A DNA stretch of 64,000 nucleotides from Mobula hypostoma. Taxonomy: Eukaryota. The DNA lies in the NCBI RefSeq assembly GCF_963921235.1, contig NC_086097.1, forward strand, positions 41,170,001 to 41,234,000, in the 5' to 3' direction. Below are positions 1 through 64,000 of this stretch, piece by piece (position 1 is the first letter of the stretch; each line of letters begins with the position of its first letter). The notes below the pieces were generated by a model, which saw only the letters and a list, made by a program, of their open reading frames with translations, made no database searches and had not been told where the DNA came from. Both the position numbers and the translations under genes were made by a program.

Positions 1-796
1 AACTAGCGGTCCCTACCCACCATTATAGGGCGACTGATTTAAGATGGGGGTAAAGTAGATATGCGGAAACGTGAGTAGATTTTAAAAAATGAAACCTGAA
101 ATTATAACCAACTACATCTCTGGAGATGTAAAAAGAGTCAATGTTTCATGTCAGTGACCAAAACTTTTTAATTTCAGATTTATCGCAGCTATAGTATTTT
201 CAGATAATGATTCAGATTTTTCCACCTCCTCCACATCAATGCTTTGACGTTTCACTTGCTCCATTACCAACCGCTTCCATCGTGAAGATCATTTGTTTCA
301 GTTGTTAATTAGGGGCGCCGAGGAAGAGACCAGTGCTGAAGAGTAAGCTTGCTGCTGAGCTGGCAGGCGCTGAAAGGGGCCAGGGAAATGAGGTTATTGT
401 AGATTGCTTGACTGAAATCTGACCGCATAAACCGCAGGACTGAATGGCCACATTCTATCCTGCCATGTTTCAGCATAATTAGGGAATAAAATGCAAATGT
501 ATACCTCTACGCATGCAAATGTTATGAAGTTATTATATACGTCGGCACCTCTGAGAGCATGCTGTTTCCACTAAGAGGTAATAGTGCCAGCACAATGCAA
601 TTCCCTCCTCACTGCAGAGAGAATTACGGCAGGACAAGTGAAGCTTTGGAAAGCGATGAGACATTTGAATGTATTTCAATTGTAAATTAATCTCCCATTG
701 CTGAAATAATTAAAAATAAGGGTCCTGCAAATGATTAGTCATATCTCTAGAGGGAGAAACTTGGTTACTGTCTTAAGTCACAGATATTTCATATAG

Positions 797-1125
797 AATC
801 AGAATCAGTTTTATTATCACTGATGTATGTTATGAAATATGTTGCTTTCCAGCTGTAGCACAATCGAATAAATCAGAGGTCCATGAACCTGTCCTCATTA
901 CGGGAACAGAGTTGGAGAGGGTCAGTAACTTGGTATTATCAACTCAAAGGATCTGTCCTGGGACCAGCACATTAGTGTCATCATGCAGAAGGCACTGCAG
1001 TGCCTCTACTTCCCTAGAAATTTGCACAAATTTGGCATGTAGTATAAAACTTTGACAAAGTTCTACAGGTGCACAGTGGAGAGCATCCTGACTGTTGCAT
1101 AATGGCTTGGCTCCATGTGACCTAT
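797..1125. mobile_element. Degenerate Rex1/Babar-type LINE fragments (short antisense 3' tail followed by a sense ORF remnant)
   Basis: 'gaatcagaatcagttttattatcac' is the reverse complement of the (ATTCTG)n tail at ~12200; 900-1120 resembles the 11500-11720 segment (SEDL-W-QH, TVESILT). Confidence 0.6.
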
Positions 1126-1970
1126 AATATGTAAAGACCTGTAAATAAAGCAAAAGTGAAGCTAATGGCTCACTTTTTAAAGTGCTGCTGCAGACCCTAA
1201 ATATTTTCACTGAAGAAGGAACAACAGTACCTTCTCATACTGACGAGCTTCTGAGCACAGATAGAACAAGCATTTAGACAATTGCTTCAAGGCAAACACT
1301 TTTCTCTTGTATATAACTGTAACAGACAAGGAACAGTAACCTTACTTCAGCAAGCAATTCATAGCCTTTCTTTAGGTTCTGCTGTCAAAGTGATATATAA
1401 GGAAGAGTCCTGTAAACAGAAGCCAAAAGCTCCAGCACACATTTTCTGCTTTTGAAATATGCAGTTCGGTTCTTTCAGCAATCACCGCATAAGAATTGTC
1501 TTCTCTGAATTTTAATGACAATTAGAGAAGATTATTATATTATCATATTTCTTAACTGGTACCACTGTGAAAGCAAACTCTAATTTCACTGTTCTCTATT
1601 TTACATGGTTCCATTTCCTACTGTTGCATTTTCCAAGAAAACCAAACAAATAATTGACTCAAGAAGGAAGCTAAGGGAATGCACCTTAACAGTGTGTCTC
1701 TCACAACCTTTGGATGGCTCTGTAATTCTCAGACATTGAATTACTTGCTAAGTGCAGCCAGCTTCTTCTCTACAGCAGTGGCAGTAACTAATTTATGCAG
1801 TATGACTAACTTGAATCAGATTTTCTCAGAATTGGAAAGTTCCTCTGACGGTATGCTTTTCGGTAATTCAATCAATACTTTATTCCTTCTGTCTAGTGCA
1901 GTCCAGGGGATTAATGAAAGTACTTGCTCGTTAATGATGAAAGGCTGGGTCCTTAAGGTTCATTTGGGGG

Positions 1971-2829
1971 TGTTACGTACCCCGTAACTGGGTTGCCAAA
2001 CCAGCAGAAATGGATCACTCAGTTGGAGTCTGGAGTACTAGAACTAAGAAAGTTTTATTAAAGAAACAAGCAACACAGTAATCGAAAGGATAATAAATGC
2101 AACAATTCAACAATGATAACCACACATGTGCACAGAATTAAGATAACAGCATCAATCAAGCTCTATCGTTGTCTAGGGGTAAATGACCAATTTCAAAATG
2201 ACTCAAAGTTCAGTCCAGTTAGTAGTTCAGTTCGCAGTAATCGTTGCCATGGCGATGGACAAGGTGGGGGAAGAGAGACATAGAATAGGAACAACTGATC
2301 ATTCAGAACGGCTTCACTCACAGACCAGCGAGATGGCTCACAAACAGCATTTGGGCGGGTCCTTGGTGATGTCACCTGAGGTCACCGACTGTGACCCCTC
2401 CTCCAGATGCAGTCGATCCTCTGCAGTGAACCCGGCACCCAGGCAAGGGCGGACACACACCGGGTTCCCGCTGATCGTACCTTTCCACCCTTGTCGTTGT
2501 CTGGTACTTCTCATCCACTCGTGAGAGGCGCACCGCTTCCAGGGTCTCGTTACCTCGGGTGGCGTGTGTGTGTGTCTTAGCGAACCTGTCCCTTTTTATC
2601 CCCCTGCTGGGGCATCGCCTGTCCATCACTTCAAACAGTTCAGGGTTCAAAGGGGGGAGCCGCTCCAGACAGCTCTCTCTCCCACATCCCTTCATTACAC
2701 ATCTCCAGACGCTGCTCCATTGTTCCTTATCTCTCCTTCCCCTGAGGGCAGGTGGCAGACCAACTGCTGATGCCACTGATGCTAGCCCAGGCCAGCAAAC
2801 ATCTTAATTTTATGTGTATTCTCGTAACA
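1971..2829 (-). mobile_element. Solo LTR, 859 bp
   Basis: Termini TGTTACG...CGTAACA (7-bp perfect inverted repeat); GGGG on both flanks (4-bp TSD); minus-strand AATAAA near 2055 and TATA-like GATAAAAAG near 2595; no internal gag/pol. Confidence 0.85.
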
Positions 2830-3109
2830 GGGGAAATTGCTAAAGATGACCCAAAGACACCCATAATATTTGGCCTAGTGATGTGGAACAACATGACTAA
2901 GAAAAGTGGTGATTAGTAGATTCATTCTTGTTTCTTTTGTGGAATAAATTACTTCGGAAAGTTCACAATGTATGTTTCATTAGTCAACTAATGTGAACTG
3001 AAGTAGTACAGAAGTGATAACAGAAAGCTTTGAACAATCCTACAGTCCCAGTGAGGACCATGAATTATAACAGCATCTTTATTCACTGTTAAATGACGTG
3101 ATCTTGGTC

Positions 3110-3480
3110 AATACATGAGATGCTGGAAGAAGGCATCATTGAGGGGGAATGGACAGTTGACAATTCAAGTGAAGACCCTTCATCTTGACTGGATGCCTGC
3201 ACAAACAGTTCATGATCACATCCTCATTATTTATTTTTATTGCACCATATATTTATGTTTTAATTTATAGTAATTTTGGCCTTGCACTGTACTGCTACCA
3301 CAAAACAACAAATTTCACGTCATATAATTCAACGACAATAATCTTGATCTTGATTCGGTCCTGATGAAAGGTATTCATCTGAAACATTGACTGTTCATTT
3401 TGCACCACAGATGTTGACTGAGCACTGAGTTCTTCTCGTGTGTTGCTCCAGATTCTAGTAATTGCGGAATCTTGCATCGG
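3110..3480. mobile_element. Inverted pair of decayed Penelope pseudo-LTR remnants separated by a Rex1-type 3' tail
   Basis: 3150-3192 is an antisense and 3357-3480 a sense degenerate match to the pLTR at 28765-28900; 3215-3355 ends in an ATCTTG-type tail. Confidence 0.55.
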
Positions 3481-3959
3481 CAAAACCTTGGTTGCACAAA
3501 GATTTTATTGCCTTCTCTAGATTGAAAGATTTATAGGAGTAACCATGATTTTAACCATGAAGTTTGGTCAGCCAGAACTCCTCACTCAAATTTGGGTAGG
3601 TTGTGGCTGTATTTTTCCTGGAACAATGGGTGGTGCAAATATCCTGAGCTGAAGGGCCTGTTCCTATACTGAATTGTTCAACACCCTTCAGGGACAGGTC
3701 TTGGGATTTCTCTTGGTTGTGACATTCAGTTATTATAGCCCCATTCAACCACCTAATGTAAGCTCAGATGAGCTGGTCTGCAGGTTTGAGCCTGGGTAGT
3801 GCCTTACAGCAGACAGTCCAGTTCAGTAATTATAATATTGCTGGTCATTGGCAGATAGGATTACCGTAGTTAGATTGAAATTGTGGTTTGTACTGTACGG
3901 ACATCATGGAACAGAGAGCTTGTTCTTGTGTTCCATTGTTTCTGTGTTTTCAATGTAAG

Positions 3960-4200
3960 ATAAGAGGGGAAAATATTAACAGGAACTCAAGGGACAAGCT
4001 TTCACATGGTGGATGCAGGTATTTGGAACAAATTGCCAGAGGAAGTGGTAAAGGCAGGTAAATATGTTCAAAAGATATTTAGGTAGATACATGGATAGGA
4101 AAGGTTTAAAGGGATATAGACCAAATGGAACTAATGTAATTAGCATTTTGGTCAGTATGTACAAACTGGGTCCTTTCCCATTTTGCGTAATTCTTTAAAT
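3960..4200 (+). mobile_element. CR1 LINE 3' fragment, decayed
   Basis: Encodes a WN-LPEEVV-AG-like C-terminal CR1 ORF2 segment matching other CR1 copies in the window. Confidence 0.55.
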
Positions 4201-5454
4201 CTGTGAAATGACTGGAAATCTGGTCATCTTAGTTTTGAACAACTGTTGAGAGATCAGTTTGAAGGTTCGTCATAAGATGAATCGACTTCAGTTCAGAATG
4301 TTAGATATTGAACCAGATTAGGTAAATAACATCGCCATAATTGAACTGAATGAAAGTGTAGCTTTGAGGTGCTGAGTGGAATAAACATGTTCTTGTGTAT
4401 GGAAACTTAATTTTAGCTGCTTATTCCCAAAAACAACAAATTGTGTTCCTATTTGTCAAAATTCAAGCTTTCTTTTTCTCTAGAAATCAAGCCCTTAATC
4501 CCTTTTTGTCCCTACTTTTCCACTCTCACCACTCTTCACTAAGATGAAGCCCCATATCTTCCCTATTACAAGTCAGAGGTGGTGTTTAGTGTGGGAATTC
4601 AAGAATTTGGAATCTTGCCAGAAGAAGGCAAACATGGAGCAATTTAAATAGCATTCAAGAGCCCAGAAATGGAAGCAGGCAAATTTCCCCAAAGATTGCA
4701 GGGTTGAGGAAGGATACAAAATTGAGCCAACTGAATCAAAGAGAGATTTGAAAGCAAGGATGGATTTTAAAGAGGAATCATTATATTGAAATCGCCTCAA
4801 AAGCTAACAGCGCAGTTTCTTCTGTAGCAGATCGATAATCTACTGTACCATGAAGCATTGTACTGAGGCTTTTTTAGAGCTTTTTTAATTGTGTAAATCA
4901 ATTTTTAACTGTTTTATCTTGGTGTTAATAGATAAGATTGGCGGCACACAAACATAATTGAGTTATCAATTAAATGTTATGCACCATTTTTGTTCACAGA
5001 CTTGATAAAGCAACAAAGGTCTTAAATAAAATGACAGCAGTGTTGTGTTCAGTAAATGGGAAAAAAAAATACTGGTTTAGAAGGCAAACTCTCAGTGTGA
5101 AACCAACCAATTGTGACGTGCTTGGTGAGCCCTTGAACTGAAAATGTAACTTCTCGGAGGACACACGGGAGCAGTGGATAATAAATGAGTTTTGATAGCT
5201 TTTTGAAATTCTGGGGGAAGTGTTTTCAAAGGGTTGTCAAGAATGTTGGTATTGTATTTGTGCTTTTATATCAAACACCAATGTTGAAATTGACTACCAG
5301 AATGACAATTTATCACAGGGAGGTTTTCACTTTTTCTGACACAGTTGTTTCATGTTATACTACTATAATCAACTAAAATGTTAAATGTGAGCATTTAGTC
5401 TGAATCTGAGATGGCATTGAAATATATATTTATCATGGTAGGACAGGTCAGTCA

Positions 5455-5668
5455 GTTTAAGCACACTTAGTCTCACAGTCCAAAAATTTTAGGAACAGCT
5501 TCTTCCCCTGTGCCATCAGATTTTTGAATGGTCCATGAACACTACCGAATTATTCCTCTATCATACTTATTTACTTATTATTATAATTTATAGTAATTTC
5601 ATGTCTTGTACCATACTGCTGCCACAAGACAAATTTCACAACATTTGTCAGCTTTGATTCTGATTCTG
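5455..5668 (+). mobile_element. Rex1/Babar-type LINE 3' end
   Basis: 'aggaacagcttcttcccctgtgccatcaga' matches 11945-11975; ends in GATTCTGATTCTGA. Confidence 0.7.
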
Positions 5669-5775
5669 AAATTTGTGACTCTTAAGTTGCCAAAAAAAAA
5701 AATTGGATCATGACTTCCTGAACCTTGTTCATGCGGAGATGTGCTAGATGTGTAGTTTCTTAAAGGAGATGCAAA

Positions 5776-6306
5776 TGGCCTCCTCCACTGTCGTGATGAA
5801 GCCACACTTAGGTTGGAGGAACAAAACCTTATATTCTGGGTAGCTTCCAGCCTGATGGCATGAACATCAATTTCTCAAACTTCCAGTAATCCCCCCCTCC
5901 ACCACCTTCACCACTCCCCATCCCCTTTTCCCTCTCTCACTTTATCTCCTTGCCCGCCCATTGCCCCCCTCTGGCGCTCTTCCCCCCTTGTCTTTCTTCC
6001 ATGGCTTCCTGTTCTCTTCTGTCAGACTCCCCCTCTTCCAGCTATGTATCTCCTTCAGTCAACTTCCCAGCTCTTTACTTCATCCCTCCCCCTTCAGATT
6101 TCACCCATCATCTTGTGTTTCTCTCTCCCCTTCCCCACCTTTTAAATCTACTCCTCAGGTTTTTTTCCTCCAGCCTGCCAAAAGGTTTTGGCCTGAAACA
6201 TTGACTGCTTACTCTTTTCCATTGTTGCTGCCTGGCCTGCTGAGTTCCCTCTACATTTTGTGTGTGTTGCTCAGATTTCCAGCATCTGCAGATTTTCTCG
6301 TGTTTG
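5776..6306 (+). mobile_element. Penelope-like element 3' fragment (end of GIY-YIG ORF plus pseudo-LTR)
   Basis: Colinear with 28323-28900 (GLL-C-DEATLRLEEQ...QPD-MNI-FSNF); pyrimidine-rich UTR; decayed hammerhead at ~6170-6206. Confidence 0.85.
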
Positions 6307-7249
6307 AATATTAAATGGTTTTGATTTCTTTATTGTCACCCTTAGGAAGATATATTTGGACCCTGTTCTGTTCTTATCTCATTCCCCCATCATTCTCTGC
6401 TGGTGCAGATGGAACTTATGGATAAATCCACTCTCTATTGACCATTAACTTCTTTGGCAATAGTAAACAATAAAAAACTATTGACAGAACTACTAGTAGA
6501 TGAATGGCACGCTATTATTATTAAGTGGTCTAACTTAAAGAGTTGATTTGTCGGGCAGTGACCTTTGCCTATAAGTTTTTTGCCTGGAATATTAATTTCC
6601 TTTTTCCTTCTTCCACATGGTGATTCAACGTTTCAGGCATTTTCTTCATTTTGGGTTTCTACTTTGGAACTAATAACTGCTGAAACAAGTTGGTTGTGAG
6701 GTTGTTCAGTTCCTTCACTGTGGGTCAAAGCATCTGCAACCTTCATTGATTTCTTACTTCTAGATTCTTAGTAAAAATGAGATTGAAAACCTTTACCTGA
6801 GAACTCCGCTGAACTGTTCGCCCATTGTATTTACCATACTTAGAAGTAAGCTGCCATGGAAAGCAACTTTGCAATGTTATGCAGGTAGTAACATCAAAGT
6901 GGCTGGGGCTTTAATACCTTTACTTGCAGCTTCTCTTAAACAACAGCTTAAGGTTGCAGAGCACTTTCAACTGAGTGGGACATTGAAAGATGGCATATGA
7001 GGAAGAAACGGAATCACACATTGTCATAGCATTAAAAAAGTGAATAGAAAGCTACTGAAAATCTCATTTTAATGGTGTCTTGTAAAATTGGGAGTGGGAG
7101 CAGGAAGACCAAACATTACAGCCAGTTGTTACATCTAGATGAGCTCCAGTTATTGCACACAGATAGCTGAAAACTTTAAAACAAACTGAAGATCTGGAGA
7201 AGATGCAGAAAGTTGAGGCACAGGACCATGGATATTGCTAAATTGGTTT

Positions 7250-8110
7250 ATTATCTTCAGTAAAAAAGACGTATCTTGCATACAGTTCATACCAGTCATT
7301 TTCTTGTCCTTCCTTTGAGGTAGTGTGCAAGGTAAAAGAGTAGAGTGCAGACAAAGTGCACTGCGGTGCTGGCAGGCAATGAGATAGATGTTGAGGTCAA
7401 GGGTGTGTGTTATCATAATAGAGAAATCTGACAACAGTAGGACAGAAGCTGCTCTTGAGCTTGGCGGTACAGGTGCTTTCAGGTTTTTGTACTTTCTGCC
7501 CGAGGTGGGGGGGTGGGGGGTAGAAGAGAGAATGTTCAGTGAGGCAGGGTTTTTTTGTGTAGGCAAGTGTATTCAGTGTCCAGGGAGGGAGACTGGTTTC
7601 TATGATATGCTGATCGGTGCCCATTACTCTGCAGTTACTCGCAGTCACGTGCAGATCAGTTGCCATACCAAGCTGTTGTGTTCCTGGACAGGAGGCTTGC
7701 TATGGTGCAACAATAAAAGTCTGTGAGAGTCAAAGAGGATGTGCCAAATTTCTTTCGCCTCCTGAGGACATGGGGGCACTGGTGAGCTTTATTGGCCCTG
7801 GCTTCTAGGTGGTTGGTTATTGGTGATGTTCTTTCCTTGGAAATGGAAGCTCTCAATCCTCTTGACTGTTGGTGCAAACAGGAGCACGTGCACTGCTCCC
7901 TTCTTGAAGTTAGTGACCAGCTCACCAGCTTTTCCTGACATTGAGGGAAAGCTTTTGTCATATCACATAGTCATGAGGCTCTCTATCTGCTTCCTTTACT
8001 CTGGCTCATTGTTATTTGAGATACAGGCCACTGCAAACGTACGTGGAGCTGGAGCAGAATCTGGCCACACAATCACATGTGCACAGAGAGTAGATTAAGG
8101 GCCTGATGTT
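7250..8110 (-). mobile_element. Rex1/Babar-type LINE 3' fragment, decayed
   Basis: Minus strand encodes SGRKYKNLKA and CITAWYGN-like motifs matching the ORF end at 11513-11992. Confidence 0.75.
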
Positions 8111-9659
8111 AGAGTCTTTTCGAGCACCAGTGTTTGGAGCAGATGTACTGTGAATTGGAACTCATCTATTTGATCATGTAAATCTCTTCATTGGACTTGT
8201 TCCAATAAACGATAATTTAGGATGCAGAAGGAACCAGGCTTTGTGAATTACGCAGTATTCAGAAATGTATAAAGCATTGCAGTTGCAGGAAATCTGAAAT
8301 AAAGCAAGAAGCTGGCAGATGCTTGAGATAACCTATTGTCAGTGTTTCACTGTAGGAATTTAAAATTACCACCTTTCTTGCAAGATCATCCAAAATTCTG
8401 CAGTGCGTTTGTCAGTGGCTGCAAGACTGCAGTCATGGTCTCTCACCCAATCTTAAATTGAGATGATTTGAGCTCGGAGCTGGCTGCTTGCTTTGAGCCT
8501 GATAAAACATGCTACAGCACAGTACGACAGAACAAATGACAAAGTTTCCACTTCATTGTCTTGCACATGTCAGTTAAGCTATGAACTGAAACCTTTTTTG
8601 TTCATAAATAAATTTAAAGGGCTCTTCTGATCAATTAGAAAGATTCAAACCAGTCAAGACACCTCACAACAGTCAACAGCATTGCCAAGATTTCTTTTAA
8701 TTACTTGATCTGAAAGAAAAGGCAGCTGATGTTAGATGTCATTGCACAGATTTTGGGGATTTTCAGAGTCTGGAGCAAGGAAGGCCAATCTGGGGAAGGG
8801 TGAGGAGGAGATGACAAATGAGAGTGGGGAAGAGATTGGAAAGAGGTGGGAGGAGAGGAGCTGGGGAAGGATGGAAGATTAAAAGAGGAGGGGAACTGAC
8901 ATCTACAGACGAGGGGCTCTGTGCTATATAATTCTGCAGTTCTAATTATAAATTAGCACTGTCCACGTAACCTTGGAGTCATCGTGTGTGATGGGTTAAG
9001 TGGCTTCGTTCTTTGTGTATTCCTCTGACAGCTGTGCCACTGTGCAATAAAATCACTTCCTCTAAATATTTTAGTGACATTTCTTGTGCTTTATACTTGA
9101 TATCCTGCGGGGTGGAAAGCCTTAAATGACCAGCTTTTGCTGGCTGTCTGCTGCTACCAATGTAATGCAACACTGCACTGGCTTTTGAAGGTCAAGCATC
9201 TGCAAGCAATGATTTGATGGTGGCTCCAGTAGGCAACTGGATAGAAAAATTCCAGTTGTCCTCTGAGGTCACCCATAAATATCAAATTCTAATTGATGCT
9301 GTGTGGCTTGGGGTTCTGCCGAGCCTGTGAACGGCATTGCAGGAGGAAACTAATTGACCCTGATTGTGCAGGTGATTTTTGTGGCCCAACTTGGATTGTT
9401 GGGGTTCAGTGGGCGAGAGCAGGATCTCAGGCATGAGTGACGGCTCGTATAAGACCCAACGCCCAAAGTAATGCAACATTGCAAGTCCAAAATGTTCCCA
9501 GTAATATATGAACTGACGAAATCTTGTGCATAACGCTCAATGGTGCTTTTGAAATTACCAAATACAAACATAATATTGGAAATGTAGCCAGAAGTCTTTA
9601 CAATAGAAAAATAAGCCAATTAGTAATATTTTATGCAACCAGGCAATAAATTGAGCATT

Positions 9660-10030
9660 AATAAAACACAATGTCTGAGCAGCATCAGTGGAGGGAAAAG
9701 AATGGTCGATGTTTCGTGTCATCAGGACTGAGAGCCAGTATAAAGGGGAGGGGGAAGAGGTGTGACAGGAGCTGGGTGAATATAGGTGGGGGAAAATAAA
9801 GATGGTGTGTGAATGGAGACCGATGGGGTGGGGTTGGTGATGTTGGGAATCACAAACTGGAATGAGAGGTGGTCACAGAAAAGGAAGGAAGAAACAAGCA
9901 AGGCAGGGGGAGCCAAGTGGGGAGAGGGGATGGTGAAGCTAGAGGCTGGAGGGTGATGAGGGGAGGCACAAGAGGTGCGAGTTTTGCACTCTGATAAATA
10001 AGGTAGTTGATAGGTGGAACCAGAGGTGAG
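9660..10030 (-). mobile_element. Penelope pseudo-LTR remnant
   Basis: Minus strand CAGTCCTGATGA...GAAACATCGACC and GATGCTGC motifs; purine-rich plus strand corresponds to the pyrimidine-rich pLTR. Confidence 0.55.
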
Positions 10031-10033
10031 AGC

Positions 10034-12222
10034 TGCGGGCTAAGGCCAATGTCAAGCAGGCTTTAGATGATCTGAGTAATGGGATCAACTTGCACGAAAC
10101 AGCACACCCTAACGCCTTCACCATCGTTTTGGGAGATTTTAATTAGGCTAGTGTGAAAAAATCACTAAGCAACTGCCATCAACAGATCACTTGCAATACC
10201 AGAGGAAACAACACACTGGACCATTGCTATAACATCATCAAGAATGCCTACCATGCTATCCCACGCCCTCACTTCAGGAAGTCTGATCACCTCGCTGTAC
10301 TTCTACTCCCCGAGTATAGGCAGAGACTGAAGACTGCACCACCCGACTGCAGTGAGGGCTAAGAAGGTATGGACAAGGGAAGCACAGGAGTGCCTACAGG
10401 ACTGCTTTGAATCGGTGGCCTGGACCGTATTCAGGGAGTCATCTTCGAACCTGGATGAGTATGCTACAGTTGTTACTGACTTCATTAAAACCTATATGGA
10501 TGAGTGTGTGCCTACAAAGACTTACTGTACATTCTCAAACCAAAAGCCATGAATGAACCAGGAGGTACGTTGTCTGCTGAAGGCTGGATCTGTGGCATTC
10601 AAGTCTGGCGGCCCAGGCCTATACCAGAAAACCAGGTATGATCTGCGGAGGGCTATTTCAAGGGCAAAGAGACAATTTTGAAAGAGGTTGGAGGTGGCAT
10701 CAGACTCACAGCAACTCTGGCAGGCTCTGCAAGACATTGCTTCCTACAAAGCAAAGCCCAATGACATGAATGGCAGTGATGCTTCACTACCAGATGAACT
10801 CAACATCTTCTACGCACACTTTAAAAGAGAGAACACAACTATAGCTGTGAAGATTCCTGCTGCACCTGATGACCCTGTGATCACTGTCTCAGAGGCTGAT
10901 GTCAGAATCAGAATCAGGTTTATTGTCACTGGCATGTGACGTGAAATTTGTTAACTTAGCAGCAGCAGGCTGCCTTTAAAGAGAGTGAACCCTCGCAAGG
11001 CGGAAGCTCCTGATGGAGTACGTGGTAAGGCTCTGAAAACCTGTGCCAACCAACTAGCGGGAGTATTCAAGGACATTTTCAACCTCTCACTGCTAGGGGC
11101 GGAAGTTCCCACTTGCTTTAAAAAGGCAACAATTATACCAGTGCCTAAGAAGAATAATGTGAGCTGCCTTAATGACTATCGCCCAGTAGTACTCACATCG
11201 ACAGTGATGAAATGCTTGGAGAGGTTGGTCAGGGGTGTATACTTAACCCACTGCTCTACACTCTATATACCCATCACTGTATGGCTAGGTATAGCTCAAA
11301 TACCATCTATAAATTTGCTGATGATACCACCATTGTTGATAAAATCTCAGGTGGTGACGAGAGGGCGTACAGGCGTGAGATATGCCAACGAGTGGAGTGG
11401 TGCGGCAGCAACAACCTGGCATTCAACATCAGTAAGATGAAAGAGCTGATTGTGGACTTCAGGAAGGGTGAAATGAAGGAACACACACCAATCCTCACAG
11501 AGGGAATCAGAAGTGGAGAGAGTGAGCAGCTTCAAGTTCCTGGGTGTCAAGTTCTCTGAAGATCTAACCTGGTCCCAACATATCGATGCAGTTATAAAGA
11601 AGGCAAGACAGCGGCTGTACTTCATTAGGAGTTTGAAGAGATTTGGTATGCCTACAAATACACTCAAAAACTTCAATAGTTGTACCGTGGAGAGCTTTCT
11701 GACAGGCTGCATCACTGTCTGGTATGGAGGGGCTACTGCACAGGACCGAAAGAAGCTGCAGAAGGTTGTAAATCTGGTCATCTTGGGTACTAACCCACAA
11801 AGTACCCAGGACATCTTTAGGGAGCGGTGTCTCAAAAAGGCAGCGTCCATTATTAAGGACCTGCAGCACCCAGGGCATGCCCTTTTCTCACTGTTACCAT
11901 CAGGTAGGAGGTACAGAAACCTGAAGGCACACACTCAGCAATTCAGGAACAGCTTCTTCCCCTCTGCCATCTGTTTCCTAAATGGACATTGAATCTTTGA
12001 ACACTACCTCACTTTTTTTTAAACATACAGTAATTCTGTGGTTGCACTTTTCTTAATCTATTCAATATACGTAATTGATTTACTAGCTTATTTATTTTTT
12101 TATTTTATTTATTATTATTATTTCTTTCTCTCTGCTAGATTATGTGTTGCATTGAACTACTGTCTCTAAGTTAACAAATTTCACGTCACGTGCCAGTGAT
12201 AATAAACCTGATTCTGATACTG
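10034..12222 (+). mobile_element. Rex1/Babar-type LINE, 5'-truncated, with internal deletion
   Basis: APE endonuclease motifs (GDFN, TRGNNTLDHCY, SDH); RT motifs (NDYRPV-LTS, KFADDTT); C-terminal FRNSFFP; AATAAA plus GATTCTGAT tail; stops and frameshifts. Confidence 0.9.
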
Positions 12223-12289
12223 ATTGTGGGGAAAAAAAGAGAAAGCAGGAGCACCAAATAATCCCATACATTCTTTCTAGTTTCTTATC

Positions 12290-12520
12290 AGCATTCCCCA
12301 CTCCCAACCCTCAATTTCACCATTCACCTGCACACCAGGGACAATTTTCAGTGACCATCCAGCCTACCTTCCTGCATGTGAGTTTTGGACCCGAGACAAA
12401 AGCAGCACACCTGGAGGAAACCCATACGATCACAGGAAAAACATACACAGGTAGCTCTTGAGGAAAGGATTGAGCTAGGTTCCTGGCCGTGTGAGTCAGC
12501 CACTCCAATCAGTGCCACTC
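12290..12520 (-). mobile_element. V-domain-type (HE1-like) SINE, decayed
   Basis: 'cacctggaggaaacccatacgatcacagg' is the reverse complement of the core 'tgggtttcctccgggtgc' seen at 50828-50845. Confidence 0.55.
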
Positions 12521-12884
12521 TGCTGCTGTTGAGGGTCAACACCACATTGAAATGAACACCTGGAAGATAGATTTCTGTTTTCCGTTCCCCATGAAGCTCC
12601 TCATGATTTTTCAGTAATGCCATTGGGAGATAAGTGCTCCCAGAACTGGCCATAAAAGAGGAAGAGTTATTTGTAAAGGTGCTGTCTCCTTTCATCAATG
12701 ACATAATATTTTACTGACATAGTCTTATATTTCCTCACGGTTCATTTTTGAAAGACGGCAGTAGTGAATATTTGAACCTTTTGTCATTTTTGTATACAGA
12801 CAAAGGGGAACATGGCCTTTACATATAGTATTAGGAAAATATATTTGTAATGTCAGGACATCACAAGTCCTTCACAGTGGAGTA

Positions 12885-14942
12885 AAGGGAATTATAGAGG
12901 CATAAGAGAAGAGCTGGCCAAAGTTGATTGGTAGGGGATGTTAGCAGAGGAGGTACCAGACGAATAGAGGGAATTTCTGGGAGCAATTTGGAAGAAGCAG
13001 GATAAATACATTTCTAAGAAGTATTCTAAATGGAGAATGAGGCATCTGTGGATGACAAGAGAAGTCAAAGACACCATAAAAACTAAAGAGAGAGCATATA
13101 ATGTAGTAAAATTAGGGGATTGGGAGGCTTTTAAAAATCAACAGAAGGTAACTCAAAAAGCCAAATGAAGAGAAAAGATGAACTATGAAGGTAAGCTAGC
13201 CAATAATATAAAAGAAGATACCAAAAGTATTCTCAGATATGTAAAGAGCAAAAGGGAGGTGAGAGTGGATATTGGACCACTCGAAAATGACACTGGAGAG
13301 GGAGTAATGGTGGACAAAGAAATGGCAGACAAACTTAGTAAGTATTTTGCAGCAGTTTTCACTGTGATGCCAGGAATTCAAGAATGTCCGAGGGCTGACG
13401 AGAATTTAGTTGCTTTTACTAAGAAGAAGGTGCTTGAGGGCAGAAAGGTATGAAAGTAGGTAAGTACCTGGACCAGATGGACTACCCCTCCCCAGGGTTC
13501 TGAAAGAGGTAGCTAAAAGTGATTCTGAAGGCATTGGTAAAAATTTTTCAAGAATCAATAGATTCTGGAATCGTTCTGGAGGACTGGGAAAATGCAAATG
13601 TCACTCCACTCTAAGAAAAGAGGGAGACAGAGGAGAAGAAGTTATAGGCCAGTTAGTATGACTTCAGTGGTTGGAAAGATGTTGGAGTATATTATTAAGG
13701 GTGAGGTTTTTGGGTACTTGGAGGTGCATGATAAAGTAGGTCAAAGTCAGCATGGTTTCCTTTAAGGAAATCTTTCCTGGTAAAACTGCTGGAATTCTTT
13801 GAGGATGTAACAAGAGGGATTGACAAAGCAAAGTCAGTGGATCTTTTTACTTGGATTTTCAGAAGGCCTTTGACAAGGTGCTGCACATGAGGCTCCTTAA
13901 CAAGATAAGAACCCATGGTAATGGGAATAGAAGGAATCTTTTCTGGTTGGCTGTTGGTGACTGGTGGTGTTCTGCTGGGATTGGTTTTGGGACAACTTCT
14001 TTTCAAGTTATATGGCAACAGTTTGGATAACGATATGAATGGCATTGTGGTCAAGTTTGTAGATGACACAATGAAAGGTGGAGGGGCAGGTAGTGTTGAG
14101 GAAGCAAGGAGTCTGCTGGACTTCAACGGATTGGCAGAATGGGAAATGAAGTGGCAGATGGAATATAGTGTAGGAGAATATACTTTGGTAGAAGGAATAA
14201 AGACATGGACTATTTTCTAAGCGGGAGAAAATTCAAAATTCAGAGGTACATAGGGACTTGGGAGTCTTTGTGCAGGATTCCCTAAAGTTAACTTCCAGGC
14301 TGAGTTGGTGGTAAGGAAGGCAATTCAATGTTAGCATTCACTTTGGGAGAACTCGAATATAAGGAACAAGGATGTGATGTTGAGGACTTATAAAGCATTG
14401 GTCAGACCACACTTGGAGGATTGTGAGCAGTTTTGTGCCCCTTATCTAAGAAAAGATGTGCTGGCCTTGGACAGGGTCCAGAGGAGGTTCACAAGAATGG
14501 TTTTGGGAATGAAAGGTTTAATATGTGAGTAGCATTTGAATGCTCTGGGACTTTACTTACTGGAGTTTGTAAGAATGAGAGGGGATATCATTGAAACATA
14601 TCGAATAGTGAAAGGCCTAGAGGGAATGGATCTGAAGAGGATGTTTCCTACAGTTGGTGAGTTTATGACTAGAAGTTACATCCTCACAATAGAGGGGCAT
14701 CCATTTAGAACAGAGATGAAAAGGAATTTCTTTAGCCTGAGGATAGTGAATCTATGGAATTCATTGCCACAGATGGTTGTGGAGCAGAGGTTCTTGCTTA
14801 GTCAGGGCATCAGAGGTTATAGGCAGAAGGCAGGAGAATGGGGTTGAGAGGCATAATAAATCAGCCATGATGGAATGGCAGAGCAGACTCAATGAACTCT
14901 GTGATGTAATTCTGCTCCTATGTCATGTGGTTTTATGGTCTC
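12885..14942 (+). mobile_element. CR1 LINE ORF2, 5'-truncated and degenerate
   Basis: PGPDG, YRPVS-TSVVGK, LDFQKAFDKV, KFVDDT, WNSLP motifs; 3' tail shared with the copies at 32.1 kb and 58.6 kb. Confidence 0.9.
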
Positions 14943-15548
14943 ATCTCAAAGGACTTGAGAAAATTAAATACTTCCTTGATGTAATAACACTGTTTTGAAT
15001 CAGGAAAATGCAACCTATTTGCCCACAGCAAGCACCTCAGTTGATGAGATAATGGCCTGTTCTTGTGCTTTTGCGATTTTGATTAAAGAGGAAAAGTCAG
15101 TCTTTTATCTTTTCAAAGATAAAATCAGGAAATCCTCGGTTCTTTAATTACAATACAGGGTCTTTCACATCCAGCGGGGAGAATAGCTGAGGCTTCAGTT
15201 TCGTGCCTTTACTTAGCGGATTTCCCATTCCCCTGGACTGTGGCCAGCCTGAGTAATGCGCTCAAATCTGCACAGTGATTTGATTCCAAAGAATGAGAGT
15301 TCCTACCGAGTCAAGACACATGCAATTTTTGTAAATTTTGTGTTCTGGGTGAAGAAACTATCACCAGTAGGTCACATTCTGAATATAAGCTGCTTTCATT
15401 ATGACTAATTCCTGAAATTTCTAATAAACTTACTGAGTGGCAAAGGCTACAAGCTGGAACTGCAGCCTGGTTAAATTATTCCCATTGTTACAACACTCAC
15501 AACACGCTGGAGGAACTCAGCAGGTCGAGCAGCATCCGTGGAAAGGAT

Positions 15549-15586
15549 CAGTTGACGTTTCGGGCCGGAACCCTTCATCAGGACTG
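15549..15586 (-). ncRNA. Minimal type I hammerhead ribozyme motif, core intact
   Basis: Minus strand CAGUC-CUGAUGA-A-GGGU(UCCG)GCCC-GAAA-C-GUC-AACUG: full catalytic core, stem II, palindromic ACGU stem III, GUC cleavage triplet; one C/A mismatch in stem I next to the core. Confidence 0.75.
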
Positions 15587-15875
15587 AAGAGAGAAGGGGC
15601 AGAGGCCCTATAAAGAAGGTGGGGGAGGGTGGGAAGGAGAAGGCTGGTAGGTTCCAGGTGAAAAACCAGTCAGGGGAAAGATAAAGGGGTGGGGGAGGGG
15701 AAGAGGGGAGGGGCTCCCCCCCCCCACCCCTTTAACACAGAGGGGATCCCCTCCCTGCTTCCCCTTCCCCACCCCTTTATCTTTCCCCTTACTGGTTTTT
15801 CACTTGGAACCTACCAGCCTTCTCCATCCCACCCTCCCCCCACCTTCTTTATAGGGCCTCTGCCCCTTCCCTCTA

Positions 15876-15913
15876 CAATCCTGACGAAGGGTTCCGGCCC
15901 GAAACATCAACCA
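15876..15913 (+). ncRNA. Minimal hammerhead ribozyme motif, partly decayed
   Basis: CAAUC-CUGACGA-A-GGGUUCCGGCCC-GAAA-C-AUC-AACCA; core and stem II retained, ACGU palindrome and stem I damaged. Confidence 0.6.
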
Positions 15914-16199
15914 ATCTTTTCCACAGATGCTGCCCAACCTGCTGAGTTCCTCCAGCGTGTTGTGAATGTTGCTTTGACCCCAGCATCTGCAGAGTATTTT
16001 ATGTTTCCCATTGTTACAATATGGTAGATGTCTCAAACATGTACACCTACCTTTTCATGCAGTTTACCAGTGTGGATTATTTACTTTTTCTTATCAGCAA
16101 TCTGTAGCTGGATCAGCACAAACTAATGACTGGAGATGTATATAGAAATGTGCTTATTAATATGAGAGAATTGTGTTTTAAACAATCCAGGGTGCCACC

Positions 16200-16333
16200 T
16201 GTAATATTGATGTGACTCGGACACCGCTGTAGATTGAACAGCCACATTTATTCACCAGACTTCCGTTTTTACTTCTCGCCGTCCTAAAGTCATACGCACT
16301 CTGAAGCTACGAATACTCACACAATACATTACA
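16200..16333 (-). repeat. 3' LTR of the Gypsy element
   Basis: TGTAAT...ATTACA termini; ungapped alignment with 20531-20664 with about 15 mismatches by hand count. Confidence 0.95.
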
Positions 16334-16344
16334 TCCCCCTTCTT
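16334..16344 (-). promoter_or_regulatory. Polypurine tract
   Basis: Minus strand AAGAAGGGGGA directly abuts the 3' LTR. Confidence 0.9.
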
Positions 16345-16550
16345 AAGATTTTGTTTTCTTTTTACAACACTGTGAGTTACCAAAACAATGCCTCTAGGTA
16401 TGTCCTTCTTACAGTGCAACGACCATGACATAAACTAAAAAAATCTTACCTTCTTGTACTGTATTCTGCATTATATCTTACAATACTTACAGCAGTGTAT
16501 TTTCTTTTACTAACATAAACTAATAAACCTTTTATTTTACACCTTGGAAC

Positions 16551-17750
16551 TTATGACATGTGTGGCTTTACCTCAAACTGTGTGAGACTGTATGTATGTC
16601 TAGTCTCTGCATCTGCTGGAAGTTTGACCTGTCTCCCAGACTGTGTGTGATACAACAGTGACTGTGCTTGTCCTTCATCCCTGTCAGTCTCTCGAGTGGC
16701 CTCTGTGTTTTTGTGGTCGGCATCATTCTTGGTGTCGTTTGTTTCCATGTCTGTATCTGTGGAAATGTCCTGTGCATCTGTACGTGGAAACTCCCTCTCG
16801 CCTGTCTTCAGCAGATGCTTCCTGTTCCTCCTGTAGACTCTTCCATCCGGCGTGCGAACTATGGAGGATCTTGGTTGCTGATGTCTGTTCACAACCACAG
16901 CTGGTTGCCAAGTGTCTCCTCTCTGTATTCTGACATTTTCACCTGTATGCAGATCTGGCAACTGTCTTGTATGTCTGTCATAGTAGCTCTTTTGCTTTAT
17001 TTGCTTGTACTTTTGCTTGTCATGTACTTGAGCATTACCTTCAGGAGTCAGTAGAGTTGTGGATGTTGGCAGTTTGGACTTCAGACGACGTCCCATCAAC
17101 AGCTGCTCAGGAGAGAACCCCACACCCTCAGTCGGTGTGTTGCGGTATTCAAGCAGAGCAATGCAAGGGTCACCGTTGCTGCTATGTGCCTTCTTGAGCA
17201 TGTTCTTGTCAGTTTGTACAGTTCTCTCTGCTTGTCCATTAGACTGAACGTGCCCTGGACTGGAAGTAACATGTTGAAATTCCCAGCTTTCTGAGAACCC
17301 TCTGAACTCACCACTGGCATATTGTGGACCATTGTCACTAACGACAATATCTGGAATCCCATGTCTTGTGAATGCCGACTTCATTGCGATAATGACACCT
17401 CGACTGGACGTGTCACTTAACTTGGTGATCTCCGGATATTTTGAATAGTAGTCCACACAAAGCAGATACGCTGCACCATTGTAGTGAAAGAGATCTGTGC
17501 CAATTTTCTCCCATGGTCTTCCTGGTAGTGGGTGGGGAAGCAGAGGCTCTCTTGGATTGCTGTTTTTGTTTTCATTACAGACAGCACACTGAGACACACT
17601 GTCCTCTATCTGAGTTGACATGCCTGGCCAATAGAGAATGTCTCTTGCTCTTTCTTTACATTTCACTATCCCCAGGTGTGACTCATGAATTCTGTTGAGC
17701 GTTTCCTGTCTCATTTGGTTTGGTACGATGAGTTTTGCCATTTTGAACAT
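16551..17750 (-). pseudogene. Gypsy integrase segment
   Basis: HHCC zinc motif (HESHLG...CAVC); DDE motifs GTDLF, SDNGPQY, SNGQAER; C-terminal RRNRKHL. Confidence 0.9.
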
Positions 17751-17902
17751 TAGTCCTGATGCATAGCTGATTTCCTCTTTAAATGTCTAGTATTTCTGCA
17801 TGTCCTTTGGAACGTCTTTTCTTTCTGTTGGCCATCCATTCATTATAATGTCTCTTAGCATTTGCATTTCAGGATCATCTGCAGTCACTTTCCTGAACAT
17901 GT

Positions 17903-19848
17903 TCAACTTCTCCTCAGAGATGGTAGCTGAGGTGTAACCCAGTTGACTTCCAGCTCTCTTCCTAGCAACTCTTCCTTTTGCTCTTTGAGGTAAGCACGGC
18001 TCAAAGCATCAGCGATGTACAGTTCTTTTCCTGGCTTATAGGTGACTGTGAGAGTGTACCTCTGTAGCCTGAGAAGCATCCTTTGCAGCCTCATAGGAGC
18101 TTGGTAGAGTGGCTTTTTGAAGATGCTCTCAAGTGGTTTGTGATCACTCTCAACCTGGATTTCTTTGCCATATACATATTGGTGGAACTTCTCACACCCA
18201 TAAACTATGACGAGTAATTCCTTCTCGATTTGAGCATATTGGCATTGACAGTCCGTAAGTGCTCGTGATCCATACACCACAGGCCTCCCATCCTGCAGTA
18301 TAATAGCTCCTACTCCCTCCGAACTGGCATCCACAGACATCGTCACCGGTTTATTGACATCATGGAACTTGAGTGCTGGTGTATTGGTAACCAACTGCTT
18401 CAATGTGTCAAAACTTTTATTTTGTTCGTCTTCCCAATGCCATTCAGTGTTGCTCTCTAGTAGCTTTCGGAGTGGAGCGCTGACCTCTGATAAGTTGGGA
18501 ATGAATTTGGCAAGATACTGCATCATGCCCATGAACCTCAATAGTTCTTGCTTGTCTTTGGGTGGTGGTAGCTGTACCACTGCTCTGACCTTTTCATCAT
18601 CAGCGCTGAGTACATGACCTATATATTTGATCTCTGTAGTTCTGATCTGACATTTACTTTTGTTCAGTTTTAGGTTGTACTCACGTGCTCTCTCCAGGAG
18701 CTTCCTCAGTCTCTGATCATGTTCCTCAATTGTGTCACCCCATATCAGCAAATCATCAGTGATGTTGACCACCCCGCCCAAGCCTTCAATCATTTGTGCC
18801 ACGGATCTCTGGAATACCTCTGATGCAGAAGAAATCCCAAAGGGTAGACGCAGGAAACGATATCCCACTATGGGCGTGTTGAAAGTGCATAATTTGGAAC
18901 TTTCTTCATCCAGCTTGATCTGCCAGGAACCTTGATTTGTGTCTAATACTGAAAAGTATTTTGCATTAGGCATGCGGGAGACAACCTCTTCAACCGTGAG
19001 CAGCAGATAGTGCTCTCTTTTGATGGCTTGGTTGAGATCTTGTGGATCCATGCAAATCCTCGTCTTTTTTTCTGTGACCACTGTCACCATACTATTCACC
19101 CAGTCGGTCGGTTCTATTTGTCTTGTTATGACTCCCATCTGTTCCATACTGTGTAGCTCCTCCACTACTTGATCCCTGAGAGCTACTGGAATCTTTCTCA
19201 GGGCATGCACGACTGGTGTGATAGTTGGATCAATCTGGATATGGTGTTTCCCTGGTAAACATCCTAATCCAGAAAACAAGTCATCAAAGTCTTTGAGGAT
19301 GTCATTTTCTTTTTCAACACCATAGATTTGCTTCACCAGGCCTAGCTTTGTGCATGTTGCTTTGCCCAGTATTGCTGAAACATGTTGCTGTACTATTTCA
19401 AACTCGATCTTGTATTGTTGACCTTTGAACACACAGGTGAGTGCTTTTTGCCCAGTGGCGCCATCTTGTGGCCGAAATATGCAACCAGCTTGCAGGTGGA
19501 TTTTCTCAGTCTTCCTCTGATATCCAGTGAGTTGAATGTTTCTGATAACATTACATTGCACTTTGCCTCAGTGTCAAGCTTAAATGTCACATTTTTCCTG
19601 TTTATTTTCAGATCTTGAGTCCAATCATCTTCATCCTCCATCTCTGCATTGTCAATATTCTTGATGCATACCTCCTGTTCCACTTCAACTCTGCCAATGA
19701 ACATGTCACTGTTGCCCTCACTCTGTACCACAGCATGCATTTTCCTTGCGTGCTCCTTCGATTTGCACATCTTTACAAAGTGATTTCTGACATAACTTGC
19801 ATGTCTGACCAAAGGCTGGACATTTTCTGTATCCATGTTTATAACCAT
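17903..19848 (-). pseudogene. Gypsy protease, reverse transcriptase and RNase H segments (frameshifted)
   Basis: FKLDTEA (DTG motif altered); RT LPFGISSA and NITDDLLIWG; RNase H VDASS, YAQIEKELL, SDHKPL; split across ORFs 19393-19848 and 17903-19561. Confidence 0.9.
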
Positions 19849-20482
19849 ATCTGCTGCAGTTAACTTCCTTTAGATCATCCTGTGGAGCTGGCTTTGTCCT
19901 ACTCTTGTCAGTTTTCACAGTTTTTACTTTGTGCACTACAATCTCTTCATTGAGCACTTTAACCTGACTTGACGTGATCTCGCTGGCACGGCAAACATCA
20001 ATCGCCTTTTCTAATGTAAGATCTGCCTCTCTCAATAACCTGCCTCTCACTTGATCATCTCGTATGCCGCATACAATCCTGTCACGTATTAAAGAGTCAT
20101 GCAGTTGTCTAAACTCAGAGTCTTTTGCCTTGCTCTTCAAATCTGTTACATAGGCGTCTATGGTCTCCGTTGGTCCTTGAGCCCACGTGAAAAACCTGTG
20201 TCGGATGTACGGTAGGTTTCTTCTCGGTTCGCAGTAATCTTGAAACTTTTTCTTCAACACTTCAATTTTATCTTGCTCATCATCTTGGAAGACAAACATG
20301 TTGCAAACCTTTATTGCCTCTTCCCCTGCCACATGCAGAAACGTAGCACATTGCACTTTCTCCGTCTTTTCAGCTACGCCGGTAGCGGTGCAAAACAGCT
20401 CAAACTTCTGGATCCATATTTTCCAGTTCTCAGCGAGATTACCTTGTAGGCTTAAACTTGACGGTGGTTGTAACTGTGACAT
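19718..20482 (-). pseudogene. Gypsy gag segment
   Basis: NW--W-QKF N-terminus, IRDRIVCGI, LTLEKAIDVCRA, degenerate zinc knuckles; frameshifted relative to the protease. Confidence 0.85.
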
Positions 20483-20518
20483 CTTTTACATGTCTTCTCT
20501 TCCTTTTTATCGCGATTT

Positions 20519-20530
20519 CTTCTGACACGA
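20519..20530 (-). promoter_or_regulatory. Primer-binding site, tRNA-Leu type
   Basis: Minus strand TCGTGTCAGAAG right after the 5' LTR; one mismatch from TGGTGTCAGAAG, the complement of the tRNA-Leu 3' end CTTCTGACACCA. Confidence 0.75.
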
Positions 20531-20664
20531 TGTAATATTGCTGTGACTTGGACACCACCGTAGATTGAACAACCATGTTTATTCACCAGACTTCCATTTT
20601 TACTTCTCCACGTCCTGACGTCATATGCACTCTGACGCTACGAATACTGACACAATACATTACA
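20531..20664 (-). repeat. 5' LTR of the Gypsy element
   Basis: Direct repeat of 16200-16333; followed by CCACC. Confidence 0.95.
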
Positions 20665-21734
20665 CCACCCATTCCCAAGGGTTTATAAAAAGTGGATGGC
20701 ATTTAATACAGAGGCATGTGCATTAATAATCCCTTTGCAGATTTAATTTTAATGCAGCCGCAGAAAACGAAGTGGCCACATCTTTTTAAAAGCAGGTTTC
20801 TCTTTCATGTCTTTATATTTTTGAAAACCGCATGCTGCTTTTACACATTTTGTTATAGGAAAATGATATATAGATCTATTGAAGTTATCAGAGACAGTCA
20901 GAATGAAACGGGACATAGTGCAGTACTTCTGCTAATGCAGCTTCTCAAGACAATCCTCTGCAGACTAAGTACACCTCTAAGCTGCTTTGAGGGGATTTTA
21001 AAATCATGGCTGTATTTAAAGCCAGCCATGTCCATCTCATCAAAACTGAACAAGATCTGTAACTGAAATTATTCTAGCAATAAACACAATGGTATTTACA
21101 GTAGAAGTGATGAGATATTGTGGATAAATTCTGCATTACTCACCTCCTCCTTATCATTTTGTTTTAAATGTTAACAAAGACAAAAGTTTCCACTCAGGAG
21201 TATCGCAGCAGGGCAGTGAAACTTAACCACCTTTAACACCTGCTCAACTTTGTAATCCTTGAAAAGTGGTGTTTTAATTGTCTACTATTAAATGTGGCTT
21301 AAGAAATTTCCTGTTAAATAAAAGATATAACCCTAGATATGCCAAAAGAGATGCAAGTATTGAAATGTGTACAGAATTCATGAGGTTATGTTCTGCTTTC
21401 AATATTACATTAAGAATATTGAGCCAATCAGAAACTGAGTTTAGGTAAACAAAGACATATGCAGCCAACAAATGCTCTGTGTAGCACAGTGGCAATAAAA
21501 GCAAAGATGATGATAAATGTCATTCCAGGAAGCTTCGCCACAAGACATGGATTTTGGAGGAAAATAATCTTCAGAAGTTTCAATATATCCTGATTGCTTT
21601 GTAAAGAACAGGCCTAACAGACAAATCTGAATGCTATTACAGAGCGAAGGATATCTAACATTTTCCTAGTGCTGCCACAAATAGCCAGAGCAAAAGAATG
21701 TGAGTATGCTTAGCTTGTTTAGTACCAGAAAATA

Positions 21735-22378
21735 ATCAGAATTAGGTTTAATATCACTAGCATATGTCGTAAAATTTATTGTTATGCAGGAGCAGTACAA
21801 TGCAGTGCATAATGAAAACTGTAAATTACAGGGAGAAGTATACATACTTTTTAAGTTAAATTAATTAAGTAGTACAAAAGAGGAAAAAAAATTAAAAGGC
21901 AGTGAGATAATGCTCCTGGATCCAATGTCTATTCAGAAATCTGATGGCAGAGGGGAAGAAGCTATTGCTGAATCAATGAGTGTGTACCTCCTCTCTGACA
22001 GTGGAAATGAAAAGAGGGCATGTCATGGGTAATGGGGTCCTTAATGATGAACACTGCCATTTTGAGGCATCACTCCTTGAAGGTGTCCTGGGTACTGGGA
22101 AGCCAGTGCCTATGATGGAGCTGTCTGAGTTCACAACTTTCTGCAGCTTATTTCGATCCCGTGCAGTGCCCTCCCCCACCCCCATACCAAATGGTGATGC
22201 AGCCAGTTAGAATGCTCTCCACAGTACATCAGTATAAATTTGTGAGTGTCTTTGGTGACAGACCAAATCTCCTCAGACTCCTGATGCAATATAGCTGCTC
22301 TCATGCTTTCTTTGTAACTGCACCAATATGTTGGGCCCAGGATAGATCCTCAAGGATATCGACACCCAGGAACATAAA
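21735..22378 (-). mobile_element. Rex1/Babar-type LINE 3' fragment
   Basis: Reverse complement of 11530-12220-like sequence (DR-KLQKVVN, FSNSFFP, tail). Confidence 0.85.
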
Positions 22379-24309
22379 ATAGCTCACAAAAAGAGCCAGA
22401 ATAGGGATCTGATGTTCTGCCAAACCAGGTGCGACCTCCTACTTGCATGAACTGTGAGGAGCAGTTTTCACAGAAATAACAAGCAAGAAGAAATTAAATT
22501 GCAATTGGGAGTTAGATTCAATGTTGATGATAAGAATTTGATACAAAGCAAAAATATTGGACATGTCATTGTGATGACATTAAATTTGTACACCAGAAAA
22601 AGGCTATTCAGCATATCCAGCCCATTCTTCACAAACCCTACTAGCATATTTCTAATTTCTCTATTCACCTACTTATCTTCCTGTTAAAATGTAGTTGTAC
22701 ACTACTTTCCTTAACTGCTCTATTTGGATTTAAAGTATATACTGTACAATAACTCCTTTGAGATCTAGAGTTGCTTTGTAAATTTATTTCTGTTTATTCT
22801 TTCTCTTTACTCTATTAAATGCTTAAGAATTCGAGAACTCTCCATTAGTCCGCAACTCGGTCTTCCTCACCTTGCTCCTAGTGGAAAGTGAGTGGTGACA
22901 TCATTGAGGCACAAGAGATTGCAGACCCATACATTACAGAAATAGACCTTCAACCCACATTGTCCATGTCGGTCATTAAATCCCTGTTTCTACTAATCCC
23001 ATCTGGCAGCACTTGACCTCCAAGCTTTAGTGTATCAAGTGCACTTCTAGATACTTAAATCTAGTGAACAAATGTAAAATGCTTTATAATGGACAGAAAA
23101 CAGATTTAGCACTGATTGTGTGAATACCTTCAAATTTTTATTCTCGTACTTAAGAATTTAGTTGAGATTAAACCTCACTGTCCCTTTCCCTCCATACCAT
23201 CTTCCCTTCAGTTCCTAATTACAATATTTGTCTTCTTACCCCATTATCATTTCACAAACCTTCTTGTCACCCCCCACTTTTCAATCTGTTCTTTTGTCAT
23301 TTCACTTCTAATTCCTTGCATCGCACCTCAATGTCTTTACTTACCTCTCACTTTATTCCTTCCTCATTGAAAGGTGTTACGGTGCACATAGGATTGTACA
23401 CATCATATAATGTGCCCAGAAACCTGTACATGTGGAAGTGCCTTATGTTAGTCCTTCAATTAACCAATTCTAAAGATATAAGCACAATGCTATATTTATT
23501 TTCAATCAGCAACAAAATGCCCAAGAGGGCATGAGATTTTATTAGTTACTGGCTGTAATAATTTAATAATCTGGAGTCTTGATGCAGCCTCTTGATCCAG
23601 TCTTGGTGCAGGACGTCGATCCAAAATGTCTATCACCGATTCTTCTCCACAGATGCTGATTTCTTCCAGCAGTTTATTTTTTGCTCTGTGTTCTGGCACC
23701 TTCAATCTCCCCTGACTCCAAATACAATGATAGTTTGAGAATTCAAATTCAGCTTTCAAAGCAGTAAACTTCCTAAACATATAAGTAGGAGCAACTTGTC
23801 AAATTAAGCAGTTTGCTTCAGACATCCTATTAGCATTTCATAATATGGAGGAGGAGGAGGAGGAAGAAGAGTCAAAAGAACTTGGTTTAAGAATTTTATC
23901 TTGTATCTACTTAAGGACTCTGACTGACACATTCTTGGCTTGCAATTTATACTCAGCATTTCAGACTTGGCCAGGTGGCAACCAAGGTGGATTGAAGAGC
24001 AATAAAAAAGATTGGTGTTGATTTAGGATGTTGCATTTCTCTTTATTCTGTCTTTCCAAGTCAGTCTTTTGCCGTGATACAGAGCCAGATTTAAAAAGTT
24101 TGCTGTATGTCAGGCAAGTCATCAGGTTTGAACATCAGGTCTTTTTTTTTTACCCTGAAATAAAAGCAGAAAATGCCGGAAACTCTCAATAGATCAAGCA
24201 ACACCCATGAAACTATGGAAGGAGAAGTGGAATTAATCTTTCAAACCAAAGACCATCAGCATCTTTCTTATGAAGGGACCATTATTTCCCAGAGGGGTCT
24301 GATAAACTA

Positions 24310-24612
24310 CCTTTGTTATTTATTTGCTTGGAGATACATTGCGGACAGGGCCTTCCAGCCCAATGAGCTGCATTGCCCAGCAACCCATCTATTTAACCCT
24401 AGTCTAATCACAGGACTATTTATCATGACCATTTTACCTCTAACCCTACGCCTTTGGAATATGGATGGAGTCCGAAGCATGTGGAGGAAACCCATATGCT
24501 GTTCACGGGAAGGACGTACAAATTTCTTAGAGGAAGTGTTGGAATTGGACTCTGAGCTCCAATACCCTGAGTAGTAATAGCATTGTGCTAACCCTGGACT
24601 ACCATGGTGCCC
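24310..24612 (-). mobile_element. V-domain-type (HE1-like) SINE
   Basis: Reverse complement of the GGGCA...GTAG head, core (ggaggaaaccca...cacgggaaggacgtacaa) and 'gaagggcctgt' tail seen in the split copy at 32063-33335. Confidence 0.7.
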
Positions 24613-24879
24613 CTTTGACCTGACAGGTTAGCCATGTTTCTCAGGTGACAGACGCTGCCAGTCCTTTTGCGTGTTGGCTGCAGTTTCTGTTTTGATTTCA
24701 GATTTCTACCAATTTTTGACTTTCTGGTTTTATCCTAGTTTCTCTGACATGATAGGACTTACAGAATTTTTTGTGACAATGAACTCTAAGGTGTTCAACC
24801 GATATCATGATAAACTTTGACACTAATGTCTATGTTGTGTAAATTTGAGACTGATGACAGATAGCGTGGGGAAATATAC

Positions 24880-25370
24880 GTGGAATCTTTTGTGTCAGCT
24901 ATAAGTCAAAGTCAGAAACATTTGCAACAGAAGGTGTCTGCGCCATTACTTTGCCATAAAGGAGAAGCGCTGGGAACAGCCCACAAGCGTCGCCACAGAT
25001 TCCAGCACCAGTGTAACATGGCAACAACGTTCAGCAAAAGAGCTCAAGGAGCAACAACAGTAACAGCAATACAAGCCCTTTCCTCCCACCCACCCACCTT
25101 GTTTGTATGTGTGTGTGTGTGTGAGTAGATGTGTGACATATGGAGGGAGGAAAAGGCTTATTTTGCTATGGTTGATTTGTTGCTGCTGTTGCTGCCGCTT
25201 GTGTTGTTTCTGCCGAACATTGTGGGCATGCTATGTTGGTGTCAGAATGTATGACGACACTTGCAGCTGCCCTCAGTGCATCCTTGAGGCTGTGTTGGTT
25301 GTTAAGTGCAAGCGACACAGTTCACTGTATATTTCAATGTACTTGTGATAAATAAATGAATCCGAATCTC
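24880..25370. repeat. Diverged inverted pair of retroposon 3'-tail sequences around a (TG)n tract
   Basis: ~24965-25092 reverse-complements imperfectly to ~25143-25285; a related tail occurs at 50895-51040. Confidence 0.55.
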
Positions 25371-26599
25371 TTTCTTAGCAGAACCATTCTTGGGAATTGC
25401 ATACAACAATATAATACACTCAACTCTCTGGATTTTTCCTCTTCAGTTATATCCAATGTTCCATGAGCCCAGAATGATCTTGTCTACCTTCCAGTGATGT
25501 TTGCTTATTCATCTTATTAAGACTGTAAGATTTATTGTTGAATTCCATGCCATACTAGCTTCTTTGTTGCACCCAAGAGGTCACATAACCGGCCCTGGTA
25601 TGTGCTACTGACATTTATTTCATGCCATCGGTTCTGCAGGGTTGACCTTTGTAAGCAGATTATAAAAGCATATTGTTACTGGGAGATTCTGATATTACAT
25701 CGACTGAAGGAATCAATGGGTCATTTCATAAATTATTAAGTAAATTATACCTTATACTCTCCACAGCTGTTATGTACAAGTTGCATGATGCGTGTAATTT
25801 TATGTAGATTGCATTTAAATTGGGAATTCACTATCCACATCTTTACCAATTGTACTGAACACAACCTCTGAATAACCTAACTGTCATTGTGCCATTACTG
25901 CATAGAAAGTTAAAAACGTAATTGCAAGATTCTGGCAATTCGCTGAAAAAAACCCTTGGAGACAACAGAGAATTTTTAAATATCATCATTGATTCCAGAC
26001 TGATTAAGTTAATTAACTTTTCCAAAGACTGTACTATATTAACTTCTTAATTGCAGATTTCGAGTTCCATCTTTAATAATTTATAAACTGTTAAACTGAC
26101 TAAACTCTACTGGCCCGATACTCAAGAAAACAATGATAAACAAACCAAAGCACTTCTGTGGTCTATGCACTGATTACTCAAATAATGTATCATACCTTGC
26201 ATTCAATTTTTTGCTCTTTTCCATATTTTATGTACTTTTTATGCACAGTCCATGGTGTATTTTCCCAACATTGTTCAAACCACTTCACCCCACTAAAGTC
26301 TGAGACTAAGCCAACAAGCCTAGCTTCTCATAGTCAAGAGGCTCACTTCAATCAACCATTCAAGTGCACCAAAAACATCATGAGTTCCTGGTTGATTGGC
26401 ACAAAGACCAGGAGATTCCAGGCTCCATCATAGGAGTTTGGCAGTGCAATTGAGAGTGGGGTGGGAGGGCAGTAGGGGAGAAGGACCTGGTTGGAGGTTT
26501 GAAGGATTAGTATTTGGCATGGGTCTTCACTAAAGTGCTCATCTCCCAGCCATAGAAGCAGGCGAGTTGCAGCAATTGATGGAACTGCAGCAGCAGGTG

Positions 26600-26935
26600 A
26601 GAGTCATAGAGCACAGAAACAGGCTGTCTAGCTGATCTAGTCTGTGCCAAACTGTTATTCTGCCTAGTCTCATCGACCCGCATCCGGACCGTCGCCCTCC
26701 ATACCCTTTCAATCCATGTACTTATCCAAACTTCTCTTAAACGATCCAATCGAACCCACATCCACCATAGATGCTGCCTGGGCTGCTAAGTTCCTCCAGT
26801 ATTTTGTGTGTGTTGCCCACATGTGCCACTTCCACTGGCAACTCATTCACACCACCCTCTGAATGAAGAATTTTTCTCCCTCATGTTTCCCTTAGATATA
26901 TCAACTTTCCCCTTTCAACAATGTCCACTAATTCT
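26600..26935 (-). mobile_element. CR1 LINE 3' fragment with a ~50-bp Penelope pLTR insert
   Basis: Matches the antisense CR1 end at 48715-48975; 'atagatgctgcctgg...gtgtgttg' at ~26767-26815 matches 28817-28866. Confidence 0.65.
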
Positions 26936-27288
26936 AGTAGATTGGATGGCATAACCTAGAAAAGCTTGGTTGTTGTTATTTCCTTGTTCAATTGCTTCCC
27001 ACCTATGTTCGTGACACTTCTCACGCTCTCAATTTTTTCGATGATTTTAAGTTCCCTGGTCCCCACCGCATTATTTTCACCATGGATATCCAGTCCCTAT
27101 ATACTTCCATCCCCCATCAGGAAGGTCTCAAAGCTCTCCATTTCTTTTTTGGATTCTAGACCTAACCAGTTCCCCCCTACCACCACTCTGCTCTGTCTAG
27201 CGGAATTAGTCCTTACTCTTAATTAGTCCTTACTCTTAACAATTTCTCCTTTGGCTCCTCCCACTTCCTCCAAACTAAAGGTGTAGCT

Positions 27289-28440
27289 ATGGGCACCCGT
27301 ATGGGTCCTAGCTATGCCTGCCTTTTTGTTGGCTTTGTGGAACAATCCATGTTCCAAGCCTATACTGGTATCTGTCCCCCACTTTCCTTCGCTACATCGA
27401 CGACTGCATTGGCGCTGCTTCCTGCATGCTTCCTAAGCTCGTTGACTTCATTAACTTTGCCTCCAACTTTCACTCTGCCCTCAAGTTTACCTGGTCCATT
27501 TCTGACACCTCTCTCCCCTTTCTTGATCTTTCTGTCTTTATCTACTGATATCTACTATAAGCCTACGGACTCTCACAGCTACCTGGACTATTCCTCTTCT
27601 CACCCTGTCTCTTGCAAAAATGCCGTCCCCTTCTTGCAATTCTTCCATCTCCGCCGCATCTGCTCTCAGTATGAGGCTTTTCATTCCAGGATGAAGGAGA
27701 TGTCCTTTTTTAAAGAAAGGGGCTTCCCTTCCTCCACCATCAACTCTGCTCTCAAACACATCTCTCCCATTTCACTCACATCTGCTCTCACCCTGTCCTC
27801 CTGCCACCCCACTAGGAATAGAGTTCCCCTTGTCCTCACCTACCACCCCACCAGCCTCCGGGTCCAACCTATTATTCCCCGTAACGTCCGCCACCTCCAA
27901 TGGGATCTCACCACTAAGCACATCTTTCCCTACCCCACTCTGTCTGCTTTCTGCAGGGATCTCTCCCTACACGACTCCCTTGTCCATTTGTTGCCCCCAT
28001 CCCTTCCCACCTATCTCCCTCCCAGCACTTATCCTTGTAAGCAGAACAAGTGCTGCACATGCCCTTACACTTCCTCCCTCACCAACATTCAGGGCCCCAG
28101 ACAGTCCTTCCAGGTGAGGCGACACTTCACCTGTGAGTCAGCTGGGGTGATATACTGTGTCCGGTGCTCCCGATGCGGCCTTCTATATATTGGCGAGACC
28201 CGACGCAGGCTGGGAGACCGTTTTGCTGAACACCTACGCTCTGTCCGCCAGAGAAAGCAGGATCTCCCAGTGGTCTCATATTTTACTTCCATGTTCCATT
28301 CCCATTCTGACATGTCTATCCATGGCCTCCTCTACTGTCAAGATGAAGCCACACTCAGGTTGGAAGAACAACACCTTATATTCTGTCTAGGTAGCCTCCA
28401 ACCTGATAGCATGAACATTGACTTCTCTAACTTCCGCTAA
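27289..28440 (+). pseudogene. Penelope RT C-terminal part plus GIY-YIG endonuclease
   Basis: TDIYYKPTDSHSYL; GVIYCVRCSRCGLLYIGETRRRLGDRFAEH; RYIDD lies in another frame, so this 383-aa ORF includes compensating frameshifts. Confidence 0.88.
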
Positions 28441-28469
28441 TGCCCCACCTCCCCCTCGTACTCCATCTG

Positions 28470-28520
<51 letters not shown>

Positions 28521-28540
28521 TTTTCTCTCTCTCTCTCTCC
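28470..28540. repeat. Compound microsatellite (TTTA)n(TC)n in the Penelope 3' UTR
   Basis: Directly visible; about 13 TTTA units then a TC run. Confidence 0.95.
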
Positions 28541-28768
28541 TTTTTCTCCCTCTGTCCCTCTCACTATACTCCTTGCCAATCCTCTGGGCTTCCCCCCTCC
28601 CCCTTTCTTTCTCCCTGGGCCTCCTGTCCCATGATCCTCTCATATCCCTTTTGCCAATCAACTTTTCAGCTCTTGGCTCCATCCCTCCCCCTCCTGTCTT
28701 CTCCCATCATTTCGGATCTCCCCCTCCCCCTCCCACTTCCAAATCTCTTACTATCTCTTCTTTCAGTT

Positions 28769-28804
28769 AGTCCTGACGAAGGGTCTCGGCCCGAAACATT
28801 GACT
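28769..28804 (+). ncRNA. Minimal hammerhead ribozyme motif in the Penelope pLTR (CpG-decayed)
   Basis: AGUC-CUGACGA-A-GGGU(CUCG)GCCC-GAAA-CAUU-GACU; stem I AGUC/GACU and stem II intact; CAUU replaces CGUC. Confidence 0.7.
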
Positions 28805-29907
28805 GTACCTCTTCCTATAGATGCTGCCTGGCCTGCTGCGTTCACCAGCAATTTTTATGTGTGTTGCTTGAAATTCCAGCATCTGCAGATTTCCTCATGT
28901 TTGTTGTTGTTACTTACTCACTTTTAGGCTATGGTTTTTAATGTCCCAAAGGATCTAGGGCTCCTTTGACTGCAGTGAATTTCTCTTGGATTTACACTGA
29001 TTCCATCATATCAGGTTCTTCCAGAAGTGACTGGCAGCTGCTGTCATCTGAAACTTCTGCAGTCACTGCATTTCACAACAAACAATGATAGTATGAGCTA
29101 ACAATTACAGTGTTTTGATCATTGACACCTTATCAACAGTAGCAAATTACCACTTTTAGTTCATTCGGCGAATGATTGTCTTGCCATAGACAGGCAAAGT
29201 TGCCTTTGTCTGAGCAAAGGGCCTTGCATGTGTGCATGTGATTGGTAACCATGCAAAAGCAAGCATTTTGATAAATGAAGCAGAGTATCCAAGTGTGTGA
29301 CCTTGCTAAAGGTATAGGAAGTAATTAGCTTCACCACGGAAGGGCCCACCTTTAAGTGGAGCCATGACAGGAGACCCATTAAGTGAGGCTGATGGGAGTG
29401 TAAGAATGTCAGAGTTGGCCCCATGCATCAGAAGATCTGTAAGAGCAAATGTCATTTCTGGACGCAGCTGATTACAATTCTAACAGATCGGTTAAAATCA
29501 AAAAGCACAACACAGGGACTTTCGGAAAGGGCCAAGCAGAAAATGCAATTTTTCAGCATTGTTGAAAATAAATCATAAACAAACTTGTGAGATCAGGCAA
29601 GAAATTGAAGATCAGCAGGGCTTGCGCAGTCCTGATCACCTCGACGTGCACACAAGAGCCTGGTGATGTATTTTTTTCAAAGTGAATTAATATTTAAGAG
29701 TTTGTATCAGAACGTTACACTGTGACAGGAGTGTCTCCGAAAACAGCAAACCATGAACTTTCTTTGAGATATTTTTGAATAAAATGGAAGGTCTGAAGTG
29801 CTTACTTTTTAACGACGTAGTTAGGAATGATGTTAAGTTTGTTTGTTGGCTTGCTGTTAATCTTTCATTTCCTCTGGTTATTTTCCCATCTTATCTGATA
29901 TAAAGTA

Positions 29908-30470
29908 CAGTCAGTGGCCACTTTATTAGGTATACCTGCTGGTTAATGCAAACATCTGATCAGCCAAGTGTGACAGCTAATCAATGTATAAAAGCCTGCA
30001 GTCATGTTCATGAGGTTCAGTTGTTGTTCAGACCAAACATTAGAATGGGGAAGAAATGTCATATAAGTGACCTTGACTATGGAATGATTGTTGGTGCCAG
30101 ATGGGGTGGTTTCAGTATCTCAGAAACTGCTCATCTCCTAAAATTTTCACTCAGAACAGTCTCTGCTGTTTACAGAAAATAGTGTGAACAACAAAAACAT
30201 CCAGTGAGTGGCAGTACTGTGGGGCAAAAATGCTTTGTGCATGGGAGAGTTGGAATGGAGGAGAATACCCAGACTGGTTCAAGCTGACAGGAAGGCAACT
30301 ATAACTCAAATAACCACACCTTGCCACAGTAGTGTGCAGAAGACCATCACTGAATGCACAACATGTCAAACTTTGAAGTGAATGGGCTACAGTGGCAGAA
30401 AACCATGAACATGCACTCAGAGACCACTTTATTAAGTACAGGAGATATTTAGTAAAGTAGCTACTTAGTG
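29908..30470 (+). mobile_element. Tc1/mariner deletion derivative
   Basis: TA-preceded TIR CAGTCAGTGGCCACTTTATTAGG; Tc1 transposase N-terminus (MGKK...GMIVGAR..GFSISETA; LVQADRKAT); degenerate inverted TIR ending at 30470. Confidence 0.85.
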
Positions 30471-32062
30471 CATTTTTGAACATTGGAAGTCCATGGTGAA
30501 TCTAGAAATGTTAAAGATGCACATTAAACGAATCAACATTTCACAGAAGTTCTCTTGATATGATTGCTTCTAAAACTTGTAGCCATTTTATTTGGAATCC
30601 TACTAATATTAGGACAGCAGCCATTCATGTCATGAATCTGGAAGAAAACAGGTAACCATAATTGTTCTTTGATGCAGATTTTTTAAAAAAAAGTAGAATC
30701 AATAATCCTTCAAATTGGAATTGGACAAAAAAGATTGAAGAGGAAATCACGCAGGACAGTAGGACAGTGAAGATAATTGGAGAGTTTTGTCAGCCAAATC
30801 AGTCCTCAGGGACTGACTGGCCTCCTGTGCATCATTCTATTTTGGATTCAGTTCGATTGGAGGATAAAAATCACATGGAGTCACATGTCAGCAAAGTGTA
30901 ATCAGGTTGGGGTGTGGTCTTCTTCACTGATCCCTTATCTCCTCACCTTCCTTACCCTTAAGCTTCATAGGAATCCTGCCGGGTTATTGTCTAAATCAAG
31001 AAACCAGTTGAAATTATGCCTAAAGTATTCTCAACATGAAAAAAATGCCTTAGATGTACTAGAGTGGATTATTTTAGTCTGGAGAATGTGATGTGGAGAG
31101 TCAAAATATAATGACTAATCCACGTAAATTTTGCAAGACTGCACTTAGAACAGTGCAGACTTTTGGAGTTCAAAGACTCTGAGGTGATGGTGTAGATTTA
31201 CTCACATGGAAAACTGTCAGTTTTGGGTGAAACAAAAGTATTTTTGAAGGTAGTGATTTGAACTTATAATATCTCACTGAAGGAAAATGCACATTTATCT
31301 CTGTTCAAGGGATCAGAATTGAGGGGGAAAAGCAGAAAGTTAAATGCAAAAGATACTGGATAAAGATTGTTATGGATGTGTGTTTTGTCAGTGCACTGTG
31401 ATCCGGAGGATCATTGTTTCATTTAGTTGTATGTATATACAGTCAGATGACAATAAACTTGAACTTGAAAGCTATCATCAGAGATTTGCTAGAGGCAGAA
31501 AGAAATGCAATGATAAACCAAGACTGATCTAGAAGATAAATACATGTAATTATAGGGAGCACACCTACAATTATTGCACAGCAACAACAAGCCGCCAGTC
31601 ATTTGTTAGGAATTTACTAGTCGTGGGCAGTCCTCTGTAAAACCTTTTTTTTTGTGTGTATGTGCATTTATCTTTAAGATAATCCAGTTTAATTTCCCCA
31701 AGTTCATGAATATTATAGAATGCTTGATTTAGTTACTCGCCAGATATGGGCGTTACTGGCAAGTCCAGCAGTTAATGTTCTTCCTTAATTGTCTTTGAGT
31801 CAATTATTTTGGAATGCAGTAAAAAGCTGCTTATTGTTATGGCTCAGGAACCATAAAGAATCTCATTAAGTTAGGATGCAACATTTCAAGTTCAAAGGGC
31901 ATTTATTATCGAAGTATGTATACTGTAAACAACCTTGAAATGTGTTTTCTTGCCTGATGAACACATCTTCCCTGATGAATATGAGTGAATCAGGTATGAC
32001 TACCTTAAGGTTTACTATTCACCATTACAGATACCAGCTTCTCATTCCAAATTAACTACACT

Positions 32063-33335
32063 GGGCACTACAGTAGTGTAGCTGTTAGTGCAATACAATA
32101 CAGCTTAGGGCATCAAAGTTTGGAATTTATTTCTGGTGCCATAAGACCATAAGGCACAGGAGCAGAATTAGGCCATTCAGCCCATTGAGTCTGCTCTGCC
32201 ATTTCATCATGGCTGATGCCAGATCCCATTCAACCCCATACACCTGCCCTCTCACCTTGATGCCCTGACCAGTCAGGAATCTATCAACTTCTGCTTTAAA
32301 TATACACACGTACTTGGCCTCCACCGCAGTCTGTGGCAGAGCATTCCACAGATTTGGCTAAAAGATCGCCCCTCAATTTTGAGGCCCTCTAGTTCTCAAT
32401 ACCCCCGCAAGAGGAAACTTCCTCTCTACATCCACCTTATCTAGTTCTTTCAACATTCGATACATTTCAATGAGATCCCAATTCATTCTTCTAAATTCCA
32501 GTGAGTACAGGCCCAAAGCTGCCAAACGCCCCTTATATGTTAACCCCTTCATTCCCAGAATCATTCTCATAGACCTTCTCTGGACTCTCTCCAATGACAA
32601 CACATCCTTTTTGAGATAAGGGGCCCAAAGCTATTGACAATACTCCAAGTGCAGCCTGACTAGTGACTTATAAAGTTTCAGCATTATTTCACTGTTTTTA
32701 TATTCCATTCCTCTTGAAATCCCATTATTACATTTGCCTTCTTTACTACAGACTCAACCTGTGAATTAACTTTCTGGGAGTCTTGCACAAGGACTCCTAA
32801 GACCCTCTACAACTCTGATATTTGAACTTTCTCCCCGTTTAAATAATAGTATTCACTTTTGTTCCTTTTACCAAAAATGCATTATTATACATTTTCTAGC
32901 ACTGTATTCCATCTCCCACTTCTTTTCCCAATCTTCCAATTTGTACTGCTGCAATTGCATTGCTTCCTCAGCACTACCTACCCCTCCTATCTTTGTATCA
33001 TCTGTAAACTTTGCCACAAAGCCTTCAATTGCACTATCTAAATCATTGGCAAACAATGTGAAAAGCTGTGGTCTCAGTATTGGCCCTGAGGAACACCATT
33101 AGTCACTGGCAGACAACCAGAAAAGGCCCATCTGTAAAGGGCTTGTAGGTTCTCCCCATGACCATATGGGCTTCCACCAGATGCTCCAGTTTCCTCCTAT
33201 AATCCAAAGACAAACGGGTTAGTAGATTAATTGGTCATTGCAAATGATTTGACTAGTGTTAAATAGGTGGGTTGTTGGACGGCATGGTTCATTGGACTGG
33301 AAGGGCCTGTTCTGCCTTGCATCCTCAAGTAAATT
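32063..33335 (+). mobile_element. V-domain-type SINE interrupted by a CR1 insertion
   Basis: Head at 32063-32140; core resumes at 33131 (tctgtaaag...gttctccccatgacc...ccagtttcctcc) and continues to the tail. Confidence 0.7.
32139..33130 (-). mobile_element. CR1 LINE 3' portion
   Basis: AKFTDDTKIGG, LERVQRR, LGLYSLEFRR; (CTTATGGT)-type tail; CCAT at both junctions. Confidence 0.9.
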
Positions 33336-33649
33336 AAGAAATACTTTTAAATTCCCCAGATGTCATTATGAGACTTGAACTCATCTCAGAATCAGTAATC
33401 CTCTCAGTAATCTTCCAATAACTTCCAGTGGGCCCCCTTGGCCACACCCTGATCTCGGCAAAGTCTTGGAAAAAGAGAAGAGTCTTCAGACTGCATTCTG
33501 TGGAGCAGCCATGGCTGTCACTTCCACACGGCCAACTCTTCATTTCACTACTGGATGCTGTTGCAGTGATTAGTGATGTCTGCGTGCACATCAACCTGCC
33601 TTTCCTAGGATGCAATAGGACTCACATCACCTTTCAATCCGCTCCTCCA

Positions 33650-33972
33650 AGAGTCCCACAACCTTGTCATAGGGTTGGATGCTTGTGTGCCTCTGTGACT
33701 CGGAGAACTATGTTGGCTGGAGTCAGAGCTTTGTCCTGTGGCTCGTGGTAGGGCCACCCATGCCAGACAGGTCAAAGGATAGAGACCAGGCTAAGAGTGG
33801 TTTGTCAGTCCTCTAGGTTCAGGGGTTCAGCTCATGGCTAACAACCCTGACTAGTCAAAAAAATTGTTGTGGAACCATCAATGAAAAGCCCTTCTTTTTC
33901 TGTGTGCACAGAACAGAGAGAGATGGAGGACCTTCATTGCTGCATTAAAGGTCGATGGTGTAGTGGGTAGGA
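33650..33972 (+). mobile_element. Short non-autonomous RTE-derived element (5' UTR-like part joined to a 3'-end-like part)
   Basis: 'accttgtcat...agggccacccatgccagacaggtca...agagtgg' resembles RTE/BovB-type 5' UTRs; the end 'agatggaggaccttcattgctgc' reads RWRTFIAA, like an RTE C-terminus. Confidence 0.55.
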
Positions 33973-34237
33973 ATCAATTCCATCCATTAGGATATCTGGT
34001 ATCTGTACCTCTGTGGATGCCTGAATGCCATCTGCCTAATAAAATGTGAGGTCTCAGACACTTGCACACTGCAACAAGGTACTGCATTCACCTCTCAAGT
34101 GGAATACAGACAAGATGCAGATGTAAAGTATTGTTGTTTCAACAAGATATAAATGAATACAGGGATTACAATTTAGAAATACTTCCTTAACAATCAAATG
34201 CTTTGGGCAATTATGAACATAGGATGGAAGGCAAAGT

Positions 34238-34687
34238 CGTCGTCGTGGCTATCCCTCGAGGTCGAGGATGATGATCTTCATTCTGTTGATCTACTTGTGA
34301 GCTCCCAAGTGGCTTATGAGTCCAATCTTGGCTTTGAAAATTGTTCCGCATTCCGGATAGGTAGTTCCGGATGGCAGATCAGGCTTTGGTTGTTGTTGCC
34401 TCTCTTTCCATTTTCTTCTCTTTTCTTCTAATTCTGCACATCTGTTGGCTTCGAAAGTTGCTGTTCCTTCTCGAATGATGGCTCGCCAGAGTTTCCTGTC
34501 CTTGGCATTGGTTTCCCAATTGTTGATGTTGAAGTTACATTTCTTCATGTTGGCTTTTAAGACGTCTTTGAATCTCTTCTGTTGTCCACCTCTTTTACGT
34601 TTGCTTCTTTAAGCTGGGAGTAGAAGATTTGTTTCGACAGACGTTCGTCTTTCATCTGAGTAACTTTCATCCAAACGTCTTTCATCC
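34238..34687 (-). mobile_element. 5'-truncated RTE-clade LINE (family with a C-terminal zinc finger)
   Basis: RKRGGQQKRFKD, DRKLWR, YPECG...LISHLGAH; (GAC)n tail; 11-bp TSD GAAGGCAAAGT (34227-34237, 34688-34698). Confidence 0.9.
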
Positions 34688-34814
34688 GAAGGCAAAGTAG
34701 TTCATCTTTCTATCACCTGCCTGGGCACAGGGAAGCTTTCACTGGTGCAAGAGTAAAGAACGAGGAGAAACAATTTCTGTTGAGGTAAGTAGAAGTATCT
34801 TCTTTCAGAGGGTA

Positions 34815-35135
34815 AGTTGATTTATTATTGTCACAAGTACTGAGATACAGTGAAAAACTTAGTTTTGCAATCATTCATACAGGTAATTTTATCATATTAG
34901 TACATTAAGGAAGTACGAGGAAAAAGCAATGCAGGATATAAGGTTACAGTTACAGAGAATGTGCAGTGCAGGCAGATAATAAGGTGCATGAGGATGTAGA
35001 TTGTGAGGTCAAGAGTCCATCTTTTCATACTAGGGTGTCATTCAATAGTGTTATAATAATGGTATAAAAGATCCCTAGTCTGGTGATACGTGCTGTCAGA
35101 CTTTTGTATCTTCTGTTCAATGAGAGAGCAGAGAA
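34815..35135 (-). mobile_element. Rex1-type 3' tail fragment
   Basis: Minus strand RRYKSL-AR-TRL, followed by a UTR with AATAAA. Confidence 0.55.
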
Positions 35136-35424
35136 GAAAGAATATCTGGGGAGGGGGTGTGTGGTGGGGTGGTTGTTGTTTACATTGAGTGGAAAATTCT
35201 GGTAGAGTAGAAAATGCCAGTATTCTCTCTGCACCCCGCCTCCTGAGAAGTGTGGAGACCAGATTATTACATTTACTTAAGGTGGAGATAGATAAATATT
35301 TGGAAAATTAGGGTTAAGGGGAACCAAACAGATATGGAGTTGAGGTCAGCATGGATCAGCCATGATGACATTAAATGGTGGGGCACTCCTGAGGGGGCCG
35401 GTGGCCTATTGCTACTCTTAACTT

Positions 35425-35800
35425 CAAAGATTTAAAGATTCATTTATTATCAAAGTATGCAACTCTGAAATTCTTCAAATCTCCAGGTAGCCATGAAACC
35501 AAGAAAGAAAAGAAAGTCAGCACAATCATCAACCCCCCAAATCCCCCCTCCCACACAAAAAACAAGCAAAACGAATCAGGCACGTTGACACCAAAATCCC
35601 CCTCCCCACACAAAAAATGCGAGCAAAATGAACTAGGTACAAGGACCACTAAATCCCCCACCCCACACAAAAACTGAAAAAAAATATCAAGCACATCAAC
35701 CCTCAAATCCCCCTTCCCGCCCATATTTAAAAATCTTGAGAAGATGGGGAGAAGGGGAACTCAGAATATAAAAAACTATTGGACTGAAAAAGCAAGCCAA
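35425..35800 (-). repeat. Retroposon remnant containing four ~55-bp tandem subrepeats
   Basis: AAATCCCCC(T/A)CCC-ACACAAAAA recurs at ~35539, 35595, 35651 and 35706; minus-strand AATAAA plus ATCTTT tail at 35425-35450. Confidence 0.6.
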
Positions 35801-36439
35801 TAGAGTTTCTTGTGTTCCTGTATTCTATTCTGTCACAATGAAAATTATGGAAATTACCCTTTTAGTCCCGACGAAGCGTCTCAGCCTGACTGTTTATTCC
35901 CTTCCATATCTGCTGCCCGACCTGCTGAATTTCTCCAGTATTTTTTGTATTGCTTTAGATTTCCACTGATGATTACATAGTCACCATCTGTGAAGTGGAG
36001 AGATGAGTACTGGATAACATATTGAGTTAGCCCATTATCTGTTCCCTTCAATTTGAAACCAGTCAGGCTGGTAACATTAATTCGGAAAGTGCCCTCTGCG
36101 AAGTCACACAGTCCGCTCTGTCTTGCTCTTACTGGCATGTACTTGGGTGACCGGTAATATCTGACATGTGTCAAGAGTCAGTCGTGCAATCGTGCTTTGC
36201 AGTACATTGTAGAGGCATTTCTGACAATTAGAATGACATCAGGAGGCCATGATGTTCATATTGCCCATTTATGTGTGGGTCAGACACAAAGATGTCATCA
36301 AAAAAAGGCTATAAACACGTCTGTAAGTGTATTTCATTTAATAGCGCAGAATCTATAGCCAAAGCACAGCAAAAAAAGGTGCAAATAGGAAGGAACAACT
36401 GCTGTCGGAATTGGGTTTGGAGAATATCCTTTTACAATA

Positions 36440-37594
36440 CATTGGAACACATTGGAGTCGACAATGCTGTTATCTGCCTGCTGAACGGAGCTTACTCCCG
36501 TTTGGATAAGCAGGACAGCACTGTGAAGATCATGGTTTCTGATCTCTTGAGTGCCTTCCGTACCATACAGCCCTCATTGCTGGGGGAACAGCTCCATTCA
36601 AGGAAGATTGGCACTTGCATTGTATCCTGGATAATGGATTACCTGACTGGCAGACTGCAGTTAGTGTGGCTTCAGAGCTGTGTGCCAGACATGGCTATAA
36701 GTAGCACTGGGGCTCCCTTCCTGTTTACCCTGTATAAATCGGACCTTAGATACAGCACTGAGCCATATCATCTGCAGAAAGTCTCTGATGACTCAGCAAT
36801 AGTTAGGTGCATAAAGGTAGGGCAGGAAGATGAATACAGGGCCCTGGTGGAGAACTTCATCAAACAGTGTTAGACGAATCATCTTCAGCGCAACCTCAGT
36901 AAGCTAAAGGAGAAGGTGATGGACTTTAGGAAGACTAAGCCTGCATTGCTCCCTGTTACTATTGATGGTGATGACATGGATGTGGATGTAGTGAGGACCT
37001 ACAGGTACCTGGGGTACACCTGGATGACAGACGTGAGTAGAGTACCAACACAAGAAGGGCCAGAGTCACCTCTACTTCCTGAGGAGACTGAGGTCCTTTG
37101 GAGTATGCATGCCCCTCCCTCACATGTTCTAACGTCTGTTGTCACCAGTACAATCTTCTATGCGGTGGTGTGCTGGGGCAATGGCATCGACAAGGCTCAT
37201 TAAACTGATTAGAAAGACTGGTTCTGTTATAGGAGTCAGACTGGACACACTGGAGGCTGTGATAGAACAAAGGATCCTACAGGAAATCCTGGAAATTCTG
37301 GACAACGTTTCTCATCCTCTGCATGCCACCTTGGTTGAACAGAGATGCACTTTAAGTAATAGACTAAGATAACAGCGCAGCCCCAGAGCGCTATATGAGG
37401 TCATACTTACCCTCGGCCATTAGGCTTTATAATGAGTCAACCTGGAGCTGGGGAAGTGATGACCCCTATTAGACTGTTTAATTCTTTCTCACTTCTCTTC
37501 TAATATTTGTATATTTGTATTTCTGTGCACTTGTAATGCTACCGTGACACTATAATGTCCTTTAAGATCAATGAAGTATCTATCTATCTATCTA
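36440..37594 (+). mobile_element. Second Rex1/Babar-type LINE family, 5'-truncated
   Basis: HIGVDNA, DLLSAFRTIQP, PFLFTLY, KVSDDSAIV, FYAVVCWG, HPLH motifs; (TATC)n tail. Confidence 0.85.
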
Positions 37595-37671
37595 CAGCTC
37601 TTTCAGTTGCATGATACAGGAGTGATTCATTGTGTTGTGAAGTGGATAAGCAAAGCACTTTACTGACATAT

Positions 37672-38175
37672 AAAACATAGAACATAGAAATTCTACAGCA
37701 AATTCCAGGCCCTTCAGCCCACAATGCTCTATTTTAGTAAACTCCATGTACCTACCTAAGAATCTCTTAAAAGACCCTATTCTATCCTCCTCTACCACCT
37801 TCACTGGCAGTGCATTCCATGCAGCCATCACTTTCTGTGTGAAAGATTTACGTCTAACATCTCCTTTGTACCTACTTCCAAGCATCTTAAAACTATGCCC
37901 TTTCATGTTAGCCATTTCAGCCCTGGGAAAAAGCCTCTGGTTATCCACAGAGTTAATGCCTCTCATCATCTTATACACCTCTATCAGGTCATCTCTCATC
38001 TCCGTCGCTCCAAGGAGAAAAGGCCAAGTTCACTGAACCTATTCTTATAAGGCATAACCTATCCCAATCCGGGCAACAGTCTTATAAATCTCCTCTGCAC
38101 TCTCTCTATAGTACGAACATCCTTCCTGTAATGAGGTGACCAGAACAGAACACAGTACTCCAAGTGGGGTCTAAG
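37672..38175 (-). mobile_element. CR1 LINE 3' fragment
   Basis: MRDDLIEVYKMMRG, WNALP; (TTCTATG)n tail. Confidence 0.88.
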
Positions 38176-41039
38176 GTAATTGGTAATAAGGTTGTTCATT
38201 GAAAGTTCATTTTAAGAAAATGACCCTTTAGCAGGGCTCTTTGCCATGATTCGTTCTTGCCCATCAATATTTTATCTGTGTCACCAGCTACCAACCATTC
38301 CTGGGGCACTGGATTGGTTGCTGCTACTTCCAAGGGTTATAATACTGTCCATTTATTGACAAATAAAGCTGATCATTATGGCACATGGCCCATGAACAGA
38401 CCTTTGTGCACGCTTTATGTTTATTCTATGAACATGCCAGAATTTACTACTCATCAGATTGATATTTAACTCAAAGGGTGGGAAAATGACAAATGGCCAC
38501 TTATACCTGTAAAATTGCAGTGAAAGGTTGGCCAAAGTGCTCAGCATTCCACAAATTCTACTAGGAATCTTTCAACCGTGCAGCAAACAGAATTTTTAAC
38601 CATGATGAAGAGGTCAAGGCTTTCTTTCACTTGAAAGAGCTTCATAACTTACCAGTGGTTATGAGTGATGTCTCTTTCACAAGACGGAAGGAATAGCTAT
38701 AAATTACAATAACTAGAGAGTCGTATCTTTATTTGGCAGCTCTGTTAAGCCATCTTTTCTCTGACAGGACAAATAAGCATCAGCTATGGCCATTTCTGAA
38801 TTAAAGCAAGAGATAACTTTTTTTCCTTCATATTTGTTTAAATAAAGGAGCCAGAGGATTTACTGCACAGATAAAGGCCCTGGTTCTCACTGTTTAACAC
38901 ACTCCTCGCTCAGCACTTTTTATCCTCTTTCTGGTGTCTTTCTCTTCACTTTATTCTTTTATGTATTTTTTTTCCCAAAAAGATGTTTGTTAACTTAAAA
39001 ATAATGTTTGAATTCTCTATAGGTGAAGAAAGAACCTCTTGCAACGTTTTTCTTTATTCCCTTGGTAAAATCTTGTCTTTGAGGACCATTCAGAATTTTA
39101 ATCTCCAAGAACAAATGCTTCTGGGTTGAGTGAAAAGTAAAATTGGTAATAATTTTAAGTGTTACTGCATCTCACCTCTTGGTTTAATAGTGTTTGTTGG
39201 AGACAGATCCACATCATAAATGGTAATTTGAAAATGACTTCAAACTTGTTCACCACCACTTCTGATCAGGGTTTTACTACTTTAACTTTACTACTAAAAT
39301 TAAAGCAAAGTGTAAATGGCACTTGAAGGTTGTGTTAATGTTGTCTGTTTTCAAAAGCATTGTTCAGGGCTTCCAGCTGTTTTCTAATTTCCTTCTAGCA
39401 AGTGATGTGGAACGTACTGTAGTCAATATAAAAGATAAACATTGTGAAACTTGGAGGCCTTCAAATTAGAATGGAGTAATTGGGGTTGTTACTGGTGTTA
39501 ATCCTCAACAATAATGATCAGTTAGACACAGAGAGAATCTGTATTTTCTGACTAAATCTTTATTAGCTCAGATAACAAACACATGAATTTATAAAACTAT
39601 GCACACACCCAGTAGACTCCTTGACCTTTTATGAACAGTCAAAGGATAGAAAAGTTAATACCTGGGAAAAAGGAGACTTTGCCAGCCAGGTATTCCTCTT
39701 GATCCTAATATAATATCTTTGTTTCTGATGTGGGATCACCATCTGCGATGGATTGTCTCCTGAGAACTGACACTACCTGTACTCCAGAACTTCTCCGTTA
39801 TTATCAGATCCATCTGTTATCTTTCAATGTCATTGGCTCAAGCTCATCTGACTGACCTGTGTCAGCTTCTTATTAGATTTGGACCAAGGCTACAAGCAGC
39901 ATCCCTTCTGTCAAACTTGGACATCTTGTAATTTCCTTTCTTCTATCCAGGTCAGCCAAATCCTGGGCTCAGGCAACTTCTGATCACAGGCTGTTCCTTT
40001 TTCAAGCTTCCCATTTTTACATTACTGAATAAACAGCTTCTTATCTGGAAATGGTCTTGGGCTTAGGAGATCATCAGCCGAAAACTTATTGTATCCACAT
40101 TCAATTGCTCTGATTAAGCTGTCCCTGAGCAAGAAACAGTTCACAAAATGGTGGCTGAAAGAACAGTCTCACAAAATGGCAGCCCCCATTCCTGCAACCA
40201 CATGACAAGAACAAAACATTTACATTATCTGCTTCCACTGACCTTGCCTCATTCTTGTCCCTTATCTGCAGATTTTAGTTATTTCAGGCCTACAGGATGA
40301 ACAATAATGTTGGAGGTGGAGTGGGTGCAAGGTTAGGAATGGAAGATCATTAATGTGGAGCGTAAAGACCACCACCACCCACAGCAACTGTGGCCATTTC
40401 AGTAGGTGCAAAAGGAGGAGGTGTATGTGGCAGATCTCGAAGAAAGTGGTGGACAGAATACAGTGCAGAAGTGAAGGAAGGGACCCTTTCTCCTCATCCT
40501 TGGATTAGCATGGTATGTAATTGTGAGCTATTGCAGCCTCCATCAAAAAAACACCTTGCTTAACCTGCTTGAAGTATTGTCTATGGCTGTTCAGCTGACC
40601 GCTGCCATTCACTTCATTGCCTCATTGCTATTGATTCATTCCAGAGGCACTTTAGTGATGTCTCAGTCAATGCAATTCAATAAATGAGGAAAGTTGTAGG
40701 CAGGCACCAGCATGTGCCAACCTTCTCTGCATTGACAATGGCCAAAATGCACATCATGCTGGGATGACTTCCTGCAGCCCAGGGGTATAATCAGGAGAAC
40801 ATATTATTATAAAACAAGGGCAGATCAGCCAGATTTTACCCACTACAGGATTCTGTTCCATTATTGAGGATCCAGAAGTGTACCAGGTTTCCAGGGGACT
40901 TGGAGCATGAATGTCCATAGGGAACACTCAGAAACTGTGCCAAACAGTAAATCAGAACTGACTGAAGAAGAACTCCAAACTTTTTGATGAAGACCCTTGT
41001 GTAAACCTTTCATTTGGTAAGCTTTCTGCAAAAAGAGAG

Positions 41040-43735
41040 GAAATAAAAATACTGGGATAGTGTTCATGGTTTCATTGTCTATTCAGAAGGGAAGAAGCTG
41101 TTCCTGAAACATTGAGTGTGTCTCTTCAGGCTCCTGTACCACTTCCTTGATGGTAGCAATGAGAAGGAAGAGAGCATGTCCTGGCTGATGGGAGTCCTTA
41201 ATGATGGATGCCTCCTTTCAGAAGCATTGCCTTTTGAAGGAGTCCTTGATGCTGGGGAGGCTAGTGCCCATGGTGCAGCTGGCTGTGTTTACGACTTTCT
41301 GCAGCTTTTTCCAATCCTGTGCAGTGGCCCCTCCATTATGGTGATGAAAAGAGTTAGAAATCATAATACATCAATAGAAATTTTTGAGTATCTTTGACAT
41401 ATCAATTCTTCTCAAACTCCTAATGAAATATAGCTACTGTAGTGCCTTCGTTGTAATTGTATTAATATGTGGGGGCCAGAATAGATCACCCAGGAACTCA
41501 AAACTGATCACCCTTTCTACTTCTGATCCCTCGCTGAGGACTGGTGTGCATTTCTTCAATTTCCCCTTCCTGAAATTCACAATCAATCCCTTGGTCTTGC
41601 TGACATTGAGTGCAAGGTTATTGCTGCGACACCAGTCAAGCAACTGATCTGTCTCACTCATGTACACCTTCTTGTTGCTGTCTGAAATTCTGCCAACAAA
41701 AGTTGTGTCTTGGCAAATTTATAGATGTCATTTGAGCTGTACCGATCCACACAATTGTGGGTGTAGAGCGAGTAGAGCAGTAGGCTAAGCACACATCCTT
41801 GAGGTATGACAATATTGACTGTCAGTGAGGAGGCGGTCTTATTTCCAATCCGCACTGACTGTGGTCTTCCAGTGAGGAAATTAAGGATCCAGTTGCAAAG
41901 GGAAATGGAGATTCCTCGGGGTTTTGGAGCTTGTTTATTGGAACTGAGGGTATGATTGTGTTGAATGCTAAGCTCGTCAATAAACAGCAGTCTATCGGAT
42001 ATTACTATTGTCCCGCTGGCCCAAGCTGAGTGGAGAGCCAGTGCAGTGGCTCTAGGTCCTTGCTTCGGTAGGTGTTTATTCTGGCTATGACCAACCTCTC
42101 CAAGCTCTTCATTACAGTAAATGTGAGTGCCACTGGGAAATAGTCATTGAAGCAACTCACCCTGCTCTTCATGGGCGCTCTAATGACTGTCCCCTTTTGG
42201 AAGCTGGTAGGAACCTGTGACTGAACCAGTGAGAGATTGAAGATGTCCTTGAACAGTCCTGCTAGCTGGTTGGCACAGGTTTTCTGAGCCCAACTAGGTA
42301 CACCATTAGGCCCTGACGCATAGCCAGGGTTCACCCTCTTGAAAGCTGTTTTGTCGTTAGCCTCCAAGACAGAGATCACAAGGTCACCAGATGCTGCAGG
42401 GATTCTAGTTTTCTTCTCCCTTTCAAAGCGTGTATAAAAGGCTTTGAGTTCATCTGGGAGTGAAGTATCATGATGTTAGGTTTCTCTTTGTAGGAAATAA
42501 TGTCCCGCAAATCCTGTCAGAGTTGATGTACATCTGTCTCCATCTCTAACCTCCATTGGAATTAAATTTCACCCTTAAAATAGACTTCCATAGGTTGTGC
42601 CTAGACTTTCTGTATAGTTCTGGATCACCGGTCTTGAATGCCTCAGATCTAGCCCTAAGCACACTACTAGTTTCCTGGTTCATCGACGGTTTGCGTATGT
42701 TGGGTACATTTTCAAAGGCACAGACTCATCCACACATCTTGATGAAGTTAGTGACAACTGTGGCATATTCATTCAGATTCTGAGATGAATCCTTAAATAT
42801 TGTCGGATCCACCAACTCAAAGCAGTCCTGTAAGCACACCTCACCTCCACCTCCCTTGACCATACCTTTTAGTCCTCACCATTGGTGCTGCGATCTTTAG
42901 TCTCTGCCTATGCCTGGGAGTTGAAGTAGAAGAGTGGGGTGGGATTGCACAGTAAGCACTCTTGACGGTGGTATGACAGTGATCTAGTGTGTTGGCTCCG
43001 CTGGTTCCCCAGGTGATATGTTGGTGGTGGCCTGGTTGAAATCTACTGCAACGTTAAGGGAGGCATCAGGGTGCACTGTTTTCTGCCTGCTGATTATGTT
43101 GCTGAGTCCCTCCAGTGCCTATCTGTTGATGGCCTAAGGTGGAATGTGCATCGCTACCAGGATGATGGCAGAAAACTCCCTTGGCGGATAAAATAAATGA
43201 CATTTGACTGCTGGATGTTTCATGATGAGTTAATTATAAAACATAATCCACCTTGTATGCTTTTAAAAGGCTGAGCTGTTCTACCTTTGCCAAGAAAAGT
43301 AAAGCCATTGGGCTGCATTGCTGCATTCAAAATTGCTGGTGTGAGCCAGGTTTTTGTAAAGCAGAGTATGGAGCTATTCTTGATGTCTCTCTGGTACAAC
43401 AATCCTGCATTGAGATTTGTAGTCTTATTTTCCCGAGCGTGTACGTTCGTCAGCAACATGGTCTAAAGCTTCTGTGTTTGTATCATTTTTGTAGAATACT
43501 GTGGTGTCCCTACTCCAGTTCTCATAAAGGGTACTGCCCTCGCAAGTTGAGTCTGCTGTCTGTGGTTTGTTGATTTTGAGTATCAATAGATTTTTTAATC
43601 ATTTTAAAATGATGTTGCTTTCTGAAATACCTATGGCTGTGACTGGATTTCAGCTGTAGTAGTCCGAAATGGGAATATTTGATGATTCCCATTGGAACTG
43701 CACATAAAATGTCATCACTTACTGGCGCCATCTTA
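41040..43735 (-). mobile_element. Near-full-length, heavily decayed Rex1/Babar-type LINE
   Basis: Minus strand: AAGATGGCGCC at the 5' end, APE motifs (LCFTKTWL, TLDHC), [23 protein letters not shown], through to the C-terminus. Confidence 0.85.
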
Positions 43736-43737
43736 AT

Positions 43738-43880
43738 GGAGGTCAACCTCTGACATCCTTCCTATACTTCCTCCAATCACCTTGAAATTATGCCCTTGGA
43801 AAATGTTTCTGACTGTCCACCCTGTACCTCTTATCATCTCATGCATCTTTATCAAGTCACCTCTCATCCTCCTTGAATCT
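43738..43880 (-). mobile_element. CR1 small fragment
   Basis: RRMRGDLIK...GHNFKVIG on the minus strand. Confidence 0.6.
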
Positions 43881-44214
43881 GATGAGATTCCTGCCCTGGA
43901 ATCTTTTGTCCAAGATCTAGACTCTGACAGTACCTGCATTTGTGGAAGGGCAGAATGAACTGTCAAGAGATGAGACTGCACACTTGCTCAAGATGAGGGT
44001 TGGCTGGTAGAAACAGAATAAGAAACAGGAGCACTTCTGAGTGACTCAGTCCAACAACCACCCCTCCCCAACACCACCACCACCACTACTGGCTGTCCAC
44101 CCAGGTAATCAAAACCATCTCTGTATTAACAGTGAAGTTTCTTTGCCATTGAGAAACTATTAAAAGAAATAAGAAAAAATGTTTGTATATTTGTATATCT
44201 GTGCACTTGTAATG

Positions 44215-47200
44215 GGGTGTATGGGGTGTTTTGGTCCTGACTAAATATCAGGCAATGCCAATAGTGATTACATAGCTTCAACCACCCAAGGCAACTCCGC
44301 CTTCACGTAGGACTTAGGTCCGGGTGCACCATCTCGCTGAAGGAGCTCTGACTAGGGCGAATGTTTGGCGCCAGATAAATAACCAGACTGATGGTGGTGG
44401 TGTCACCTAAAATCACTGACGTCTCCGGCAGCAGGGAGAAGGATTCCAAGCTTTGGTGGAGGGTTGACCTTGAACAACAACAGCAAAGGTTGGGCGACGT
44501 CTAGTGTATGATTCCCATTTGGGAACACCAGTAGAGGTCAAATGCTCTAGTTAGATGAGCACTGCGGCAACAGAAGACAACGGCAAACCACTGTTGAAAT
44601 TTCTGCCTAGTCAATCATGGAAAGAAACTAAAGAAGGAAACCAGACAGCACCATGAATGGGGTTGACTCTAATCAACAGAAGAACACCTCGCTCGGCAGG
44701 GGTAGTCATGTGCTGCAGGTGACACCAGACTGTCATCCAGAGACTGTAAGCAATAGGGAAAGGCTAAGGATAGCAACATGAGACATCCGTACACTTTACC
44801 AGAAAGGAAAGTTGGGCAACACATTAAATGAAATGAAAAGGTTGGAAGTTGATGTATTAGGTCTATCAGAAATTAGATGGACCGACAGTGGCAAATTCAC
44901 TAAGAATAGTTCTCTGATAATGTGTTCTGGAGGTCAACAGCATATGTATGGAGTTGGAATTATTTTAAACAAACAAGTATCAAAATGTCTTATGGGATAT
45001 TGGGTGATATCTGACCGGCTGCTTTTGGTTAAATTAAGGGGTAACCCTTTTAACATTAGCACAATCCAAGCCTATGCGCCAACAAATGATGCGGATGAAG
45101 AGGATATCAACAAGTTTTATGAAGATCTCAACAGTGCTTATGAGCAATGTAAATCTCAGGAAGTAAAACTAGTCATGGGAGATTTTAATTCCAAAGTTGG
45201 ACAGGAAAGGGTTGATAACATCATAGGACCTTTTGGATGAGGGGAGAAAAATGAAAATGGAGAAGGGTTTACTGATTGCTGTGTCAGAAGCAACAAAGTG
45301 ATCACCAATACTTGGTATAAAAACCATCCATATAGATTGTGTTCTTGGATTAGCCCTGGAGATAGAACAAGGAATCAAATAGATTTCATTACCATCAATG
45401 AACGCTTTCGAAATAATATCACAAATTCTAAAGCCTACCCAGGAGCAGACTGTGGTTCAGATCACCATCCAGTAATAGCTACTATCAAAACAAAATTAAA
45501 GAAATGGAAACACGGAAAAAAGAAAGAAGTATATGTTGGGAGAGCTTAAAAATAATAGCATACTTAAGCAACAATTCAAAACAGCTGTAGAAGAACACCT
45601 CAACGAAAACGAAACAACACTTATTTGGAACAGATTTAAATATACTATGCAGCAATCAGCAAAGGAGATAATCCCAGTACAAGAAATCCAACACACCAGC
45701 AAGGGGTGGATAACCCAAGAAATTCTAGATCTGATGGAACAAAGAAGGTTAGTGAAGAATAATGAAGTGCAATACAGAGAACTAGACAGACAGACCAGAC
45801 AATTGTGCAATATTACAAAGGAAGAATGGCTGAATCAAAAATACAATGAAGTAGAAGGCCATATTAACAACAGCAAAGAAATGCACAAGAAAATTAATGA
45901 AATTACTGGAATTAAGAAAAGCTCCTCTACAGGATGCATAAGATCAGCAGACAGATACGTACTAAGAGATCCAGATAAAGTATGTGAGAGATGGATTCAG
46001 TATATAGAGCAGCTTTTTGAAGATAATAGAGGTAAACCCTCAGATATTAAACACCCTAATTCTGGCCCACCTATTACCAAAGAAGAAATAACTAAAGCAA
46101 TGCAAAACATGAAACATGGTAAAGCCACTGGACCTGATGGAATTTCAGTGGAAATGATACAAGCCCTAGAAGATCTAGGCATAGATATTCTCCCTGAACT
46201 GTTTAATGGCATGTATGAGTCTGGTGTATTGTCTGCCGATCTCTTGAAATCAGTATTTATAACTCTGCCAAAAATTCCTGGAATGATTGACTGTGAAAAT
46301 TATAGAACAATCAGTCTTATGAGTTACATAATAAAGATTTTGTTGAGAATTGTTCTGAATCAAATTAAAAACAAATTAACGCCAGAAACTTTTAAACTGC
46401 AATATGGGTTTATTGAGGATAGAAGGAACTAGAAACACAATTTTCATACTACGAATGCTTTCAGAAAGGGCAACTGAATATCAAAATAATGTCTTTTTAT
46501 GTTTTATTGATTTCACTAAAGCATTCGACAAAGTGCAGCATGAAAAATTATTTCAAATTCTCGCTAAACTAAACATTGACGGAAAGGACCAACAACTGCT
46601 TCAAAATTTATATTGGAACCAAACGGCAGCGGTAAAAATTGATGATAATATAAGCAGTTGGACTAAAATTCAGAGAGGAGTTAGACAGGGATGTGTTGCC
46701 TCACCGGAATTATTTAATATCTATAGTGAAATGATTCTCAGAGAAATAGAAGACCTAGATGGGATAAAAAATTGGAGGTGTTAACATCAACAATATAAGA
46801 TATGCAGATGATACCACCCTAATAGCAAATGCTGCAGAAGACCTACAAATCCTCCTGGATAATGTAGTACAAACAAGTGCAGATTTTGGTCTAACCATCA
46901 ACTGCTTAAAAAAAAAACAAATGTATGGTGATATCAAAACAGCAGTATACTCCCAATTGGGAGTTGTACACTGGTAACCAAAAGATTGAACAGCTATAAT
47001 TACCTTGGTAGCTTTATATCGCAAGATGCTAGAAGTAAAGTAGAAATAAAAAGAAGAATCACCATTGCCAAAGCTAACTTCCAAAAAATGAAACCCATTT
47101 TTATCAACAGACACATTTCTATGACAACAAGGCTTAGGCTACTAAAATGTTACATCTGGTCAATCTTGCTGTGTGCTTCCGAAACATGGACTATAACACC

Positions 47201-47580
47201 AGAACTCCAAAGAAACTTAGAAGCAACAGGAATGTGGTTTCTTAGAAGAATGCTGAAAATATCCTATAGAGATGGGTAACTAATGAGACAGTACTCAAAT
47301 GTGCCCATACAAAAAGATCTTTAATGAGAATATTAAATGAGAGGAAACTTAATTTCCTGGGCCATGTCATCAGAAAGGGAGAAATAGAATGCCTTACATT
47401 ACAAGGCCATATGCCTGGGAAACGTGGAAGAGGAAGGCAAAGAAGAAAATATATGGACACTGTGAAAGAACTCACAAATCTAAATGTACGAGAGATCATT
47501 GAGGCTGTGAGGGATCATTCGATATGGAGGGCCATGATCGCCCAAGCGTGTAGCACGCAAGCAACATGAAGAAGAAGAAA
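44215..47580 (+). mobile_element. Apparently full-length RTE-clade LINE, disabled
   Basis: 11-bp TSD CACTTGTAATG (44204-44214, 47581-47591); ~440-nt leader with GGCAAACCAC motif; APE (GLSEIRW, QAYAPT, GDFN, NQIDFI, SDH); RT (DFTKAFDKV, GVRQGC, YADD); (GAA)n tail. Confidence 0.95.
44653..47569 (+). pseudogene. RTE endonuclease-reverse transcriptase ORF, broken by stops and frameshifts
   Basis: ORF pieces 44812-45240, 45298-45549, 45533-46432, 46404-46784, 46986-47279 and 47324-47569 are colinear parts of one RTE protein; probable ATG at 44653. Confidence 0.88.
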
Positions 47581-48689
47581 CACTTGTAATGCTACTGTGA
47601 CACTATAATTTCCATTTGGATCAATAATCTATCTACCTATGTATAATTGTGATCCTGGTGCAAATGCCCCTGACACCACGCTTAAGCAGCAGCCAGCAGC
47701 TTCATAGGAGGAGGAGTTGGAGAAGTATGTAAGGGAGTTGCCAGAGATTATAAATGCAGATTACTGCAGCCACAGGGCATTTAAAATTTTGAGAGTAACC
47801 TAGAACAAAACTATTTAGAATAGTTTGTGAATATTTCTTTGAAGTTTAATGAGCAATGCTTAAAATGCTTGGAAAGTGTCTGAATAATGTGGTAAATGAT
47901 GAAGGTGAACTAACAACTGATACTAAATCAAAGCCAATTTGATGTGGATTTAAGCAATAAGTTATAATTCTGGAAATTCCAGCTTATAACCTATAATATT
48001 CGAGCTGGCCTATGACGACTTTGTTACAGATAGAGTTGTCTTGTTTAGTTTGTACAATTTTAAAGAGTTCCTCTTGTAAATTTAGCTGTTGAGTGATCTT
48101 TTGATTTGTAATGCTCGACAGAGTACTTCATAACCTTTGTTTGCCATGACCTTAAAAATAGGAAAATTGATGCTTTATGTCACCGGAGATAAGATGCTGA
48201 TTTTAATTTAGTATTGGCCCAAGCATTGTCTGCCAGATAGACTTGCTCATTACTGTAAGGTGAACAATGTTTATCCAAGCCAAACTCTGTTTCAATATTA
48301 AGCCCTGAGCAACAGAGAACTGGTAATTGAAAATTCTGAGCTGAAAGTATGGTAGCGCAGATGCTGGATGTGCCTAGCTGTTCATTCCTCAAGCTGTCTT
48401 AAAACCCAGGGGTACAAGCAGATGCTTACATTAGCCTGCCCTGTGGAGCCAATAATATTTGGCTACAGAATCCTGTCACTACTCCTAGTCACCACGTGGA
48501 TCATGTCATGGGTTTCCAGAATACAGAGCACCGGGAAGATCATCACTTCACATCCAGTCTACTTAGGTGTAGGCAAGAGAGGTTTCCAAGCCACAGACAC
48601 TTTACACAAAAACCTGACTCAATCTCTGTTTTAGCTCTTTGCAGGTTCAAGGATGTGATAGGTTGCCTATACTAACAGGTATAGGTTAT

Positions 48690-50075
48690 ATAACCATATA
48701 ACCATATAACAATTACAGCACAGAAGCAGGCCATCTTGGCCCTTCTAGTCCGTGCCGAGCGCTTACTCTCACCTAGTCCCACTGAGCCCATAACCCTCCA
48801 TTCCTTTCCGGTCCATATAGCTATCCAATTTAACTTTAAATGACAACATCGAACTTGCCTCAACCACTTCTGCTGGAAGCTCGTTCCACACAGCCACCAC
48901 TCACTGAGTAAAGAAGTTCCCCCTCATGTTACCCCTAAACTTTTGCCCTTTAACTCTCAACTCATGTCATCTTGTTTGAATCTCCCCCACTCTCAATGGA
49001 AAAAGCCTATCCACGTCAACTCTATCTATCCCCCTCATAATTTTAAATACCTCTATCAAGTCCCCCCTCAACCTTCTACACTCCAAAGAATAAAGACATA
49101 ACTTGTTCAACCTTTCTCTGTAACTTAGGAGATGAAACCCAGGCAACATTTTAGTAAATCTCCTCTGTACTCTCTCAATTTTATTGACATCTTTCCTCTA
49201 ATTCGGTGACCAGAACTGTACACAATACTCTAAATTTGGCCTCACCAATGCCTTATACAATTTCAATATTACATCCCAACTTCTATACTGAATGCTCTGA
49301 TTTATAAAGGCCAGCATACCAAAAGCTTTCTTCACCACCCTATCCACATGAGATTCCACCTTCATGGAACTATGCACCATTATTCCTAGATCCCTCTATT
49401 CTACTGCATTCTTCAATGCCCTACCATTTACCATGTATGTCCTATTTTGATTAGACCTACCAAAATGTAGCACCTCACATTTATCAGCATTAAACTCCAT
49501 CTGCCATCTTTCAGCCCACTCTTCTAAGTGGTCTAAATCTCTCTGCAAACTTTGAAAACCTACTTCATAATCCACAACTCCACCTTTCTTAGTATATCTG
49601 CATACTTACTAATCGAATTAACCACCCTATCATCCAGATCATAAATATATATGACAAACAACACTGGACCCAGTACAGATCCATGAGGCACACCACTACA
49701 CACCGTCCTCCAATCTGACACACAGTTATCCACCACTGCTCTCTGGTGTCTCCCATCCAGCCACTGCTGAATCCATTTTACTACTTTGATATTAATGCCT
49801 AATGATTGAACCTTCCTAATTAACCTTCCGTGTGGAACCTTGTCCAAGGCCTTACTGAAGTCCATATAGACAACATCCACCACTTTACCCTCGTCAACTT
49901 TCCTAGTAACCTCATCAAAAAATTCAATAAGATTTGTCAAACGTGACCTTCCACGCACAAATCCATGTTGACTGTTCCCAATCAGACCCTGTCTATCCAG
50001 ATAATTATATATACCATCTCTAAGAATACTTTCCATCAATTTACCCACCACTGACGTCAAACTCACAGGCTGATA
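48690..50075 (-). mobile_element. CR1 LINE 3' portion (distinct subfamily)
   Basis: PVSLTSVVGK, MDFSKALDKVPH, GVPHGSVLGP, SKYAD, RPNLEYCVQFWSP; (TTATATGG)n tail. Confidence 0.92.
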
Positions 50076-50734
50076 ATGTATGTATGAGTACATATATACA
50101 TGATATGTATATACATACATGAGTTACATACTCTTTATTACTTATGTAATATAAAAGAAACAGTACATACATTAACTTCTTTAAACTCTCATTTAGCAGC
50201 AATTCCATGAAACATTGGCCATGATTTCAGAAGCAGTAGTTTAAAACATTTAAATATTAATACTTATGTAAAAGACAAATGCATAATTTTATGGTCCCAT
50301 ACAGTTTCCCAATCTTCCCCTCCTTTTTACTTTCTCATTTGAATGTGTCTGTATGTTTCTTTTTTAGATAGAATATTGGAACAACTTTCCATTTCATTAT
50401 TTAGTGTTCTCTTATTTTCTTGGAGTTTTGGGATTTTGAATGAGTTATAAACCTGTATATATGTTTTTTTTTTAATTTCCTGGCAATGAAATGTGCAAAC
50501 TGTGAAAGCCATAGGTCATTTTTGGCATATTTTAAATGGGCTGTTGGCAGTGCATAAATACTCTGTGGCCTAGTCTCAGGCAGCCATCAATTCACTGTTT
50601 AATACCGAATGCAAAACGCTTTAAATGACCTTGGCAATATTGTAGATAAGGAAGGAAATTAAGGAAGAGTGAACTTTTTTGTGACATCTCCCCCAGCTTA
50701 TTATGTTGGATTCCTCTTCTTCACTGATGAATGT

Positions 50735-51045
50735 AGCAGTTAGCGCAGCACTTTACAGTGCCAGTGATCACTGATCAGTGTTGAATTCTTGCTGCTGCCT
50801 TTGAGGAGTTTGTACGCTCCTCCTGTCTGGTTTCCTCCGGGTGCTCCAGTTTCCTCCCACATTCCAAAGATGTGCAGTCAGGGATTGTGAGTTGTGAGCA
50901 TGCTATGTTGGCGCAGAAGTGTGATGGAGCTAGCAAGCTGCTGCCAGCACAATCCTCAGACTGTATTGGTCATTGACATAAAATTAAACATTTAACTGTA
51001 TACGTCGTTATTTCAACATATATGTGACAAATAAAACTAAACTTT
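50735..51045 (+). mobile_element. V-domain-type SINE with an alternative 3' tail
   Basis: tRNA-like head (tagcagttagcgc...gttgaattc); core ggtttcctccgggtgctccagtttcctcccaca; tail ending gtgacaaataaa. Confidence 0.75.
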
Positions 51046-51852
51046 AAAGATGAGTTTTAATCTTGTTATGAATCCATGGCTTCAGGCTTTTGTGTCTTCT
51101 TCTTGATTGGAGAGGGGAGAAAGGTGAATATCTGAGCTAGGTGGGGTGTTTGATCATGCTGGTTGCTTTACTGAGGCAGAGAGAAGTATAGGCAGTCCAT
51201 GGAGAGGAGGCTGGTTTCATCAGGGAACAACAGGATTTTTACTACTTCGCATTAGTACTGACTAGAAGCTGTTGTAATCACCTGGCTCATCCATTGACTG
51301 CTAATTTATCAACTGACCAATGATAATTTATCACTGTTTAAATGTATAGAACAGCAAATGTCCCAGAGGTACTCCAGAAGTGGAATGGTTTATTGTTTTC
51401 CTGCTTGTGATATATTGGCTTTCATTGAGTATTTTTTGTCCTGTTGGAGAGCTAGTTGTTCCTTTCTGCTTGTACACTTTGGTCTGGTGAGTGAGGGAGC
51501 TAGCAGCTTGCCTTCGTGCATATTCCCTGCTGATTTTAATGGATCCTGATAGATCAGCTCAACAGCACAGAAATCCCAATGAGCTAAGCACAGTTGCTCT
51601 TGATCAAATGAAAAGTGGCAAATAATGATAACTTGGGGAAGATTACAAAGCAACGCGATCTCATCAGGTGCTACAGAGGATTATAATGAATTGTAAACAC
51701 TGCCAATAAGCAGTTACATTAAACACCTAAATCTTGAGGTGAGATTACATTAGCCCAATCAATCCTAAAGTAAGACAACAGCTTCCAAATTAAGGTCAAA
51801 GCCTTGCAATTATTTCAAGTATTTGATTTTTTTAAGTAACATATCCTGTGGA

Positions 51853-54800
51853 TGGGTATGGCTGGGTATGACTCTTTTGCAACCGGTAATGAGGCCCTGA
51901 TTGGAGACTTTCAGAGCTTTGGGGAAAGTGGAGTTACCCCCTTAGTCATTCGTTGCTCCCAGGGCCGCTCTGACCCGGAAGAGCAGCAACTGCGAGGGTT
52001 CCTGCTCAGGATACGAGCAAAGGTCAACGACAGATCCGGCAGGTTCAGTAACTGTACTTATGACGGAGAAGGTGGATGAGCTAGGACCTCAAATGTCAAT
52101 GGCTATGGTACAGGCGGATGAACGTTTGGGAAGAGAAATTGCGATTTCTTTAGTTCGCCCTACGGAAGGCAATCGCAAACCACCGTTGCTAGATATTAGG
52201 TTTCTTAGAATCTATTTGCTAAGAAAACCATGGTCAAACTCACAAAATGTATCGCACAACAACAGCGACAGGAGGATCTTCAAGACAATTCTGAAGATGC
52301 TTCGCTCAGTAGGGTTGATTCTGGTCAGCAGAGGATCCCTGACCGTCATCAAGCTACTGCTCATAAAATTCAAGTAACACAAAAGAAAATTATTGCCACT
52401 TGGAATGTAAGAACCCTAGATCAAGCAGGAATATTGGACAATGTGATAAATGAAATAGAAAGTCTAAAGATTAACATCATGGGCATTAGCGAAGTTCGTT
52501 GGATAGGTGCTGGAACATGTCAGAATAGAAATAAAACACTAATTTATTCTTGTGGAACATCCCATACTAATGGAGTAGGAATTCTTATGGATGAAAACAT
52601 GGCAAAAAGTGTTTTAGGACATTGGGCAATATCAGAAAGAGTGCTCCTTGTTAGATTCAGAAGACAACCATTTGATTTAGCAATTATACAGGTATATGTA
52701 CCAACAACAGATGGAACAAATGAGGAAATAGATAAATTCTATAAAGAGCTAGAAAAAGCAAAGAATGGATGCAAATCTCAAGATATTGTTATTATCATGG
52801 GAGATCTAAATGCTAAAGTAGGACAAGGTGCTGATGGAAATACCATAGGAAAATTTGGACTAGGGGAAAGAAATGAAAGAGGTGTAGCCCCCCTGGCCAA
52901 CCTCAGGGTCGCTCGGCACGCTGTCATCTAGGAAAACAGCCCTTGGCCCCGCCAAACTGGCTAATTAGTTTGTGTGGATGCTGTGTGATGTACCCCACCC
53001 CGCCCAAATAACAGACAATACACCAGATATGATTAAATGATTTACAGTTTATAGATATTACTGGAACTATATCATTAATAGAGAATAAAATATAAAAGGA
53101 AAATAAAAGGCGCCACACTTATCAAAGTTCAATCTCTTCGTACACAAACAGTTGGAGCTCAGGACCCTTCTTCTTCACCGTGCGACCCCTCAGACCACCT
53201 CGACCGGCCGCCTGGGACCAACAACGGTGGTCGACCAGACGCCCCACACGAATCCATCTCCGTCTCCTCGCTGAACACCCTCCTCAGGCTCAGACCCCGT
53301 TAGCAGACTCACAGCACCTGGTCCATCCTCTGTCTCTCTCTCCCGCCTTCTCCCTCAAAATCCCGCGCATACAATATCTTACAGATACACCAAAAACATA
53401 ACAACTATCCCAGTTGGTTCATAACATCTTCTTATCAGTAACGTGATTCAACAAACTGCTAGCGGGAGGACTTTCTCAGCATTTAACATAACAAAGAAGC
53501 ATTCCCAAGTATAACATAACAAAGAAGCCATTTTAATTGGCCTAGGCAGTAACATAAGAGACAAAACCCCCTTACAGAGGCAAGAAATGGTGCAAGATGA
53601 ATAATCAGGTCATTATGAATACCTACTTTAAAAACCATCCAAGATGCTTGTGGACCTGGAAACGTCCAGGTGATAACACGAGAAATCAAATTGACTTTAT
53701 TACTATAAACCAAGTGACTCAATGTAAAACATATCCAAGTGCAGACTGTAATAGTGACCATAACCCAGTAGTATGTCATGTGAAAGTAAAACTAAAAAAA
53801 CTAAAGAAGCAAAAACCTGAACAATCCCTTGACTGCTTGCAATTAATTAATGAGGAAAACTTGGGACAAAAATTTACAATTGAAGTAAGGAATAGACTTC
53901 AAAGTCGAGAAATAGAATCTGTTGAAGATGATAGCAATCATGTAGAAATGATGCCTTGGTAGAATCAGCAAAGTCAGTGATTCCTAAAAAAGAAAAAAAG
54001 CACAAAGAATGAATGGATGGCAGATGAAATCAAAAATCTAATGGAAGAAAGGAGACAGAAGAAAGTAGAATATAAGTCCTTAGATAAAAAAGTTAAAAGC
54101 TTATGTCAAAAAGCCAAAGAAGAATGGTTAAACCAGGAATGTGAGCAAATAGAAAGAATCCCTTTTACTGATCCAAAAAGGTTACATCAACAAATCAAGA
54201 ATATCACTGGTAAAAAGCTCCTCTGTTCTTCAGGTGGATGTTTGAAAGCAAAGGATGGTACCATTATCATGGAAAAAGATGAGATTATGAACAGATGGAC
54301 TGAGTATATTCAGGAAACAATATTACAAAAAATAAGAGACATCTTGGGAATCAAAGTTGGTGGTGAAAACATCAATAATTTCAGATATGCTGATGACACT
54401 GTGTTAATTGCAAGTACGGAGGAAGAACTACAAAACTTAATTGATATAATTGTTGAAGAAAGTGCAAAAATGGGTCTATCTATCAATTGCAAAAAGACAG
54501 AATGTATGGTGATATCCAAAAAGAAGGAGAATCCTATCTGCAGGCTGAGAATAAACGGGGAAGACATAAAGCAAGTACAGAACTTTTGCTACTTAGGAAG
54601 CTGGGTGACATCAGATGGCAGGTGCGACATGGACATCAACAGAAGAATAGGGATGACAAAAGACACCTTTACGAGAATGAAGAGTATACTGACCAATACT
54701 AAACTAGGCATGACAACCCGTTTCAGAGTACTGAAATGTTACGATTATCCAATTATGTTATATGGATCAGAATGTTGGACAATATCTAGTAACATTAGGA

Positions 54801-55165
54801 AACAAATTGTAGCAGCAAAGATGTGGTTTTTGAGGAAGTTGCAAAGAATATCATGGACGAAACAAATATCTAATGAGGATGTCATGAACAGAGCAAACAC
54901 AAAAAGAGGAATAATGTGTGAGATCATGAAAAGGCAACGTAACTTCATTGGACGTGATTAGGTATTAGGAGTTAGAATGCACGGTAATTATGGGAAAGAT
55001 TGAAGGGAAGAAAGCAAGAGGAGAACAAAGACAAATGATGATGGAGACAGCAGCCAGAGAACTGGAAATGAATACCAATGAATTGATCCACTTGACCCGA
55101 AACAGGAGTGTGTGGGCCATGGCAGTCAAAGCTCAAACTGGGCATGGCACCTGATGATGATGATG
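51853..55165 (+). mobile_element. RTE-clade LINE with intact ends, internal RT deletion and a nested solo LTR
   Basis: 10-bp TSD ATCCTGTGGA (51843-51852, 55166-55175); ATWNVRTL, GISEVRW, GDLNAKVG, NQIDFI, SDH, RYADDT; (TGA)n tail. Confidence 0.95.
52883..53576. mobile_element. Solo LTR, 694 bp, inserted into the RTE endonuclease domain
   Basis: TGTA...TACA termini; GAGG TSD (52879-52882, 53577-53580); RTE coding sequence resumes after it. Confidence 0.9.
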
Positions 55166-56909
55166 ATCCTGTGGAGCTGGTGGTAGAAATTTATTTATTC
55201 TTCATCTTCATCACTAACATGATCATTAGCCAGGTTGTCTCAGACAGCAGATTTATAATAGCCTGCTTACAGAGAGACTGGTAGTTCCAAAAAGGAAACC
55301 TACAGCTTGTAGCTGAGGAGTGACAGCATTGCTGTACATTATATGCTGAAGGAAGGCAAGTCTACAGCAATGATGACAACTAATGATGGAACATGGGACA
55401 CTGATTTCCTCTGGTCAAATAGCATCAATATAAGAGCTAGTGGAAACCAATGGGAAATTAGGCTTCTGCACATTGCAGACAAGACAGAGAACTACAGCTG
55501 TAAATAAAATGTGTAACTTATACATTTACTGACACTGAGAGCCCTCAGATCACAGACTTCAGCAACATCAACAGCATTCTCAATTTATTTAGCTCCTTCA
55601 ACAATTCTAGTAAACCTAGAGATGCACCGGGTGTGCCTATTAGGAGCAGTGTCTCCAACTGGGATCCAGCAGAGCTTGCAAGCACTAGAAAAAGCTTGTT
55701 TTCTCCTTACTCTTTTGCTTCACTGCCCTCCCACAAAATTTGCAGGCCTCTGCAGTATCTCTTGATAAATCCCTCCCGCAATGCATTGTAACGTTACAGC
55801 CAGTAGATAATGAGAGAGAAATCCTAGTGTGTCTTATGCTGCTGAACACAAGGAAGAACATTAGCTGCCAGTGAAACTTGCTCCTGCACACTTGCTTCCA
55901 TTACAGTCAGAAGATTTTTTTATTTGAAGTATTTTTAAATATTCTAAAAACAAATTATGGCACAATTTCTACCAGTTACATTATAAGTATAATTATAGTG
56001 TAATACAACTGTTCAAAGTAATTGCTATTTACTCGGAAAATGCATAAACACTTAAACATGACTGCACAGAAACTCATTACTAGTTTGACTGTGCTAACTG
56101 CTCTATGTTGGCTGAAATGAATGAAATTGAGTTTTAAAGGCAGATACTAATGTGACCAATTTAGCATCATTAACTGGTAATGAATGTATGGGCAGTTACT
56201 CTTCATATTATCTGGGAGATATCCTTCCCTGTTTGTCACTTGTTTGGATGTCCCCACTAAGTGGCACCGAACACCTTTCCTACTGGCAGCACGCAAGCTG
56301 CCGCTCACTATTTCGGAGATAAAATGCAGACAAGGGTTTCAGATTCACAGTTTGCTTGGAAGCCCCAGACATTCAGCAGATTTTAAGGAGATTACTGGGA
56401 TTAAAGCAGTGTCACATTTTGTACCCAATGAGATACAGATTTTCCTTTAGTGCACAAATTAAAGTACTGCGAAGTTTTCAAAAAGTCAGGTCCCTAAAAC
56501 TCAGTAAGTCAGCCAATGTACCTGGAAAGAGAAACAATTAGTTATTCAGTCTTGAAACCTTCATTAGAATCCTTCATTCAGTTTTGAAGTCCTTCACAGT
56601 CCAGGTAGCAGAGAAGGTGCAGAGAGAAATGGGTGGAACAAAGGGAATTTCTCTTAGAGGGTGAAAAAATGTGGCTGCAAAGGGTCAGTAAACCCCTGTC
56701 CCTTCTGGTCCCTAAAACATAGCTGTCAATTCATTTTCAGGATGTACAAAGGCTTTACTTTAAAAATAAGGTGAACAACATCAAGGAGAGAATCAAAGAA
56801 CTGTTTGAAGCGCGTGCTCTTGTCCTGATTAATATCATTGAGCTATGCTCAGTTCTTACATTTAAGTCCCACCTGCAGGGACTGGGCTAAGCATAGTGAA
56901 TGGCATCTG

Positions 56910-58695
56910 AAGAGTAAAAGGGAGATGAGAGTTGATATTGGACCACTAGAAAATGATGCTGGTGAGGTAGTAATGGGAAACAAAGAAATGGCAGATGAAC
57001 TTAATGGGTACTTTGCATCAATCTTCACTGTGGAAGACATTAGCAATGTGCCAGAGGTCTGTGAGTGTCAGGGAGTGTCCAAGTCCCATTGCAATTGAAA
57101 GGAAAAAGTGCCAGGCAAACTCAAAGGTCTTAAGGTGGATAAGTCACCTGGACCAGATGGACTACATCCCAGAGTGCTGATAGAGGTTGCTGAAGAGATA
57201 ATGGATGCATTAGTCATGATCTTTCAAGAATCACTTGATTCTGGCATGGTTCCAGGTGACTGGAAGAATGCAAGTGTCACTCCACTCTTTAAGAAAGGAG
57301 GAAAGCAAAGGAAAGGAAATTATAGGCCAGTTGGCCTAACCTCAGTGGTTGGAAAAATGTTGGAATCTATTATTAAGGATGAGGTTTTGGGATACTTGGG
57401 GACTAATGATAAGATAAGATAAGTCAAAGTCAGCATGGTTTCTGTGAAGGGCCATCTTGCCTGACAAATCTGTTAGAGTTCTTCGAGGAAGTAACAAGCA
57501 GGGTGGACAAAAGAGAGGTAGTGGATGTCATTTACTTGGATTTTCAAAAGGCATTTGATAAGGTGCTACACATGAGGCTGCTTAATAAACTAAAATCCTT
57601 TAGTGTTACAGGAAAGATACTGACATGCATAGAGGAATAGCTGACAGGCAGGAGGCAGCGAGTGGGAATAGATGAAGCGTTTTCTGTTTGGCTGCCAGTG
57701 ACTAATGATGTTCCTCGGGTCAGTATTTGGATTGCTACTTTTCCCGTTGTTTGTCAATGAAATTGATGGTTTTGTGGCAAAGTTTTAGGATGCAACAAAG
57801 ATAGGTGGAGGGGTAGGTTGTGCTAAGGAAGCAATGTTATTGCAGCAGAACTTGTTAGAGGAATGGGCAAAAAAGTGGCAGATGGAATACAGTGTTGGGA
57901 AATGTATAATAATGCATTTTAATAAAAGGAACAATAGTGCAGACTATTATCTCACTGGAGAGAAGATTCAAACATCAGAGGTGCAGAGGGACTTGTGAGT
58001 CCTCGTGCAAGACTCCCAGAAGGTGAACTTACAGGTTGAGTCTGTGGTAAAGAAGTCAAATGCAATGTTGACATTTATTTCAAGGGGAATAGAATATAAC
58101 AGCAAATAGTTAATGCTGAGGCTTTATAAGACATTAGTCAGGCCGCACTGAGTATTGTCAACAGTTTTGGACCCCATATCTCAGAAAGGATGTGTGATCA
58201 TTAGAGAGAGTCCAGAGGAGGTTTATGAGGATGATTCTGGGAATGAAGGGGTTAACATATAAATTGCACTTGGCAGCTTTGGGCCTCTACTCACTGGAAT
58301 TTAGAGGAATGCAAGGGGATTTCATTGAAATCCACCAAATGTTGAAAGGACTAGATAAGGTGGATGTGGAGACGATGTTTCTATGGTGGAGCTATACAGA
58401 GTTAGAGAGCACAGCCTCGAAAGTGAGGGGTGACCTTTTAGAACAGAGATAAGGAGGAACTTTTTAGCCAAAAAGTACTGAATCTGTGGAATGCTGTGCC
58501 ACAAATTGTGGAGGAGGCTAAGACTGTGGGTATAGTTAAGACAGAAGTTGATTGTTTCCTGATCGGTCAGGGCATCAAAGGATATTGCGAGAAGGCACGT
58601 GTATGGAGTTGAGTGGGATCCGGGATCAGCCAAGATAGAATGGTGGAAAGTCTCAATGGGCTGAATGGCCTAATTCTGTTCCTATGTCTTATGGT
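56910..58695 (+). mobile_element. CR1 LINE ORF2, 5'-truncated
   Basis: KSPGPDGLHPRVL, NYRPVGLTSVVGK, LDFQKAFDKV, LGLYSLEFR; same family as 12885-14942. Confidence 0.92.
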
Positions 58696-60064
58696 GTTCC
58701 CAAATTTGCCAGGTCTTCAGGAAGGCTGATATCTGATTAACATTATTGATTTGATAATATAATGACAATCAAACACTAGAACAAATTTAAGATAGTCTTT
58801 TAGAATGCTACTTGCTGCAGTGTCTAGGATGGCTGTGTAGATTAAAGTTCCTATTGGAAGGTTGCTGTGTAACTTATGTATTACTGGTTGTGAACATAGA
58901 GTATGTGTCGTGTGATAACTACCTTCTGGGCTGTAGCAATACAAGTCAATGTCTCTAATGAGCCCTTGAATTGACTTTACACAGTTTGTTTGACCTCCTT
59001 TAAGTGTCTCACATGGATAAGATTCTCTGTTTTGCAGTGGACTTGGTTGGAGATAAACAATTCACTGAGAGCACATTTTGCTTTGGCAAATAAAGAAGCA
59101 TTAGAAGTACAAACTGGTTGAGGGCATTGAATAATCATACCACTGCATTATTAGGTGAATATGAGAAGTTGGTATCAGCAAGCCTGAGAAGTGGACTTGA
59201 CCATGAAGGAAAACACAGCCATTGCCTACAAAACTTTGTAACTATCGAAGTGGAATTCTGTGCAAGATGGCAGTTCAGTACCTGACTGGATGTATTGGAA
59301 ATCATTATACAATCTCTAACAGAACTAAATAAAGTGACTTTGTAGCCTCTCTTCCACTTCATTAAATGAGATAGTAATCTTCTGGTCATTGAGTGCAAGT
59401 AAATCTCCTTTTTACATTGACAATATTACTTATGTCTGGAAAAAATGTCTGTTGATTATAGAAAAACAAATGAGCTGAAGAAAGTGATTTATTTTTGTTT
59501 GTGACGGGACAGTGAGAGGGTGCAGCCATTTAGAGAGAAAATAAATCCTGGTCTCGACTGAGTATCATTGGTACTTAGCTCGATTTCTCCCTGACCTTGC
59601 CACAGTGTTGCAAGATCAGGGATCCAGTCGCATGACTCAACTTCAGCTATATGAAAAGATAGACAAACTGTGGCAGTGGAGATAACATCAGCAAATGACG
59701 TACAGTTTCTGCATGTAAAGACAGCATCTAGTTTGTCTTGGTGTATTAAACCATCAACAGATATTAAAACTTGTTTGAGATGCTTCCAGTGAGTGAGGTG
59801 AGGCAGCAATTATCAATGTAGTGGACAAAGGCCAGGAGAGACCTATTGTTCACGTGTCAGGCACAGTGACCGAAAAGTGAAAAGAGCCTTTTAATAAATA
59901 ATTACAAGCTTTTGCCAGTTCTTGCTGGGAGAACATTCTTTAATGCAGAGATGAACCATCTTACTGTCTCAAGATGACCTGAGATATTGAGTGAAGGGCA
60001 TATAAACAAAGAGGAACAGTATAGAAGCCACAATAAACACAGAAAGCAAAGGAAATCTCCCTAG

Positions 60065-60735
60065 AGCAGGGGGTTTAGACGGGGTGGAGTTTGTTAGGTG
60101 TGTTCTGGAAGGTTTCCTGACTCAATATGTAGATAAGCCTACAAGAGGAGAGGCTGCACTTGATCTGGTATTGGGAAATTAACCTGGTTAGGTGTCAGGT
60201 CTCTCAGTGGGAGAAAATCTTGTAGATAGTGATCACAATTCTACCTCCTTTACCATAGCATGGGAGAGGTATAGGAACAGACAAATAAGGGAAGTGTTTA
60301 ATTGGAGTAAGGGGGAATATGAAGCTATTCGGTAGGAAGTTGGAAGCAGAAATTGGGAACAGATGTTCACAGGGAAATGTACGGCAGAAATGTGGCAAAT
60401 TTTAAGGGGATATTTGCGTGGTGTTCTGCATATGTAGATTCCAATGAGACGGGAAAGGATAGTAGGGTACAGGAACCATGGTGTAGAAATGCTCTTGAAC
60501 ATCTAGTCAAGAAGAAAAGAAAAGCTTATGAAAGGTTAAAAAAAACTAGGTAATGATAGCAATCTAGAAAATTATAAGGCTAGTAGGAAGGAGCTTAGGA
60601 ATGAAATTAGGAGAGCCAGAAGGAACTATGAGAAGGCCGTGGCAAGCAGGATTAAAGAAAACCGCAAGGCATTCTACAAGTATGTGAAGAGCAAGAGGAT
60701 AAGACTTGAGAGAATAGGACCAATCAAATGTGACA
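60065..60735 (+). mobile_element. CR1 internal fragment (endonuclease end and linker)
   Basis: FLTQYVDKPTRGEA-LDLV, SDHN, IKEN-KAFYKYVKSKR. Confidence 0.85.
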
Positions 60736-61587
60736 GTTCGGTTTTCAATACTGTGATCCCTCCAAGCTGATCAACAAACTTCGCCAGCTTGGTATTAGCT
60801 CATCCCTCTGCAGTTGGACCTTGGACTTTCTGACTAACAGACCCCAATCAGTTAAGTTAGACAACCTCTCCTCCTCCACTCTCACCCTGAACACCGGCGT
60901 GCCTCAAGGCTGGGGGCTGAGCCCTCTTCTGTACTCCCTTTTCACCTATGGCTGCGTTCCTGTACATGGTTCTAACTCCATAATCAAGTTTGCAGATGAC
61001 ACCACGGTGGTTGGCCTGATTAGGCGAGATGATGAGACGGCCTACTGGGACGAGGTCCAGCACCCGGCCACGTGGTGTGCCGATAACAACCTGGCCCTTA
61101 ACACCTAGAAGACCAAGGAGATCATTGTGGACTTCAGGCACGCTAGAAGCCACACTCACGTTCCTATCTACGTCAATGGAGCTGTAGTGGAGCGTGTATC
61201 AAGCTTCAAATTCCTTGGTGTCCACATTTCCGATGATCTCACCTAGTCCCTGAGCTCCTCCATCCTGATCAAAAAGGCGCAACAGCGCCTTTATTTCCTG
61301 CAGATCATCAAGAAAGCTCACCTCTGTCCCAGGATACTGATGGACTTTTACCGCTGTACCATTGAGAGCATACTCACCAAATGCATCTCAGTGTGGTACG
61401 GCAATTGTCCCGTATCGGACTGCAAAGCACTCCAGCGGGTGAGGAAAACTGCCCAGCAGATTATCGGCACCTAATTGCCCACCATTGAGAACATCTACCA
61501 TAAACGCTGCCTGGGCAGGACGAGAAGCATTATCAAGGATGCATCTCACCCTAACCATGGACTTTTTACTCTCCTCCCATCCGGTAG
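60732..61587 (+). mobile_element. Rex1/Babar-type RT fragment
   Basis: [56 protein letters not shown]. Confidence 0.9.
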
Positions 61588-61589
61588 TT

Positions 61590-61970
61590 TCAGTTTCAGA
61601 AGACCCGCATCCCCCAATACTATTCTTTACAAAAACTCACTTGCCTGCCTAGTTTTCCTTTCCCTCTATTCACCTTTCTCAACCCTCCCTCCTCTACCTG
61701 GTTCCATTTGCCTATCATTCTCCCCCCCCCCCCCACTAGTTCTACCTGTCACCTACCTGCCTCCGTCTAAAGCCTTCCTCAGTTCTCTATTTGCTGGAAA
61801 TCTTCCCTTATCCCTTTCAATCCTGATGTAGGATCTTGACTTGGAAAGAGAACAAGCACTTTTTTGTTTTGCTTCCACAGGTGTTGCTTAACTCAGAGTT
61901 CTTCCAGTATTCTGTTTTTTTTTTCTATCTGGTCCGGATTCCAGCTCCTGCTGCGTCTGATTTCTGACTT
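61590..61970 (+). mobile_element. Penelope pseudo-LTR remnant, old
   Basis: Pyrimidine-rich tract, CAATCCTGATGTAGG decayed hammerhead, gagttcttccagtatt...gattccagc. Confidence 0.5.
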
Positions 61971-62881
61971 TTAGGTGGCAGAAAGCTCTTAAAGAGGCAG
62001 AGGCAAGACCCACAGTGCTAGTACTTGAGTTGCTTTGGCAGGAAAGGCTCCAGTTTTAATGTGGGTAGATCAGGGTAGTGCAGGAAGGCACTCGAGGTGA
62101 TATGAGTGTGGTGGGCCGAGGAGCCTACTTTTGTGCTGTATGATTCTATGACACTTACACCACCTGCCTGTGGCTGTCATGTAGTCATAATGTTTATGTG
62201 TCTGCTTTCTGGGAGCTATTGATAGGAAGCCCAGTGTTCAGTGTAAATCATAGGCTGGACTGTCTCAACTTGGAGATCCCTGCCTGGCATTTTTGTAGAG
62301 TGTGTGTTACTGCCAACTTATTCAACTCAAGTTTAATTCTCATTTCACCATATATGAATACAGCCAGATGAGACAGTGTTACTACGGGGTCAAGGTGCAA
62401 AAACAAATTATTGACAGTCACACGCAATAAGCACACACAAGATCATAATCACATCAAAAGAGTCCCGAGGTCCACCTCCCCCCATCACAATGCCATGGCT
62501 TGATCCCAAGTCTTCATGCATACAAGTCAACAAACTCATATAAGACATCAGTAAAAACACAATGATGCAGAATATGCATATTTATAATACAGACCCCCTC
62601 AGCCTATCGATATCATCTGTCAACCGGCCCCTGACACCTGCTGGGCAAGGCAAGGTGTGAGGCCCAGTCTTCTTCCCGACCCCTGACTCCCACTGGGTGT
62701 TTCTGCAGCTTTTATCAACCCATGGTTGAACGTACTCTAGGTTACAGAGGGTCAGGGAGCAAAAGTATTAATGAAGCAGCTGGAGGTGGTTAGACCCAGA
62801 ATATTGCTCTGGAATGCTGCTGTGATCCCCAGGGACGGGGCTGATCTTCGTGCATGGCCGTCTTCCTTTACATGAGGTATG

Positions 62882-63392
62882 CAGACATCCCACCCTGCAA
62901 AAACTCATTTCAGGGAGGTAGCACCATCAATTTGCAGGAGGCTCCAGGAATTTCTGGGAAAGGTGGGATGTCTGCAATAGAGTAGCTCCTGAGCAGCTAG
63001 CCAGCCAGTGTAAAAACGTTAGCTATGCTAATGAACAAATGACGCCTGTTAAGCTCACCTCAACATGTCTTTTACAGTCTTAAACCACCATGGGCAATAG
63101 AAAAGTCACCGTTGCAAACAGTGCAGCGAGCAACACTGTCATTATTTTTGACCCCTATTAGGCAGGGGTGCACTTTAGTGCAGTCTGGGGTGAAGTAAGT
63201 TTTATATTTTTTTTGGAACACTCTGCCATGGTGCTCTCTCTCTGTCACTCGCGCTCTCTCGCTCTCTCTCTCTCTCTCGCTGGCTCCCAAAAAAATCGAT
63301 TTCTGGGATATTGTATATAATTTGCAGGCATCAGGGAGCCGCTATCAATGCGCGGGAGACTCCCAGAATTTCTGGGAGAGGTGGGATGTCTG
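62882..63392 (-). mobile_element. Non-autonomous DNA transposon, hAT-like, with 6-bp TSD
   Basis: 13-bp TIRs CAGACATCCCACC / GGTGGGATGTCTG; GGTATG on both flanks; minus strand encodes a BED-like finger ARCTVCNGDFSIAHGG...KRH. Confidence 0.85.
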
Positions 63393-63609
63393 GGTATGAC
63401 TCCTTTTACAGGAGTGTTTTCTCTTTGATGTTTTGTCAGTTTCATTGTGTATCTTGATACCGCACTCAATCAAGCTCTGCCTTGATATCAAGTGCAGTTA
63501 CTCTCACCACATCTCTGGAACTTAGCTCTTTGGTCCAAGCAACTGGTAATGTTTGAAGCTGAGTCATGCTGCCAAATTGTGGGTCAGTGAGTCAGCTATT
63601 GGTCAGTAG

Positions 63610-64000
63610 GTCATAGGGTCAAATGGTATGGAGCCAGGCCCTTTGGCCATCATGCCTGTGCTGAACATCAGGTACCAATGTACGTGAATCCTATTTATTT
63701 TAAGCACTTATCTCATGGTTTACAATGCTATTGTGTTTCAGACGCTCATCTTACAAATGTTGTGAGAGTACTTGCTGACACTATTCCTCAGGCAGCGTGC
63801 TCCAGACTCCAACCTCCCTCTGTGTGGGGGAAGAAGAATCCCTTTAAATCTCCTGCCTTGTACCTGAAACATCAATGCCCCCTAGTTTGGCACACCTCTG
63901 CTAAGGGAAAAAACGTTCCTTGCTTTCAAGCCTATAAATCCCCTTCTTGTGTATACTGTATCTTAAACAGGTCCTTTCTCAGTCTTGTGGGTTCCAAAGA
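63610..64000 (-). mobile_element. CR1 3' fragment, old, running off the window
   Basis: 'caggcagcgtgctccagactccaacctccctctg' and 'cccctagttt' resemble antisense CR1 ends elsewhere in the window. Confidence 0.55.

Follow-up and report, generated by a model that had tools for sequence, protein, structure and literature searches.

The window, by which we mean the whole 64-kb stretch of DNA that was analysed, holds at positions 15491–16004 a palindromic unit of 514 bp in which two inverted arms face each other around a 34-nt spacer, as the initial annotation had described. A repeat scan recovered two ungapped inverted pairs, 15491–15625 with 15837–15971 (91%) and 15621–15719 with 15742–15840 (93%), and the arms 15491–15711 and 15746–15971 are ~92% complementary, with 18 differences at the 219 sites compared (8.2%); the borders of the arms and of the filler between them were set by alignment to a natural family copy. 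The left, short-ended arm (15491–15711, minus strand) is the inverted, 5′-truncated 3′ end of a Penelope-like element (PLE) without its tail, extending from ~−255 to −34 as counted from the tail end, and the right, tail-bearing arm (15746–16004, plus strand) is a second 5′-truncated 3′ end extending from ~−259 to the tail end. The last 33 nt of the latter (15972–16004, plus strand) form a one-sided PLE tail that has no pairing partner, is seen also in sister copies and was absent from the earlier description; such tails are described in the available passages of PMC8557442, PMC3846280 and PMC11167929.

Flanking the unit is a 15-bp target-site duplication (TSD), TTCCCATTGTTACAA, whose copies at 15479–15493 and 16005–16019 (plus strand) are 100% identical and which is present once at the empty site. 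The last three nucleotides of the left copy, CAA, also match the element, and both the repeat and this 3-nt microhomology agree with the annotation. The 34-nt junction filler (15712–15745), unique in the genome according to the repeat scan and a 30-mer match count, contains 20 nt that copy part of the left arm in snap-back fashion (15715–15734 versus 15682–15701), a few untemplated nucleotides and the left half of a 14-bp palindrome (15740–15753) that lies at the start of the right arm. No contig from two DNA and two putative RNA runs covered 15715–15744 at 96%, a gap that proves nothing. The unit lacks long ORFs, in agreement with the annotation's 'no ORF', yet the parent ORF is represented in each arm by its first ~30–40 codons. 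On the minus strand an ATG at 15578 opens a frame (MKGSGPKR..., 15494–15578) that runs into the flank here and continues into a reverse transcriptase (RT) ORF in the sister loci L162 and L163.

A hammerhead motif had been proposed for each arm, and both core motifs are indeed there, although both are decayed and the plus-strand copy is broken. The minus-strand motif (15548–15587), a minimal type I hammerhead by sequence reading and fold, is nearly intact, with its core CUGAUGA at 15581–15575, GAAACGUC at 15561–15554 and, over 15587–15548, a C-A mismatch in the first stem I pair as its sole defect. Its plus-strand counterpart (15875–15914) keeps the core CUGACGA (15881–15887) but has one of six stem I pairs left and a broken stem III pair (GUC to AUC). 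These calls rest on direct reading against the minimal hammerhead (min-HHR) description in PMC4209133, because Rfam lists no hammerhead family here at E ≤ 10 and its scan of the window at the gathering score gave no match. The 124 Rfam matches at E ≤ 10, generic and of hairpin or miRNA type, all fell below the gathering score and were rejected as reflecting shape only. According to the parts of PMC4209133 and PMC11167929 at hand, PLE min-HHRs need dimerisation or protein help. In the parent family, sequence reading found the core and stems I–III kept in 32 of 162 typed arms. Inside the hammerhead core, at the CpG site −120 of the family (window 15885 and 15577), lies the codon with which the ORF opens; 133 arms have ACG there and 33 have ATG, so the active element may have initiated at a non-ATG codon or used a different start. 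RNA folding of the whole unit predicts the long hairpin that had been expected of transcripts from either strand, at −436 kcal/mol (z −40) for the plus and −468 kcal/mol (z −36) for the minus strand, with none of 100 shuffles as stable in either case.

The insertion of the unit as one event, also proposed earlier, is borne out by the 15-bp TSD and by an empty orthologous site. In run X9, from another organism, a contig of 321 nt (depth 4.7) joins 15303–15478 directly to 16005–16139; in it neither arm is present and the TSD sequence occurs once, so that it represents the empty site, the evidence being this single low-depth contig of one run. Contigs from runs X1 and X5 extend from the left flank to 15515, which is 22 nt beyond the TSD where the bridging standard is 31, and only suggest that the insertion is present in those organisms.

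The parent element

As judged from sequence, each arm represents the 3′ end of an abundant Neptune-type PLE of ~3.7 kb, a length that includes an estimated ~130 nt of 5′ pLTR, with predicted RT and GIY-YIG domains. Upstream of the arm start other copies share further sequence of variable length, and the RT and GIY-YIG sequence found there supports the Penelope origin that the annotation had assigned to the unit. One copy (L053:1513–3444, minus strand) has a 643-aa open stretch that matches RVT_1 (E 1.1e-7) and contains DKG and YIDD motifs, a CX3CxxC linker (CKRKCYTC, aa 517) and the GIY-YIG motif GVIYCIRCSQCGLLYTGET. Its close homologues match PF00078 and in some cases PF01541 too, the closest named ones being from rays and sharks (63–83% identical); a PDB sequence search with the parent ORF returned nothing at E ≤ 0.01.

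The family thus has the set of characters expected of an EN+ PLE: a single ORF in which the RT is followed by a C-terminal GIY-YIG endonuclease with internal cysteines, a minimal type I hammerhead in the pLTR, and a 30–40-bp one-sided tail together with an inverted 5′-truncated copy and a TSD. In L162 and L163 the hammerhead, the tail and the RT are covered by one continuous frame, so that the pLTR overlaps the ORF start. The CKRKCYTC linker is of the CX2-5CxxC form, which the passages of PMC8557442 available here give as a Neptune criterion and report also in Nematis and Naiad, and its presence points to a probable placement in the Neptune clade. Exact matches to a 20-mer of the arm number 4,906 in its own genome, and the difference in age between subfamilies of the parent family was not significant (P 0.20). 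The window element itself is an ordinary, decayed stub among hundreds of similar palindromes.

Rules of the sister two-armed insertions

Head-to-head pairs in the same genome were found by pattern, with selection by spacer range and exact 13-mers: 12 had spacers of 0–99 nt, seven of 100–130 nt and 104 of 131–330 nt, and a search at shorter range gave 111 pattern matches, of which 50 were listed and 35 examined. Over three sets of loci, those without a chain of two arms numbered 6 of 69, 25 of 40 and 18 of 28, at least seven of the 25 having an inverted partner nonetheless. The third set was selected by tail, and its 18 loci without a two-armed chain indicate that single-armed copies are common; a TSD score of at least 8 was obtained for 17 of 42 single-armed copies, with a wider search window and no control.

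The sister insertions follow a strict rule, in that one arm is tailed and the other short-ended in 86 of 88 chains. The two non-conforming loci, L039 and L070, one of them mis-chained and the other with a partial tail, were excluded from the arm analysis, and L089 was left out of later arm counts as a duplicate. All 63 resolved pattern loci among the 69 examined have one tail and one short end, their short-ended arms stopping 26–64 nt short of the tail end, and exactly one full tail was present in 34 of 35 very short units and two tails in none. Bracketing TSDs scored at least 8 in 83 of the 88 chains, compared with 0 of 150 swapped-flank controls, and measured 9–18 bp with a mode of 14 (34 of 80). 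Microhomology of at least 1 nt between the short end and its target was present in 55 of 70 insertions against 29% in the control, a count from which L064 was omitted; that two-armed insertion lies inside a related PLE 3′ end, and its TSD is consequently PLE sequence.

Either arm can reach further in the 5′ direction, the longer one being the short-ended arm in 37 insertions, the tailed arm in 17 and neither in four (n = 58; binomial P 0.009). The inner junctions are variable: among 72, 14 overlap, eight are blunt, 21 have a filler of 1–5 nt and 29 a longer one, many of the long fillers being copies of nearby element sequence. Template jumps during joining are suggested by the filler of L100, which contains two telomere-type CCCTAA units, and by that of L041, where 49 nt come from the ORF region downstream of the tail. 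Among the very short fold-backs (L173–L201), both arms end at −118 to −129 in 22 of the 50 listed, the lower bound of −118 being set by the search pattern itself. These ends lie at the front edge of the hammerhead, 25–30 nt downstream of TTTATAG (window 15848–15854), which we take to be TATA-like, and coincide with TCAGTC, presumably an Inr-like motif; their position fits an RT running off the 5′ end of its RNA.

Templates and mechanism of insertion

To compare the arms of each insertion, 86 arm pairs were projected on a common frame. The mean arm difference was 6.8% within insertions as against 8.3% between them. At −130 (A/T), an inherited non-CpG site, the two arms were discordant in 23 of 77 pairs against a background of 0.9%, and at −88 (T versus G/A), likewise inherited and non-CpG, in 14 of 82 against a background of at most 1.4%. 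Six of 75 pairs were discordant at both of these linked sites, where 0.009 would be expected. Over the 21 listed non-CpG polymorphic columns 135 of 661 comparisons were discordant, versus an any-base background of 4.3%, and 19 of 85 pairs had no discordance at columns of this kind. Since they carry different family variants, discordant arms were likely copied from two separate RNA molecules, although the same discordance would follow if a tandem transcript carried the pLTR twice or if the arms had later undergone ectopic gene conversion. Concordance within insertions was nevertheless above that of random pairs (permutation means 37 and 41; P 0.0004 and <0.0001). As the arms are more alike than random pairs, a share of the insertions may come from one template or source locus, and the excess fits either two templates drawn from the copies then active or a mixture of one- and two-template insertions. 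The window's own arms differ at −130 (non-CpG) and −93 (CpG), so that the two-template call for this copy rests on one non-CpG and one CpG site.

The one-tail rule, the finding that either arm may be the longer, the ~14-bp TSDs and the discordant arms together favour two-template priming over self-priming. We put at roughly 0.7 the probability that the 514-bp unit is one EN+ PLE insertion, consisting of two 5′-truncated 3′ ends joined head to head and likely primed from both nicked strands on two RNA templates. In such an insertion the GIY-YIG domain would nick the two target strands ~14–15 nt apart, whereupon one 3′-OH would prime at the tail end of the first template and the other, aided by 1–3 nt of pairing, 30–45 nt further in on the second. 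Both cDNAs would stop early, in the window copy after ~220 and ~260 nt, and their 3′ ends would snap back briefly before being end-joined, leaving the 34-nt filler, while fill-in would create the TSD. The inserted copy would then have decayed neutrally, without spreading.

We also lean towards the broader proposal that PLEs integrate by a double-template reaction, in which one complex, probably a dimer, would hold two RNA templates, the nicked strands would prime on one template each, each from one of the two start sites that bound the tail, and head-to-head joining of the cDNAs would follow. If this is true, the thousands of two-armed insertions in the genome are a fossil record of the reaction, and genomic evidence in its favour, as opposed to self-priming, is provided for the first time by the mixed-subfamily arms. 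Such a reaction would also explain the long perfect-hairpin templates strewn through genomes of this kind. The interest lies in the set of sister insertions and their two-template signal, the single element being an ordinary one. PMC8557442, in the part available to us, describes as undefined the way in which PLEs come by their inverted units and one-sided tails, and a two-template proposal for PLE inversions was not found in the freely accessible main texts searched.

The alternative that survives best, although we consider it unlikely, is that in this same one-off PLE insertion a single template gave rise to both arms by self-priming or snap-back, and that mutation or gene conversion made them differ afterwards. 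For Penelope of Adineta, the available text of PMC3846280 proposes self-priming on an antisense template, starting from palindromes at the inverted junctions; the window junction offers both a 14-bp palindrome and a 20-nt snap-back, and the concordance of arms above that of random pairs points the same way. However, a self-folded tailed cDNA cannot give the class of insertions in which the short-ended arm is the longer (37 versus 17), the inherited transversion sites are discordant at 12–34 times background with six pairs discordant at both, and 43 of 72 junctions, being overlapping, blunt or with filler of at most 5 nt, show no fixed hairpin.

The initial annotation had proposed that the unit belongs to a non-coding fold-back family, that is, a non-autonomous, ribozyme-bearing one moved as a unit by the PLE RT and endonuclease, and this we regard as very improbable. 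Hundreds of palindromic units exist (123 and 111 pattern matches), and two junction sequences recur among the shortest of them (L187/L194 and L190/L195). Yet the junction 30-mer of the window matches once in 3.48 Gb with up to two mismatches, and inversion points vary and many copies are single-armed, both of which the annotation had named as signs of a one-off inversion. Junctions form a continuum in the sister loci (69 of 123 and 35 of 111 pattern matches examined), none of the 69 being an independent insertion of the same unit. When the 514-bp unit was compared with its own genome (3.48 Gb), 4,799 candidates were obtained and the best 40 scored; both arms were found in one match at none of the other 39 best-scoring places of the 4,799, each of which matched one arm, beginning near query position 256. 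L187 and L194 carry the tail on opposite sides of their common junction, and L190 and L195 have different short-end positions and TSDs, as expected for convergent hot-spot events. L088 and L089 owe their common junction to a segmental duplication (94% over 1.7 kb including flank). This pair apart, no junction was shared among the sister loci studied (69 of 123), and inner ends and fillers differed throughout the 58 two-piece chains of this set.

It is highly unlikely that the family inserted here twice independently, with the second copy placed at the 5′ end of the earlier one, or that the arrangement arose by a later inversion through recombination. It is true that the window arms differ at subfamily sites and that the family sometimes inserts into related PLE sequence, as in L064; but one TSD brackets both arms in the window and in 83 of 88 loci, both arms are missing together at the empty site, and the strict one-tail rule (86 of 88) would be unexpected from independent events. 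Just as hard to credit is a retained function of the locus as a hairpin RNA, possibly a siRNA source or ADAR substrate. The predicted fold is very stable, and the minus strand has 11 C>T against three G>A changes, with most substitutions leaving G-U wobbles. G>A changes number 8 in the tailed arm, more than in any other of the 172 arms (mean 1.8), so that G-U pairs persist in the predicted minus-strand hairpin, which exceeds the plus-strand one in stability by 32 kcal/mol. After correction, however, this excess of G>A changes falls short of significance (P 0.0005 × 172 = 0.08), the arm divergence of 8.2% is no lower than the between-copy family mean of 8.3%, and there is no A-to-G scar (0 A>G in either window arm).

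Related systems and other elements of the window

In L1 twin priming, both nicked strands prime and an inversion arises within one TSD, the arms copying different, non-overlapping parts of one RNA. The PLE insertions would share with it the priming of both strands and have the single TSD in common, but they are not twin-priming products because both PLE arms copy the same 3′ segment, and unlike those of L1 their arms often differ in subfamily alleles.

Among the structural characters of the window unit, the inverted 5′-truncated copy, the tail, the TSD and the opposite-strand hammerheads are already published. An inverted 5′-truncated copy with a one-sided 30–40-bp tail is the textbook PLE layout as set out in the available passages of PMC8557442. 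As in the EN+ PLE units described there (Craig et al. 2021) and in the parts at hand on Pen2a_Av and Pen2_Av of Adineta vaga (PMC3846280), an inverted 5′-truncated copy adjoins the 5′ end, a tail of 30–40 bp is found at one end only, a TSD surrounds the whole, and the pLTR and tail overlap the ORF start. Unlike those units, the window copies are too truncated to hold any RT or endonuclease sequence, and the TSD mode is 14 bp here versus 8–10 bp in the rotifer examples given. A test of one against two templates forms part of our analysis, and the passages of PMC8557442 and PMC3846280 at our disposal contain none.

Dual min-HHRs ~100–700 bp apart on opposite strands are reported in the available portion of Cervera and de la Pena 2014 (PMC4209133). 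The window motifs resemble the metazoan PLE min-HHRs described there in being type I motifs with a palindromic 15.2–16.2 pair in the pLTR, and appear by their sequence to differ from them in that the plus-strand copy is broken and the minus-strand one has a mismatch. A hammerhead and tail in frame with the ORF start are also found in Adineta Pen2a (PMC3846280) and the anole element PAc (PMC11167929), to go by the excerpts available.

PAc, the Poseidon of Anolis carolinensis, offers a biochemical counterpart: as far as the accessible text of Frangieh et al. 2024 (PMC11167929) goes, it cuts and extends both strands, its RT starts at two sites bounding the tail, it is predicted to be a dimer, and its ORF starts inside the hammerhead. 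By analogy, the mechanism proposed above would match this biochemistry, although PAc belongs to a different PLE clade; the Poseidon clade lacks the CX2-5CxxC linker, whereas the parent family of the window has one. The same text, in the passages available, does not derive the inverted unit from two templates. Non-LTR retrozymes, as presented in the part of bioRxiv 10.64898/2026.07.22.740005 at hand, are likewise non-coding, pLTR-derived and equipped with a type I hammerhead, but they are head-to-tail tandem units that amplify, every unit holding a complete hammerhead, whereas the window unit is head-to-head, single and unamplified. Assignment to the retrozymes was rejected, the arms being inverted and one hammerhead motif broken.

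Elsewhere in the window, a longer and older related PLE copy at 26983–28913 has a hammerhead and tail of its own and 63% amino-acid identity to aa 168–643 of the parent ORF, and further old PLE ends lie at 6174–6305, 9676–9716, 26765–26816 and 35898–35956. Two 58-bp inverted repeats (10902–10959 and 12166–12223, 95%), which start with an ATCAGA-type repeat, enclose LINE-like RT sequence of ~1.2 kb; a further two-armed insertion or an inversion at a later time may account for them. On the minus strand, ~16500–20500 contains open stretches of 255, 554 and 411 aa, which we take to resemble gag and pol of an LTR retrotransposon; they are accompanied by a direct repeat at 16200–16339 and 20531–20670 (88%).
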